Source: an uncultured Verrucomicrobiae bacterium
GTDB lineage: Bacteria > Verrucomicrobiota > Verrucomicrobiia > Chthoniobacterales > UBA10450
NCBI GenBank assembly: GCA_963815455.1
Contig: CAWFGO010000001.1
Span: 1,248,001 to 1,312,000 of the forward strand
Reading direction: 5' to 3'
Length of the DNA: 64,000 nucleotides
The position numbers were made by a program, and so were the translations under genes. The notes beneath the pieces were generated by a model. The model saw only the letters and a list, made by a program, of their open reading frames with translations. It made no database searches and was not told the origin of the DNA. This document shows positions 1 to 64,000 of this stretch, in pieces. How positions within the stretch are numbered: the stretch's first letter is position 1; the number at the start of each line of letters is the position of its first letter.

Positions 1-522
1 TTGCGCGGCCGTAGCCAGCTGCGATCGAATGTACGGAATCTCCTCGTAAACGGGTTCGGCCTGGAGTCGCTCCTTCATAATTCGGGGCAGTTGATGTTGC
101 AGGGCTAAACCGTAAATGCCACTCACCATCACAATCGCGTAGATCGCCCAGAGCCATATCGTCATCGCGCCCCCCATGCGAAATCCGCTGTGGAAAAGGA
201 CCAGCGGAATCGTCAGCAACGTGAGCCAGATATGCGCTCGCATCCAGAGTTGCACCGTCCCGAACCGCCAAAGCACAATTCGTTTTCGCATCCCAAGCAG
301 CCCGGCGAAAATAAAAATACCAAACGCGACGATGCCAAAAATCAGGCCGAGTGGCGTTCCTCCCACGCTGCGATGACCGAAAGGCGTCTGAATCAAAAAC
401 GACGGCAGCCGAATTACCGCCGGCAAAGCGCCGAAATTTCCGATGTAGAGCCAGGCGGAAACGGCCGTCGCCACCAGGACAAAGAGGAACCATGGAACGT
501 GCGCACGATTAAAGATGCGCAT
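1..522 (-). CDS. Multi-pass membrane protein with paired His motif (cytochrome b/ferric reductase-like TM domain), runs off the window edge
   Basis: Manual translation from ATG at 522, not in the ORF track: MRIFNRAHVPWFLFVLVATA...WMRAHIWLTLLTIPLVLFHSGFRMGG...; several hydrophobic helices; open to position 1. Confidence 0.7.
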   Translation of the reverse strand, partial: MRIFNRAHVPWFLFVLVATAVSAWLYIGNFGALPAVIRLPSFLIQTPFGHRSVGGTPLGLIFGIVAFGIFIFAGLLGMRKRIVLWRFGTVQLWMRAHIWLTLLTIPLVLFHSGFRMGGAMTIWLWAIYAIVMVSGIYGLALQHQLPRIMKERLQAEPVYEEIPYIRSQLATAAQ

Positions 523-744
523 AATTCACAGGTCGTTCCGCGCGAACCGCAGCAGAAATTCGATGAGCGGGTCGATGCTCAATGGCTCGCCGTTCGCTAG
601 TTGGCCAACGATCTCATCCATAGGCGAATGCAAACAATGTATTCCCCGCGCTCCGGCCGTGGAAGCAATTTCGCCGCCGCTATCCCAAGGCAAGAACCCT
701 GCGCTTGACCGGGCCCCAAATTTTTCAGACAACGACCTCGCCAG

Positions 745-1389
745 ATGGTGCAAATCTACATTAAGCGGCACGGCCAGCGCGTGGGGCCATTCTCGCTAGC
801 CGAGGTGAATCGACAGCTCGCCGCCGGTTCTCTCAATCCGTCGGAGCAAGCATGGTACGAAGGCGCGCCGGGTTGGAAGCCGGTGTTCAGTATCGCCGGA
901 GTGATCCTGCCCGGCGCCGCTTCCGCTTCAGCCAGACCCATCGGCATCGCGACTCCCAACCCTCCCAAATCGCCGACCTACGCCGGATTTTGGATTCGGG
1001 CCGTTGCTCTCTTTCTCGACAGCATCATTCTGGCGATTCCGATTGGTGTTCTGTGGTTCGTATTCTGGCCGGACCCAAGCGATCCCGGGTCCGGCAACCT
1101 GTTTTTTGCCGCGAGCGCCGCGGCCGGACTCAAGATCTTTTATTTCGCCGGTCTATGGGCGTCACCGATGCAAGCCACGCTCGGACAGAAAATGTGCGGC
1201 CTTCGCGTGATCAGCGACAGAGACGATCCGCGCATTACCTTTTCGCGAGCAGTTGGCCGGCTGTTCGCGATGGCGCTGTCAACGGTCACGCTCGGCATCG
1301 GTTACATCATGGCCGCATTCACCGAACGGAAACGCGCTTTGCACGATATGATCGCGGGCACTTGCGTGGTGAAGATACTCCAAATGTAG
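745..1389 (+). CDS. GYF_2/DUF4339 domain plus RDD family membrane protein
   Basis: N-term GPFS..EV...W..G..GWKP; C-term YAGFWIRAVA..D, ATLGQK..GLRV, KRALHDMIAGTCVV. Confidence 0.9.
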   Translation: MVQIYIKRHGQRVGPFSLAEVNRQLAAGSLNPSEQAWYEGAPGWKPVFSIAGVILPGAASASARPIGIATPNPPKSPTYAGFWIRAVALFLDSIILAIPIGVLWFVFWPDPSDPGSGNLFFAASAAAGLKIFYFAGLWASPMQATLGQKMCGLRVISDRDDPRITFSRAVGRLFAMALSTVTLGIGYIMAAFTERKRALHDMIAGTCVVKILQM

Positions 1390-1406
1390 ATCTCGGTGCT
1401 GTCGAG

Positions 1407-1811
1407 TTAAACTGCACTCGGCTTATAGATCGCGCCGATAATCGCGCCGGCGATAGCAAACTCCAGGACGTCGCCAATACCGCCTAGAACAAGAATCTTG
1501 GTGGTCAATGGTTCAACAGCAAAACGAATGAAGTGCAGCCCAACGCAAATAAGCCCGACGAGAATGCCGAGCTTGATTCCCGCTCCCACGCCGCCACCTG
1601 CGGCAAAGCGCGCGCAAATCCAGGTGAAAAAGAACGCCATTACGGCATGACCGAACAGCATCGACGGCCAGATCATGTCGTCGTGAGCGCGATAGTGACT
1701 CGCGATTTCCATGTAAGCCGACTTCATCAGGATGCCGTGCCAGACGAAGCCGAAGAAAAAGACGAAGATGAACGCTGCGATGAATGCGATAAAGAATTTC
1801 TTCCAGTTCAT
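1407..1811 (-). CDS. Small 4-TM hypothetical membrane protein (DUF1761-like)
   Basis: 134-aa ORF with four hydrophobic segments ending GAIIGAIYK. Confidence 0.75.
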   Translation of the reverse strand: MNWKKFFIAFIAAFIFVFFFGFVWHGILMKSAYMEIASHYRAHDDMIWPSMLFGHAVMAFFFTWICARFAAGGGVGAGIKLGILVGLICVGLHFIRFAVEPLTTKILVLGGIGDVLEFAIAGAIIGAIYKPSAV

Positions 1812-1924
1812 AATTGTTGTGATTGTTGTGATTGAGGTCTGCTATCCCAAATTCCCTGGCCCGTTAGTCGCAAATCGCAGATTGGTTGTCGATCTAAATT
1901 GTGGCTACTCTCCTGAGCAGCGGG

Positions 1925-2040
1925 GTCATCCCGAGTCGCGGAGACGACGAGGGACCCCACATAAGCCGGGAAAAACTTTCTTCCGCCGCGTGTACACCCA
2001 AACTTCGAGTGCGAGGTTCCTCGCTTCGCTCGGAATGACA
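1925..2040. repeat. REP-like palindromic element, family A (GTCATCCCGAG...CTCGGAATGACA)
   Basis: Terminal inverted repeats; related copies at 48729-48802 and 52378-52470. Confidence 0.8.
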
Positions 2041-2058
2041 ACGATGGTAACGTCGGCC

Positions 2059-3795
2059 ATGCAAAGATCGTTTCGCTTGGTTCCGCTCTTCTTGTGGGCA
2101 TGCTGGTTGTCGAACGCTTCGGCACAAATCGATCGAATCACCGGAAAGAATTTTGCAACGCGCTCCGAAGTCTTGGCCCGGCATGGAATGGTTTGCACCA
2201 GTGTGCCCGCTGCAACTCAAGTCGGCATCGACATCCTCAAGCGCGGCGGCAGCGCGGTTGATGCGGCCATCGCGGCGAATGCGACGCTCGGGTTAATGGA
2301 GCCGGTCTCGAACGGAATCGGCGGCGATCTTTTCGCGATCGTTTACAGCGCCAAGGAAAACAAACTTTACGGAATTAATGGCAGCGGACGTTCCCCGCTC
2401 GGGTTGAGCTATGAACAAATGAAAACCGAGCTCGCGAAATTGAAACGCGAGACCATTCCGCCAACCGGCATGTTGCCCATCAGCGTGCCGGGAACAGTCG
2501 ATGCCTGGGCCGAGCTGCACAAAAAATTCGGCAAATTGAAATTCGCCGACGATCTGGCTCCGGCGATCAAATACGCTGAGGAAGGCTTCCCGGTTACGGA
2601 GCTGATTGCGTATTACTGGGGATTTGGTCCGCGCATCTATAAAGATTTGCCGGGTGGATTCTTTGAAACTTACACGCTCGACGGCAAAGGCCGGACGCCG
2701 GCCAAAGGCGACATTTTCAAAAATCCAGCGCTGGCAAAAACTCTGCGGCTAATCGGGGAGAAAGGGCGTGACGTTTTTTACAAAGGCGAAATCGCCGACA
2801 AGATCGACAAGTTCATGCGCGAGAACGGTGGCTATCTGCGCAAAGACGATTTCGAAAAGCACGCATCGACATGGGTCGAACCGGTTTCGACTAACTATCG
2901 CGGATACGATGTCTTCGAGCTGCCCCCGAACGGTCAGGGAATTGCAACGTTGCAAATACTGAACATTCTCGAAGGCTTCGACCTGCGCGCGATGGGCCGC
3001 AATTCACCGGAGACGCTGCACGCGATGATCGAAGCGAAGAAGATTGCGTGGGCCGATCGCGCGAAATTCTATGCCGATCCGGCCTTCGCCAAAATTCCGT
3101 TGAAAGGGTTGCTCTCGAAAGAATACGCGACGGAGCGGCGCAAGTTGATCGATCCGCAGCATGCGAACAAACTTGTCGATGCTGGAAATCCGGCGCTGGA
3201 TCAGGGCGACACGATCTACATGTGCGCCGCCGATGACGAAGGCAACATGGTCTCGCTCATTCAAAGCAATTACCGCGGCATGGGCAGCGGCATTGTTGTG
3301 CCGGGGCTCGGCTTCATGTTTCAAGACCGCGGCGAACTTTTTTCCATGGAGCCCGGTCACGCGAACGTCTACGCGCCGGGCAAACGCCCGTTTCACACCA
3401 TCATCCCCGGGTTCGTCATGAAAGATGGCAAACCGTGGGAAGCCTTCGGCGTCATGGGCGGCGGGATGCAGCCGCAGGGCCACGTCCAGGTGCTCACCAA
3501 TCAGATCGATTTCGATCTAAACGTGCAGGAAGCGGGCGACGCTTCGCGCTGGCAGCACGAAGGCGACAACGAACCGACCGGCGAAAAAATGACCGCCTCG
3601 GGTGGCTACGTCGAAGTCGAAAGCGGGATTCCCTACGAAACTGTGCGCGAACTGAAGAAGCGTGGCCACGATGTCCGATTCGATGTGGGCGGCTACGGCG
3701 GTTATCAAGCGATCAGAGTGGAAATGCACGACGGCCAGCGCGTTTACGTCGGAGCCAGCGAATCGCGCAAGGATGGCCAGGCAGCAGGTTATTGA
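2059..3795 (+). CDS. ggt: Gamma-glutamyltransferase
   Basis: GGSAVDAAIA, GIGGD, SVPG, autocleavage site GD|TIY, PGKRPFHTIIP, GVMGG.MQPQG; signal peptide from ATG 2059 (the ORF-track start at 1732 runs through a repeat). Confidence 0.95.
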   Translation: MQRSFRLVPLFLWACWLSNASAQIDRITGKNFATRSEVLARHGMVCTSVPAATQVGIDILKRGGSAVDAAIAANATLGLMEPVSNGIGGDLFAIVYSAKENKLYGINGSGRSPLGLSYEQMKTELAKLKRETIPPTGMLPISVPGTVDAWAELHKKFGKLKFADDLAPAIKYAEEGFPVTELIAYYWGFGPRIYKDLPGGFFETYTLDGKGRTPAKGDIFKNPALAKTLRLIGEKGRDVFYKGEIADKIDKFMRENGGYLRKDDFEKHASTWVEPVSTNYRGYDVFELPPNGQGIATLQILNILEGFDLRAMGRNSPETLHAMIEAKKIAWADRAKFYADPAFAKIPLKGLLSKEYATERRKLIDPQHANKLVDAGNPALDQGDTIYMCAADDEGNMVSLIQSNYRGMGSGIVVPGLGFMFQDRGELFSMEPGHANVYAPGKRPFHTIIPGFVMKDGKPWEAFGVMGGGMQPQGHVQVLTNQIDFDLNVQEAGDASRWQHEGDNEPTGEKMTASGGYVEVESGIPYETVRELKKRGHDVRFDVGGYGGYQAIRVEMHDGQRVYVGASESRKDGQAAGY

Positions 3796-3809
3796 ATCCA
3801 AAAAGGCGT

Positions 3810-4195
3810 CGGATCCGGCAGCGATGCAACGGCCGGACGAAACTCAGGAGGCATATTCCGCGCGATTGCGGAAAGAACAGGCCGAACGCCTCGAAAAGGG
3901 CAGCATCCTCGGTAATTACGTCGTGATTGACCACGGCCAGAGCGAGTTCTCGCTTTATGCGCACTTCCAACCCGGCAGCGTGCGGGTCAAGAAGGGTGAC
4001 CAGGTCAAAGCGGGCGATGTGATTGGCAAACTCGGCTCATCCGGAAATTCAACCGAACCTCATCTTCACTTCCAGATAACTGATAGGCCCGATCTGGGGG
4101 GCGCGGGAATCCCGATGAACTTCAGCAACGTGACGATTCTCTGGGCCGATCTGCCGCGTCCGATTCAAAGCGGCGACATCGTCATAGCGAAATGA
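3810..4195 (+). pseudogene. 5'-truncated M23 metallopeptidase remnant
   Basis: GNYVVIDHG...YAHFQ...V.KGDQVKAGDVIGKLGSSGNSTEPHLHF present; N-terminal part of the domain and signal peptide absent; abuts the ggt stop. Confidence 0.7.
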
Positions 4196-4220
4196 TGTAA
4201 GACGACGGCGCGTCTTTGTC

Positions 4221-4352
4221 CGGGGAGCACAGGCTGCCAGCCTCTTGATTTCGGGAGCTTGCCGGAATTTCCATGCCGGATCACGCGGATGGGCGTTTAC
4301 AAATGTTGCCGGCAAGCTGCCGGCAACTACAGGCCAGCGGCCTGTGCTCCCC
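4221..4352. repeat. REP-like palindromic element, family B (GGGGAGCACAGGCTGCCAGCCT...CCTGTGCTCCCC)
   Basis: Terminal inverted repeats; second copy at 6028-6158. Confidence 0.85.
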
Positions 4353-4394
4353 AAGCCACAATCCAGACTTGATCGGTGTGCTACGATTTCATCG

Positions 4395-4814
4395 ATGCCT
4401 AATCTTTTTTCGTCCGATAACACAACGTCGCTGCTCCAGGTTCTGGTGTCGGCGTTTCTGGCCATCCTGTTTTTGCAATCCGGGATCGACAAGATCGTGG
4501 ACCGCCGCGGCAACCTTGAATGGTTAAAAGGGCATTTCGCCAAAAGCCCGCTGGCCGGACTGGTGCCGCTGATGGTTTTCGTAATCACGATTCTTGAGAT
4601 CTCGGCCGGCGCCTTGAGCGCGGTCGGCTGCGCGCTGATAATTCTGTCGCGCGGCTCAACAATCGCATTCTACGGCGCAATAATTTCGGCGATATCGATC
4701 CTCGCTCTCTTTTTTGGCCAGCGAATGGCCAAGGAATACGCCGGCGCCGCGGTTTTGGTTCCGTATTTTCTCGTCACGCTCGCCGCGATTTATGTCCTCG
4801 CGCCCGCTGATTGA
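4395..4814 (+). CDS. DoxX family membrane protein
   Basis: FLQSGIDKI, WLKGHFAKSPL, LFFGQRMAKEY; start ATG 4395. Confidence 0.85.
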   Translation: MPNLFSSDNTTSLLQVLVSAFLAILFLQSGIDKIVDRRGNLEWLKGHFAKSPLAGLVPLMVFVITILEISAGALSAVGCALIILSRGSTIAFYGAIISAISILALFFGQRMAKEYAGAAVLVPYFLVTLAAIYVLAPAD

Positions 4815-4824
4815 ACCGCGCGAA

Positions 4825-5985
4825 TCACCCGTAACAATCGAGATATTTGATCCCGGAGCCGGTGTTGAAGATCACAACGCGCTCGCCGATGTCGATCTTG
4901 TTCGCAGTGCGAAGCTTTGTGAAAGCCGCGAAACAGGCGGCGCCCTCGGGGGCGACAAATAGTCCTTCGCTTTTCCCAACTTCGCGCCCAACGCGAATCA
5001 TTTCATCGTCGTCGATCGCGATGGCGCCACCATTCGATTCGCGAAGAATCTTCAGCATGAGAAAATCGCCAATCGCTTTGGGAACACGCAGGCCCGATGC
5101 GATGGTGTGAGCGTTTGGAAACTCGCCTGCGAATTTTTCGCCGGCTTCGAAAGCACGCACGATCGGCGCGCATCCCTTCGCCTGCACCGAAAACATCCGA
5201 GGGCGGGGACCCGTAAGCCAGCCCAGCATTTCCATTTCGTCGAAGGCTTTCCACATTCCGATGAGGCCGGTGCCGCCGCCGGTCGGATAAAGGATCACGT
5301 CGGGTAATTTCCAGTTCAATTGCTCGGCCAACTCGTAGCCCAGCGTTTTCTTTCCTTCCACGCGATATGGTTCCTTGAGCGTGGACATATCGAACCAGCC
5401 TTCCTTGTCTTTCCGCCGCGCGATTTCCGCACCGCAATCGGTGATCAGTCCGTCGATAAGATCGACATGCGCGCCCAGCTCGCGGCATTCGATGATGTTC
5501 GCGCGCGGCGTGTCCCGCGGCATGAAGATGTGCGCTTCGAGTCCGGCTCGGGCGGCGTAAGCGGCCAGCGCGCCGCCGGCATTGCCTGCGCTTGGCACAG
5601 CAAGCTTCGTTGCGCCAAGATATTTCGCCATTGAAACAGCTACACTCATCCCCCGCGCCTTGAAGCTCTGGGTCGGATTGAGCGATTCGTCCTTGATCCA
5701 AAGATCGACATCGTCAGCGAACTTTGCCGCCCGGAGCAGCGGCGTCCCGCCTTCGCCAAGCGAAACAGGATCGACATTCGCCGGCAACGGCAATACCTCG
5801 CGATAACGCCAGAGTGATTTCTCACGGATCGTTAGACTTGACCGCTTAAAGCGGTCAAGTTTTCCAATCGCAGCCAAGTCAATAATTGCGAACAACGGTT
5901 TGCCGCAGGTCGTGCAGAGATTTTGCAGCCGCGTCCAATCGTGGTGAAGACCGCATGCAGTGCATTCGAGATGGCTCAGGAACAT
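4825..5985 (-). CDS. thrC: Threonine synthase (PLP-dependent)
   Basis: N-terminal CxxC/Cxx[37 protein letters not shown]. Confidence 0.92.
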
Positions 5986-6027
5986 CTAGAGATTTGAATG
6001 TACTTTTCACCTCGGCGCGAGCAATTC

Positions 6028-6158
6028 CGGGGAGCACAGGCTGCCAGCCTGTTGGTCTCGGCAGCTTGCCGAGACATCTCTGTCCGATCGAAAATTTGTT
6101 ACGCGAAATATCGCCGGCAAGCTGCCGGCGATTACAGGCTGGCAGCCTGTGCTCCCCG
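6028..6158. repeat. REP-like element family B, copy 2
   Basis: CGGGGAGCACAGGCTGCCAGCCTGT ... ACAGGCTGGCAGCCTGTGCTCCCCG. Confidence 0.85.
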
Positions 6159-6210
6159 AAATCAAAAACCACGCTGTTTGTAATCCGCCCTTTGTGTTAA
6201 TCACAACACG

Positions 6211-7554
6211 ATGATTTCGATAACCGCCCGCCGCCCGTGGTACCGGCCGTCGCTCACGACCCAGATCATGATCGGCCTGGTCGTGGGCGGGCTGATCGGC
6301 TGGGTGCGACCCGACTGGGGTAACGCCGTCTTTTTTCTGCGCGATATTTTTCTCAACCTGATCAAGTCGATCATCGCTCCTCTGGTTTTCTCGACCATCG
6401 TGATCGGAATCGCCGGAGCCGGCGCGCTCAAGAAGGTGGGGCGCATGGGCGTGAAAGCGATTGTCTACTTCGAGACCGCTACGACCGCCGCGCTGGCCAT
6501 CGGGTTGGTCGTTGTCAATTTCATGAAGCCGGGCGTGGGCGTCACGCTCGTGGCCGGCAATACCGATATCGTTAAAGCAATCGGGCAAAGTCATCCCAAA
6601 ACGCTGATCGAAACGCTGGTGCACGCGTTTCCGTCCAGCGTGATTGAAGCGATGGTGCGCGGCGACGTGCTGCAAATCGTCGCGTTCAGTGTGCTCTTCG
6701 CCCTTGCGGTGTCAGCGATCGGCGAAAAAGGGAAACCGATCGTGCGCGCGATGGAGAGCCTGTCGCAGGTGATGTTCAAATTCACCAATTACGTCATGAT
6801 GTTCGCACCCATCGGAGTCGGCGCGGCCATGGCTCACACTGTCGGCACTCAGGGCTTGGGGGTTCTTTTCTATCTCGGCAAACTGATCCTTTCGCTTTAT
6901 CTCGCGTTGATCATCTTCATCGTCCTGGTCTTTGGGCTCGTCATTTTCATCGCCCGCGTCCCGTTGCGGCAATTTTTCCGCGCGGTGCGCGAGCCAGCCG
7001 CGCTCGCCTTCGCCACTACCAGCAGCGAATCGGCGCTCCCCAAGGCGATGGAACAAATGGAGCGGTTTGGCGTGCCGCGCCACATCGTCGGCTTCGTGAT
7101 GCCGACCGGTTATTCATTCAACCTCGACGGATCGACATTGTATCTGGCGATGGCCTCGGTGTTCGTCGCTCAAGCAGCCGAAACGACAATGGGCTGGCAC
7201 ATGGGGATCGGTCAGCAGATCACCATGATGCTGACGTTGATGCTCACTTCCAAAGGCGTGGCCGCGGTTCCGCGCGCGTCCCTGGTGATCTTGCTCGCAA
7301 CCTTGAACACGTTCCTTCCCGCCGGACTCGGCCCGATTGGCGTCGCGGTAATATTCGGCGTGGATGAACTAATGGACATGGGGCGCACGTGCGTGAACCT
7401 GGTTGGTAATTGTCTGGCCACCGTTGTCGTCGCCCGCTGGGAAGGCGAATTTGACGACGACCGTGCCCGTGTCTTCGGCACGCGCAAGGAAGTCGAACTC
7501 GATTTGAAATCCGGTGATGTCGCGTTCGCCGACGCGATGCGGCAGGGGGACTGA
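6211..7554 (+). CDS. Dicarboxylate/amino acid:cation symporter (DAACS, GltP/DctA family)
   Basis: FATTSSESALP, GYSFNLDGSTLY, LTSKGVAAVP, DMGRTCVNLVGN. Confidence 0.93.
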   Translation: MISITARRPWYRPSLTTQIMIGLVVGGLIGWVRPDWGNAVFFLRDIFLNLIKSIIAPLVFSTIVIGIAGAGALKKVGRMGVKAIVYFETATTAALAIGLVVVNFMKPGVGVTLVAGNTDIVKAIGQSHPKTLIETLVHAFPSSVIEAMVRGDVLQIVAFSVLFALAVSAIGEKGKPIVRAMESLSQVMFKFTNYVMMFAPIGVGAAMAHTVGTQGLGVLFYLGKLILSLYLALIIFIVLVFGLVIFIARVPLRQFFRAVREPAALAFATTSSESALPKAMEQMERFGVPRHIVGFVMPTGYSFNLDGSTLYLAMASVFVAQAAETTMGWHMGIGQQITMMLTLMLTSKGVAAVPRASLVILLATLNTFLPAGLGPIGVAVIFGVDELMDMGRTCVNLVGNCLATVVVARWEGEFDDDRARVFGTRKEVELDLKSGDVAFADAMRQGD

Positions 7555-7747
7555 TTAGTCGAATAAATTTCGCCTACTTCTAGTTAGACCTAAACGGGCG
7601 CGCCATCTATTTTCAAAATCTATCAAGCTGATCAAACAGATTTTTCAGCACATTCGACGTATTTCGAATGCGCGTCGCTTTGGGGTTCCTTTTGTCCGGC
7701 GCGCTTCATTCAGCCTTCCAACGGCGATCCGACTCCGAGGTCAGTCC

Positions 7748-8368
7748 GTGCTCCTTTCTTCCCCCGACGAGGGCGGCGCTGCGATTGACTTCTTAACATG
7801 CTTTATCGAGGACGAATACGGATTGAGCGCGGTCGATTTCCCCGTGCATACCGTTGCGGACATTGGGGCGAATATTGGCCTCTTCTCAATGGCGGCGCGA
7901 GGGTATTTCCCCACCGCAAGAATCCATTCCTACGAACCAAATCCCCGGGTGCTCGAGCATTCATCAAAGAATGCCGCCGCTGCTGAGTTCACCCTATTCG
8001 CCGAGGCTGTTGGCGCGAGGGCTGGGTATGTCTCGATCGACGAGTCGGGCGGCTCCAACCAAGCCAGGACAATCGCCGCTTCGAAGTCTGGCCATCGGAT
8101 TCCACAAGTCTCGCTCTCTACCGTCGTCGAACGGCTTGGCGGGCGAATTGATTTCGCCAAGATTGATTCCGAAGGAGCTGAGTGGGAGCTATTGGCCGAC
8201 CCTACTGCTTGGCCCGCTATTAAGAACATCCGCATGGAATATCATCTTTGGGGTCGGCGTGTCTTTACGGATGTCGAGCAATCTCTTGGCAGAATTGGGT
8301 TCCAGATTCATCACCATAGTTCAGCTGGCGAATGGGGCACCGTTTGGGCTCGCAACACAAAGGCCTAA
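7748..8368 (+). CDS. FkbM family SAM-dependent methyltransferase (true start probably upstream, ~7622)
   Basis: DIGANIG, YEPNP, KIDSEGAE, MEYH; frame stays open upstream to ~7610 with no ATG. Confidence 0.85.
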   Translation: MLLSSPDEGGAAIDFLTCFIEDEYGLSAVDFPVHTVADIGANIGLFSMAARGYFPTARIHSYEPNPRVLEHSSKNAAAAEFTLFAEAVGARAGYVSIDESGGSNQARTIAASKSGHRIPQVSLSTVVERLGGRIDFAKIDSEGAEWELLADPTAWPAIKNIRMEYHLWGRRVFTDVEQSLGRIGFQIHHHSSAGEWGTVWARNTKA

Positions 8369-8377
8369 CCCCTATGA

Positions 8378-8420
8378 AGGGTGTCAACGGTGATTGTGAA
8401 GGGTAAGGTTTACACTGGGT
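8378..8420. mobile_element. Possible IS terminal remnant
   Basis: GGGTGTCAACGGTGATTGTGAAG...TTTACAC resembles IS256-type ends from memory; sits next to a truncated gene; no transposase or partner end seen. Confidence 0.25.
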
Positions 8421-8497
8421 GGATGGGTTGAAGGTGGAGTTGGTCTGGAACGCTTCCACTTCGGGTGCGCGCTTTTGTTTTTCAGCGGCTGATACTT

Positions 8498-8737
8498 CTA
8501 TCCGCGCATGTCGAACGTGAGCTTGTTCTCCCCCTCGATCCAGTTCCGCGTTGCCTTGGAATCGGCGTTCTCGAGCGGGCGATACGGATCGGCGACCTTC
8601 GTGCCGAAATAATCATCAACCTGATCGCTCTTCGGCGGGTGCGGATAAACGAGATGCTCCGTAGCCTCCGCGGCAAACGCGGAAGCAAAGGCAGCGAGCA
8701 GTGGCGGAATCGCGATGAGACGCAAGAGAAGTTTCAT
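8498..8737 (-). pseudogene. 3'-truncated prolyl oligopeptidase (S9A), N-terminal fragment only
   Basis: Signal peptide then YP..PKSDQVDDYFGTKVADPYRPLE...TRNWIEGENKLTF, the typical S9A N-terminus; stops at 79 aa. Confidence 0.85.
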
Positions 8738-8787
8738 AAAGTAAACAAGATCGACATCCTGTTAGCGGGCATAGGCAATCGCGCCAG

Positions 8788-9393
8788 TTAATTCTTCTGC
8801 GCCTTGAGCTCGGCAACCTTCTGTTCGGCGCGGTTGACGTCGGATTTTCGCGCTGTTCTCGTGGCGAGAAGCTTCTGTTGTCGATGCAAATTTGCCTCCG
8901 CGGCTTCGAGTTCTGCCCGCTGAAGATTGGCCGCGGCGATTTGAACGGATTCCCTGGCGTCGCCGGCGGCCTTCGTTGCCCGGGCCAATTCTGCTTCCGA
9001 TATTTCACCGGCAGTTAACCGGCCTTGCTGGGTGACAAGTTCTTCCTCAGCCAAGGCAAGCCGGGCATTAGCCAAGACCGATTCGAGCCGGACAACTTTC
9101 AACGCGCGCTGCTCGACTTCGACTTTCGAAAGCGCGCCAATTTTGCAGAGCCGGTCTGCCCGGGCCGCTCGCTCCTTGGCTCGCGCGAGTTCCTTTTCCA
9201 GGCGCGCGGGATCGCCCTCGGCGGTTCCGGGCGGCGCGACAGCCAGCGGCTCATCGGATCGGTTTGGGATGAGCAGCGGCGGCTCAATTTCAAATGAATC
9301 ATCGGACTCGTCTTCGGGCGATTGATCCGCGGCCAACGCTGCCATTCCTGCGATGACAATTGCGGCGGCCGCCAACGCAGACATCCGTGTCAT
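8788..9393 (-). CDS. Secreted coiled-coil hypothetical protein with HlyD/TolC-like alpha-hairpin repeats
   Basis: Signal peptide; repeats LCKIGALSKVEVE, LTAGEISEAEL, LATRTARKSDV. Confidence 0.7.
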   Translation of the reverse strand: MTRMSALAAAAIVIAGMAALAADQSPEDESDDSFEIEPPLLIPNRSDEPLAVAPPGTAEGDPARLEKELARAKERAARADRLCKIGALSKVEVEQRALKVVRLESVLANARLALAEEELVTQQGRLTAGEISEAELARATKAAGDARESVQIAAANLQRAELEAAEANLHRQQKLLATRTARKSDVNRAEQKVAELKAQKN

Positions 9394-9560
9394 CCGGCAA
9401 GATTATGATGAAACTCGGCCCGCAGACCAGATCAACCCAACTCCCGAGGGTGGAAATTTGCATGAATTGTTCCGACGTCGTGCTTGAACTTTCTTTCATC
9501 CCTGCTACAGATTGGCGATTCCAATCTGGAACCTTTTTTGGCATAGCAGCGGCTAAGAAA

Positions 9561-10085
9561 ATGTCGATGAACTCCGTAATACGAATTTTTGCCTTGGCGA
9601 TTCCGGCCCTCGTGGCGGCTCCTCTTTTCGCAGGTAGTTTTCCCGCTTCCGGCCCGACCGTGCCCGGGACCAAAGCTCGCCTTCGCGGCAAGGTCGCGTG
9701 TGCACCGACGAACGCGCCGCTGGCAGTGAAGCGCGCGATTTGGGCCGCCAACCAACTTCATACCAAGCCGTATCGTTACGGCGGCGGGCACCGGTCTTTT
9801 ATCGATCGCAGCTACGATTGCTCCGGCACCGTTTCCTATGCGCTCGGCGCGGCCGGTCTGATCAAGTCGCCCATGAGTTCCTCCGAGTTTCGCCGGTTCG
9901 GGGAGCGCGGCCGGGGAAAGTGGATCACGATTTATGCAAAAAGCGGGCACACCTTTGCCGTCATCGCGGGATTGAGACTCGATACGACGCCGTATGTAAC
10001 TGGTCGCGAAAAATGGGCCCCGGGATGGCAACCAACTTTCCGTGGCCCCTACGGTTTCGAAGTCCGACACCCGGTGGGTCTGTAA
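9561..10085 (+). CDS. NlpC/P60-like peptidoglycan endopeptidase
   Basis: Signal peptide; PYRYGGGH, YDCSG (catalytic Cys), GHTF. Confidence 0.85.
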   Translation: MSMNSVIRIFALAIPALVAAPLFAGSFPASGPTVPGTKARLRGKVACAPTNAPLAVKRAIWAANQLHTKPYRYGGGHRSFIDRSYDCSGTVSYALGAAGLIKSPMSSSEFRRFGERGRGKWITIYAKSGHTFAVIAGLRLDTTPYVTGREKWAPGWQPTFRGPYGFEVRHPVGL

Positions 10086-10086
10086 T

Positions 10087-10602
10087 TTAGGCCGCGGGGC
10101 CGCTTGCTTTCTTGCGCATTACGCTTGCGGCAATGAGTCCACTGAACGCGCCAAAGATTCCTGACATGATGGCTATCGCTATCACCTGAATAAGAATGAT
10201 GTACCAGGCGAAACTTTTCGCCGCCTGCTCGGCCATCGAATCCTTCATCGCGTCCATCGTCTGATCGCTGGCAAAGGAGCGAAAAATGGCCAGCATAAAG
10301 TCTCCATTTTGTTTCCCCCAAAGTTGATAATCAAAAATCTGCCAGATCAGGTCGCCGACCACCGCCGCGGCGGCGGTCCCGAGCGCAGTGCTCAAAAACC
10401 CGAGCTTTGCCCCGTCCTTCAGGGTGAGTGTCTGGCCTTGTTTCGTGATCGCGTACCATACCGCCACCACGGCACCGATAACGTAACTTGGAAAAATGCA
10501 TACGTTGATGTAGGGAAGAAGAGAAAGGACGCAGGTCGCAATCGCTCCTACGTACATTGCTTGTTCGACATCCGGCTTTGCTGTGTTCAAGTCGTTTGAC
10601 AT
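10087..10602 (-). CDS. Hypothetical membrane protein (DUF4199-like)
   Basis: 171 aa, about 4 TM segments, DGAKLGFL motif. Confidence 0.7.
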   Translation of the reverse strand: MSNDLNTAKPDVEQAMYVGAIATCVLSLLPYINVCIFPSYVIGAVVAVWYAITKQGQTLTLKDGAKLGFLSTALGTAAAAVVGDLIWQIFDYQLWGKQNGDFMLAIFRSFASDQTMDAMKDSMAEQAAKSFAWYIILIQVIAIAIMSGIFGAFSGLIAASVMRKKASGPAA

Positions 10603-10644
10603 GGCCCTGTTAGATCAAACTTTCCGGTTTCAGACCAGCCAAAG

Positions 10645-11277
10645 ATGACAACAGGAAAACGGCGCTCCATCGCGTCGGATTTGCGTTTTACACAATCGGA
10701 ATTGCGAACATTGCGCGCGTTGAAAACGCCGGCCGGCGTTCAGCGCTTTTTGGACGATCTGCCTTACAATCTCAGCTTCACCGCGCGATCGCCGAAAAAA
10801 GTTCTGCACGATCGCACCGCCTCTTGTCTGGAGGGTGGAATTTTTGCCGCCGCCGCCCTGCGCGTGCTCGGCTTTCCGCCGCTCATTTTCGACCTGGAAG
10901 CCGATCGGGATACCGATCACGTGATTGCGCTTTTCAAAGTGCGCGGTCATTGGGGAGCCGTGGCCAAATCGAATTTCACCGGCTGCCGGTATCGAGAACC
11001 GGTTTACCGCACGCTACGCGAGCTGGCCATGAGTTACTTCAACGTCTATTTCAATTTGCGATTCGAGCGGACGCTGCGGCGCTATTCACGACCGGTAAAT
11101 CTCGCCCGGTTCGATCGGCGCAACTGGATGACGACAGATAAGCCGATTTGGTTTATCGCCGAACATCTTTGCGAAATCCCCCACATCCGCCTGTTAACAT
11201 CGACAATGGAAAGAACTCTCACCCGCGTCGATTCGCGCACCGTTCGCGCCGAAATGGTTGGACACCGGAAAAATTAA
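10645..11277 (+). CDS. Conserved hypothetical protein, transglutaminase-like Cys/His
   Basis: ASCLEG, DHVIA, WGAVAKSN, YREPVYRTLRELAMSYF. Confidence 0.75.
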   Translation: MTTGKRRSIASDLRFTQSELRTLRALKTPAGVQRFLDDLPYNLSFTARSPKKVLHDRTASCLEGGIFAAAALRVLGFPPLIFDLEADRDTDHVIALFKVRGHWGAVAKSNFTGCRYREPVYRTLRELAMSYFNVYFNLRFERTLRRYSRPVNLARFDRRNWMTTDKPIWFIAEHLCEIPHIRLLTSTMERTLTRVDSRTVRAEMVGHRKN

Positions 11278-11289
11278 TCCGGCCCCCGA

Positions 11290-11763
11290 TTAAGCGGAAC
11301 AAATGCGCTGGGCGATATCGACTGCCTCTTTTTCGAGCGGCGCTTTGCGGTAACCAATGGTGAAACATTCGACCAGATACCTTTTCAAAAATGGAAAAAT
11401 TCCGCCGAGCCGTTCGTACTGAGACGCGTGCACCAGCTCGTGCACGAGGAGATGTCGATCCTGCCGGCAATCGCGCCGGACAAAGATACCATAGTGAAAG
11501 GTGAGTCCGCGCGGGGCCGACGCGAGCAAATTGATCGCGCCGCAGGCGGCCCTCAACATCGGATGCGCCGGCGCCGGGATCGCGTCCACCTGGAGCAGGC
11601 GGATCCGCTCCGGTTCTTTGACGCCGGCGGCCTTGGCATCGGCGATTTCTCGTTCTGACAGCGGCGTGCCCTCGCTCAAGATTCGCGCTTCCTGTTCAGC
11701 CGCCCAGTTTGCCGCTAAAGGCAGTAGAGCTTCCATTTGCTCGGGTGAAAATTGCCCCTCCAT
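11290..11763 (-). CDS. HExxH putative zinc metallopeptidase (DUF4157-like)
   Basis: LLVHELVHASQYERLG, GY..APLEKEA. Confidence 0.75.
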   Translation of the reverse strand: MEGQFSPEQMEALLPLAANWAAEQEARILSEGTPLSEREIADAKAAGVKEPERIRLLQVDAIPAPAHPMLRAACGAINLLASAPRGLTFHYGIFVRRDCRQDRHLLVHELVHASQYERLGGIFPFLKRYLVECFTIGYRKAPLEKEAVDIAQRICSA

Positions 11764-11834
11764 CCGATGCAAAACAGCAGGAATGCGGCCAAAAACGCCC
11801 TACAATTTTTCGACGACGCATTCTATCTTGTGCC

Positions 11835-12242
11835 ATGAGCGTACAAGTTTACGGCTGCAATCATGTGGCCATCGAAGTAGGCGATATCAAGAAGGCGATC
11901 GCGTTTTACGAAGACGTTTTCCACCTCGAACAAATGAGCGGAGGCGAGGGCGACGCGTTTTTCAAGCTGGGCGAGCACCAGTTCCTGGCCATGTTCGAAG
12001 TGAAAAATCCGCAACCGGCCAGGATGGGGCATTTCGGGATCATGGTGCGCGATGAGAAACAACTCGAAGAAGTGCGCCAAAAACTGACTAAGAAATACAA
12101 ATTGAAACTGGAGCCGCCGTTCCGCTGCGATTTTCGCGATCCGTGGGGCAACCGGATTCAGGTTGTCGATCTTCACGACGAATCGCTCGTTTGGCTTCTG
12201 CCTTATCGTGAAGTTCAAAAGGCGGGAGTTCGATTCAGATAA
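11835..12242 (+). CDS. VOC/glyoxalase family protein
   Basis: NHVAIEV.D..KAIAFY, GHFGI, FRDPWGNRIQV. Confidence 0.9.
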   Translation: MSVQVYGCNHVAIEVGDIKKAIAFYEDVFHLEQMSGGEGDAFFKLGEHQFLAMFEVKNPQPARMGHFGIMVRDEKQLEEVRQKLTKKYKLKLEPPFRCDFRDPWGNRIQVVDLHDESLVWLLPYREVQKAGVRFR

Positions 12243-12250
12243 GCCTGGCC

Positions 12251-12781
12251 ATGGAGCTCGTGCTCAGCCGCTGCACGTTGCGGGACTGGCGTCGAGATGA
12301 CGCCGCCGGCATCGCAAAACACGCCAACAATCGTCAGGTTTGGCTCGGTGTGCGCGACATTTTTCCGCATCCCTATGGCCTGGCGGATGCAGAAGAGTTC
12401 CTGGCCCGGGCGTTGAGCGAGAATCCACGCACAAGATTTTGTATCGATATCGGCGGAGAAGCCGTGGGCGGTATTGGAATACATCGAGGCAAGGACGTGT
12501 ACCGTCGTACCGCCGAGATCGGTTACTGGCTGGCCGAGGAATTCTGGGGCCGCGGAATTATGACCGAGGTAGTCACCGCTGTTACCGAATATTCCTTTGC
12601 GAATTTTGACCTCCTGCGGGTTGCTGGTCATGTGTTTTCGAATAATCCGGCATCGGCTCGCGTTTTGGAAAAGGCCGGCTTTGTCTTGGAGGGCCGGATG
12701 CGCCAGAATGTGATCAAGGACGGGAAGGTGCTGGATTCCCTGCTTTACGCCAAAACAATCGAACTGAAGCCAAACCAATGA
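12251..12781 (+). CDS. GNAT acetyltransferase (RimJ/RimL type)
   Basis: AEIGYWLAEEFWGRGIMTE, NNPASARVLEKAGF. Confidence 0.92.
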   Translation: MELVLSRCTLRDWRRDDAAGIAKHANNRQVWLGVRDIFPHPYGLADAEEFLARALSENPRTRFCIDIGGEAVGGIGIHRGKDVYRRTAEIGYWLAEEFWGRGIMTEVVTAVTEYSFANFDLLRVAGHVFSNNPASARVLEKAGFVLEGRMRQNVIKDGKVLDSLLYAKTIELKPNQ

Positions 12782-13122
12782 AGAACGAAAATCCCTGGAT
12801 CGAAATTTGCCCCGGAATCAAACGGCAGACGGCAGCGAGCGGGCAGACAATGTATCAAATGGTGGCGCGTCTGGCCGCTGGCAGCAAAATGCCGGAGCAT
12901 CAACATCCGCAGGAGCAGATCGTTCACATTCTCGAAGGCCGGATGAAATTGATTGTCGCCGGGGCTGTGCATGAATTGGCGACTGGAGATTCGTACTATC
13001 TGGCCAGCAATATCCCACACGGCGTGGAAACAATGGAAGAGACGCGAGTCCTCGACACCTTCAGTCCACCCCGGATCGAGTATCTCGCCATCGACGAAGC
13101 GAATCGCCGAAGAGCGTCATGA
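12778..13122 (+). CDS. Cupin domain protein
   Basis: PEHQHPQEQ, IPHGV, DTFSPPR; ATGA-coupled to both neighbours. Confidence 0.9.
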   Translation: MKNENPWIEICPGIKRQTAASGQTMYQMVARLAAGSKMPEHQHPQEQIVHILEGRMKLIVAGAVHELATGDSYYLASNIPHGVETMEETRVLDTFSPPRIEYLAIDEANRRRAS

Positions 13123-13832
13123 TTTCGTTTGTCGTTCCGGCTTACAACGAAGAGCTGGAACTTCCATCGACAATCGCCGCGATCGGCCAGGCTGCGGCCG
13201 AGGGCGCAGGCCAGCCGTTTGAGATTATTGTGGTCGACGACGGGTCCACAGACACGACGGCGAACGTGGCCGCGCAAGCTGGAGCACGAGTTGTCTCAAT
13301 CAATCGTCGCCAGATTGCGGCGGCTCGCAACGCCGGAGCGCGGACCGCACAAGGCGATATTTTGTTTTTTGTCGATGCTGATACGCGCATTAACCGTGGA
13401 CACGTCGCCGATGCCATCGCCGCACTGGAATCGAATTGTGCCGGCGGCAGTGCACGGGTGCTTCCCGACGGATTCATCCCGCTCTGGGGACGCATTTTCG
13501 TAAGCGCATTTTGCCGCGTCTATTTTGGGCTCAACCTCGGCGCGGGCGCTTTTCTTTTTACCACTCGGCGCAATTTCGACGCAATCGGCGGCTTCGACGA
13601 ACAATACTTCATCGGCGAGGAGGTCTATTTCAGTCTTGCCCTTCGAAAGCTGGGCCGGTTCAAGATCCTGCCGCAACCGGTCCTGACCTCCGGCCGAAAA
13701 TTACGCATGTATTCGGCCCGCGAAGTCTTCGCCCGCTCGTTGTCGATCGTCATTCGGGGCCCCCGTGGCGCCCGGTCGAGGGACCGGCTCGATCTTTGGT
13801 ACGGAGGGAAGCGCGAGGAAAGGCGAGCGTAG
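13119..13832 (+). CDS. Glycosyltransferase family 2
   Basis: VVPAYNEE, VDDGSTD, ARNAG, FVDAD, GGFDE, TSGRK. Confidence 0.92.
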   Translation: MISFVVPAYNEELELPSTIAAIGQAAAEGAGQPFEIIVVDDGSTDTTANVAAQAGARVVSINRRQIAAARNAGARTAQGDILFFVDADTRINRGHVADAIAALESNCAGGSARVLPDGFIPLWGRIFVSAFCRVYFGLNLGAGAFLFTTRRNFDAIGGFDEQYFIGEEVYFSLALRKLGRFKILPQPVLTSGRKLRMYSAREVFARSLSIVIRGPRGARSRDRLDLWYGGKREERRA

Positions 13833-13842
13833 AGCGCGTCGC

Positions 13843-14871
13843 TCAGGACCCCGCTTTCATCGACGCATCGCCATTGGTTTGGAGCGCAAAGAGCTCAGAG
13901 CCTAACATTTCTTCCACGGCACGATATACCTTCAGGCTACAGACGCCGCAACGCTGGTAAAGGTTCTCCAGTGAAATCGGTTGGCTGTAAGCAATTTGCC
14001 AAATCTCCTCGGCCAATGGTCGCAGCTCCTCGAGATCGGTCCGAGGCCAGACAAAGTTCAATTGCTTTCGTTTTAGGCTGGCTGTCTCCGCCTTCATGCG
14101 CTTGCACAAATCTTCAAATTCGTCGCGCATATGGATAGCTTTCAGAAGTATCTCGTCCGCGTTCCCGCTAATCGCGCTTTCATCGGTCCACTCGGCACTG
14201 GGCACGGCTTCTTGCGAAAAGGAGAATGTCCAGCCTCGGCGAGCCTGGATGAAAAGCTGCCAAAATGCCTCCTCGCCTTTTAGATGTTGAAAGCGGCCCC
14301 GGCGCGGAATTCCTTTGTCGAAATAGAATTCGCAAGTCGTCTCGCCATTTTCGTCAACAATGGCAAGGAGGCCAGTCTGCATCGATCGGACGATCATTTG
14401 ATATATCGTGACGACATCGAAGTTGGCCAAACTTCCGACCAACTCGCGGGCGCCATTTTGCGATCTTCCGATCTCCCGCGCCTGAAACAATTGATGCGCG
14501 AGCTTTTGACACAAGAAAAAGAAAAAAGGCGGCACTTGCTGACGAAGTTCCGGAAAATCATCTCCCCGAAAGCACTGCACACTCAGAGGCCCGCGGGCCC
14601 GAGCCGTCTGGCTGCGAGCAACGCCAAGAAATGGGCCGATTTCGCCAAAAATATCGCCCCGAGAGAGGATGGTCGGCATCCCGGAATGAGAAGCTTCGGA
14701 GGTGATCTCGACCAGCCCACGATTGATAACGAAAAGCTCGTCGCCCGGGTCGCCCGGGGAGTAAACACGTTCGTCTTGTAAAAAGTGCCTGACCCGTGAC
14801 AGTTTGCTGATAGCTCTCAACTCCGGCAAAGGGAGCGAGCTACAGAAGGCAAAAAAATCGTTCTCGGGCAT
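13843..14871 (-). CDS. Cyclic nucleotide-binding domain plus DUF4388-like domain protein
   Basis: GDPGDELFVI..GLV, GDIFGE (cNMP); GSLANFDVVTIYQMI...QTGLL, GEEAF (DUF4388); start placed at MPEND. Confidence 0.8.
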   Translation of the reverse strand: MPENDFFAFCSSLPLPELRAISKLSRVRHFLQDERVYSPGDPGDELFVINRGLVEITSEASHSGMPTILSRGDIFGEIGPFLGVARSQTARARGPLSVQCFRGDDFPELRQQVPPFFFFLCQKLAHQLFQAREIGRSQNGARELVGSLANFDVVTIYQMIVRSMQTGLLAIVDENGETTCEFYFDKGIPRRGRFQHLKGEEAFWQLFIQARRGWTFSFSQEAVPSAEWTDESAISGNADEILLKAIHMRDEFEDLCKRMKAETASLKRKQLNFVWPRTDLEELRPLAEEIWQIAYSQPISLENLYQRCGVCSLKVYRAVEEMLGSELFALQTNGDASMKAGS

Positions 14872-14993
14872 TCCTTCTGCGAAGCAAGAGTTGTGCGGGA
14901 CATTGGAATTCAATCGCTTCCTTGGATCGACCAGAGGGCTGCTGAGGACGCACTTGCGAATCGGCATTATTCATCTAGAATAGGCCCTTCGAA

Positions 14994-15257
14994 ATGGCAG
15001 AGAATACGGAAACGTTGAGCCTGAAGGAGTTCCAGCTGCACGAAAAAGACACCGGCAGCGCGGATGTGCAAGTCGCACTTCTGACGCGCCGGATCGAGCA
15101 TCTGACCGAACACCTTAAGACCAACCGCAAAGATCACTCCTCGCGCCGCGGCCTTTTAAAAATGGTCGCGCAGCGCCGCAGTCTGCTCGATTACTTGAGC
15201 AAGACCAAAGCCGATCGCTATAAGAAGCTGCTCGACGGGTTAAACCTGCGGAAGTAA
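14994..15257 (+). CDS. rpsO: 30S ribosomal protein S15
   Basis: [20 protein letters not shown]...[13 protein letters not shown]. Confidence 0.98.
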
Positions 15258-15328
15258 TCGAGTCGATCTTCGTGCGGACATCAGCAGTTCCCGATTCGAA
15301 GCCAAACGTAATTAGAAAAAACAACAGC

Positions 15329-15449
15329 AGTCCAGGCCGCAGTAACCACCTTGGATTTTAGGTTTTAGTTTCGACGGAACGGCGCTCGCCGCGGCGAGCG
15401 ATCCTCGTGCGGGTTTAAAACCTACAGTCAAGGTGACCGGCCTGGGACT
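15329..15449 (+). promoter_or_regulatory. Long stem-loop in the pnp 5' leader (putative RNase III site)
   Basis: AGTCCAGGCCG/CGGCCTGGGACT, CACCTTG..TAGGTTTTA/TAAAACCTA..CAAGGTG, inner CGCTCGCCGCGGCGAGCG. Confidence 0.7.
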
Positions 15450-15469
15450 CGCACATCCAGGAAACTACA

Positions 15470-17620
15470 ATGCAAAAGAAGGTCACGGCCCAAATCGGGG
15501 CCAATCAAATCTCAATCGAAACCGGCAAAATCGCCAAACTGGCAGACGGGGCGGTCATCGTTTCATGCGGCGAGACCATGGTGATGGCGAGCGCGGTTTC
15601 GGCTACGTCGATCAAGGAAGGCCAGGACTGGTTCCCTCTCACGGTCGATTACCGAGAAAAAGCCGCGGCGGTCGGAAAATTTCCCGGCGGCTATTTCAAA
15701 CGCGAAGGCCGTCCCTCCGAAAAGGAAACATTGACTTCACGAATGACGGACCGGCCGCTTCGGCCGCTGTTTCCGCAGGGATATTTTTACGACACGCAAG
15801 TCATCAGTTTGTTGCTCAGCGCCGACGGTGAAAACGATCCCGACATTTTAGCGATCAACGGTGCGTCGGCGGCGCTTTGCGTTTCCGATATTCCGTTCGC
15901 CGGACCGGTTGGCGCGGTGCGCGTCGGTCGCGTGAATGGCCAATTCGTCGCCAACCCGACCCATGCAGAGCGCGAACAAAGCGATCTCGATCTTATTTAC
16001 GTAGGCACCGAGAACGACGTGATCATGATTGAAGGGGCGGCCGATGAAATCCCGGAAGCGGAGTTCGTGAAATCGCTCGAATTTGCGCATGGACACGCGC
16101 GCGAGATGATTCGCATTCAGAAGGAATTAGCCGCGCAAGTGGGCAAGCCGAAACGCGAGATGCCGCTACTGAATGTCGATCCAACGTTACTCGACATTGC
16201 GTATCAGGTGGCCGGCGACAAGATCGAAGCCGCGCTTTACACCGAAGGCAAAGTCGCGCGCAGCAAGGCCGTCGAAGCGCTCCGGGAACAGGTGAAGGCG
16301 GCGATCCTGGAAAAACATCCCGAGGCCGACAAATTCGCCATGACCCAGGCGTTCGACTACGTCCAGAAGAAGGCGTTTCGCAAAAGCATCCTGGAAAAAC
16401 AAAAGCGCATGGACGGTCGCGGTTATCAGGATTTGCGGCAAATAACCTGCGAAGTTGGCCTGCTGCCGCGGGCACATGGCTCGGCGATTTTCCAGCGTGG
16501 TGAGACACAGGCGCTCGCGCTGACAACACTCGCCCCGATCGAAGAAGCGCAAAACATCGACGCCTACGGCGGCGGGGAAACGTCGAAGCGCTTCATTTTG
16601 CATTATAATTTTCCGCCGTTTAGCGTCGGCGAAACTGGGCGAACCGGCGGCACCAGCCGGCGAGAGATCGGACACGGGGCATTGGCGGAGCGTTCGCTGG
16701 AGCCCATCATTCCGAGCGAAACGGATTTTCGTTATGCCATTCGAATATCGAGCGAGATCATGGAATCAAATGGATCGACCTCGATGGCCAGCGTGTGCGG
16801 CGGAATGCTCGCGCTCATGGACGCGGGTGTGCCAATCAAGACGCTTGTTGCCGGAATCTCTGTCGGTCTGGTGACGGAACATGGCGAAGATCGACAACTC
16901 AAGCGCTACGAATTACTGACGGACATCATCGGCTCCGAGGATCACTTCGGCGATATGGATTTCAAACTGTGCGGCACCGACAACGGCGTCACCGGTTTCC
17001 AGCTCGATCTGAAACTTCCGGGCGTAAGCCACAAGATCATGGCCGAGGCGATCGGGCGGGCAAAAGAAGCGCGCACGAAAATTCTCGCAATCATGCGGAC
17101 CGCTCTCGACAAACCGCGGACGGAATTGTCGAAGTACGCGCCGCGCATTGAGACAATCAAGATCAATCCGGAGAAGATTGGCGCGCTCATCGGGCCCGGT
17201 GGCAAGACCATCAAGGGAATTGTAGCTGAAACCGGCGCGGAAATTAACATCGAGGACGACGGCTCGGTGCACATTTACGCGACGAGTGGCGAATCGATGG
17301 CGCGGGCAAAAGAAATCATCGGGGGAATGTCCCGCGAGATTGAGATTGGCCAAACCTACCAGGGACGCGTCGTTTCGACCAAGGAGTTTGGCGCGTTTGT
17401 CGAAGTTCTGCCGGGCAAGGATGGACTCGTTCACATTTCCGAGCTGGCGGATTTCCGGGTCAAACGCACCGAGGACGTGGTGAAGATCGGCGACATGGTT
17501 TGGGTCAAATGCATCGGTATCGACGATAAAGGGCGGGTTAAACTCTCGCGCAAGGCCGCTCTTAAAGAGCGGGCCGAGGCCGAAACCGGCCAGCCGGCGC
17601 CCGCCGAGCAGGCTCATTAG
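15470..17620 (+). CDS. pnp: Polyribonucleotide nucleotidyltransferase
   Basis: FPLTVDYREK, SRREIGHG, ESNGSTSMAS, GDMDFK, KH and S1 domains. Confidence 0.98.
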   Translation: MQKKVTAQIGANQISIETGKIAKLADGAVIVSCGETMVMASAVSATSIKEGQDWFPLTVDYREKAAAVGKFPGGYFKREGRPSEKETLTSRMTDRPLRPLFPQGYFYDTQVISLLLSADGENDPDILAINGASAALCVSDIPFAGPVGAVRVGRVNGQFVANPTHAEREQSDLDLIYVGTENDVIMIEGAADEIPEAEFVKSLEFAHGHAREMIRIQKELAAQVGKPKREMPLLNVDPTLLDIAYQVAGDKIEAALYTEGKVARSKAVEALREQVKAAILEKHPEADKFAMTQAFDYVQKKAFRKSILEKQKRMDGRGYQDLRQITCEVGLLPRAHGSAIFQRGETQALALTTLAPIEEAQNIDAYGGGETSKRFILHYNFPPFSVGETGRTGGTSRREIGHGALAERSLEPIIPSETDFRYAIRISSEIMESNGSTSMASVCGGMLALMDAGVPIKTLVAGISVGLVTEHGEDRQLKRYELLTDIIGSEDHFGDMDFKLCGTDNGVTGFQLDLKLPGVSHKIMAEAIGRAKEARTKILAIMRTALDKPRTELSKYAPRIETIKINPEKIGALIGPGGKTIKGIVAETGAEINIEDDGSVHIYATSGESMARAKEIIGGMSREIEIGQTYQGRVVSTKEFGAFVEVLPGKDGLVHISELADFRVKRTEDVVKIGDMVWVKCIGIDDKGRVKLSRKAALKERAEAETGQPAPAEQAH

Positions 17621-17625
17621 CAACT

Positions 17626-17696
17626 CGGTGGCGGCGTTCCAGGAGCGTCACATTCTTCCGGGTCGAAATTTGCGACGGTCGCAGACCGCCGCTACA
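17626..17696. repeat. GTAG-type REP-like element (…GCGACGGTCGCAGACCGCCGCTACA)
   Basis: Imperfect inverted repeat ending CTACA, between pnp and the next gene. Confidence 0.6.
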
Positions 17697-17707
17697 GAAG
17701 AATAGCC

Positions 17708-18694
17708 ATGACAACGTCGGCTCGACTTTGGTACGGCCTGCTCGCGCTCACGCTGATATTGGCGGGGCTGCTAAAGCTGGGAGGGCCGTTGCTGGTGGCG
17801 TTTTTTTCCTATTTCGCCCTGCGCAAGCTTGTTCGGCTGACAAAGAAAAAATGGCTCGCTCTGATTCTGTTTACATTAATGGTGGCGGGACTGGCCTTTG
17901 CCGCCGTGTATTTTACCCGGGCGGCGCTTCGCGCGCTGCCGGACGTGGCTGATACGTCCATCCCAACGGCCAGCGCCTGGGCTCAAAAACGGCAGATCGA
18001 ATTGCCCTTCACCGATTTCGATAGCCTGAGGGACCTGATCGTCACGACGGTAAAGGAAGAAGCGAAGTACCTGCAAAACGTGGCCCACTTCGCCGGAAGC
18101 ACAACCGCGTTGGCGCTCTTTACGGTGATTTCGATTGTCGCGGCCTCGAGCTTGTTTTTGAAAAGCGGCCTTGATCTTGATCCGCACACTCACCTCCTAA
18201 AGAACAATCTCTATTCGGTTTTCAGCGAAGAGGTCTCCGCGCGATTCCGAGACTTCTACAACAGCTTCTCTACGGTAATGGGCGCGCAGATCATGATATC
18301 ACTGATCAATACGATCTTGACCGCAATTTTCGTCATCGCGGTCCATCTGCCCCATGGTCCCCTTATTATTGCCCTGACGTTTCTCTGCGGTCTCGTTCCC
18401 ATCGTGGGCAATTTGATCAGCAATACGGTCATCGTCTGCGTTGCCCTGACGGTGTCGCTAAACCTGGGGATTGGCGCTCTGGTGTTCCTGGTTTTGATCC
18501 ACAAGCTCGAATATTTTCTAAATAGCAAGATTATTGGGCTCCGCATTCGGAACCCGGTTTGGTTAACGCTGATTGGCTTGATTATCGGCGAAAGAATCAT
18601 GGGAATTCCCGGTCTGATCCTGGCGCCCGTGGTGTTGAACTATGTGCGGATGGAGATGTTGCAAATCGAAGTACCGCCGCCGAGGGAACAGTAA
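17708..18694 (+). CDS. AI-2E (PerM/UPF0118) family transporter
   Basis: Multi-TM; GLVPIVGN, HKLEYFLNSKIIG, GIPGLILAP. Confidence 0.9.
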   Translation: MTTSARLWYGLLALTLILAGLLKLGGPLLVAFFSYFALRKLVRLTKKKWLALILFTLMVAGLAFAAVYFTRAALRALPDVADTSIPTASAWAQKRQIELPFTDFDSLRDLIVTTVKEEAKYLQNVAHFAGSTTALALFTVISIVAASSLFLKSGLDLDPHTHLLKNNLYSVFSEEVSARFRDFYNSFSTVMGAQIMISLINTILTAIFVIAVHLPHGPLIIALTFLCGLVPIVGNLISNTVIVCVALTVSLNLGIGALVFLVLIHKLEYFLNSKIIGLRIRNPVWLTLIGLIIGERIMGIPGLILAPVVLNYVRMEMLQIEVPPPREQ

Positions 18695-18808
18695 CTACGA
18701 ATAGACACGAATGGGAGGGTGTGGTGGCAGACTTGGAGGCCTTCGGGAATTTGGGTATGGCTTCGCGACGCTACGTCCATTCGTGTTCATTCGTGTTTAT
18801 TCGTCGTT
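18694..18808. repeat. Palindromic element built from (C/T)ACGAAT / ATTCGTG units
   Basis: ACTACGAATAGACACGAATG ... CATTCGTGTTCATTCGTGTTTATTCGT. Confidence 0.65.
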
Positions 18809-18814
18809 GAAACC

Positions 18815-20032
18815 ATGAAAGCGGGCTTTCTTGAGAAACTAATCGAGCGACTCGGCCGCGTGGGCCCGGAAGATGTGCAGAATTATCTCATCCGGCTGGC
18901 GCAGGAGAAAGGCTTTCTCGAAACGGTTTTCAACGCGATTCAGGAAGGAATTATCGTTACCGATTCGAAAGGGCGCATCAGCTACCTTAACGACGCGGCC
19001 TGCGAAATATTCGGGCTCGATGCCGACGACGCGGTTGGCAAACGCCTCGACGAACGGGTGCGCGGTCTGGACTGGGACGCATTGACGAAAAGCGGCGCGG
19101 CGCTCAGCCGGGACATGGAGATTTTTTATCCGGTCAACCGTTTTATCAATTTTTACGTGGTTCCATTGCTGATCGAGCAGCGAGACACAGCGGAGACGCG
19201 CTACGGCGAGCAGGTGGGCCACGCCATGATCCTGCGGGACATCACAGAAAGCCGACGCACCGCGCAGCAGACGATCGAGTCGGAGCGACTAAATGCGCTG
19301 ACGTTACTCGCCGCCGGCGTAGCCCACGAAATAGGCAATCCGCTAAATTCGCTTCACATTCATTTGCAGTTGATGGAGCGACAGGCGCATAAACTGGATG
19401 GCGCGGCCCGGGAAGAATTCGAGGAATCCATCGACATCGCCCGCGCTGAAGTGACGCGGCTCGATTCGATTGTAACGCAATTCCTCCGCGCGATCCGGCC
19501 TTCAAGACCCCAGTTGCATCCGGAGAATTTGAACGCTTTGGTCGACGAATCCGTCCGTTTTTTTGCGCCCGAGATAATGGACCGAAACATTGTAGTCGAA
19601 CAGGAATTGCGTTCCGATTTGCCGCTTCTCCAACTGGATCGCGACCAGATGAAGCAGGCGTTTTACAACGTGATCAAGAACAGCTTGGAGGCGATGAAAC
19701 GCCGAGGCGTGCTGCGCATTCGCACGGATATGGACGACACCCACGTGCTAGTTAGTTTTATCGACACCGGCGGCGGAATGTCCGCGGAAAATTTGAGCCG
19801 CGTGTATGAGGCATACTTTACCACGAAACCATCTGGAACCGGCCTCGGGCTGTTGATCGTGCGACGCATCGTTCGCGAACACGGCGGGGAGCTCTCCATC
19901 GAGAGCAGCGAGGGCAAAGGCTTTACTCTCACGATACGCCTGCCTTACATCGACAGACGTGTCAGAATGCTGGAAGCGGGGAGCGCAGGAAGTCCGAAAA
20001 TGGAAGGGACTGAACGGGCCGACGGCGCTTAG
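18815..20032 (+). CDS. PAS-domain sensor histidine kinase (NtrB/AtoS-like)
   Basis: PAS region, AHEIGNPL H-box, NVIKNS, DTGGG, GTGLGL; start MKAGF. Confidence 0.93.
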   Translation: MKAGFLEKLIERLGRVGPEDVQNYLIRLAQEKGFLETVFNAIQEGIIVTDSKGRISYLNDAACEIFGLDADDAVGKRLDERVRGLDWDALTKSGAALSRDMEIFYPVNRFINFYVVPLLIEQRDTAETRYGEQVGHAMILRDITESRRTAQQTIESERLNALTLLAAGVAHEIGNPLNSLHIHLQLMERQAHKLDGAAREEFEESIDIARAEVTRLDSIVTQFLRAIRPSRPQLHPENLNALVDESVRFFAPEIMDRNIVVEQELRSDLPLLQLDRDQMKQAFYNVIKNSLEAMKRRGVLRIRTDMDDTHVLVSFIDTGGGMSAENLSRVYEAYFTTKPSGTGLGLLIVRRIVREHGGELSIESSEGKGFTLTIRLPYIDRRVRMLEAGSAGSPKMEGTERADGA

Positions 20033-20079
20033 CTACTGCTCACACTCGCGAGCCCGGTTGACGCGAACACGGCCCACAA

Positions 20080-20113
20080 CCCGCAGCCGGGGTCAAGGAC
20101 CCCGGCTACAGGG
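20080..20113 (-). terminator. GC-rich hairpin downstream of the giant gene (REP-like, possibly bidirectional terminator)
   Basis: CCCGCAGCCGGGGTC-AAG-GACCCCGGCTACAGGG between convergent genes. Confidence 0.55.
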
Positions 20114-20133
20114 ATAAAGACTGCAAAACGGGA

Positions 20134-23100
20134 CTAGGGAATCTTGGATTTTACCAGCGTAACATCGGAGGCGTTAACGACCCCGTTAGCATTCACGTCG
20201 GTGCGGAAGTTGGATCCATCGATGGCCTCTCCCAGCTGAGATTTCACCATGGTCACGTCGGACGAATTGACCACGTCGTTGCCGGTCACATCGCCGATAC
20301 GGAGGTGCATTCGCACGCCTACGTCGCTGATGTTCGAGCCGTTATCGGTGTCGAACAACGCAACGGTGATCGTCTGCACGTCGGTTACGCCGCTAAGATT
20401 AATCGTTACGATGGTACTGGGCGATCCGTCGACGACGAGCGGGCTGCTAGTCACGCTGTCGACCATGCCGGTGCCCGAAGTCACCGCCGCGCCGCTAAAG
20501 GTGACCGTGTCTTCGAAAGTCAGCACGATCTTATAAAGATTAGTCGCTGCTCCGGTACCGCGGCTTTCAATGCCGACCGCGCCCATCAGTGGCAGAGAGA
20601 CATCGAAGTCACCTGCGCCCCCGTGAGTCTTGCGCGAAGCGGCCATGCTGGGATGAACGCCGGGCGCGAGCTCGATCGCGCCGATATCGCTCCCGTCACC
20701 GCCAGCGGCGTTCATGACGGCCGGATCATCAACCGGCCGAGCGAATCCGCGCTGGTCCTCGCCAGTGGCGGTGTAAGCCGGGCCGAACGGACCAATGTCC
20801 TTGCCCTGGTCAATCGCCGGGCTATTGACGAGCGGTGCGTGGGTGAATGTCGGGCCGCCATTGTACTTCAGCGGACCAAGCATCGGGTCGGTATTGATCT
20901 GATCACCGGTTCCAGTGAGGAATCCGCCAAAGTTGTCGCTGCTCAGGTTGAAGCCGAGCGAGCTGACCAGGCTGGTGCCGAGGGCGGAAATGTTCGTCCC
21001 CGAGGCACCGGTGTTGAAGATCGTGTTGCCGACGATCAACGACGCATCCTGGAGGAGGATTGCCGCGCCGCCAGGCGAGTTTTCGGTCAGGGTGCTGTTC
21101 GTGATCGTGACGTTGGCCGTACCGCTGGTGCCAATGGCATTCAGCGCACCACCGCTCGCAGCAGTGTTGCCGCTCAATGTGCTGTTGGTAATGGTCAGCG
21201 TCGCCGGATCCGCTACCGAACCCGGGGCGTCCACATTGGTGGCGTTGACCTGGGCCGCCCGGCTCATTCCGGCAATGGTGCATCCGGTCACGTGCGCGGT
21301 CGCCAACGGGCCGATGACTTCGACGCCATTAGCTCCTACGCCGCTGATCGCGCTACCTGTGACTTCAGCCGTGCTCGAGACATCGGCCGCGGCTGTGCGC
21401 GAATTTTGAACCTTCACTCCGGTCCCGGATTCGACGTTAATCGGCATTCCGTTAACTCTAACCGCGATGGCGTTGGCAGCGCCGGTATACGCGTTGCTGG
21501 TCAGATCAGTCGTACCCACCGGGTTGACCGTCAGGTTGTCGGTAAGATAAACGCCGGCAATCTTGGTCCCGCTCATCGCATTCGTATCATCCAAGGTGAT
21601 TACGTTGCTGGTCGACGTATTGGTCAATTCGATGCCATAGTCGGTGTCGTCGACCGAGTTGTTAGTCAGAGTCGGGCTCACGCCGTTCTGGACGGTCACG
21701 AACGACATGCCGAAGTTGTTTGGCACGGCGCCGGTCTCAGCGGTGACCGAGTTGTTATCGATCAATGCACTGGTGGCGCTATTGAAGTGCAGCCAGTAGA
21801 GAATGCCTCCGGCATAACTGTGGATCTCGTTCCCCGAGATCACCCAGCTGGCCGAACCTTCGCCCGCCGCCGGGGGAATCGCCGCCGAGAAGTTATTCGT
21901 GTGCACGCCAGTCCAGACGCGAGTCATCAGGTTATCAACGACATCCGCGTAGTAACCCGTGCGCAGCGAGACGGCATACCCGAAGTCATAGAAGCCGACA
22001 CTGTCGAACCAGTTCTCGGCTACCAGGTTGGCAAATGACAACCCATCGCCGCGGAAGCCAATGGCCACCCGGGTGATAATGTTGTCGCGGACAACGACGT
22101 GGTGGAAGGCGCCAACTGGCCGCACGCCGTAGCTGGCGTTGGTATCTTCGCCACTTTCCAGAGTTGTTCCGACAAAGCCCGGATCGTCGCCATCGATTTC
22201 GAACCCGTTAATCGTGACATTCGGCATCGAAACCGTGAACACCGCGGTCTGCGCCGCGCCAACTGTGCGCACATATGCCTCGGCCACTCGCGAACCGCTG
22301 CTGCCGGGGATTCCGGCGTTCGGTCCCATAATATTCAACTCCTTGTTCACGTTCGGATTTTCGAAGTAATTACCCGCGTAAACAATCACTGTGCCCGGAT
22401 TAGCGACGCCATTGATACCATCCTGGATCGTGGCAAAAGCGTCGTAACCGATTTCCGTCGCGGGCCCACCAGCATCGGGGTCGACTCCGTTAGGCAAGCC
22501 GGTCCAATCGTCGTCTACGTAGACAATCGCAGCCGGCGGCCGTGCTTCACGCGTTACTACAACCGTGTAGGTCTTGGTGGTCATCGGCGCATGGATGCCC
22601 ATCTCGTCCTGAGCGGATACAACCACCGTGATCGTGTTCATGCCCACGCTGAGATTGATCGGATCACTCGGGGTGCCCGATGCGACCGGCGTTCCGTTAA
22701 CCGTCACCGTTGCCGTCGGGTCCTGGACTGTCGGCGTGACGGTGGTGTTCATGGTCGAGAACGGCACTGTCAGCGTGTAATCGGTCGTGTCTGGATCGAA
22801 CGCGGGCATGATCGCGCCGGCGCTCAGGACCAGGTTCGACAAGTTTGCATTCGAGCTTGGGGCGCGGGTAACGACGACCGTGTAGGTCTTCATGTTGCCG
22901 GCCGGCGCGGTGACAACCGTCGTGATGGTGTTCATCCCAACGTTCAGCGGGATTGGGGCGCTTGCCATACCCGAGGCGACTGGATCGCCGTTGACCGTGA
23001 TCGTAGCATTCGCGTCCGCCGCAGTCGGCGTTTCTGTAATGCTCGTAGTCGAATTCGGGACGCTTGCTGTGTAGCTCGTTATTGCCGGATCGAAGTCCGG

Positions 23101-26100
23101 CGATAACATGCCGTCGCTCAATGTCAGGTTCGACAAATCCGCATTGGTGCTGGCCGCACGGGTGACCGTGACCGTGTAGGTCTTCATCGTAGTACCATCC
23201 TGGGCGGTGACGACCGTGGTAATGGCATTCGGACCCACCGCCAGCGGGATCGAGCCGCTTGGGGTGCCGGATACGACCGGGTTCCCGTTGACGGTTATGG
23301 TCGAGGTGGAGTCGGCCGAGGTTGGAGTTTCAGTAATGCTGGTCGTCGAATTCGGGACCATTGCCGTGTAGCTCGTTATTGCCGGATCGAAGTCCGGTGA
23401 CAACATGCCGTCGCTCAATGTCAGGTTCGAGAGATCGGCGTTGAAGGCCAGCGCCATACCTCCGAATTCATCCGCACCGACGTCAGGCGCAGTGCCTGTT
23501 CCGGCATAGCCCGGGTTGCCCTGACGGATGTCATTATCGTAGTCGTCTGTAATGCCCGCCACGTTAGCCGCCATGCTTTCCAAATGGGTCGCCGTCGCCG
23601 AATTGATGTGCAGGAAGGTTGGGTCCGAACCAGTTGTGCTAAGGAACGGCGGATTCTCCGTGAACGAGGCCGAATCGCGAGAAGCGACCCGAGCCCGGTA
23701 AGCCTGGATGGTCTGATCGGAATTGGTTCCGTCAAAGAAGACGAGGTGCGAAGCACTCGGCGTCCCGGCGTAGAAGTCGTTGTTATTGGAGGTCGGCCCG
23801 TAGTTGGTCAGAGTCGCATTGCTTCTGCGATAGGCTGCTGCTACGCCCGTGCCATTAGCAATGGAGTTGTTCACAACGACGTTGTTGCGCAGATTCAACG
23901 CCGCCGTTGTCGCCGTGCCGCTGGTGGTATGGAAGATCCCCGACGTCGAGAAGTTCGCTCCTCCCATCGCCGCGCTCAGATAAATCGTGTTATAAGACAC
24001 GTTGAGGGTCGACGTCGATGTTGTTGAGGTCAGGTTGATTCCTCTGATCGCATCCGTCGCACTGCTGGTAGACGGAGCCCTCAAATCTCCGATCAGATTG
24101 TCGTAGATATTGAACGTCGTCCCCGAGGAAACGAGAATTCCGTTCACCGTTGCGGTGGCGCCATTCGACTGTAGATCGTAGATCTTGTTCTTGAAGATAT
24201 TCTGGGTCGTCGCCCCGGTCATCTGAATGCCAGTCACCACCGCGGCAGCTCCCGTAGAGGAGAGCCCGCTCACGCTGTTGTTGAAGAAGTTCTGGTTCTG
24301 GCCATCGGAGAAGATGGCCGAGATGCTTCCGGCGCCGCTGATGTTGCTGATGGCATTCCCGCTCACGTTGTTAGCAGCGAACGTGTTGTCGCTAAATCCA
24401 ACGTATAGGATCGATGAAATCGCGCTCGTCCCGCCAGTAATATTGCTGAAGGTGTTGTTGGTAATCGTCTTTCTCGATCCCGGCGTGGTTCCATCGGCGC
24501 TTCTCCATCCGGCGATGCTGGTCGCCCCCGTGAAGGTCATGTTGGAGAAATTGTTCCCGGTGTTTGTCTCTGTGACTGTCGAACCCGACGATCCAAACGC
24601 GTTATAAAACAGCACGGTCCCGCCAACTCCAGTTTTGCTGTAGCCGGTCACAATCGAGTTGTTATTGACGTTGTGAGTCGAATTCGCCGCGTGAGTAACG
24701 CTGTTACCGATCATCGTCACGCTGCCGGTCGTATTCGCGGTAATGTTGGTGATGGTGTTGTTGTTAATGTTCGTCGAACCGGTGAACACCTGGTTGTTCA
24801 GGTAATTATGCGATCCCGACCCAGTGACGTTTTGCACAAAGCCCCTCACATCATTACCCGACATCGTTAGCGTCGCGGTTGCAGCTCCGGCGGCGTTAAC
24901 CAAACCGAAGAAGGCGCCGCTCGACGCCGCACTGTAGGTAAAGGAGTTCGACGTTGCGGTGCCGATGTGGTTGTTGTTCATGTTGATCGCAACACCCACT
25001 GTGGCGGCCTGCTGAACCAGACCCGCCGCCTGGCCTGACGATACGAGCGAGAACCGGCGGATATTATTTCCGTTCATGTTCACCGTCGCGGTCGCTGCAC
25101 CGGCCGTGTTGGTGATAGCGGAAATGCCGCCCGTCGTGGCCGCGGAGAACGTTGCAGCGTTGACCGTCTCAGTCCCGACATCGTTGTTGAGGATATTCAC
25201 CGTATTGACCACAGCGCCCTGATTGGTCACACCGACAAATCCACCAGTAGTGGCAGCGGAGGTATTGCCGCTGACCTCGTTGTTGTTCATGTTCAGGGTT
25301 CCGTAAGGACCGAGGTTGGCCACGCCGAAAATCGTGACCGCGCCCGCGGTCGTAACGGCATTGTTGACAGCCTTATTGCTGTTCAGATTCATCGTCACGT
25401 TGCTCATCGCCCCCGCAGTCGCCGCGGTAGTGATACACTGCATGCCTCCCGCGCCCGCCTGAGTGAACGTAACGGTATTATTGATGACGTTGTTGGTGAT
25501 CGCCCCGACTGGAACCGCGCCGTAGTCGGTCAGAATACCTCGCAATGCCGTAGCCGTATTGAGGCTCGCGCTGATGAACGAGTTATTCGACACGTTGTAG
25601 TTGTTCTCATTCAGAACATACGCGCCGCCGACGATCGTAGTCGGATAGCCCACGTATGCTGTCGCCGCCGGGAGCCCACCGTAATTACTAACGGCGTTGC
25701 CGGTTGCCACCGAGGGACTGTCGATGACGACTGGCCCACCGATATCGTTGCCGACGTCCATGTTGGCCGCTGTCGCCGAGCCGATAAAGATGATGCCGTG
25801 GGCAACATTACTGATCCCGTTGGTATAAACTTTGTTACCGCTAGCCGGACCAGTCGTGTTGTTCGTTACTTCTTCCGCTACCGTAATGTTGGTCGCGCTG
25901 TGACGATTGTTGCTGTAAACGCCGAAGGTGTTCCCGTAGATCTTGTTCAGCGAGATCGTGTTGTTCTGGATCGTGTTGTTCTGCGAACCTTGTGTCAAAG
26001 ACGCGTGAAGCAACGCAACGCCCCATTCGGTCATGTTGTTTGACGCCGGCGTTGTCACGGTGTTGGCCGGGTTTTCCTGCATCGTGAAGTTCTGCAGAGT

Positions 26101-29100
26101 GATCCAGTTGCCGCCGATCAGCTTGAAGATGGCGTCATTCAATGCGCCCGCTACAAGAACGGGCGAGGCAGTAATCGTGCTCGCGTTGCCCTGAATTGTG
26201 ATCGTGTTGGCCGCCGTCCCGCCCTGTTGGGTGATGGCGTAACCGCCGGCGGGAGCTGTTTCGTTTCCGTTCAGCGTAATCACCACTGGATCGGTAATTG
26301 TCGCGGCGTTCAATGCGGTGATCGCGTCGGCTAAACTCGCGTAATCCGGCGCCAGGCCCGAGGCGCCATTGGTTGTTACCGGTCCCGCACGGTGGACCGT
26401 GACCGTATAGGTCTTCATGGTCGTGGTGTCCGCAGCGGTAACAACGGTCGTAATTACGTTATCGCCCACGGCCAGAGCGATCGGATCGCTGGCGTTGCCG
26501 GACACAATCGGGCTGCCGTTAACAGTGATCGTCGCGCCTGCATCTTGCGCGGTCGGCGTAACCGTCGTGCTGGTCGTCGCGTTCGGTACGGTCAGCGTGT
26601 AGCTGATCGTGTCGGGGTCGAACACGGGCATGATCGCACCGGCGCTCAAGACCAAGTCCGATAGATTGGCGTTCGAACTAACCGCGGTCGCACGAGTGAC
26701 GTCAACCGTATAGGTCTTTGTCGTTTGCGGCGTGCGAATGCCCATCTCATCCTGGGCTGACACTACGATGCTGATCATGTTGCTGCCCACGGCGAGATTG
26801 ATCGGGTCGCTCGCCATGCCGGAAACGACCGGCATTCCATTAATCGTCACGGTGGCCGTCGGATCCTGCACGGTTGGAGTCACGGTAATGCTCGAGGTCG
26901 AGTTTGGTACGCTCGCCGCATAACTTGTGGTGTTTGGATCAAACGCCGGCACCAGGGTCCCATCACTCAGAACCAAACTCGAAAGGTTTGCATTCGAACT
27001 CGGCGCGCGCGTGACGGTGACCGTGTAAACTTTCATCGTCGTCGTGTCCTGCGCCGTCACTTTTACGTCCACGGTGTTCATCCCGACGTTCAAAGCGAGT
27101 GCGCCGCTGGTTCCACCGGAGGGGACCGGACTGTACATCCCGCCGTTCACCCGAACCTGAATCGTGGCGTTTGGATCAGCCGCAGTGGGCGTAACCGTCG
27201 TACTCGTCGTGGCATTAGGCACGCTTAGTGTGTAGCTGGTCGTGGCCGGATCGAACGGGGGCGAGAAGGCGCCTGCGCTCAACATCAGGTCGGAGAGGTC
27301 GGCGTTCGCGCTCGCGAGCCGGGTGACGACCACTGTGTAGGTATTCGGTGTCCCCGCATTGGGCTGATCGGCCGAGAACGGTCCGAACTCAGGCGTCACC
27401 ACCACGGTGACGGTATTCATGCCCACATTGAGCGGAATAGGATCGCTGGCCATCCCCGAGGGCACGGGATTGCCGTTGACTGTGACTGAAGCGTTCGAAT
27501 CCTGGACTGTCGGGGTGAATGTGATGCTGTTGGTCGCATTCGATACTGTCTCCGTGTAGCTGGTTATGTCAGGATCGAATGTCTCGTTAAGCGAGCCCAT
27601 TCCGGGCACCAGGTTGGAAAGCTTGTTCGACGCAATTTCGTCCGCGCCTATATCCGGCTTCATTGCGCTGCGGCTATTGCCATCGATGTCAGTCGTGACA
27701 GAGCCGATTGGCGTGCCCGCGTTGGCGGCAGCTACACTATGTGAACTCAAGTGTAGGTCTGTATTGCTTACAAATGGCGCCGCTGTCGTAGTTGCAAGTG
27801 AAGCGTTATCGTTGGTGCCTGCGGCGGAAAGAGTGCTGGAATAGCTGCGGAAGTTGGTCGGGGGCACTACGGCGCCAGGGTTGAAGTTAACCGCGGCGAA
27901 ATCTCCCGACCCGCTCGTGGTGCCTACAACAGCCATTCTGCAGTTCGCGTCGGTCCCTTCGTAATACGCATTATTATTGAGGGTAAGGTTCATTGCGCTC
28001 GTTCCACTCGACGGCAGATTAATTGCAACAAACCTGGTATTACCGCCGCTGGCTCCACCGGTCATTTGGTTCGACAGAACGTTGTCCCGAACATCGCAGC
28101 CGGTCACGGACGTGGCGCTAACCGCCAGGGCTATTGTCATGTTGGTGCTGACCGTACCACCCATGGCTCCGTAAAGATGGACAGAATTACTGTGGACCTG
28201 GTGCCCGGTCCCAGCGTTTAGCCGGATCCCTGATGCACCAAAGCTTGGCCCGAATGCACCTGTTCCTGCGGTTTGATCGTTCTTAACGTTCGCTACGAAA
28301 TTATTGCGAACGATATTGTTGTTGCCGCCGTTGAGGTTGATGCCGACCGCGGGCCAGCTGGCCGTGTTCGTATTGAGGATATTTTGAACATTGTTCTTTT
28401 CAATGGTGATGCCGCCGGTCGTGCCGCTTACCGAAATTCCGCACACCAAAGAGGTCGAACTACTGCCGCCGGACGACATGTTCATCACGGAATTTCCGCT
28501 GATAATGTCGGCGGAATTTGCAATCGTTGACGTGACGTTGATGCCGACGGGCGAAACTGTGCTGGTGCCCGTGTAATTCAACGCCGAGAGGGTGTTCCCC
28601 GATACCGTCGCGTTAATTGTCCCCGTTGCCAGCCAGATCCCAACATCGTTTTCGGCGGTCGCCGCCTCGAAATTGCCGACAGTGTTGTTGCTGACGGTAG
28701 CTCCATTCACGCCCTGCATGTACAGACCGACGTTCCGAATGGCATTCGCGCCGCTCGTATTAAGCGTATTCTGCGTGTAGACAAGATTCGATCCGCCTTG
28801 CGGGGTCGTGCCGCCGGTGGCAAAGACGCCAACGAACGCTTTTTGAACGTCGTTGTTCTGAATCGTGATGTTGGAGAAGAACCCGGCATTTCCCAGGGTC
28901 GTGCCATCCGAAATGACGACGGCGGAGCTCGTCTGCGCCCCGTTGACGATGATGCAATTCTTAAGGGTATCGTCCGTGACTGGCGTTGTCCCGGTTGACC
29001 CGAACAACACAACGCTCGGAGAAGTTGTATTGGTGTTCGTAATCGTGAGGCTGCGGTCTGATCCGCCAACCATGTTAGATCCGTCTATGGTGCAATAACT

Positions 29101-32100
29101 GGCTTTGATCGTAATTAGGGCCCCGCTCGCCACAGAGCCGGTGATCGTCGCAACGACGCCTGGAGCCGGCTTGATCGTAATCGTATTGGCCGCGCTCGAC
29201 CCGGGATTAGCGTTGATCGTAAGCGGGAACGAAACAATCGTCTCTCCCGCGCCGCCTGAATAGCTGGTGTCGGTCAAAATGAAGGTAACCGGTCCGGTCA
29301 TCACTTTGCTGTTCAAGTCAGTGATGGCTGCGGTCAGATCAGCATAAGTCTGTCCGGTGCCGACGTTGAACGAGCCCATGATTGTCCCCAGGATTGTATA
29401 ACTGTTAGGGGTTGTCGGCGGCGTTGACGCGGCCGGCGGATTCGCCGTGAATCCGGATGCACCTGCCGACGGGTTTGATCCCACGTTCGGCGTGCCAGCG
29501 CTGTCTTGGGCAACGACATAGTAGAATACCATGTCGCCAGTCGTCACACCTGAGCCGAAAGTAAATTGATACTGATTGCCGCCGAGCGAGGTCGCTACGG
29601 CTGAATTGTAACTGCCACCATTGATCCTCCAATAAAGGACCGGCAACCCTGCGCCTGAGGTCGGCACGCCGGAAGCGTCGGTAATTGTTGCGGTCAACAT
29701 CCGAGCGCCCGTGCTTGCGGTGTTACCAAACGGCGTATACGAAATTGCCGGCGGACTCAAGTCCAATAGGATTCCAGCGAATTCGTCCGCGCCAACATCC
29801 GGTGTGCTGGCGTTGCGCGTGTCACCGTCAAAGTCATCCGTAATCCCCGCGATTGGGGCAGCGCCGCTTTCCAGCTGCGTAGGAACAGTTGTATTGATGT
29901 GCAGGAAGTTCGCGCTCGAGCCGGTTGTGCTTAAGAACGGCGGATTCTCGCTAAAGGATGCCGAGTCCCTGGGGGCAATGGTTCCCGCAGTGAACACTCC
30001 GTTTTTATAATCGGTGATCGATTGCCCGGTGCTTGTGCCATCAAAGTAAACAACGTTGGTTGCACTGGGTGTTCCCGCGTAAAAATCATTATTGTTGGAA
30101 GTGCTCCCGTAGTTCGCAAGAGTGCCGGCCGTTCCTGCGCTGCGGCGATAAGCAACTGTCAGCCCGGCCCCATTTTGGACCGAAGTGTTGACAATGATGT
30201 TGTTTCTTAGGTTGAGCGTTGAGGTTGTTGCCGTCGAGCTCGCCAGGGTTGAGATACCCGACGAACCAAACCCGGCGCCCGAGGTCGTGTTATTAACGTA
30301 TACCGTGTTGTAATACACGTTGTAGTTCGACGTGCTCGCCGAGCCGGTGATGTTTATCCCAATGACCGCATTCGATCCGGTCGCGGCTGGCGCGGTCAAA
30401 TTACCTATCAGATTATTGGCAAGCGTCACCGTGCTCGAAGCGGTTGAGTTCGTGATGGCAACACCGCTGACTACAGATCCGGCCACGAGTACCGCTAAGA
30501 TCGTAGATCTTGTTCTTCGAAAGAACGGCACCCGGCGCGGCGGTCGAAATGCCGATCACACTTGTCCCGCCCGAAATGATCGGATCGATGGTGTTTCCTG
30601 AAACGGTTATGGTCGCGGCATTTGATGATCCTATCAGCAAAGCCGTGATGGAGTTGCCGGTGGTGATGCCCGTGATCGTGTTATTGTTTACGGTTGTGCC
30701 GGCGCCGCTGAAGTTGACACTCATCGGCACGACCGTTCCCGCGCCGGTGGTAATGTTACTAAACGTGTTTCCGTTAATGGTCTTAACCGGCGCGCCGCCG
30801 TCAGTGTTAAGGATACCATTAAAAGCCGAAGCGCCGGTCAGGGTGATGTTTGAAAAATTGTTGTTGCTATTCACCATCGTGGATCCGGCCACAGATGAGG
30901 CGTTGGTCGAATAAACCGTGGTCGTCCCGGCACCCGTCCGGGTAAAACCCGTAACGATTGAATTTCCGCTGAGGGACATTGACGCGCCGGAGATCAACGA
31001 CGGGGCAAACGAAAAGAAAGTTATCGCGCCGGTCGTGTTCACCGACATGTTGGTGAACGTGTTGTTGTTAATATTTTGAACCAGCGGATTGCCGCCTTGG
31101 GAAATGAAAGTGATCGTCCCCGACGCGGCTACCGTATGACCGAAGGTATTGAAATCGTTGTTGTTAATACTGTTGGTAGTAGTCGCATTGACACTGGTGC
31201 TCGGCATGGTGATACCGACGATGGCGCCCGCTGCCACGGCGCTACGCAAAGAGATACTGTTGTTATTGATCGTCTGAGTGAGCGTACCCGTCGGCGCAAC
31301 ACTCGATGCCGGTATTTGAATACCGTTCAATGTTCCGGAGGTCATGCCGCCGTTGGAACTGTTCACCGTATTGCGTGAAATATTGAAGTTCTTCGTGTTG
31401 CGAACGAGAATTCCGTTCACCGTACCGGAAACGTTGGCGTACCCAGAAAATGTCGCTGTCGTGCCGAAGTTGGTGATGCTGTTTCCGGTTGGCGCCGTCG
31501 TGCCGCCAATGTCGGCAGTCGTGTTTTGGTCAGCTGCTGCCGTTGGTCCGATGTGAACGATACCCATATTCACGTCGGTGATGTTATTGCCGTAAATTTT
31601 CAGGTTGTCATTGCCGCCGGCTGCGCCTGTGGCAGTAGCGGAAGTGGTGACTGCGGTCGCGCTGTGAGTGGAGTTGCTGTAAATGCCGAACGTATTCTGA
31701 TACGTACGGTCGAGATCGATCGTGTTGTTTTGAATCGTAATGTTCTGAGAGCCGTCAGTCGTGGTCACATAAAGCAGGGCCACGCCCCACTCGGTCATGT
31801 TGTTGGTTCCAGCCACCGTGATTGTGTTCGCCGGATTCTCCAACATTGTGAAGTTTTGGATGGTGACCCAGTCCGCGCCAATCAGTTTGAAGATGCCGTC
31901 ATTGAGAGCGCCGGAGGTTTGTGGAGTCGGCGCGGTGATGGTGTTGCCGCCGCCGTCGAAAACGATCGGGTTTGCCGCGCTTGCGCTGGTCAGCACTGCC
32001 GATCCCGCCCCGCCGATGACATAACCGCCCAAGGGAGCCGTTTCCGATATACCCAGGTTGAATGTCACGCCGCCCGCGCCGACGCCCTGTGCGTTCAGAT

Positions 32101-32299
32101 CCGCAATGGCTGCCGCAAGCGTGGCGTAATCGCCGGGAATATTCTTTGTGCCGGTGAGCTGGGCCGACGCCAGATCGCTCAGCAGGAGCGAACAAAAAAG
32201 AGCCGCGAAATAGATCGGGGCTCTTTGCGGAACGCGTTTTGTTAGGCGTGTGCGCGTGTTCGCGGCACAAGTCGTCTGAGGATTTGCTTTCGTTTTCAT
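20134..32299 (-). CDS. Giant secreted surface protein (~4054 aa after repairing a +1 frameshift near 30487): beta-helix blocks, 7 cadherin-like beta-sandwich repeats, choice-of-anchor-Q-like motif, C-terminal SRKTHG domain plus dockerin type I
   Basis: ORFs 30413-32479 and 20134-30531 join at KNKIYDLSGT/VAGSVVSG; start MKTK with hydrophobic signal ...LASA; NADLSNL..FDP..TSY repeats; DPMLGPL..NGGPT..H...SPAID..DQRG..DIGA; GDVTGNDVVNSSD...DVNANGVVNASD. Confidence 0.88.
22547..23442 (-). repeat. Three tandem cadherin-like beta-sandwich repeats (~99 aa each)
   Basis: 297-bp period; ~65-bp near-identical DNA at 23069 and 23366. Confidence 0.88.
26387..27630 (-). repeat. Four tandem cadherin-like beta-sandwich repeats
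   Basis: Repeated N(A)xLSxL.L..G...P.FDP.T.SY...TYTV.VTR. Confidence 0.88.
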
Positions 32300-32312
32300 G
32301 CGGAAGAGGAGC

Positions 32313-32502
32313 CTTTCTAAGGCTAGTGCGGTCGCCCCGGACGCACCGATTGTGCGCGTCCGCAACGTGGCGAGACGGAATGGATGGCTGCGGACTTCAG
32401 ATACTGTTGGCTTAATACAGGCCGGATATTTTGGTTCCAGCCGGGTATCTGTTGTGAGGCTTTGCCCGTAAAAGGTCAAGACAAAAGCAGCCGACTAACA
32501 AA
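32313..32502 (-). promoter_or_regulatory. Conserved promoter plus structured 5' leader, copy 1
   Basis: Alignable to 38879-39072; TTGACC -35-like box, two hairpins, invariant ATCTGAAGTCC and CTTAGAAAG on the sense strand. Confidence 0.75.
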
Positions 32503-32720
32503 GAAAAGGCGCAATAGAAATCTGTATTTCCCTGTGGCGATTATCGCCACACGACGCCGCGTTGGAGCCTCGGCAAGGGCGGAATTTTCCAAGTTAGCAT
32601 AGACCGCGGATTACGCGGATATCGCTGATGTTTACAGAAGGCAACCCTCCACGGCGGATAAACTGCGATAAATAAGGACTGGATTGTTCTGGAAAAAGCT
32701 TCTCGACCGAGTGACGAGTC

Positions 32721-32771
32721 TCGGAGGGACGTGCTTCCTCACGTCCAGGACGCGCAGAAGCGCGTCCCTCC
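32721..32771. repeat. REP-like element family C (CGGAGGGACGTG...GTCCCTCC)
   Basis: Related copies at 34628-34675 and 39324-39394. Confidence 0.75.
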
Positions 32772-32784
32772 AAGCCCTCAACTC

Positions 32785-33456
32785 TCAACTCTCAGCTCGC
32801 GCTGGGGCCGAATGGACCCAGGCAATCGCATACTGCAGCAGCGCAGCCGCGTCCGGAAGTTTCAGTTTCTCTTTGACCCGCGCCCGATAGGTGTCGACCG
32901 TGCTCGCGTCGATCCCCATCTCATCGGCAATCTGACGCGAATTGAACCCGCGCCCGATCAACCCGAACACCTGCAGTTCGCGATCAGTCAGAGATTCGAC
33001 CCCCGCGACGGTTTCACCCGGCCTCGAATGGACGATCCGCGCCGCGAGTCGCTGGGCCAGCGTCGGACTCAAGTACATCTCACCCGCAAGCACCGATCGA
33101 ATTGCCGTGACAATCATCTTGCTCGCTTCCTGCTTGTTCACGTAACCCAGCGCCCCGGCCTGAATCGCGCGCTCGGCCCAGACCGTTTCATCGAACATGC
33201 TAAGGACCAACACGGCCACGCCCCTGAAGGCTGACCGGATTTGCTTTATTAAATCCAGACCGCTGGAGTGTTTTAACCCAAGATCGACAATGGCCAGATC
33301 GGGCCTGGTCGAGCCGATCAATTCCAGCGCTTGAGGCGCATCGTCGGCCTGACCGCATACCGCCAGATCCTGTTCCTCGGCGATGAGCTCGGCCAATCGC
33401 TCGCGCACGACCGGATGATCGTCCACAAGGATAATTCGCGCCGGTTGTTGTTTCAC
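32785..33456 (-). CDS. NarL/FixJ family response regulator (REC plus LuxR HTH)
   Basis: LVDDHPVVR, AIVDL, GALGYVNK, LTDRELQVF...TVDTYRARVKEKL. Confidence 0.95.
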   Translation of the reverse strand: MKQQPARIILVDDHPVVRERLAELIAEEQDLAVCGQADDAPQALELIGSTRPDLAIVDLGLKHSSGLDLIKQIRSAFRGVAVLVLSMFDETVWAERAIQAGALGYVNKQEASKMIVTAIRSVLAGEMYLSPTLAQRLAARIVHSRPGETVAGVESLTDRELQVFGLIGRGFNSRQIADEMGIDASTVDTYRARVKEKLKLPDAAALLQYAIAWVHSAPARAES

Positions 33457-34517
33457 AGGGATTTTGCGCCGTTGTGTTGATCCAACTCAACCATGATCAG
33501 AGTGCCGCTTCCGGGAGCCCGGCGACCAATGGTGAGTGTACCGCCGATGCAGCGAGCCCGATAATCCATGATTTGTAATCCCATGCCGCTCCGCCTTTGC
33601 GACGGCTGAGGAATTCCGATGCCGTCGTCGGCGATCGTCAGCTTTAACTCTCCGTTACGTTCCCGTAGCGTCATAATAATCTCTCTGGCATGCCCGTGTT
33701 TAACCGCATTGTTGGCGGCTTCTTGAGCGATCCGGTACAAGTGAATGGCGATGCCCGGGTCGATCGCGCTCGCTGGTCCATCGTAAACGACACGGCATTC
33801 GATCTTGAACGAGTCGCTCATCAGCTGACAGAGCTCCTCCAAGGACCGGCATAAGCCTTCGGCCCGGAGTGTCGCCGGGAACAAACCGCGGGCCACGTTG
33901 CGGACTTCTGTTAAAGCTCGATCGACGAGGCCGGTGATCTCGCGGGCCTGGACTGCTTGCGGGAGCGATTCCTGCTCAAGGCGGCGGGCAAGCAAATCGA
34001 GACTGCAGGCTATGCCGACAAGATCCTGCGCTACTTCGTCATGCAGGTCCTGGCCAAGCCGCTCGCGCTCCGATTCGCTGATGTTAATGATGTCGTGCTC
34101 GAGTCGCTGGCGAACGGTAATTTCGCTCGTTAATGCGGCGCTCTGCTCGCGAACAGTTCCTTCCAGGTTCGAGGTCAAGGCTCGGATCTTCGAAAGCAAC
34201 AGACTAACGATCACAAAGAATCCCAGGCGCACCAGGGCGTTCCAATATTCAATCCAGGGTTGCGAATAACGCACTCCTTGTAACCGTTCCAGAGCGAACC
34301 AGACGATGGCGCTCAGAATCGAAACCCAAATGCCGCAGACCCGGCCTCCGAACCAGGCCGCCAGTCCTACAGCGGCAAGATATGAGATGGAAAAGGATAT
34401 CTCGGTGCCGGTGAAATAATCGAGGCCGGCTATGCCGGCCAGGACCATCAGCGCTAGGGCGAGTGCGCCAAAGGTGCTTCCCGGCCTCAGATAATTGACG
34501 ATCGTTGCGCGAATCAT
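33453..34517 (-). CDS. Membrane sensor histidine kinase (HisKA_3, NarX/UhpB-like)
   Basis: N-terminal TM region, ERERLGQDLHD, RIAQEAANNAVKHG, DDGIG, GMGL..M..RA; overlaps the regulator start by 4 bp. Confidence 0.93.
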   Translation of the reverse strand: MIRATIVNYLRPGSTFGALALALMVLAGIAGLDYFTGTEISFSISYLAAVGLAAWFGGRVCGIWVSILSAIVWFALERLQGVRYSQPWIEYWNALVRLGFFVIVSLLLSKIRALTSNLEGTVREQSAALTSEITVRQRLEHDIINISESERERLGQDLHDEVAQDLVGIACSLDLLARRLEQESLPQAVQAREITGLVDRALTEVRNVARGLFPATLRAEGLCRSLEELCQLMSDSFKIECRVVYDGPASAIDPGIAIHLYRIAQEAANNAVKHGHAREIIMTLRERNGELKLTIADDGIGIPQPSQRRSGMGLQIMDYRARCIGGTLTIGRRAPGSGTLIMVELDQHNGAKSL

Positions 34518-34627
34518 CGCTCGTTACGAGCTCCCCCGGGGCAAGTGGTGTCCCCCGCTGCCGTGAGCGATTTCACGCTCGCGCAGTAGTTCCGTCAAGC
34601 CGGAATCTCGCGGTTTTCAACCCTCAA

Positions 34628-34712
34628 CGGAGGGACGTGCCTCGTAGGGAGGTGATTCCTCACGTCCGGGACGCACATTCTTCGTCTTGCGGCCGACACG
34701 GCCGCCTCTACA
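34628..34712. repeat. Composite REP-like element (family C plus family D GCGGCCGACACGGCCGCCTCTACA)
   Basis: Family D also at 39453-39476 and 56748-56771. Confidence 0.75.
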
Positions 34713-34730
34713 TCGAACATCAAATGGCGA

Positions 34731-34778
34731 AAAGAGCATTCCCGCAGCCAGGGACCCAGCCATCCCCGGCCACGGGAA
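34731..34778 (-). terminator. Putative intrinsic terminator after the 1356-aa gene
   Basis: Sense strand TTCCCGTGGCCGGGGA-loop-TCCCTGGCTGCGGGAA followed by TGCTCTTTT. Confidence 0.6.
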
Positions 34779-34790
34779 CAACATCCGTTG

Positions 34791-37700
34791 TTAGGGAGGG
34801 CTCTGCGATTTCACCAGCGACACATCGGCGCTGCTGATCGAGCCGTTCACGTTCACATCGCTCCGGAAGGTTGTGCCATCCACCGTTTGGCCAAGTCGCG
34901 ATTTGGTCTGGGTGATATCGGACGAATCGACCTGGGTATCTCCATTGGTATCGCCAAGGAGCACGCGCATTGGAATCGTGACATCGTTCGAAACGCCAGC
35001 GCTGGGCGTGTTCACCCCGTTTAGCCTGACATTTATGACCTGGGCATTAGTAACATTGGTGAGCGGTATCGTGACCGTGTTTCCGCTAATGGAAACCGTT
35101 CCGCTCATGTCGCAGGTTCCGCCGGTACCGACGCAGCCTGTGCCCGCCGTCAGTTCAGCTTGAGGAGTGCCGGTGATCGCGACCGGTCCATCGAACGTGA
35201 CGACGATGGTGTGATCGTTCGTCAGGCCGCCCGAGCGGCATTCGATGCCGGGGCTTCCGGTCAACGGGAGATCGACGTTGAAGGTCCCAGCGCCGCCATG
35301 GGTCTTGGCTGAGACAGCACTTACAACCATGGGCGGTGTCGGGGTAGGCGTCGGGCAAGGCAGCGTGCTTTGACCCGTAACCAAAATATCGTCAACCGCC
35401 CAGTACCAATCCCAGCCCGATTGATACCGGAAGCGAACCATTAAGTTCGGCTGGCCCGCGTATGCATTGAGATTAATCGATGCGTTGGCGAAGGCGGCGG
35501 CCGATCCGACAGTCGCAGTATTGTAGGTTTGAACTGTAGTCCAGGTTGTGCCGCCATCAGTCGAAATGCCCACAGTCGCCACCGTGGTCGCGAGCCACCT
35601 CAGGTAATGCTTAAAGGTGAGCGTCACGCTGCTATATCCGGCTGCGCTGAAGGAAGGTGAAATCAGGCTCGTATCTCCAGTTACGCCACTGCCAGCCATG
35701 TCCGAATTGGCCATGATGAACATGGTGCCCGAATTACCAGTGAATGTATCGGTGCTATAGACGTACCCGGTGGGCCGGAGTGTCCAAATTACCAAACTCG
35801 GATTCGTGCCGCCGACGGAATTGTTGACTGCCGTCCATGAGCCGAAGCCGCCCTCTAAGTCCTGGCTCAAGAGAGTATCAAGCGATCCGGGTTGTCCGAC
35901 GACGCTAATGGAAGCCGAGGCCATGCCGCTACCCGCCCCGGGGCAGCCATTGGTGATGCTAAATGAGGCCGTGTTGTTCAACGTCGAGCCGCACGTATCA
36001 ACCGTTGTCGCACTAACGACGTGTGCCTGCGTCATGGCATTACCAGCAAGGGTGCTGGGGCTGTATTGCAAGCTCTGGCTCGGCGGAGCGCCAACAACGG
36101 ACCAGCCGGGATCGGTCGCGCCGGCATCGATCATCCAGTCAACTCCGGGTGCGGCCGGCAAGTTGTCCGACACCGCGAGCCCCAAGGCGGTGTTCGCGGT
36201 CGTATTAGTGAGCTTCACAACAAATCCGACCTGGTTGCCGTAATTGACCGTCGCTGCATCGGCGAGCTTGCTGATGGTGACGCTGGCAATAGCCGGTCCG
36301 CCGTAGGAGGTCTGCTCGTCTGCGCCAATGTCAGGCGTGCACGGCTGGCGCATGTCGTTATCAAAGTCGGTGGTGATGCCGGTGATCGGCGTAGCCATGG
36401 CGATGCAGGGGCTGCCTGGCATGAGGTGCAGATTGACCATCGTCGCGTCTCCGTTCGCATTAACAAACAACGAATCAGTGGATATGCTGTTCGCATCCTG
36501 CCCGCTGGCCGTTTGCCAATTGGCGAGGGTAGTTTGATCGATTCCGCCGATTAAGCCGACAAAACCGCCGGTTCCAGACGCATACAGGTCATTATAATTG
36601 GAAGTGAACCCGGGGCCGCTCAGCGCGATGGCGTAATGCTTGCCGGTTCCAACGCCGTTGCTGCGGGCGTTCCAAAAGATATTGTCGATGTACGAGCGAG
36701 CGCCGGAAGTCACGTTGCTGACAAAGCCGAACGTGTTGCTGGCATCCGCCACGCCGGTGCCGCCGAGATAAACGCTGTTAAAATACAGATTATTGGCTCC
36801 GGCAATCTCAAACATTCCATAAATCTGGTAGCCGGTCGAAATCGAGTTCCCCGCTGCATCAATGCCCAAACTAACCATGTTGTTCTTATAAGTGCCCGTG
36901 CCCGCTACCGGAAGAATGCCGACCAACTGACACGTTGTCGCAGTCGAGGTGATCGAGAGCGAATGCACAAAATTCCGTTCGACCACGTTCGCCGTGGCCG
37001 ACGGGAAGCTGCCGTAAAGCGCATAAATAGAATTACTGGCGGTGCCCGAGTTGTTGCTGAGAGAATGAATGACGTTTTGTGAAATGATATTTGGGCCACC
37101 CGTGGTTGACGTTGAGCTCAAGATCATACCGCTGACGACGATCGTGCTGGCCAGATTGGAATTACCCGAAATATTTTGGATGGTATTTCCGGTTGCGTGC
37201 AAGACTCCCAGGCTATTCTGAACGGCATACATGGCATAACCCCCAACCAGAGAATCGGTGATACCACCGGCCCCGCTCCCTCCTATCTGGTTGTTGTTAA
37301 GCGTGGCGGTGGCAGCTGAAGATGTATTGAACAAAACCGCTCTGAACCCTCCGGTCCCTGTCCCCGTCCCGTTGATCGTTATCGCTCCGATCCTGTTATT
37401 CGAAATCGTATTCGAGCTTGAGGTAAAGTCGTAGATCGCGGTCATCCCGCCGGTCGAGCTCTCTGTGAAGGTAATCGTTGATGACCCGTCCAGGCTCCCG
37501 ATTTGGTTGCCGGTGATGTTCCCGACGTCCCATCGGCCTGCCGCGATGTAGATGCCACGGAATGCTGATCCGCTGCCGGTTCCTGTGCTGGCCGTGCTCT
37601 GGACGATCCCCGAAATCGTATTGTTCTGAATACTCGACCCCGTTACCGTGCTGGAGCTGGTCAGATTCAACCCAACGAATATGTTGGAGCCGCCACTGAT

Positions 37701-38861
37701 CGATGTGGTTCCGGTCCCGTTGGCCGCACCGAAGCCGATTGTATTTCCGGTAATGGTAGCGGTCCCGGCTCCGGTCCCAATTGAGCAAAGGATGCCGGAA
37801 TAAGTCGCACTCACCGTGAAGGTGCGCGGCGCGGTCTGGTAAATTCGGTTATTGGAGACGGTCGCGTTCGTCGTGTTGGCCTGGAGGCTGATACCCGCCG
37901 CGGTACTGACCGCCGCCTGGAAGAAGTCAAAGATATTATTGTTATCGATGATATTGCCGGTGTTGTTGTTCGGGCTGGCCGTTCCAAGCGACATCACACC
38001 TTTGGTCGGCAGATTGGCGCCGGCCGGACCGATGTTGTTATTCGAAATCGTGTTGCTGCTATTGGCCCCACCCGTCGAGGTGCTGATCAGGATGTTGCCG
38101 CCTGCCACGGTAGTTGACGCCGTTGACGAACCGAGCACGGAGCAGTTCGTGATCGTATTGTTTTGTGCGCCGTTGATGAGGCGGATTGTGCTGGTGCCGG
38201 CGGTGGCCGCAACCGTCGTGTTCGAAATCGTCAAGGAATTGCCGCCCGTGTTTAAGCCGTCGATCGTGACGTTGGTCGCGCCATTCAGATTGATCAACGG
38301 ACTGCCGGCTGTAACCGCGGCGGAGACTGTCCTCGCGCCCGATGGCGTGATCGTAACCGACGTGTACCCACCCGCCCCGGTCAAAGACGCCCCGCCTACC
38401 GGCTCAGTGGTGTCGTTACAGATGCCGATCATGACGGTGCCGGTGTGCGTTCCGGCATTAATCGCGGTAAAAGCGTCTGCGAGCGTGGCGTAATCGGCAT
38501 CGTTGCCGCTGTTGGTCGCTTCCACCCGCACGTTGCCGGCGCCGCAGGTCACCACTCTCGGCGTCCGCGGAGCATCAGACAGGCGCTTGATTGCCGCGTT
38601 CGCGCTGGCTTGAAATGCGGGTTGTTGACCGGCGACCGCGGAAGCTTTTTGCGCCTCCATTTCCGCAGCCTCTTTGGCAACTTGAGTCGCTTTGGCAGTA
38701 GCATCAATCACTGGAGCCATCGCGGGCGCATTGATTGGATGTATCGCCGGCTTCGCCTTAGCGGTCGCGTACACGGTGACAAACGATGCGGCAAGCAATG
38801 CCACGATGGCAACACTGCTGAGCATTAGTTTCAGATTTGGCTGTAGGAACTTTGTTTTCAT
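34791..38861 (-). CDS. Large secreted protein (1356 aa): beta-helix, DUF11-like Ig domain, cleaved-adhesin/choice-of-anchor-J-like domain, SAKTHG domain plus dockerin type I
   Basis: MKTK signal peptide; NNxI-rich repeats; TPDIGADE; ISK.AD..TV..G....F...LTN; LISPSF..RFRY..WAVDDI; GDTNGDTQVDSSD...DVNVNGSISSAD. Confidence 0.9.
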   Translation of the reverse strand: MKTKFLQPNLKLMLSSVAIVALLAASFVTVYATAKAKPAIHPINAPAMAPVIDATAKATQVAKEAAEMEAQKASAVAGQQPAFQASANAAIKRLSDAPRTPRVVTCGAGNVRVEATNSGNDADYATLADAFTAINAGTHTGTVMIGICNDTTEPVGGASLTGAGGYTSVTITPSGARTVSAAVTAGSPLINLNGATNVTIDGLNTGGNSLTISNTTVAATAGTSTIRLINGAQNNTITNCSVLGSSTASTTVAGGNILISTSTGGANSSNTISNNNIGPAGANLPTKGVMSLGTASPNNNTGNIIDNNNIFDFFQAAVSTAAGISLQANTTNATVSNNRIYQTAPRTFTVSATYSGILCSIGTGAGTATITGNTIGFGAANGTGTTSISGGSNIFVGLNLTSSSTVTGSSIQNNTISGIVQSTASTGTGSGSAFRGIYIAAGRWDVGNITGNQIGSLDGSSTITFTESSTGGMTAIYDFTSSSNTISNNRIGAITINGTGTGTGGFRAVLFNTSSAATATLNNNQIGGSGAGGITDSLVGGYAMYAVQNSLGVLHATGNTIQNISGNSNLASTIVVSGMILSSTSTTGGPNIISQNVIHSLSNNSGTASNSIYALYGSFPSATANVVERNFVHSLSITSTATTCQLVGILPVAGTGTYKNNMVSLGIDAAGNSISTGYQIYGMFEIAGANNLYFNSVYLGGTGVADASNTFGFVSNVTSGARSYIDNIFWNARSNGVGTGKHYAIALSGPGFTSNYNDLYASGTGGFVGLIGGIDQTTLANWQTASGQDANSISTDSLFVNANGDATMVNLHLMPGSPCIAMATPITGITTDFDNDMRQPCTPDIGADEQTSYGGPAIASVTISKLADAATVNYGNQVGFVVKLTNTTANTALGLAVSDNLPAAPGVDWMIDAGATDPGWSVVGAPPSQSLQYSPSTLAGNAMTQAHVVSATTVDTCGSTLNNTASFSITNGCPGAGSGMASASISVVGQPGSLDTLLSQDLEGGFGSWTAVNNSVGGTNPSLVIWTLRPTGYVYSTDTFTGNSGTMFIMANSDMAGSGVTGDTSLISPSFSAAGYSSVTLTFKHYLRWLATTVATVGISTDGGTTWTTVQTYNTATVGSAAAFANASINLNAYAGQPNLMVRFRYQSGWDWYWAVDDILVTGQSTLPCPTPTPTPPMVVSAVSAKTHGGAGTFNVDLPLTGSPGIECRSGGLTNDHTIVVTFDGPVAITGTPQAELTAGTGCVGTGGTCDMSGTVSISGNTVTIPLTNVTNAQVINVRLNGVNTPSAGVSNDVTIPMRVLLGDTNGDTQVDSSDITQTKSRLGQTVDGTTFRSDVNVNGSISSADVSLVKSQSPP

Positions 38862-38878
38862 AGACGAGGTCTCTCTAA

Positions 38879-39072
38879 CTTTCTAAGACAGGAGGGTTTG
38901 CCGCAGGCACGTCAATTCAGCGCGCCCAAGCAGCGATACGCAATGGAGGATTGAGGACTTCAGATGCTTTATTCGGATTAAACAGGCAGAAAGAAATCTC
39001 TCTGCCCGGCGCACGTTTGTGGGCTGTTTTGCCTTTAAATGTCAAGACAAATGCGCTCGCTATGACTAACAA
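38879..39072 (-). promoter_or_regulatory. Conserved promoter plus structured 5' leader, copy 2
   Basis: Alignable to 32313-32502; TTGACA -35 box; same motifs and hairpin positions. Confidence 0.75.
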
Positions 39073-39245
39073 CTTTTGTGGTCTCAAAAGAGCGCTGACC
39101 GAGCGATCCGGCACCGGGCTGGGTGGTAAGACCTTCGTTACCTCCTGTTTAGAAACTCCGTTCATCTGCTAATTCTGTCTGGATATCTCCAAGGAAAGCA
39201 GGAATAGACCGGAAAATAGGACTGGCTGAGCATGCCCCTAGCGCC

Positions 39246-39476
39246 CAACTCTCAACTCTCAACCTTCAACTTCTTCCTACAGAAGAATGCCGCGGATGAC
39301 GCAGATGTCGCCGATTACACCACTCGGAGGGACGTGATTCTTCACGTCCAGGACGCGACCACTACGGCAGTTAGACTTCAGCGCATCCCTCCGAACCTCA
39401 AACATCCGACGTGGTGTAGTGGTGGGCGTGCCGCCCATACATTCTTCGTCTCGCGGCCGACATGGCCGCCTCTACA
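39246..39476. repeat. Cluster of REP-like elements (CTCAACT heptamers, families C and D)
   Basis: CAACTCTCAACTCTCAAC (also near 32777), CGGAGGGACGTG, GCGGCCGACATGGCCGCCTCTACA. Confidence 0.7.
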
Positions 39477-39484
39477 TCAACGCC

Positions 39485-40276
39485 TCAATCAGCCAGACCA
39501 ATCGCGCTGCCGATGTTATCGTCGTCAGTCAGTTGCTTGAGCATAAAATCCGCGACGTCACCCCGCGAGATCCGTCCGCCAAGAATGAAATTTCCGACAT
39601 TCGAACCGTGTCGGTAGGTGCCGCGCGCAGGACCGTTCGTTAGCGTAGCTGGTCTCACGATTACCCAATCGGTATCGCTTTCCTCGATCAGTTTTTCCTG
39701 CCGGACTTTGTCCCAGAAAATGAAGGGCAGAATCAACGGAACCACGAAGAACGTAGCCAGGATTCCCAGGCGGCCAGCGCTGTTTCCGACGCCCATCGAA
39801 CTCTCGCATATCAAACGCGGCACATTGCACACCCGCATCGCCCGCAGAATGTTCTCGGTCCCTTTCGACAAAATTCGGGTGGGATAAAAAAAGCGTTTGT
39901 GTCCAAGCGCGCACAGCACTGCGCTCTGGCCGCGCATGGCTGATTCCACCGACGCATAGTCGAGCACGTTGCCTTGGGCAACTCTCAGATTCGGGTGCTC
40001 GACCTTGAGTTTTTTTGGCTTGCGCACGAATGCCGTTACCTGATGGCCCTGCTCCAAAGCCTGGCGCACAAGTTCGCGCCCAGTCCCGCCAGTTGCGCCA
40101 ATTACCAAAACGCTCAAACGGTTGCCCCAGCCACGCGAAACCGCCTTATCGCTTTTGCGCTTCGGCGCCCTGCGGGCCAGCGCGATCAACAGAATAAAGG
40201 CGTATAACAAAAATACTGCCAGGATTACGCCCTTCACGGCCCAAGAAACATTAGTGCCGATCAAACACAGATTCAT
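39485..40276 (-). CDS. NAD(P)H-binding oxidoreductase (flavin reductase/BVR-B-like SDR) with N-terminal TM segment
   Basis: VIGATGGTGR, DWVIVRP..LT, ISRGDVADFML. Confidence 0.88.
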   Translation of the reverse strand: MNLCLIGTNVSWAVKGVILAVFLLYAFILLIALARRAPKRKSDKAVSRGWGNRLSVLVIGATGGTGRELVRQALEQGHQVTAFVRKPKKLKVEHPNLRVAQGNVLDYASVESAMRGQSAVLCALGHKRFFYPTRILSKGTENILRAMRVCNVPRLICESSMGVGNSAGRLGILATFFVVPLILPFIFWDKVRQEKLIEESDTDWVIVRPATLTNGPARGTYRHGSNVGNFILGGRISRGDVADFMLKQLTDDDNIGSAIGLAD

Positions 40277-40357
40277 TTTCTTCGGTGCTCACGCTCGCGC
40301 GCGCGCGCGTAATCGCAAGCCATACTCAATACGCTGGCACTGTGACGGAGCACTCAA

Positions 40358-41029
40358 CTACCTGTCGCCCGCCGCAGCATACTTTGGGTCTTTCACCTGT
40401 TTGCGCACTGCTTCGAAGAGCCGGCTGATTCCCGTCTGGCTTGCGCGATTGGCAATGAACGCTGGAATCATTCCACCGCTATCGGTGTAAACAGAGTAGC
40501 TCGCCCGAGTCTTGAGTGGGCCATCCGGCTCGAGCAGCCAGCTGCCGTCGCAAACCTTGACCCGTACAACGCCTTCCTTTTCCGGCGGCCCGAGGTCATT
40601 GGCTTGCGCCCATCGGCTCATGAAAACCATACCGCCCGGACCAGGCCACGATTTGTTCCAAACCCGCAGTGTGTAATCGCGATCTGCGCAAATCTTGGGC
40701 GAAATTCGTTGATAACTGACGATGGCATCCCGTTCGCGTTTAATCAGCCGGCACTCGACAGTGTACGGCATAAAATCTGGATAATTTGTGAAGTCGTCGA
40801 TCACTGCGTGCACAGCGCAGGTTGGTGCGTCAACTGAGCCAATGGCCTTGAATTCCTTAAGCGGAGAACCCGCTCGCCGCCGGACGTAAATGGCGACCTG
40901 CTTCGTTTCGTGTGCCAGCTTCCAGCCGTCGTTCGGATCTACGTTGGTAAGGTCATCCCCGGACGCTTTCGGGATCGTGCCGGCAAGGAGTAAGATCGGC
41001 AGGAACAGACAAAAAATCGGGCGGCGCAC
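40358..41029 (-). CDS. Secreted START/SRPBCC-domain lipid-binding protein
   Basis: Signal peptide from GTG 41029; WKL, DRDY, GVVRV, GSWLLEP, DSGGMIPAFIAN. Confidence 0.8.
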   Translation of the reverse strand: MRRPIFCLFLPILLLAGTIPKASGDDLTNVDPNDGWKLAHETKQVAIYVRRRAGSPLKEFKAIGSVDAPTCAVHAVIDDFTNYPDFMPYTVECRLIKRERDAIVSYQRISPKICADRDYTLRVWNKSWPGPGGMVFMSRWAQANDLGPPEKEGVVRVKVCDGSWLLEPDGPLKTRASYSVYTDSGGMIPAFIANRASQTGISRLFEAVRKQVKDPKYAAAGDR

Positions 41030-41078
41030 CGCGGAGTATAAGCAATTTTTGCGCTTATCGCCACCGTCGTCCGCACAG

Positions 41079-41152
41079 TTAACTCCAGAGATCACTAAGA
41101 ATATGGAAAAACCCTTTAAAACTCTGTGCACTCTGTGTCCTCTGCGGTTAAA
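41079..41152. repeat. Palindromic element family F (…CAGAGATCAC…CTCTGTGTCCTCTG(C/T)GGT)
   Basis: Related copy at 45799-45860. Confidence 0.6.
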
Positions 41153-41193
41153 GATTACGGGACGTTATGTCGCTCCTCAAACTCAAACTCTAA

Positions 41194-42630
41194 ATGGCCC
41201 CGCCACCCACCATTCTTATTGTCGATGATGAGAAGCACACCCGTGACGGGCTTCGCCGGCTGCTCGAAAACAATTACGACGTTTACGTCGCGGCCGACAT
41301 TGCCGGCGCGATCAACGTCCTCGAACGCGAGCATGTGGATGTTCTCCTCACCGATCTCCGCCTGGGTGGCGAAGATGGGATGACTTTGATCGAGCGCGCG
41401 CTGAAAACGCCGCATCCTCCGATCGCGATCATGATGACCGCCTACGGCACTGTCGATGTTGCCGTCGAAGCGATGAAGCGCGGCGCCTACGACTTTGTCA
41501 CGAAGCCGCTTAACCTCGACAAAGTGGAAATGCTCATCGCCCGGGCGGTGCAAAGTCGAAAGCTGGAACAGGAAAATCGCACGTTGCGGCAACAGGTCGA
41601 TGAACGCTACGGCTTGGAGAACATCATCGGCGAATCGCCGGCTCTGCGTGAAGTGCTCGACACCATTCGCCAGGTCGCCCCTTCTTCGGCCAACGTCCTG
41701 ATCGAAGGCGAGAGTGGAACGGGCAAGGAGTTGGCCGCGCACGCCATCCATAATTTGAGCCGGCGTAGCCAGGCGAAATTTGTCACGGTTCATTGTGCTG
41801 CGCTTTCGCCGACGCTCCTCGAGAGCGAATTGTTCGGCCACGAAAGGGGCGCGTTCACCGGCGCGCACGAACGGCGAATCGGGCGTTTCGAGCAAGCCAG
41901 CGGAGGCACGATTTTTCTCGATGAAATCGCGGAGATCAATCCGAGCACGCAGGTCAAATTGCTGCGAGTGATCAGCGAAGAGCGCGCCTTCGAGCGCGTG
42001 GGTGGCAATCAAACGTTAAAGGCGGACGTTCGACTCATCGCCGCGACGAACAAGAATCTGGAAACGCTCGTGCGGGAAGGAACATTTCGGGACGATCTTT
42101 TTTTCCGGCTCAACGTCGTCCGCATCACGATGCCCCCGCTGCGCGACCGGAAAGACGACATTCCGCTTCTCGTGCGCACATTTTTGCGGCATTTCTCGAA
42201 AGCGAATGAGAAAAAAGTTGTCGATCTTGTCGCCGACGCGATGAACGCCCTCCTTACTTATGATTGGCCCGGCAACGTGCGAGAATTGCGCACCGCGATC
42301 GAGCACGGTGTGGTCATGGCCACGGGCCCGAAAATTGCCCTGCGCGATCTACCGCCGGCTGTGCGCCAGGCCGCTGGCGCGGCTTTGCCTCGTGGCATCT
42401 CACCGGCAAAAGCATTTGGCGAAAAATCGAGCCCTCTCGATATTCGCGAGACAGAGAGAAAGTTGATATTACAGGCACTTGCCGCGACAAATGGCAACGT
42501 GACCGCAGCCGCAAAGAAACTTGGCATTAGCCGGCGAACTCTTCATCGAAAGATCAACGAAATGAACGCCGGCAAATCCGATGCCGCCGCTCCGGCCTCG
42601 GCCGGGGAACGGAATCAGCTTAAGTCCTGA
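41194..42630 (+). CDS. Sigma54-dependent response regulator (NtrC/AtoC family)
   Basis: REC domain, [31 protein letters not shown], Fis HTH. Confidence 0.96.
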
Positions 42631-42633
42631 GCA

Positions 42634-44380
42634 ATGGCCGGCAGCGCAGATTTCATCCAGCGGATGGTGCACACGTTCGAGACGGGTGCCCCAGCGATCT
42701 GGATTCGCCGGGCATTGATCGTAACGGCGATCGGCGGGCTTTCCCTCTTTTATCTTTTCCACGAATTTCGCGGGCTGGCGACTTCTCAGGCGATGGACCA
42801 GGCCCAAATCGGACGCGAGATCGCGCGCGGTCATGGCTGGAAAACGCAATTCGCCAGGCCCCGCGAGATCGGGCAGCTTTTGACTCACGGAAAGGACGTG
42901 CCGAAACAAATTTGGTACGACACCTACAATGCTCCGCTGCCGCCGCTGGTAGACGCGATCGCGCTGGTCCCAATCAAGTCGCACCTGAAAATGACCCCGC
43001 AGGAAATCATTTTCCTCGGGGACCGCGCGATCGCGGCGATGTCGATCTTTTTCTTTCTGCTCTCAGTCGTAGTTCTCTTTTTTCTCGTCCAGCGCTTGTT
43101 CGATCAACGCCTGGCTCTGATGAGCTGCGCGCTGGTTCTGCTTTGCGACCTGTTTTGGCGGTACCTCGCTCTCCGGTTTGCCGCAGATGCTTTTGCTTTT
43201 CCTTTTTAACTGCACCGTTTACGTCCTCGCGCGAGCGGTCGAAGCTCAATCCGAAGGCGGCCGGGTGGGCCCGTGGCTCGCGCTGGTCGGTCTTGGGTTC
43301 GGGCTCATGGCTCTTACCCACGCGCTCACCATCTGGATTTTCGCCGGCGCACTGATTTTCTCGATCTTCTTTTTCCGGCCACGCGGCTGGGCCGCCCTGG
43401 TTCCGCTCGCTGTTTTCGCCGTCCTCTATTTCCCATGGCTGATTCGGAATTACTTGATCTGCGGCAACCCCGGCGGGCTGGCCATCTACTCCGTGCTCGG
43501 TGGGATCCAACACAGCGAGACCGGCTGGATGCGCAGTATCAATCCAAGTCTGGAAGGCGTGGGCCCGATGGCCTTGAAGGATAAGATGATCACCAATTTT
43601 TTGGGCCAATCTGGCCTGATCTTCGAGTACTTTGGCTGGAACGTGGTCGCGATCATGTTTTTTGCAGGGCTACTTTATGTTTTCAAGCGGCCCGAGACGA
43701 ACACGGTTCGCTGGATGATTATGGCCATGTGGTGCGGGGCGGTTGCCGGCATGACGATTTGGGGAATCAATGAAGAAGAAGGCGTCGCTGCGAACCAATT
43801 GCACCTGTTATTCGTTCCTTTGATGATCTCCTTCGGCCTGGCCTTCTTGCTAGTGCAATGGAACCGGCTGGAAATCGGCATTCGTCTCGCGCGAATTGGA
43901 TTTATCATTCTGCTTTTCCTGCTCTGTGCGACTCCGATGCTATTCAAGCTGCCGCCGCTGAAGCCTCCGCAGATTTACATCCACTGGCCGCCTTATCCCC
44001 CCCCGCCGTATCTCGGCGTGCTCAGCGATTGGATGAAGCCGGACGAGGTCACCGCCTCCGACATGCCCTGGGCGATCGCGTGGTACGGCGATCGGCGCGC
44101 CATTCTCCTGCCGGAAACGGTCAAGACGATGAGTGATATCAGCGATTACAGAATCCTCGGTGGCCCGGTTTACGGACTTTACCTGACTCCCATCAGCGGC
44201 AGCCAAAACCGGCTGGGTGACATCCTGAAAGGTGAATACAAAGATTGGGCGCCGGTCATTTCACGCACGGTGAATCTCGAAACGTTCCCTCTCAGATGGG
44301 GCGTCCTGCTTGGCTTGGAAAACGAATGCATTTTTCTGAGCGACCACAATCGACAATCGCCCTCCCAGCCGCCACTTTAG
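42634..44380 (+). CDS. Polytopic GT-C (ArnT/PMT-like) glycosyltransferase, ~581 aa, split by a +1 frameshift near 43165
   Basis: ORFs 42634-43209 and 43178-44380 join as FWRY/SLSGLPQM on deleting one C; AMDQAQI.R, YNAPLPP, PWLIRNY, SDMPWAIAWY. Confidence 0.75.
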
Positions 44381-44414
44381 GGCACCGCACCGCGAACCTT
44401 TATTTCGCTGGGCC

Positions 44415-45797
44415 ATGCAAACAAAAAAAATCTTCGGGACCGACGGCGTTCGTGGCGTAGCCAACGTTGAACCCGTTACGGCTGAGACGGCGTTAAAACT
44501 TGGCCGGGCCGCCGCGCATGTTTTCACGCAGTTAAATCCGCGCACCATTCCAGAAGGCACGCGCCCGAAAATCGTGCTGGGCAAAGACACGCGTCTTTCC
44601 GGCTACATGCTCGAAAACGCCCTGGTGGCCGGGATCACTTCGCTCGGCGTCGATGTTCTCATCATCGGTCCGTTGCCCACTCCCGGCGTTGCTTATATCA
44701 CCCGATCCCTTCGCGCCGACGCCGGCATCGTTCTCACTGCTTCGCATAATCCCTATGAGGACAACGGCATCAAATTTTTCCGGCACGACGGCTACAAGCT
44801 CGACGATCAAGTGGAAGAAAAAATCGAGCAGCTCGTGTTCACCGGCGAGATTGATTCCATTCGTCCCACCGCCGGCAAAATTGGGCGGGCCGCCCGCATC
44901 GACGACGCGCTCGGCCGCTACGTCGAATTCGCCAAAGCGAGTTTCCCGAGAAAGATGTCCCTGGAAAAAATGCGGGTCGCTGTCGATGTGGCCAACGGCG
45001 CGGCTTACAAATCGACCCCGTGCATTCTGCGCGAGCTCGGCGCGGATGTGATCGTCGCGCACAACCAGCCCAACGGGATGAACATCAATGAGCGCTGCGG
45101 CAGTACGCATCCCGAAGAAATTCAACGAGCCGTGAAACAGAGCGGTGCCCATGTCGGCATCGCCCACGACGGCGACGCCGATCGCGTCCTGCTTTGTGAT
45201 GAGAACGGCGAGATTGTCGATGGCGACGAGATTCTGGCCATTGCCGCTGTCGATCTTCTGCGGGCCGGTCAGCTTCGCGCTGACACAATGGTCGCGACCG
45301 TCATGAGCAATTTCGGGCTCGACGAAACGCTCGCCGCCAACAAGGGCAAAGTGATTCGAACAAAAGTGGGCGATCGTTACGTCATCGAAGAAATGATGAA
45401 GCAGAATTTCAACCTCGGCGGCGAACAAAGCGGCCACATCATCTTTCGCGATTTTACCACCACTGGGGACGGCATTATCAGCGCCCTCCAGATTTTGCGC
45501 ATCATGCACCAGACCGGGCAACCCCTGAGCAAGTTGAAGAGCTGCCTCAAAAAATACCCGCAGGCCCAACGCAATTTGTTGGTAAAGAAAAAGCCACCGT
45601 TGTCGGAGCTTTCCGCGGTGATTAAACTCGTGAACGAAACAGAAAAAGAACTTTCCGGCAAAGGCCGCGTCCTTTTGCGATATTCCGGCACTGAACCAAA
45701 GATTCGCCTCCTCATCGAAGGCCCCGAGCTCGACAAGATCGACAAGCAAGCCGATCGCATTGCCGATGCGATCCAAAGTGCGATCGGAGCGAACTAG
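44415..45797 (+). CDS. glmM: Phosphoglucosamine mutase
   Basis: FGTDGVRG, TASHNPYEDNG, DGDADR, GGEQSGH, RYSGTEP. Confidence 0.97.
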   Translation: MQTKKIFGTDGVRGVANVEPVTAETALKLGRAAAHVFTQLNPRTIPEGTRPKIVLGKDTRLSGYMLENALVAGITSLGVDVLIIGPLPTPGVAYITRSLRADAGIVLTASHNPYEDNGIKFFRHDGYKLDDQVEEKIEQLVFTGEIDSIRPTAGKIGRAARIDDALGRYVEFAKASFPRKMSLEKMRVAVDVANGAAYKSTPCILRELGADVIVAHNQPNGMNINERCGSTHPEEIQRAVKQSGAHVGIAHDGDADRVLLCDENGEIVDGDEILAIAAVDLLRAGQLRADTMVATVMSNFGLDETLAANKGKVIRTKVGDRYVIEEMMKQNFNLGGEQSGHIIFRDFTTTGDGIISALQILRIMHQTGQPLSKLKSCLKKYPQAQRNLLVKKKPPLSELSAVIKLVNETEKELSGKGRVLLRYSGTEPKIRLLIEGPELDKIDKQADRIADAIQSAIGAN

Positions 45798-45862
45798 TAA
45801 CCACAGAGATCACAGAGAATTTATTTGAATCTCCGTGATCTCCGTGTCCTCTGTGGTGAATC

Positions 45863-46504
45863 ATGACTCTTGCTCGCGTTATTGAAGCGCTTTTGTTCAG
45901 CGCCCAAAAACCGCTCGCCACCAAAGAGATTGTCGATGTTCTCCGGCGCGCCGGCGCGGAAGATGAATTCTCGCCCAACGAATTCGCAAAGGTGCGCGAA
46001 GCGGAAGTGGCCGCCGCGCTGGAGCAGCTAAAGATCGAGTGCATCGAACAACAGCGCGCCTTTCAGCTCGTGGAAAAAGCCGAAGGCTGGCAGCTCGTTA
46101 CCGATCCCAAATTTGCGCAATGGGTTCGCGAGCTTTTTCCCGCGGCCAAACCCGCCCGGTTGAGCGCGCCTGCTCTCGAGACACTGGCCATTATTGCCTA
46201 TCGCCAGCCAATCACGCGCGCCGATGTGGAAGCAGTCCGCGGCGTGACCATCGACGGCGTTCTGCAAACCTTGATGGAACGCGGCCTCGTTAAGATCGCG
46301 GGCCGCGCCGAGATCCCGGGCCGGCCGCTTCTCTACGAAACCACCCAATTCTTTCTCGATCACTTCGGCCTGCGCACTCTCGACGAATTGCCTAACGTGG
46401 AGGAATTGCGCACACGGCACCTGCCGACTGCGCCGCGGCCCGCTGTAGCCGGCATCGGTGATGCCGGACCGGGGTCACCGACCCCGGCTACAACCGCGGA
46501 ATGA
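45863..46504 (+). CDS. scpB: SMC-Scp complex subunit ScpB
   Basis: IEALLF, LS.PALETLAIIAYRQPITRA..EAVRGV, GRPLLY.TT..FL..FGL. Confidence 0.95.
   Translation: MTLARVIEALLFSAQKPLATKEIVDVLRRAGAEDEFSPNEFAKVREAEVAAALEQLKIECIEQQRAFQLVEKAEGWQLVTDPKFAQWVRELFPAAKPARLSAPALETLAIIAYRQPITRADVEAVRGVTIDGVLQTLMERGLVKIAGRAEIPGRPLLYETTQFFLDHFGLRTLDELPNVEELRTRHLPTAPRPAVAGIGDAGPGSPTPATTAE
46444..46492. repeat. GTAG-type REP element lying inside the scpB 3' coding region
   Basis: TGTAGCCGGCATCGGTGATGCCGG-A-CCGGGGTCACCGACCCCGGCTACA. Confidence 0.75.
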
Positions 46505-47520
46505 CTACGCGCATCGTTGCGCTGTCGATCCTCGCGATCGCAATATCGGCATCCGCGGCGGATATTCGTCCCGAGAATTGCGCGCGGGCCGCAAGATATT
46601 TCGAAAGCACCCGCGGCGTGGCCATGCTGGTGATGCAGAACGGCCATATTACTTTCGAGCGCTACGCTAATGGAGGAATGGTCAATGGGCGCTGGCCGAT
46701 CTTTAGCGGTACAAAAAATTTCTGGGGCATTGCGGCGCTTTGCGCGGTCCGCGACGGTTTGATCAGGCTCGACGATCACGTGGCTGACACGATTACCGAA
46801 TGGAGAAATGATCCGCGCAAATCGAAGATCACCATCCGTCAATTGTTAACCCAGACCGATGGGATCGAGGATGCGCCGTTTCTGCATCGACAATCGATCC
46901 GCGATCGAAATGCGGTGGCTATCGGTTTGCCCATGCTCGCCGCGCCGGGCACGCGTTTCATTTATGGCCCGAGCCATTTCCAGATTTTGTCAGAGTTGCT
47001 GCGTCGAAAACTCAATGGCCGCGGCGTGATTTCATATTTCGAGCAAAACGTTACTGGGCCGCTCGGCTTGACTGCTCTCGAATTCAAGCGCGATGGGCGC
47101 GGCAATCCATTGCTGGCCAGCGGCCTCGAATTGACTGCGCGGGAATGGGCCCGGCTGGGTGAGCTCGTGCTCGGGAACGGCAGCTACCACGGCCGGCAGA
47201 TTGTCCCTGCGGCGTTATTGCGTGAAGCGTTTACCGGCTCGAGCGCTAATCCTTCCTATGGCCTGACCTTTTGGTTGAATCGACAAGCGCCGCGAGCCCG
47301 CGAGATCGACATAGAAAAAGAACTCGATCTCAAATGGCAACGCGCCCGTTGGATCGACATCTGCATTTGTCGAAGCGCGCCCGCGGATATGATTGTCGGT
47401 CTCGGCTCGAATTATCAGCGCCTGTTCATCATCCCATCGCTCAACGCCATCATTGTTCGCCAGGGACAGGACGCGAAATTTTCCGATGCGCACTTTCTAC
47501 GGCTGATTCTTGGCAGATAG
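46501..47520 (+). CDS. Serine hydrolase, beta-lactamase class C-like fold
   Basis: Signal peptide, FSGTK (SxxK), TIRQLL, PGTRFIY, YGLTFWLN. Confidence 0.88.
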   Translation: MTTRIVALSILAIAISASAADIRPENCARAARYFESTRGVAMLVMQNGHITFERYANGGMVNGRWPIFSGTKNFWGIAALCAVRDGLIRLDDHVADTITEWRNDPRKSKITIRQLLTQTDGIEDAPFLHRQSIRDRNAVAIGLPMLAAPGTRFIYGPSHFQILSELLRRKLNGRGVISYFEQNVTGPLGLTALEFKRDGRGNPLLASGLELTAREWARLGELVLGNGSYHGRQIVPAALLREAFTGSSANPSYGLTFWLNRQAPRAREIDIEKELDLKWQRARWIDICICRSAPADMIVGLGSNYQRLFIIPSLNAIIVRQGQDAKFSDAHFLRLILGR

Positions 47521-47889
47521 CGGCGTTGGGTTGGGTGTGGGCTTGCTGGTTGGGGGAGGCTTGAGGATCGGAACCGCATAGGATATCTCGTTCGAGAGCT
47601 CGCTCTCAACTCCTTCGCGGTCGTAGGCGCTTACGGCGAAGTAATACGTTAGGCCTCCGACCAGATTGGATACTAGCGCTCTGCTAATATTTCCAAGTTC
47701 GAATATTTGGGCGTAACCACCTATTCGCGTTCGGGCATACAATCGATAGCCGGCGATGTTTGGACTGGAGCTCGGGTCCCAGGCCAGGACCACCTCGTCG
47801 GCCGTTGCCGCATGGGCCCAAGAACAAAATAGAAGAATTGCGCAGGCCCAAAATGATCGAAGCCCTGGTCGCTGTTGGATACGAGTCAT
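47497..47889 (-). CDS. Small secreted fibronectin type III protein ending in a Pro/Thr linker
   Basis: LAWDPS..PNIAGYRLY...NL..G.TYYFAVSAYD..G.ES.LSNE. Confidence 0.75.
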   Translation of the reverse strand: MTRIQQRPGLRSFWACAILLFCSWAHAATADEVVLAWDPSSSPNIAGYRLYARTRIGGYAQIFELGNISRALVSNLVGGLTYYFAVSAYDREGVESELSNEISYAVPILKPPPTSKPTPNPTPLSAKNQP

Positions 47890-48069
47890 TCTTTGATCTG
47901 CCGGAACGAGGACTGACGACTTGCCGAAGCAGCGATCATTCGACCCGTTCAACGCGCATGACGTTAAATCGAATTCCTTTTTTTGATGGAATCTAGATTG
48001 TGCGGATTCTGCAAGATTTTTCGTCACAGTTGTAAAGCTGTCCGAACCGGTTAAATAGTTGTCGCTATT

Positions 48070-48723
48070 ATGAACAAGCTTGCGATCGGTTGTGGCGGCC
48101 TTGTGGTAATCTTGCTTTTCGTCGGTCTAGTGGTCGGCCTGTTTTTCTGGGGGACTTACAACAAGCTCGTTACCATCGAGCAGAACGTGAATAAGAAATG
48201 GGCCGACGTGCAAAGCGTCTATCAACGCCGGGCGGATTTGATCCCAAATCTGGTGAACACGGTTGCCGGAGCGGCTAACTTCGAAAAATCGACGCTCACG
48301 GAAGTGACGAACGCGCGCGCCAGTGTCGGCCGAATGCAGATCAATGCGAACGAGGCGCCAAAGACTGCGGAGCAACTGGAAGAGTTTCAGCGCGCGCAGG
48401 GTCAACTAGGCAATGCGCTCTCGCGTTTGCTGGTCGTGAGCGAAAATTATCCCGATCTGAAAGCGACACGAAACTTTCAAGAGCTGCAGGCGCAATTGGA
48501 AGGCACCGAGAATCGGATTTCAGTGGAACGAAACAACTTCAATGGTGCGGTCCAAACCTACAACACCGCCTTGAAGCGCTTCCCGACCAACATGATCGGC
48601 GGAATGTTTGGATTTCAACAGCGCCCGTTCTTTCAATCGCAGCAGGGCGCAGAGACAGCGCCGAGCGTTAATTTCAATTTCGGCTCGCCTGCTCCTGTCC
48701 CCGCCGCGACAGCAACACCGTAG
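48070..48723 (+). CDS. lemA: LemA family protein
   Basis: YQRRADLIPNLV.TV, ENYPDLKA, QLEGTENRI. Confidence 0.95.
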   Translation: MNKLAIGCGGLVVILLFVGLVVGLFFWGTYNKLVTIEQNVNKKWADVQSVYQRRADLIPNLVNTVAGAANFEKSTLTEVTNARASVGRMQINANEAPKTAEQLEEFQRAQGQLGNALSRLLVVSENYPDLKATRNFQELQAQLEGTENRISVERNNFNGAVQTYNTALKRFPTNMIGGMFGFQQRPFFQSQQGAETAPSVNFNFGSPAPVPAATATP

Positions 48724-48728
48724 GAGCA

Positions 48729-48802
48729 GTCATCCTGAGCGGAAGCGAAGGATCTCTCGAATTGCATAAGGCGCGGGATGTTTCGCTTCGCTCACCATGA
48801 CA
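48729..48802. repeat. REP-like element family A, copy 2
   Basis: GTCATCCTGAGCG..GCGAAGGATC ... TTCGCTTCGCTCACCATGACA. Confidence 0.75.
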
Positions 48803-48804
48803 TT

Positions 48805-49557
48805 GTGAAACGAATCTCACTCTGTCTTCTGGCGCTCGCCGCAATCACGGCCCAAGCCGCGGAAGTCATTCCTCCGAAACCCGATCGCTACTTCAACGAT
48901 TACGCCGGGATTATTTCCAAGGAGGCCGCGCTCCGTTTCAATGAACAGCTCGCGCAGTTCGAACGCGATACGTCGAACCAGGTTGTCGTCGCCATCTTTC
49001 CGAAGATGGAGAGCGACTCCGACATTGCCGATTACACCCAAAGAATCGCTCAAGCATGGGGCGTCGGCCAAAAGGACCGACGCAATGGCGTGGCACTCTT
49101 CGTTTTTGTCCACGACCGCAAGATGTTTATCCAAGTCGGATACGGACTTGAGGGTGCGCTTCCAGACGCGACCGCTTTTGACATCACCGAATACCGAATC
49201 AAACCGCATTTTCGCGCGAACGACTATGAGGCCGGATTGGCAGCCGGGATCGATTCCATCCTCAAGGCAATTCGCGGCGAATACCAAGGGTCCGGCAAGA
49301 CGGCAAGCGAAGCGAGGAGCAAGAAGCTTCCCGGCATCGCATTTCTGGCGTTCTTCATTCTGTTTGCTGTCGTGATGTACTTGATCACGCGCCAAAACCG
49401 CCGTCACGGTTACCGTTACTCCAGCTTCGGCGGACCGTTTGTCGGAGGCTGGTCGGGCGGTTCGGGAGGCTGGTCATCGGGCGGTGGAGGCAGTTCGGGC
49501 GGTTTTAGCGGCGGAGGCGGCAGTTTTGGCGGAGGCGGAGCCGGATCGAGCTGGTAA
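48805..49557 (+). CDS. TPM domain protein (YgcG-like) with Gly-rich tail
   Basis: NDYAGII, WGVGQK..NG, IQVGYGLEGALPD, FSGGGGSFGGGGA..SW. Confidence 0.92.
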   Translation: MKRISLCLLALAAITAQAAEVIPPKPDRYFNDYAGIISKEAALRFNEQLAQFERDTSNQVVVAIFPKMESDSDIADYTQRIAQAWGVGQKDRRNGVALFVFVHDRKMFIQVGYGLEGALPDATAFDITEYRIKPHFRANDYEAGLAAGIDSILKAIRGEYQGSGKTASEARSKKLPGIAFLAFFILFAVVMYLITRQNRRHGYRYSSFGGPFVGGWSGGSGGWSSGGGGSSGGFSGGGGSFGGGGAGSSW

Positions 49558-49560
49558 CAG

Positions 49561-49998
49561 ATGCGCACCAAAGAATTTCTCAGCCGACTCGAGCACGATC
49601 GCATCGTGCAGGCGATCCGCGACGCCGAGTCGAAAACCTCCGGCGAGATTCGCGTTTATATTCAGCGCGGGAAGTTGAGACCCGATCCGCTGGCGGCAGC
49701 GCGGGAAAAATTTCAGGAATTAGAGATGGATAAGACGGGCCACCGCAATGCCGTCTTGATTTTCGTAGCGCCCCGCACCCACAAACTCGCGGTGGTGGGC
49801 GACAGAGGAATTCACGAAAAATGCGGCGAGGAGTTCTGGCAACGAGTCGTTGAAACCATACGCAATCGGTTTCGTGAAAATCAGTTTACGGAGGGAATGC
49901 ACGACGCGATCCGCATCATCGGCGACGTGCTGGCCACACATTTTCCGCGAACATCGACATCGTCCAACGAATTGCCTGACGATGTGATCGAGCGATAA
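49561..49998 (+). CDS. TPM domain protein
   Basis: AE.KTSGEIRV, RNAVLIFV, GD.GIH, NELPD. Confidence 0.9.
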   Translation: MRTKEFLSRLEHDRIVQAIRDAESKTSGEIRVYIQRGKLRPDPLAAAREKFQELEMDKTGHRNAVLIFVAPRTHKLAVVGDRGIHEKCGEEFWQRVVETIRNRFRENQFTEGMHDAIRIIGDVLATHFPRTSTSSNELPDDVIER

Positions 49999-50097
49999 TC
50001 GTCGGCGCGCCCGGAGGTCGCGCCCTACCACAGGTTGGCGCTTGCAAATTTGGTGGAATGGTCTTTATTCCACGCTTCGCCGCGAGTTTTTAAACTG

Positions 50098-50160
50098 CGC
50101 CGTTGGTCCCTGGGTTTCCGTCGCTAGACGCGAAACCACACTCGCCAGGGGAAACCCGGC
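50098..50160 (+). promoter_or_regulatory. Structured element in the rpoA 5' leader
   Basis: Nested stems GCCG/CGGC, CCCTGG/CCAGGG, GGTTTC/GAAACC, CGTC-GCTA-GACG; TTGCAA -35-like box at 50042. Confidence 0.5.
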
Positions 50161-50258
50161 ACGTCGAAAGGAAGAAGTCTGAAGTAAGAAGTAGGAAAGG
50201 CCGCTAGCCTTGCTTTTTTCATAACTCAGTCCTCCACTTTTCATCCATAAAATCCATT

Positions 50259-51299
50259 ATGCCAGTTCGTTACGGTCGTTTTGAAATGCCCAAAAACCTC
50301 GTCAAAGACGAGGATACAGCCACTGATACCTACGCCAAGTTTACCGCCGAGCCATTTGAGGCCGGTTACGGGCACACGGTTGGGAATTCCCTCCGCCGAG
50401 TGCTTCTTTCCTCGCTCGAAGGCGCTGCCATTACTGCGGTGAAAATTACCGGGGCCCAACACGAGTTCGCCACCTTGCCCGGCGTGGTCGAGGACGTAAC
50501 CGACATTGTCCTCAATCTCAAAAAGGTGAAATTCAAGGCCGAGGACCACGAGTCGAAAAAGCTTTCGCTTACGGTAAATAAGGAAGGCAACGTCACCGCT
50601 GGCGACATTCAGGAAGTGGCGGGTTACGAGGTGCTCAACCCGAAGCAGATCATTTGCACGCTGGACAAGAAACATAAGTTCGACGCTGAGCTGGAAGTGC
50701 GTGTCGGCCGCGGTTTCGCCACCGGCGAGGAAAACAAGCGAGCCGATCAACCCATTGGCCTTATCCCGATCGACTCGATCTTTTCGCCGGTCACACGAGT
50801 GAAGTATGCGGTCGAAAATACCCGTGTCGGCCAGCGCACCGATTATGACAAACTGATTCTCGAAGTTTGGACCGACGGCCGATTGACCCCGGACGATGCG
50901 CTGCTCCAGGCCTCGGCAATTCTGCGCCACCATCTCGATGTCTTCGTGAACTACAACGAGAACGTGGTCGAGTTCGACCAAACACCGGCGGGCGTGAGCG
51001 AAGAAAACATGAAGCTCAAGAAACTGCTCAACATGAGCGTGAACGAGATCGAACTCAGCGTGCGCGCGGCCAATTGCTTGAATAACGCAAACATCACCAC
51101 GGTTGGTCAGCTCGCCCAAAAAACCGAGGCCGAGATGCTCAAGTACCGCAACTTCGGCAAGAAATCGCTGAACGAGATCAAAGACAAGCTTCAGCAGCTC
51201 AGTCTCGGCTTGGGGATGAAATTCGAAACGGGTCTGATCGACACGCCGGCGGCGGCAATCGAGATTCCTAGCGAAAACGGTGCGTCGGCTACCAAGTAA
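50259..51299 (+). CDS. rpoA: DNA-directed RNA polymerase subunit alpha
   Basis: EPFEAGYGHTVGNSLRRVLLSS, HEF.T.PGV.ED, ELSVRAANCL, NFGKKSL.EI. Confidence 0.99.
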   Translation: MPVRYGRFEMPKNLVKDEDTATDTYAKFTAEPFEAGYGHTVGNSLRRVLLSSLEGAAITAVKITGAQHEFATLPGVVEDVTDIVLNLKKVKFKAEDHESKKLSLTVNKEGNVTAGDIQEVAGYEVLNPKQIICTLDKKHKFDAELEVRVGRGFATGEENKRADQPIGLIPIDSIFSPVTRVKYAVENTRVGQRTDYDKLILEVWTDGRLTPDDALLQASAILRHHLDVFVNYNENVVEFDQTPAGVSEENMKLKKLLNMSVNEIELSVRAANCLNNANITTVGQLAQKTEAEMLKYRNFGKKSLNEIKDKLQQLSLGLGMKFETGLIDTPAAAIEIPSENGASATK

Positions 51300-51318
51300 A
51301 CTGATTATCGCGTGACCT

Positions 51319-51870
51319 ATGAGGCACCAAAAGAAAAGAATTAAGCTCGGCCGGACCGCCGAGCATCGAAAAGCGCTGCTAGCCAATCAAGTTTGCAGCT
51401 TGATCGAGCATCAGCGCATCAAGACCACTCTGGCCAAGGCCAAGGCGGTTCGTCCAATCGCGGAGAAAATGGTGACCCTCGGGAAAAAGGGCTCGCTCCA
51501 CGCGCGACGAACGGCGTTCGCGACGTTGCGGCAAAAAGACGCTGTCAAAAAACTGTTCGACGATATCGCGCCAAGATCGACCGACCGCAACGGCGGTTAC
51601 ACCCGCATCGTCAAACTCGGCCAGCGTAAAAGCGATTCCGCACAGATGGCGTTCATCGAATGGGTCGATGTCGCAGCAGCCACCGAGGAAAAACCGGTGG
51701 AAGAAAAAGCGGCAAAGCGAAAAGAGAAATCCAAGCCCGAGACAACCCACGAAGAAGTGGCGGCAGAAAAACCGAAGGCGAAAGAAGAAAAACCAACCAC
51801 GCCACCGGCCGAAGAGGCAAAACCGAAGAAGCGCGGCTGGTTCGGTCGCAAATCGAGCGAGGAAAAATAA
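51319..51870 (+). CDS. rplQ: 50S ribosomal protein L17 with charged C-terminal extension
   Basis: MRH...KLGRT..HRKA, I.TTL.KAK, R.GGYTRI.K. Confidence 0.98.
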
Positions 51871-51871
51871 C

Positions 51872-51949
51872 TGTAACCGCGGGCGCTGACCGCGGCACTT
51901 ACAAGCTTTACAACGTGCAACCTCTCCGCGGTCAGCGCCCGCGGCTACA
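51872..51949. repeat. GTAG-type REP doublet
   Basis: TGTAACCGCGGGCGCTGACCGCGG ... CCGCGGTCAGCGCCCGCGGCTACA. Confidence 0.85.
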
Positions 51950-52382
51950 ACGGCACCGATCGCCAATCCAACTCTCCATCGATAATCTCCAGCCAGGCCA
52001 CGCTCGGCGCGGCGCCGCGACCCGGCCGCGTAACGCAGCCCGGGTTCAAAAACAAAACGTTCCCTCGTCTTTCATTTCGGGGCATGTGCGTATGACCATG
52101 CAAAACAACATCGACATCGTCCGGTGGCCGCTCCGGCGGAATGTGCTGGAGACGAATCTTTTTCCCGCCGCGAACAAAATCGACAACCAGCGGCCACGTG
52201 AAGTTCCAGTCGCAGTTTCCGCGAATTACCGTCATCGACGGCCCGGCCGCACGCAACTCATCCAAAACCCATTCCGCACAAACATCGCCGAGGTGCCAGA
52301 TTTCATCGGCGCCCGTGGCAAGATCGACAATCCTCGACGGCAACTTGTTATGAGTGTCGGCCAGGACGAGTATTTTCGTCAT
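51945..52382 (-). CDS. YfcE-like metallophosphoesterase
   Basis: ADTH, HLGD, RGNCD, HGHTH.P, LNPG; start MTKIL. Confidence 0.92.
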   Translation of the reverse strand: MTKILVLADTHNKLPSRIVDLATGADEIWHLGDVCAEWVLDELRAAGPSMTVIRGNCDWNFTWPLVVDFVRGGKKIRLQHIPPERPPDDVDVVLHGHTHMPRNERRGNVLFLNPGCVTRPGRGAAPSVAWLEIIDGELDWRSVPL

Positions 52383-52470
52383 TCCGAGCGAAGTCGAGGA
52401 ATCTCGTTGCATAACTGGAAGGTGACTCAACGGGATCCCTCGCCTTCGCTGGGCTACGCTCGGGATGACA
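52378..52470. repeat. REP-like element family A, copy 3
   Basis: GTCATTCCGAGCGAAGTCGAGGAATC ... GATCCCTCG...CGCTCGGGATGACA. Confidence 0.8.
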
Positions 52471-52535
52471 GAGCCGTGAAGAACTTAATCGAGCACATCA
52501 ATTGCTTCCAGCAATCCACATTCTAATTTCGCCTC

Positions 52536-53753
52536 GTGTCATTCAATAATTTCGATCTTTCAGCCGAAGTCGTCCGCGGGACGCAGGCGATGGGCTTCAC
52601 CGAGCCGACGCCGATTCAGCTGCGCGCGTTTCCGATTATTCTTGGGGGCCGGGATTTGATCGGGACCGCCCAGACGGGTACGGGAAAGACCGCAGCATTC
52701 GCGCTGCCGATTCTAACTTTGCTGGCCAAGCACGGTGCGTTTCGCTGCCTTGTGCTCGAGCCGACCCGCGAGCTCGCCGCGCAGGTCGAGACGGCGTTTC
52801 GCGATTACGGACGCTTTACCGATCTGCGCGCGTCGGTTGTGCATGGCGGCGTCGGTTACGGCAAACAACGTGAGGAACTCAAACAAGGGGTCGATATTCT
52901 CGTCGCCACACCCGGCCGGCTGCTTGATCTGCTCGAACAGCGGACGATGGATTTGCGCCAGGTAAACGTTCTCGTGCTGGATGAAGTGGATCGGATGCTC
53001 GACATGGGATTTTTGCCCGACGTGCGCCGCATCGTTGAACAAATTTCGACGGATCGACAAACGCTTCTTTTCTCGGCGACTTTGCCACCGGAGATCGAAC
53101 GGCTGGCCGCATGGGTATTGCGCGAGCCTGAAATTGTAGAGATCGGTATCCGGCGTTCGCCCGCCGAGACCGTCACCCACGCGGTTTATCCGGTCGCCGC
53201 GGAGCAAAAGTTCGACCTCCTCATGGCTTTGCTGGAACGGACGAACTTCGACAGCGCCCTGATTTTTTCCCGAACCAAGCACGGAGCCGATCGCATCGCG
53301 CATCAGCTCAAGATTGGAAAACATTCGGTCGCTGTGTTGCATTCCAATCGCACCCAGCGGGAGCGAATCGAAGCGCTGGAAGGATTCAAGAGTGGCAAGT
53401 ACGAGGTGATGGTCGCGACCGACATTGCAGCGCGCGGACTCGATATCGCGGGCGTGAGCCATGTGATCAATTACGACGTGCCCGAGCATCCGGAAGATTA
53501 TGTGCATCGAATCGGCCGGACCGGCCGGGCTCAAAACGTCGGCGACGCATTTACCCTGATGAACGGTCAGGAAGTTGCCGCGCTGCAGGCAATCGAGCGC
53601 TTCATTGGGCGGAAAATTCCGCGTCTAAAGCTCGAGAACTTCCCCTATCTTTACACCGTGCTCTTCGAGCCGGAATCAGCCACCGGCGGCAAACGAGCTA
53701 TCGGCGGCGGCCGCACCCATCGCGGTTATTCCTTCGGGCGCCGGCGGCGCTGA
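52536..53753 (+). CDS. DEAD-box RNA helicase (RhlE-like)
   Basis: Q motif, AQTGTGKT, PTRELA, TPGRL, DEVD, SAT, HRIGRTGR. Confidence 0.95.
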   Translation: MSFNNFDLSAEVVRGTQAMGFTEPTPIQLRAFPIILGGRDLIGTAQTGTGKTAAFALPILTLLAKHGAFRCLVLEPTRELAAQVETAFRDYGRFTDLRASVVHGGVGYGKQREELKQGVDILVATPGRLLDLLEQRTMDLRQVNVLVLDEVDRMLDMGFLPDVRRIVEQISTDRQTLLFSATLPPEIERLAAWVLREPEIVEIGIRRSPAETVTHAVYPVAAEQKFDLLMALLERTNFDSALIFSRTKHGADRIAHQLKIGKHSVAVLHSNRTQRERIEALEGFKSGKYEVMVATDIAARGLDIAGVSHVINYDVPEHPEDYVHRIGRTGRAQNVGDAFTLMNGQEVAALQAIERFIGRKIPRLKLENFPYLYTVLFEPESATGGKRAIGGGRTHRGYSFGRRRR

Positions 53754-53773
53754 ATACCCCGAACAACCGGAGA

Positions 53774-54859
53774 CTAGTCGGCAAAGACCGGTTTTGCCCT
53801 GGGCACCGGAGACCGCTGCGCCGCCCGGCCGCGAGCGGCGACCGGTGCGCTTTCGCGCTTCAAATAGAGCGTGCGGTTGCCAAAATCGATAACGCCATGA
53901 TGCCGGTTCAAAATCTCGGCGCCGAGCAACCCGGCAACGGGCGGCGAACCGTTCAGTAACCGGCCGTGAATCAGTCCCTCCAGATCGACCACACCCACAT
54001 CTTTGCCGGCAAAATCGACCGAGCCGACCGACAATTTTCGGATGTGCGCCAATCGCACGCCCCGCTGTTTTAGATTAACCGCGGCGGAGCGGAACGGCGT
54101 TTGGCGCGTCGGGATCTTCATTCGCCTAACAAACGAGCGATGCAATAATGTGGCGAACGAGCCTGTGTCGACCATGAGCTTGGCCTTCGTGCCGTTAATG
54201 GAACCGTTGACATATAGATTGAATCCGTCGCTCACCTGGATCGGCACGGCCTGGAATCCGCGACCATCAAATGCCGGCGCTTTTTCAGCCACGTTCGGAT
54301 CGTTTTTCAGAAAGAGAACGCGCCGCTGACAATCGAGCACCGCGTTAGTTGGAAAAAGAATATCGGCGCCCAAAATCCCATCGATCTCCTGCTCGTCGCC
54401 GCGGCGGGACGACCGGGAGGTATTTCCGAGATCGACCAGAACCACTGGCTCATCCAATAGTTCGAGACTGCCAAGCCGGAACTTGCGCACGATACCTACA
54501 TTGTTGAAGGCACCATTGATTTGGACCTTCGACGGGAGGCTCGGATTGCCGCCAATCCCATTGACGCGAAAATGTGCGCGCCGATTTGCGGCAATCGCGC
54601 TGACCGGCGCGCCGCTATCCACCCCGAGCCAGGCCAGCTTGCCATTAATGTAGGCCCGCACAAGCAGGTGGTTCTGCCGAGAACGCGTCAGCGGCAGGGC
54701 ATCGAACTCTGCTGGGACAGCCCGTCGGGCATCGCGAGCCGACGATCTGGCGTTGACGGAAAACGGCGCGGCCAGCAGCAGGGCCGCAAGAACGACCGAG
54801 AACACCCTCTGCGCCAATAAACGCACCCTTGAAGAAATCACGAGCGCCAAGAATAGCAC
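53774..54859 (-). CDS. Secreted tandem-domain retropepsin-like aspartyl protease (start uncertain)
   Basis: Two lobes: VDSGA...GILGAD and VDTGS...GLLGAE. Confidence 0.85.
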   Translation of the reverse strand: MLFLALVISSRVRLLAQRVFSVVLAALLLAAPFSVNARSSARDARRAVPAEFDALPLTRSRQNHLLVRAYINGKLAWLGVDSGAPVSAIAANRRAHFRVNGIGGNPSLPSKVQINGAFNNVGIVRKFRLGSLELLDEPVVLVDLGNTSRSSRRGDEQEIDGILGADILFPTNAVLDCQRRVLFLKNDPNVAEKAPAFDGRGFQAVPIQVSDGFNLYVNGSINGTKAKLMVDTGSFATLLHRSFVRRMKIPTRQTPFRSAAVNLKQRGVRLAHIRKLSVGSVDFAGKDVGVVDLEGLIHGRLLNGSPPVAGLLGAEILNRHHGVIDFGNRTLYLKRESAPVAARGRAAQRSPVPRAKPVFAD

Positions 54860-54901
54860 AATTGGCCGAACCTGGAAGTTGTTTCGCTAGGCAATCCCGC
54901 C

Positions 54902-55033
54902 TCAGGCGGGTTTGTCGCGATCCGGGGACGAGTCGGCCGGCGGCGCACTGAGCAGCCGGGCATATGCCCAAATAACGGCGCCCCACACCAGCGCAAGCGA
55001 GCAGGACATGAAGAGCCAACCCCACGAGTTCAT
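54902..55033 (-). CDS. 43-aa single-TM small protein, MetS-like NSS transporter small subunit
   Basis: MNSWGWLFMSCSLALVWGAVIWAYARLLSAPPADSSPDRDKPA; ATGA overlap with the transporter stop. Confidence 0.75.
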   Translation of the reverse strand: MNSWGWLFMSCSLALVWGAVIWAYARLLSAPPADSSPDRDKPA

Positions 55034-56613
55034 GATCGAGATACTCCTTCCCGCGGGAGCTTGCCGTCAATATCCAATCCGGCCGCCCGCCAGCGCCGTT
55101 CTCCCACGAATAGCACCGCTACGAGCAGAACGACGACAAGAATAATGATAATCAGGGTCCCAAGGGCCACGGGGTCCGCACCGGTCTTGGCGAGGGCCGC
55201 ACCCAGATTCTGGTAAGAGAACCCCGCTAGCACGACCAGCAGATAAATCGGCGCCACCCATTTCATGACAAACAAAAAGAACCGCGGAATTTTCATCAGC
55301 GCACCCTGGTCAAGCTCGGCCGCGCCGGGGCCAAGTCCCCATACCCACCCGAAACAAATGATCTGCACCGTCGCGAGAACGAAGATGCAGAACGTGCCAA
55401 CCCAGAAATCCATCGTGTCAAGCGCGACGGTATTTTTGCTAAACCAGATTACCCAGAGCGAGCCGAAGCCGCATATGATCGACACCAGGGCGATCGCTTT
55501 GCCGGAACTCATCGCCAGCGCTTCCTCGAAAAAGGCCTTCACCGGTTGCAACATCGAGATCGAGCTCGTGATCGCGGCCAGAAACAAAAGGAAAAACCAG
55601 GCGAACCCGATCCAGCGGCCTATGAACCCCATTTGCTCGAACACCACTGGCAGCGTTTGAAAACCCAACCCGAAGCCGCCGGTGACACCACTGGCGCCCA
55701 GAAACACAAACGCGGCCGTGATTGTAATCAACCCGCCGAAGCCAACCTCGAAAAGTTCGTTGGTCGTACTGGCAGTGAACGCTGACAACGCGATATCGTC
55801 TTTCTTCTTCAGGTAGGATGCGTAGTTGAGAATCACTCCGAATCCGACCGATAAACTGAAGAAAATTTGTCCCGCCGCCGCGAGCCACGTGTCAAAATCG
55901 CTGAGCTTCGAGAAATCTGGGTTCCAGAGATAGCCGAGGCCGTTAAGAACATTTTGGTCCGGCTGCGCCGGATTCGGCGTTCCCAGTGTGAGCACGCGAA
56001 CAAGAACAATGACCGCCAGCACCGCCATTGCCGGTAGCGCGAATTGGCAAAATTTTTCGATGCCGCCGCGCAGGCCGCGATACACCAACGCGATATTGAT
56101 CACGACCACGATTAGCCAGAATACGGCGCTGATGTGGAATACGCCGTTCGAATTGGTGCCCGTCGTGTCACCAAAGAATTTCCCAGCCGCCTGGACTTGC
56201 TCGGGGATAGAGCCGCTAAGTTGGACGCCGCCGATGAGATAGTCCCAAGCGTATTCCAGGCACCAGGCCTCGATGTAAACATAGTACATGTAGACGACCA
56301 TCGGGATTAAGATCGACAAGACTCCAAAATACCGCGCCACCCGGCCACGGCCGGCCAAGCCAAGAATCGCCGGACCGCTATGGAAACCTTTCTCACCCCC
56401 GTAACGCGCCATCGCCCATTCCGCCCAGCCGATCGGCAGCGCCAGAAAAAGCAAAGCGCAGACATAAGGGATCATGAACGCGCCGCCGCCGTGCGCGGTC
56501 GCCTGGGCGGGAAAGCGCAAAAAATTTCCCAGGCCAACCGCCGAACCGGAAACCGCCAGGATCACGCCGACCCGCGTGCCCCACTCCATCGATTTCTTTT
56601 GGGGACCGTTCAT
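55030..56613 (-). CDS. Sodium-dependent transporter, NSS/SNF family
   Basis: GSAVGLGNFLRFP, GGGAFMIPY, GGIEK, AAGQIFFSLSVGFG, AAITSSISM. Confidence 0.95.
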   Translation of the reverse strand: MNGPQKKSMEWGTRVGVILAVSGSAVGLGNFLRFPAQATAHGGGAFMIPYVCALLFLALPIGWAEWAMARYGGEKGFHSGPAILGLAGRGRVARYFGVLSILIPMVVYMYYVYIEAWCLEYAWDYLIGGVQLSGSIPEQVQAAGKFFGDTTGTNSNGVFHISAVFWLIVVVINIALVYRGLRGGIEKFCQFALPAMAVLAVIVLVRVLTLGTPNPAQPDQNVLNGLGYLWNPDFSKLSDFDTWLAAAGQIFFSLSVGFGVILNYASYLKKKDDIALSAFTASTTNELFEVGFGGLITITAAFVFLGASGVTGGFGLGFQTLPVVFEQMGFIGRWIGFAWFFLLFLAAITSSISMLQPVKAFFEEALAMSSGKAIALVSIICGFGSLWVIWFSKNTVALDTMDFWVGTFCIFVLATVQIICFGWVWGLGPGAAELDQGALMKIPRFFLFVMKWVAPIYLLVVLAGFSYQNLGAALAKTGADPVALGTLIIIILVVVLLVAVLFVGERRWRAAGLDIDGKLPREGVSRS

Positions 56614-56771
56614 GCGGAAAGGTTTTTCATGCGCGTTGTGTTTAGCGAGGACGCGTGCGGGTTGGCAAGAACCTTTTGCCGACGCCAGCAAGATTCATTC
56701 GAGCCCGTTTTCAACGAATGTTCCACATCGAGATCGAGAAATGCCCTGCGGCCGACACGGCCGCCTCTGCA

Positions 56772-57551
56772 CTACCAGCTGCTGGGGCTAAACCCGCGTG
56801 ATGGACTGCTCGATCCAAAACCGAGGATCGCTTCGGTGCGTTTGCGCAGCGCGGCTTCCTTCGCTCCTCCCGGGAAGGCGCGCCGCGCCGATTTCATTTC
56901 ATCCGACGAAAGGTTCATGGCGTTCAAGAGTTCCATCTCTTCGGGGCTCAACAGGGCCCGGTCCTCATCGGTCAACGATCGTTTCTGCAAGCGCGAAACG
57001 ATTTCGGTGAGGGCGTCGCCATTGGAAGCCCGGAAGAGATCGATCAGGCGTTGAAAACTCAGATGAATCGGGAGCGTAGCAAGATCGACATTGAGGTTTT
57101 CCGACACCCGATCGGATGGCATCGACACAGGCTCGCAGCTCGCTACGGAATTCCATACCGCCTCGGGTTGGAAATACCCGATTTCGACCCGATACGGGCC
57201 ATGAGTCGGGGAAACCGTGAGATAAGAATTACCCGCCATCGGCTCGGCTGCCGCGCTCGCTTCGTCACCGCCCCCCTCGCGAATCACCCGGAGATGCACT
57301 TGTCGATCCAGCGGCGATGACTTCTGGAAAATCGACGGCCAATCGATCTCCCAGTACGCGAAGATCGTCCGCGGATCGCGGGCGATGGCAAACAAAAGCG
57401 GCGGACCCTGAACATGAGGAAGGCCCAGGGACTCACTGAAATCGCGCATGGCCTCGGCGTCATCGAATGTTGCGATCGGGCCATTGCGAATGCGAAAACC
57501 GTCGCCGGTTTTCGATCTTCGGGCGCGCCGTTGCGAATTTTTGACAGCCAT
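56772..57551 (-). CDS. DUF4912 domain protein
   Basis: LP......LFAIARDPRTIFAYWEI, YRVEIGY, C-terminal SS..SSW. Confidence 0.8.
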   Translation of the reverse strand: MAVKNSQRRARRSKTGDGFRIRNGPIATFDDAEAMRDFSESLGLPHVQGPPLLFAIARDPRTIFAYWEIDWPSIFQKSSPLDRQVHLRVIREGGGDEASAAAEPMAGNSYLTVSPTHGPYRVEIGYFQPEAVWNSVASCEPVSMPSDRVSENLNVDLATLPIHLSFQRLIDLFRASNGDALTEIVSRLQKRSLTDEDRALLSPEEMELLNAMNLSSDEMKSARRAFPGGAKEAALRKRTEAILGFGSSSPSRGFSPSSW

Positions 57552-57647
57552 ATGATGTAGGGACAACAGACAATCCAAAACTCGAAATGCAAAATTAAAA
57601 ATTTCAGTCTGCTTCGTCGCACGCTACGTTTTTCAAGGAAGCAAAGA

Positions 57648-58133
57648 ATGAGCGCGAAGATCACCGATATCGATGAACTAGCTAAGCGGGCAAGAGAATT
57701 ACGTGCGGCCGGAAAGAAGCTCGTCGTTACCAACGGATGCTTTGATCTCTTGCATGTGGGTCACGTGCGCTATTTGCAGGCGGCACGCGCGCTCGGGGAT
57801 GCTTTGGCGGTGGGCTTGAACGACGACCCTTCTGTTCGCGAGCTAAAGGGGGCTAGTCGTCCGGTGAACAAGGCGCAAGACCGAGCGGAAGTGCTGGCAG
57901 CACTCGCCTGCGTGAATTTTGTAACGATCTTTGCTGGTCCGCGGGCAACGCGATTTATCTCCGCGGCGGAACCTGCGATTTACGTCAAGGGTGGCGATTA
58001 TACCCCCGAAACTCTGAACGCCGAGGAGCGCGCAATGTTGAAAAAAATCGGCGCGGAGATCCGGATTATTCCGTTCGAGAAAGGCTACTCGACGTCGAAG
58101 CTGATTGAACAGTTGGGCAAGATCGACAAGTGA
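57648..58133 (+). CDS. Cytidylyl/adenylyltransferase, RfaE domain II (HldC)-like
   Basis: TNGCFDLLHVGHVRYL..AR, VGLN.D.SV..LKG..RP, VKGGDY, STS. Confidence 0.92.
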   Translation: MSAKITDIDELAKRARELRAAGKKLVVTNGCFDLLHVGHVRYLQAARALGDALAVGLNDDPSVRELKGASRPVNKAQDRAEVLAALACVNFVTIFAGPRATRFISAAEPAIYVKGGDYTPETLNAEERAMLKKIGAEIRIIPFEKGYSTSKLIEQLGKIDK

Positions 58134-58720
58134 AACCATTGCCAATCGGAATTCTGGGCTCGGGCAAGGGATCCAACTGCCGCGCGATTCTGGAACGGAT
58201 TCGTTCGGGCGATTTGCCGGCCGAAGCGCGCGTGGTGATTTCCGATGTGCTGAACGCGCCGATCCTCGACATCGCCCGGGAATTCTCGATTCCAAATGCA
58301 TATCTCTCACCCGGGGAATTTCGCACCCGGCTCGAGCCGCAAGCCGAGGTCGAACTGGTGAGGATGTTGTGTGACGCCGCTGTCGAGCTGGTGGTCCTCG
58401 CTGGATTCATGCGCGTATTGAAGACGCCAATGCTCGAAGCGTTTCCCCGGCGAATCATAAATATTCATCCATCTCTATTGCCAAAGTTTCCCGGGCTCGA
58501 ATCGTGGAAACAGGCATTGGCCGCCGGGGAAAAAGTGACGGGATGCACAGTTCATCATGTCGATGCTCAAATCGATCACGGCGAGATCCTCGGGCAGCGC
58601 GAGGTGCCGATCTTGCCCAACGATACGCCGGAAAGCCTGCACGCCCGCATCCAAATCGCCGAGCGCGAGCTTTATCCAGCAGTAATCGGCGATCTTTGTC
58701 GCAAATTTTCGGACGACTAG
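58130..58720 (+). CDS. purN: Phosphoribosylglycinamide formyltransferase
   Basis: SGKGSN, LAGFMRVL, INIHPSLLPKFPG, GCTVH.V...D.G.I. Confidence 0.96.
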   Translation: MKPLPIGILGSGKGSNCRAILERIRSGDLPAEARVVISDVLNAPILDIAREFSIPNAYLSPGEFRTRLEPQAEVELVRMLCDAAVELVVLAGFMRVLKTPMLEAFPRRIINIHPSLLPKFPGLESWKQALAAGEKVTGCTVHHVDAQIDHGEILGQREVPILPNDTPESLHARIQIAERELYPAVIGDLCRKFSDD

Positions 58721-59718
58721 ACCTGCTCGGATTTTTGTTCGCGGTTGAGCAGCTCCTCCAGCGCCGCGGTCGGCTTTTTTCCTTGATAAAGCATGGCGTA
58801 AACCTGATCGATGATCGGCGTGTCGATCTTCAATCGTCGCGCGCATTCATGAGCGCTGCGCGTGGTGGAAATCCCTTCGGCCACCATGTTCATCGATGCC
58901 GTAATTTCGGCGAGGACTTCTCCCCGACCCAGGCGCTTGCCCACGGTGTGATTGCGACTGCTCTCGCTGTAACATGTCACGATTAAATCGCCGGCGCCGC
59001 TCAAACCATAGAATGCAGCGGTGCTACCACCCATTGCCGTTCCAAGCCGGACCAACTCGGTCAACGAGCGCGTCACCAGCGCCGCCTTGGAATTATTTCC
59101 CAGGCCAAGGCCATCGCTGATGCCTGCGGCGAGGGCAAAAACGTTTTTTAGCGCGCCGCCCAGTTCGATGGCGGTGACTTCCTGGCTGGTGTAAATCCGA
59201 AACCGCGAACTACCGAGATAGGCTTGAAGGCCAGTGGCGCAATCCGAATCACGGCAACCGATGACAGTCGCAGTAGGTAGATTCTGGGCGACTTCAGCAG
59301 CAAGATTCGGCCCCGACAAGACGGCAACTTTATGTTCGGGAAAGATTTCGCCGAGAATTTCACTCATTCGCATCCCGCTGCCGTGCTCTATCCCCTTGGT
59401 GCAGCTTAGAAACGTCGGGCGGTCGCTGCCGGCGGCTTCCCGCAAGCGCATTGCGATCTCCCGCAATGCCGTTGAAGGCATAACAAATACGATCAGGTCG
59501 GCGTTGGCGCAGTCGCGCAGGTCGGAGGTGATATGCACCGACTCGGGCAATTTCAGTCCAGGAATGTAATCGCTGTTCTCGCGCATTTTTTGTATCCGCG
59601 CGACGCGATCGGCGTTGTGCCCCCAAAGCGAAATTGATCGCCTGTCTTTTCCCCACAAGGCGGCCAGGGCCGTGCCCCAACTGCCTGCACCCAGAATTGC
59701 GGTTTTGTCGATCTTCAC
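58717..59718 (-). CDS. gpsA: NAD(P)H-dependent glycerol-3-phosphate dehydrogenase
   Basis: GAGSWGTALA, TKGIE, LSGPNLA.EV, GGALKNV, G.GDL..TC...SRN. Confidence 0.96.
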   Translation of the reverse strand: MKIDKTAILGAGSWGTALAALWGKDRRSISLWGHNADRVARIQKMRENSDYIPGLKLPESVHITSDLRDCANADLIVFVMPSTALREIAMRLREAAGSDRPTFLSCTKGIEHGSGMRMSEILGEIFPEHKVAVLSGPNLAAEVAQNLPTATVIGCRDSDCATGLQAYLGSSRFRIYTSQEVTAIELGGALKNVFALAAGISDGLGLGNNSKAALVTRSLTELVRLGTAMGGSTAAFYGLSGAGDLIVTCYSESSRNHTVGKRLGRGEVLAEITASMNMVAEGISTTRSAHECARRLKIDTPIIDQVYAMLYQGKKPTAALEELLNREQKSEQV

Positions 59719-60350
59719 TTGCGATCAAAGCGTGGCTCGTTACCGCGAACGAGGCGAGAGAGATTCGATCGATGTCGCAAGATCACCAACGCGGCAAGAC
59801 ATAGCGAGAAGTAGAAAAGCGCGCCGTTGGAGGAATCGATTTGGTCGGTCATAATGACGATGACGATCGGCAGCACAATGGCCGCCGCCATCGATGCGAC
59901 CGAGACATATCGCGTGAGGTAGAAGACTACGATCCAAATCACCGCGCCAATCACGGCGACAAGCGGCATTAATCCGAAAAGCGCGCCGGCCGAAGTCGCG
60001 ACACCCTTTCCGCCTTTGAACTTCAGCCAGATTGGAAACGAATGTCCGATCACGCACGCGACCGCGCCAATGATTCCGAATAACTCGATAGGCGCGGATG
60101 CCGGTTGGGCGAGCCGGCCGATTAGGATTGAGATCGTTACCGCTAGCAAACCTTTCAAAAAATCCACAGCGAATACCGGATAGCCGAATCGTTTGCCCAA
60201 AACACGGGTCACGTTCGTCGCGCCAATATTGCCGCTGCCCGCTGTCCGGATATCGATCCCCGCGATCCGACCCGCCAGATAACCGGCTGGAATCGAGCCG
60301 AGCAGATAACCTCCAATCGCGATAATGACAAAAAAAATCACTGAGAACAT
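59715..60350 (-). CDS. plsY: Glycerol-3-phosphate 1-O-acyltransferase
   Basis: YLLGSIP, GSGNIGATN..R, GH.FP...FKGGKGVAT, RH.SN. Confidence 0.96.
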   Translation of the reverse strand: MFSVIFFVIIAIGGYLLGSIPAGYLAGRIAGIDIRTAGSGNIGATNVTRVLGKRFGYPVFAVDFLKGLLAVTISILIGRLAQPASAPIELFGIIGAVACVIGHSFPIWLKFKGGKGVATSAGALFGLMPLVAVIGAVIWIVVFYLTRYVSVASMAAAIVLPIVIVIMTDQIDSSNGALFYFSLCLAALVILRHRSNLSRLVRGNEPRFDRK

Positions 60351-60353
60351 TTG

Positions 60354-62225
60354 TTATCCTACGCCAGTTAAGTTGCTCTTAGTCAACCAGATAGAGATTA
60401 TGGCCAAATCCGCTGGCGTTATCCCGCTGATCCGGGCAGCCTGGCCTAACGACGATGGCCGTATGGCGCTGAGCTTTTGCCTCGTTTCCGAGCGTAACCC
60501 GGCAATTTCTCCGTAATCGAGCTCGGCGGGTATGGGCTGCTCTTTCCGTCGAGCGAGTCGCCGATTCAATTCCGACTGGCGCGATGCATATCCCTCATAT
60601 TTGAAATCAGTTTCGACCAGCTCCCATAATTCCTTGGGTGCAATAGAAACGATCTCGACCGGCAAATCCTTGGTCGTAAAATCCGGTCGTTTGAACAATT
60701 GTGAGATCCGAGCGCCTCCGATTGCGGTTTCGATTGCGATCTTTCTGGCCTCGTCAAGCAAACGTAGCTTTTCCTTGAAACCAGCCCAGCGCTGCTGGCT
60801 AATCAAGCCGGCCTCAAAAGCGCGCTTGGTCAAACGTTGATCGGCGTTGTCCTGCCGAAGGTGCAATCGGTCCTCGGCCCTGCTGGTAAACATTCGATAC
60901 GGTTCTTCAGTTCCTTTGGTGACAACATCGTCAATGAGAACGCCAATGTATGCCTCGCTACGCTCCAACAAAAACGGGGGGCGATCCTGGACATTCAACG
61001 CCGCGTTCGCACCGGCGATCAATCCCTGTGCCGCGGCCTCCTCATATCCCGAGGTTCCATTGACTTGGCCGGCAAAATAAAGGCCGCCGACCAACTTTGT
61101 TTCCAGAGTCGGGAAAAGCTGCGTCGGCGGGAAATAGTCGTATTCCACCGCATATCCCGGGCGCATGATCTCGGCGCGCTCCAAGGCTGGAATCGAGCGC
61201 ACAAACTCCAGCTGAACATCATAGGGCAAACTGGTCGAGATTCCGTTGACGTAATACTCTTCTGTGTGGCGGCCCTCCGGCTCAAGGAAGAGTTGATGGG
61301 ACGTTTTATCGGAGAACTTTACGATCTTATCCTCTATCGAGGGACAATAACGCGGGCCTGTTCCCTTGATCCGGCCTGCGTAGAGCGGGGACCGGTGGAG
61401 ATTAGCCCGGATGATTTCGTGAGTCTCCGGGACCGTGTACGTAATCCAGCAGGGCATTTGTTCCACATGGAACTCGCCCTTTTGATTGAAATTCAGAGTA
61501 AAGAGGCCCTCTGGGCCTTCCGCGACCAGGCCGTCATGGAATGCGAACCGCGGAGGTGGCTCGTCTCCGACTTGGATGTCGCACCGGGAAAAGTCGATCG
61601 ACCGCCCGTTGAGTCGGCATGGAGTGCCGGTCTTGAAACGGCCTATTTCGAAACCCAATCCCCGAAGACTCTCGCTTAGCCCGGAGCTGGAGTCGGCCAT
61701 CCGGCCACCCGATTTACTGTTCTCGCCGACATGCAAAAGCCCCCGCAAGAATGTGCCTGACGTGACGACGACACTGCGCGTAACGATCCGAACTCCAATG
61801 TCCGTTTCCACGCCAACCGCACGTCCATTCTCTACAAGCACCCTTGAAACGGTGGCCTGCTTGACATCCAGGTTCTCGGTCCGCTCAAGAACCGCCTTCA
61901 TCCGGAATTGATATGCCTTCTTGTCGCATTGAACTCGCGGTGCCCGAACCGACGGACCCTTGGTCCGGTTGAGCATCCGAAACTGGATCCCGGTGGCATC
62001 GGCATTAAGTCCCATCGCTCCACCCAGCGCGTCGATTTCACGAACGATATGTCCCTTGGCTAATCCGCCGATAGCCGGATTGCATGACATCTGACCAATC
62101 GTGTCGAGATTTTGCGTCAACATCAACGTTCGGCAGCCAATTCGCGCGGCTGCCAGGGCCGCTTCGATTCCGGCGTGGCCGCTTCCGACCACCACCACGT
62201 CGTATTCTGTCGGCAGCGTGAACAT
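60354..62225 (-). CDS. mnmG: tRNA uridine-5-carboxymethylaminomethyl modification enzyme MnmG (GidA)
   Basis: [51 protein letters not shown]. Confidence 0.98.
61459..61474. promoter_or_regulatory. parS-like palindrome inside mnmG
   Basis: TGTTCCACATGGAACT, 14/16 match to TGTTCCACGTGGAACA; encodes FHVEQ. Confidence 0.6.
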
Positions 62226-62226
62226 C

Positions 62227-62622
62227 CTAGCCCGCTCCCAAAATCAGTCGATTGGCGTGCGGCAGCAGATCGGAAAGCAATGTGGTTTCGGTGCGCCCAT
62301 CCATTGTCGATGCAATTACTTCGAGATCGGGATTAAACTCCGCCAGCACTTGTCGGCAAGCCCCGCATGGGAATACCGGTTCTCCAAAATCGGTGACCAC
62401 CGCCACCGCCACAAATTCCCTCTCCCCGTCCCCGACGGCCGAAGCCAGGGCGGTGCGCTCCGCGCAAATGGTTAGGCCGAGCGAGGCATTTTCGATGTTG
62501 CAGCCGGTAAAGACCTTGCCCGACTTGGTTAACAACGCCGCGCCTACGGCAAATTTGGAATACGGAGCGTAAGCCCGTTCCCGCGCCTTTGTGGCCGTCT
62601 CGACCAGCTGTTTGTGTTCCAT
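62227..62622 (-). CDS. cdd: Cytidine deaminase (homotetrameric type)
   Basis: [31 protein letters not shown]. Confidence 0.96.
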
Positions 62623-62643
62623 AAGCTACTCGTGTTATGTATG

Positions 62644-63411
62644 TTATGGCACAATCGGATACTCGACACCCTTCGCACCATGCTCCAGATCATTTGGCGA
62701 TGCCGCCACAATCCGCTCCGATGGTTGCACAGCTCTGGACGCAATGCGAGCCAAGACCACCAACAGCAACGCCGTGGTAACAAAGGCGCCGCCCCACGTC
62801 CAAAACTCGATCATCCGAGGATGAGTTCTGCCACGCATCATCTTGAGTCCCAATTGGCCTAACGTGCCGACATACACATATAGAAAGAGACCCGGTATCC
62901 GGCCGATCGAGGCCCAAAGCATGTAGGCGCCAAACCGAATCCGAGTCACACCGTAAACGTAATTAAGCAGGCTTGTGGGAAAGAGCGGATGCAGTTGAGT
63001 CAACAAAATGATCTTCCAACTTTCCCGCTCCAGGGCCGGTTCCAACGCCCGCAGCGCCGCGTTTTGTCCAAGCTTTCGCCGAAACCACCCACTCGCAAGC
63101 CAACGGCTCGAGGCAAACGAAATGGCCGCACCGATGACGTTGCCCACAAAGACGATCAAAAATCCCCACCAAAGCCCGAAAAAGAAACCGCCGCCCACCG
63201 CCAGCACTCCACCGGGAAGCAGCAGAATGTTACACGCGGCGAACAGAAATGGATAACAAATCGCTCCCCACGCGCCCCAACCGATCACTCGCCTCTGCAG
63301 TGCCTCAAGAAGATCGACAATGGGAAAAAAACGTCCGGACACTGAAACCAGCACCACCACAATTAGCAGTCCCGCGACTTGCCAGTAGATTGCGCGCCGG
63401 ACTTTGAACAT
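62644..63411 (-). CDS. TVP38/TMEM64 (VTT/DedA) family membrane protein
   Basis: LPG..L...GG..FG, LHPLFP...LNY..G.T, multi-TM. Confidence 0.88.
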   Translation of the reverse strand: MFKVRRAIYWQVAGLLIVVVLVSVSGRFFPIVDLLEALQRRVIGWGAWGAICYPFLFAACNILLLPGGVLAVGGGFFFGLWWGFLIVFVGNVIGAAISFASSRWLASGWFRRKLGQNAALRALEPALERESWKIILLTQLHPLFPTSLLNYVYGVTRIRFGAYMLWASIGRIPGLFLYVYVGTLGQLGLKMMRGRTHPRMIEFWTWGGAFVTTALLLVVLARIASRAVQPSERIVAASPNDLEHGAKGVEYPIVP

Positions 63412-63482
63412 CCCCGCATCTTGGCCGTGTCAGAGGCGCCGTGCAAATTCCGCCCAGCCGCGTGTTTCGTTCGCGGCGTCGA

Positions 63483-64000
63483 TTATGAAACACTCGAAGC
63501 GGCGCTTTGCCGACGCGGAATGCCGAGGCTATCAAAAATCACCCGGGTCGCGTCGGACCGATTGAGCGTGTAAAAGTGAATGCCAGCCACGTTATTGTCC
63601 AAGAGATCGTGACATTGCTCCAAGGCGAAGTGAACGCCGACGCGTTTGACCATCTCCCGATCGTTTTCGCAGCGTTGGAGAGCGCGCAGAAGCTTTGCCG
63701 GGAAGCGCGCGCCGCCAGCCAGCTCGGCGATGCGTTTGAATCCGTTCATCGAGGTAATAGGCATGATGCCTGCGATAATGGGAATGTGAATATCGGCGAG
63801 CGCACAACGTTCACGGAAATCGTAAAAGTCGCGGTTGTCGAAAAACAGTTGCGTCACCATGTAGTCGGCGCCGGCCTCCACTTTCGCTTTCAGCAGGTCC
63901 ATTTCGACCAGTCGATTCGGCGTCGCGGGGTGTCCTTCCGGGAACCCGGCAACGCCGATTCCAAAGCCGCGGCGATCCGGATGCGCACCGGCTTCGTTGA
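63483..64000 (-). CDS. metF: 5,10-methylenetetrahydrofolate reductase, 3' part (5' end outside the window)
   Basis: GVAGFPEGHP, KVEAGAD..VTQLFFDN, PIIAGIMPI, GIHFYTLN. Confidence 0.95.
   Translation of the reverse strand, partial: NEAGAHPDRRGFGIGVAGFPEGHPATPNRLVEMDLLKAKVEAGADYMVTQLFFDNRDFYDFRERCALADIHIPIIAGIMPITSMNGFKRIAELAGGARFPAKLLRALQRCENDREMVKRVGVHFALEQCHDLLDNNVAGIHFYTLNRSDATRVIFDSLGIPRRQSAASSVS

Follow-up and report, generated by a model that had tools for sequence, protein, structure and literature searches.

Several kinds of 5′ leader are known from genes for surface and secreted proteins, and a structured 5′ untranslated region (UTR) is in itself a familiar object. In ompA-type 5′ UTRs a stabilising stem-loop occupies the 5′ terminus of the message. 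The orphan and the c-di-GMP-I/II and c-di-AMP riboswitches form a second kind, found in 5′ leaders of secreted-protein genes and built of conserved unpaired motifs and variable stems. A third kind comprises the leaders of long surface-protein genes in the RfaH/ops and UpxY/opsX systems, where a hairpin is followed by a short conserved element; the opsX sites of Bacteroides are described as a pause hairpin joined with a short non-template element (PMC11685472). Finally, an extended Shine-Dalgarno sequence is described for Bacteroidota rpsU (PMC10798248). The Chthoniobacterales, by comparison, are almost all uncultured and their gene regulation is nearly undescribed: in the literature that was searched, nothing was found on riboswitches or gene regulation in Chthoniobacterales or on RfaH/ops in Verrucomicrobia.

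The window analysed here is a 64,000-nt stretch of the 3.6-Mb genome (G000) of a soil bacterium of the Chthoniobacterales, in which two secreted-protein genes, A and B, each follow a non-coding region of about 200 nt (copies A and B; Table 1). The original prediction described these regions as one shared, structured leader RNA. All of the motifs that it listed were recovered on the minus strand, in place and in order, and the two regions align end to end; the coding sequences cease to align past the first codons, as had been claimed (128 identities and 42 gap positions in a 240-nt global alignment). Copies A and B are true homologues. In a search of the whole genome (nhmmer), copy A retrieved copy B at E = 4.1e-11, while no other match reached an E value under 4.5, and a profile of the two copies found no third copy in the genome (best other match, E = 0.43). 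Local alignment of the parts downstream of the promoters scored 73; the highest score reached by any of 1495 other non-coding upstream regions was 41, and by shuffles 30. Both genes are indeed dockerin-tailed, as the prediction had noted; but a dockerin-type tail is common to ~45 genes of this genome and the leaders of the others are missed by the two-copy profile, so that the leader is not a feature of the dockerin family.

Table 1. Features of the two loci, with positions given in the coordinates of the 64,000-nt window.
Feature	Position	Strand	Remark
Copy A, TTGTTA(G) box	32493..32501	-	Upstream of promoter; DNA-level
Copy A, promoter (-35 CTTGAC, -10 TCACAA)	32452..32480	-	Exact match to class
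Copy A, hairpin 1	32420..32442	-	Few nt past predicted start; -13.9 kcal/mol, z -3.9
Copy A, conserved linker (ATCTGAAGTCC, 7 nt, TCCATT.CGT.TC)	32372..32402	-	Identity to copy B
Copy A, hairpin 2	32332..32373	-	Centroid fold
Copy A, hairpin 3 enclosing CTTAGAAAG(G), 12 nt before ATG	32310..32324	-	Extended Shine-Dalgarno-like
Gene A, giant secreted surface protein	20134..32299	-	Start at 32299; ~4050 aa if one gene; Pfam
LuxR/NarL-type response regulator and HisKA_3 sensor kinase	32785..34517	-	Between genes A and B; Pfam
Copy B, TTGTTAGTC box	39064..39072	-	Upstream of promoter
Copy B, promoter (-35 CTTGAC, -10 CCACAA)	39017..39046	-	Spacer one base longer than in A
Copy B, hairpin 1	38983..39008	-	-17.7 kcal/mol, z -4.1
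Copy B, conserved linker	38936..38965	-	Identity to copy A
Copy B, hairpin 2	38900..38934	-	-19.9 kcal/mol, z -2.5
Copy B, CTTAGAAAG, 17 nt before ATG, weak hairpin	38879..38887	-	16S-tail complement
Gene B, 1356-aa secreted protein (DUF11, choice-of-anchor J, dockerin)	34791..38861	-	Pfam
Terminator-like hairpin 3′ of gene B	34737-34780

The two regions do not form the single RNA of 200 nt that had been proposed, since the 5′ ~55 nt are promoter DNA of a class found throughout the family. Copy A matches the pattern TTGAC-N17-TCA(A/C)AA exactly, and copy B departs from it by one added spacer base and by C for T at the first -10 base. The genome has 13 sites with this pattern, where each of 15 other spacings yields 0-5, and the usual TTGAC-TAnnnT promoter class is enriched separately. 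Seven of the 13 sites, copy A included, lie within ~180 nt of a secreted-protein gene; four are one repeated end, which we take to be insertion-sequence-like, one falls in coding DNA and one is not close to any called gene. These two boxes also stand, in other genera, ahead of related secreted-protein genes, including those of a FecR-domain and a PEP-CTERM protein. A promoter common to PEP-CTERM genes at large was considered and rejected, the strict pattern being present at only 2 clear PEP-CTERM-like genes among 43 regex candidates. Family-wide, the enrichment is modest: 54 matches, insertion-sequence-like ends included, versus 30 for reversed-pattern controls in 18 family genomes (the unpublished genome G008 is counted in this tally). 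The promoter architecture was matched by both G000 copies, by the two upstream regions of a tandem gene pair in another genome, G013, and by three unrelated-looking sites in 354 other genomes (controls, 2). A TTGTTA box further upstream is present in the same four regions and ahead of a clean orthologue of gene B in G002 (70% identity over 1372 aa), at a distance of 15-20 nt from the -35 element, and in copy A it is probably an activator or UP-like site.

As judged from the established contacts between sigma-70 factors and promoters, the best candidate reader of this class would be a 284-aa RpoS-like sigma-70 paralogue, the -35 helix of which is the same as in the primary sigma factor and region 2.4 of which is changed. 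Among the matches listed, three members of the class have their ATG only 10, 11 and 14 nt past the -10 element (L140, L136 and L129), which bounds the start site, so that the mRNA would begin with hairpin 1.

The ~150 nt that follow the promoter are a 5′ UTR with a predicted start site, in which hairpin 1 is followed by the linker, then by hairpin 2 and lastly by a small hairpin that encloses CTTAGAAAG. All seven pairs of hairpin 1 in copy A are kept in copy B, two of them via a double change, and so are 12 of the 14 pairs of hairpin 2, which is less stable (z -1.2 in A, -2.5 in B). Taken together, copy B keeps 19 of the 21 pairs of the two stems of copy A despite 14 substitutions, with three double changes. 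Neutral simulation gave p = 2e-4 for such retention with transitions at their observed share of 37%, and 0.018 and 0.125 with that share set to 80% and 100%, respectively; transitions account for 12 of 14 changes in the stems versus 8 of 35 outside them (Fisher p = 8e-5), all of these p values being optimistic, since there are only two full copies and the stems and their register were set by eye. Within the limits of two sequences, the earlier claim that the stems keep their pairing under selection in a transcribed leader is supported by this retention and by the excess of transitions. Folding of the whole UTR is unremarkable (z -1.5 in A, -1.15 in B), whereas hairpin 1 taken by itself is unusually stable in both copies (z about -4). 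Copy A has a competing helix, in which the 5′ strand of hairpin 2 pairs with the linker instead (an alternative in the minimum-energy fold), besides the hairpin over its ribosome site; in copy B the competing helix is weak. Forced pairing of the linker with the Shine-Dalgarno sequence costs 13.6 and 5 kcal/mol.

The leaders share with riboswitches the position in the 5′ UTR after a promoter (the start site being predicted), conserved unpaired motifs and variable stems. On the other side, and as originally anticipated, no Rfam family was matched, either at the gathering threshold in the window (Rfam 15) or on either leader at E<=10; there are two copies, conservation across genera is not seen, and the selection that would mark an aptamer by covariation across taxa is seen only between A and B. 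The best reading is of a structured 5′ UTR of an ordinary kind, unlike a conserved ligand-binding aptamer.

Nor did the analysis support a reading of all the invariant motifs as aptamer-like: CTTAGAAAG is the complement of the 16S rRNA 3′ tail, and of its four genomic occurrences one lies at the 16S 3′ end itself, in reverse complement. Complementarity to the end of the 16S rRNA gene, the mature product of which may be shorter, spans 11 nt in copy A and 9 nt in copy B. Provided that the tail is long, the corresponding duplexes (-12.7 and -11.5 kcal/mol) rank in the top 1.4% and the top 3% among 2110 ATG genes; with a short tail they are ordinary. Shine-Dalgarno words are rare before these 2110 genes, which were called in this analysis, and are likewise scarce in Verrucomicrobiales according to two studies (PMC10798248, PMC10783764). 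The case resembles that of Bacteroidota rpsU (PMC10798248) in that a rare long complement to the 16S tail, of about -12 kcal/mol, occurs in a lineage poor in Shine-Dalgarno sequences; it differs in that the window genes are non-ribosomal and in that the pairing depends on a long 16S end. The upstream region in G013 that we term its copy A has a CTTAGAAAG-like word 27 nt from the ATG.

With moderate confidence, we read the two regions as a duplicated, lineage-restricted cassette that co-regulates two surface-protein genes by means of an alternative-sigma promoter, a 5′ hairpin and a gated ribosome site. In such a cassette, the alternative sigma factor would initiate at TTGAC-N17/18-(T/C)CACAA, probably no more than ~10 nt past the -10 element if the short-leader members of the class are a guide, and hairpin 1 would then form the 5′ end of the mRNA, where it may shield the message from 5′-end-dependent decay or pause the polymerase. 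Hairpins 2 and 3, the pairing of which is seen in the two copies, would set access to the unusually long Shine-Dalgarno sequence; the linker may serve as a protein-binding or helix-switching site that tunes this access, and the two surface proteins, under a shared cassette, would be made together. The likeness to ompA-type UTRs lies in a strong hairpin a few nucleotides from the predicted 5′ end of a surface-protein mRNA, whereas the linker, the second hairpin and the hidden long Shine-Dalgarno sequence are additions of the window leaders. Counted against this reading are the small number of full copies (two), the whole-UTR z scores, the deviation of the copy B promoter from its class, the modest family-wide enrichment of the promoter pattern, the long Shine-Dalgarno spacing in copy B, the still greater distance of the similar word in copy A of G013 and the requirement for a long 16S tail.

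The searches gave no support to the idea of a widespread family: a full homologue was absent from the matches in 354 family genomes (two patterns), in 150 family genomes (model), at 79 protein-homologue loci and in a metagenome scan. The linker pattern gave three matches in the 354 genomes, in coding or unrelated contexts, and two in the metagenome scan, both without promoter and hairpins. BLAST with copy A in 60 relatives returned only two short chance matches, and at the 79 loci, which hold homologues of gene A domains from several phyla, the best score was 34, against a null maximum of 39 and 101 for the true pair. Model R1, built nearly without structure and therefore a weak test, gave 10 weak matches of at most 23 bits in the 150 genomes, against 150 bits for itself, and none in five chosen genomes.

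A different motif, of ~95 nt, stands ahead of the relatives' genes. One copy used as query matched in 121 of 260 family genomes, often at least three times per genome, whereas a model search with strict filters of 149 genomes from the other families of the phylum yielded no match; G000 itself has one copy, outside the window (C1:419272-419365). The domain of gene B has homologues in 36 of 200 family genomes, and the unpublished genome G245 is included both in these 36 and in the 121. The motif lies directly 3′ of promoters of at least two types. Of the 33 ORFs downstream of it, 13 match nothing and 20 match Pfam, 19 of the latter being extracellular types that include collagen-like proteins, S74-chaperone fibres, propellers and proteases. 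A comparison of 14 loci with Rfam at the gathering threshold was negative, and one of 18 loci at E<=1 returned only two tRNAs. Over 36 sequences, a predicted extended hairpin of 27 pairs has 93.1% of cells paired, and 11 pairs show double changes where shuffles give 2.7 (a count that none of 500 shuffles reached), a figure to be read with the caveat that only 14 cells carry a double change, that the sequences are mostly related top BLAST hits and that the structure comes from the same data. When 31 cores are folded singly to minimum energy, the outermost helix appears in only 2 of them, and in 13 the partner of the inner strand is instead a segment further downstream, an alternative pairing in these predicted folds that hints at a switch.

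The ~95-nt motif is a stronger candidate for a new RNA than the window leaders, and the original notion that these genes are preceded by an unknown regulatory RNA applies to the relatives, with a motif that differs from the leaders of the window. Tentatively, the motif could represent a riboswitch-like class not yet described, by which this family of Chthoniobacterales would switch its secreted surface proteins; it may alternatively be a mobile repeat. The window pair alone is a modest, local case, and its analysis has exposed two features at the level of the family, namely a promoter class of secreted-protein genes and a highly conserved, multi-copy leader motif absent from Rfam.

The window leaders are not members of this motif: two covariance models, run with filters off, gave no match to copy A or B at E<=10, and two profile HMMs gave none either. 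Diverged copies do stand upstream of gene A's nearest homologues (39.5 bits in L015 and 25 bits in G211, both outside the training set), and the G002 orthologue of gene B carries the motif in its 5′ UTR (52 bits, a member of the training set). The motif is probably ancestral in this 5′ slot. The leaders could, on these grounds, be remodelled copies that still sense the signal of the motif, hairpin 2 being a remnant of the inner hairpin, and we regard this as unlikely but as the most serious alternative. In its favour, the motif is present at the nearest homologues of A and of B alike, its copies upstream of these giant genes are already decayed, the slot after the promoter is the same, and a similar inner hairpin follows a CGT(A/C)TC-like word; in likeness to seven motif copies, B ranks 5th of 2881 upstream regions. 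This signal fades, however, in a fairer ranking with 12 diverged copies and a non-coding background (p = 0.09 for B, 0.21 for A), the window leaders stand under a different promoter class, the outer helices are absent from A and B and unable to form there, and the models miss both copies. Equally doubtful is the broader scheme of a riboswitch-like ~95-nt motif, with a signal of lifestyle, for instance a nucleotide second messenger, as its probable trigger, from which the window leaders would descend in rewired form, having passed to the control of an alternative sigma factor and acquired a gated ribosome site.

Intact, the leader was found only in G000; from relatives the searches recovered the promoter with a faint linker, in one other genome. 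This distribution would also suit a neutral leftover of a duplicated 5′ region, with constraint on the promoter and the ribosome site only and with incidental hairpins. The G013 pair keeps box and promoter in both upstream regions and has lost most of the rest, a faint linker surviving in one (copy A; score 37, p = 0.003 against window copy A) and none in the other, and its genes are module-shuffled, without clean orthology to A and B. At the G002 orthologue of gene B, the upstream box and the bases next to the ATG are retained, and the leader between them is unrelated (score 20, null 19). The lack of significance of the whole-UTR z scores points the same way. We nevertheless consider neutrality improbable: pair retention and the transition excess are confined to the stems, identity between A and B in the linker (35/48 positions) equals that in the promoter (27/36), and a hairpin after the -10 element is present in copy A of G013 too. 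Gene conversion between neighbours was rejected as well; the G002 pair are mutually alike because both carry the ~95-nt motif. The comparison of these loci suggests that modular surface genes swap 5′ control cassettes between genera.

A loading site for processive antitermination, an option raised in the original prediction and here taken to mean hairpin 1 as pause hairpin, the linker as an ops-like element, an RfaH-like NusG paralogue and a 12-kb gene to be read through, is very unlikely. A second NusG-family gene does exist (G000:C5:32158-32784; best match RfaH TIGR01955, 78.7 bits), but it scores under the family cut-off of 144.5 and is unlinked to the locus. Neither the ops pattern at up to three mismatches nor the GG-N8-YG pause consensus was found in the leaders. 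The pause hairpin and short non-template element of Bacteroides opsX (PMC11685472) offer an analogy, and the published RfaH/ops and UpxY/opsX systems (PMC11685472, PMC7593976) share with the present case a long-surface-gene leader, a hairpin followed by a short conserved element and, elsewhere in the genome, an RfaH-like gene; unlike them, the window leaders lack the consensus, and other long genes and operons of this genome are without the element. A terminator scan of the coding strand called hairpin 1 of neither copy as an intrinsic terminator or attenuator.

Least credible is a second, ECF-type promoter within the linker (TGAAGT-N16-CGT, which we take to resemble SigW/SigM promoters), with the invariant motifs as DNA and hairpin 1 outside the main transcript, for although the 16-nt spacing is identical in A and B and the genome has 14 sigma-70 region-2 matches, that spacing is not enriched in the genome or in upstream regions and the -10 part is lost in copy A of G013.

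Gene A encodes seven cadherin-like domains, a beta-helix and a C-terminal dockerin (Pfam); an indel of one base near 30487 breaks its reading frame. A programmed frameshift was rejected, given that the homologues in L196, L014 and L015 are continuous across the break and that a slippery run is absent. Several other genes of the assembly are split in like manner, which makes an assembly error the likely cause.

Of 260 genomes of the family, 121 carry a leader motif of about 95 nt, positioned upstream of secreted-protein genes and without a counterpart in Rfam. In a same-family relative, G002, diverged copies stand at each of four clustered surface-protein genes (C8:101647-126485). At another locus the gene downstream of the motif (L241:3-1370, minus strand) has a Pfam match to the thiol-activated cytolysin family.

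The promoter class TTGAC-N17-TCA(A/C)AA, which forms the 5' quarter of the window leaders of giant genes A and B (in B with one extra spacer base and C for the first T of the -10), occurs family-wide, upstream of genes for FecR-domain, PEP-CTERM and other secreted proteins. It is common to a paralogous gene pair in G002 (L138 and L139; C9:92670 and 99888), which also shares a hairpin leader of its own, unrelated to those in the window. Some homologues of the giant genes display a third upstream architecture, comprising the word TTTTGGGGA, a divergent response regulator and conserved boxes that we take to resemble NarL-family sites. The source genome, G000, additionally encodes a stand-alone RfaH-like NusG paralogue (C5:32158-32784), adjoining PEP-CTERM genes and a tRNA.

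Coordinates and loci of the upstream features and candidate sigma factor
Feature	Genome	Location or loci	Strand
Promoter class, sites	G000	C1:651316, 658765, 795439; C3:75265, 248460, 438892	
Promoter class, further loci		L106, L109, L115, L126-L140	
Candidate sigma for the promoter class	G000	C1:459485-460339	
Third architecture		Upstream regions of L191, L194, L204, L172, L178, L193, L196, L015	
Family motif (~95 nt)	G000	C1:419272-419365 (loci L215, L246)	-
Family motif		L216-L245	
Family motif, two copies		L188:3252-3348 and 7752-7853	
Family motif		L015:2765-2863	

Short repeated elements lie 5' of both window leaders (32720-32800 and 39250-39400); because two of their words recur 18 and 8 times in G000, these are REP-like repeats outside the leader. 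Many genes of this assembly are broken by one base (near window position 30487, and at C1:857405 and C3:743826), probably through sequencing errors. Genome-wide, Shine-Dalgarno use is very low and many start codons are preceded by a C-rich context. About 45 genes share a dockerin-type C-terminal tail, which may serve as a sorting signal.
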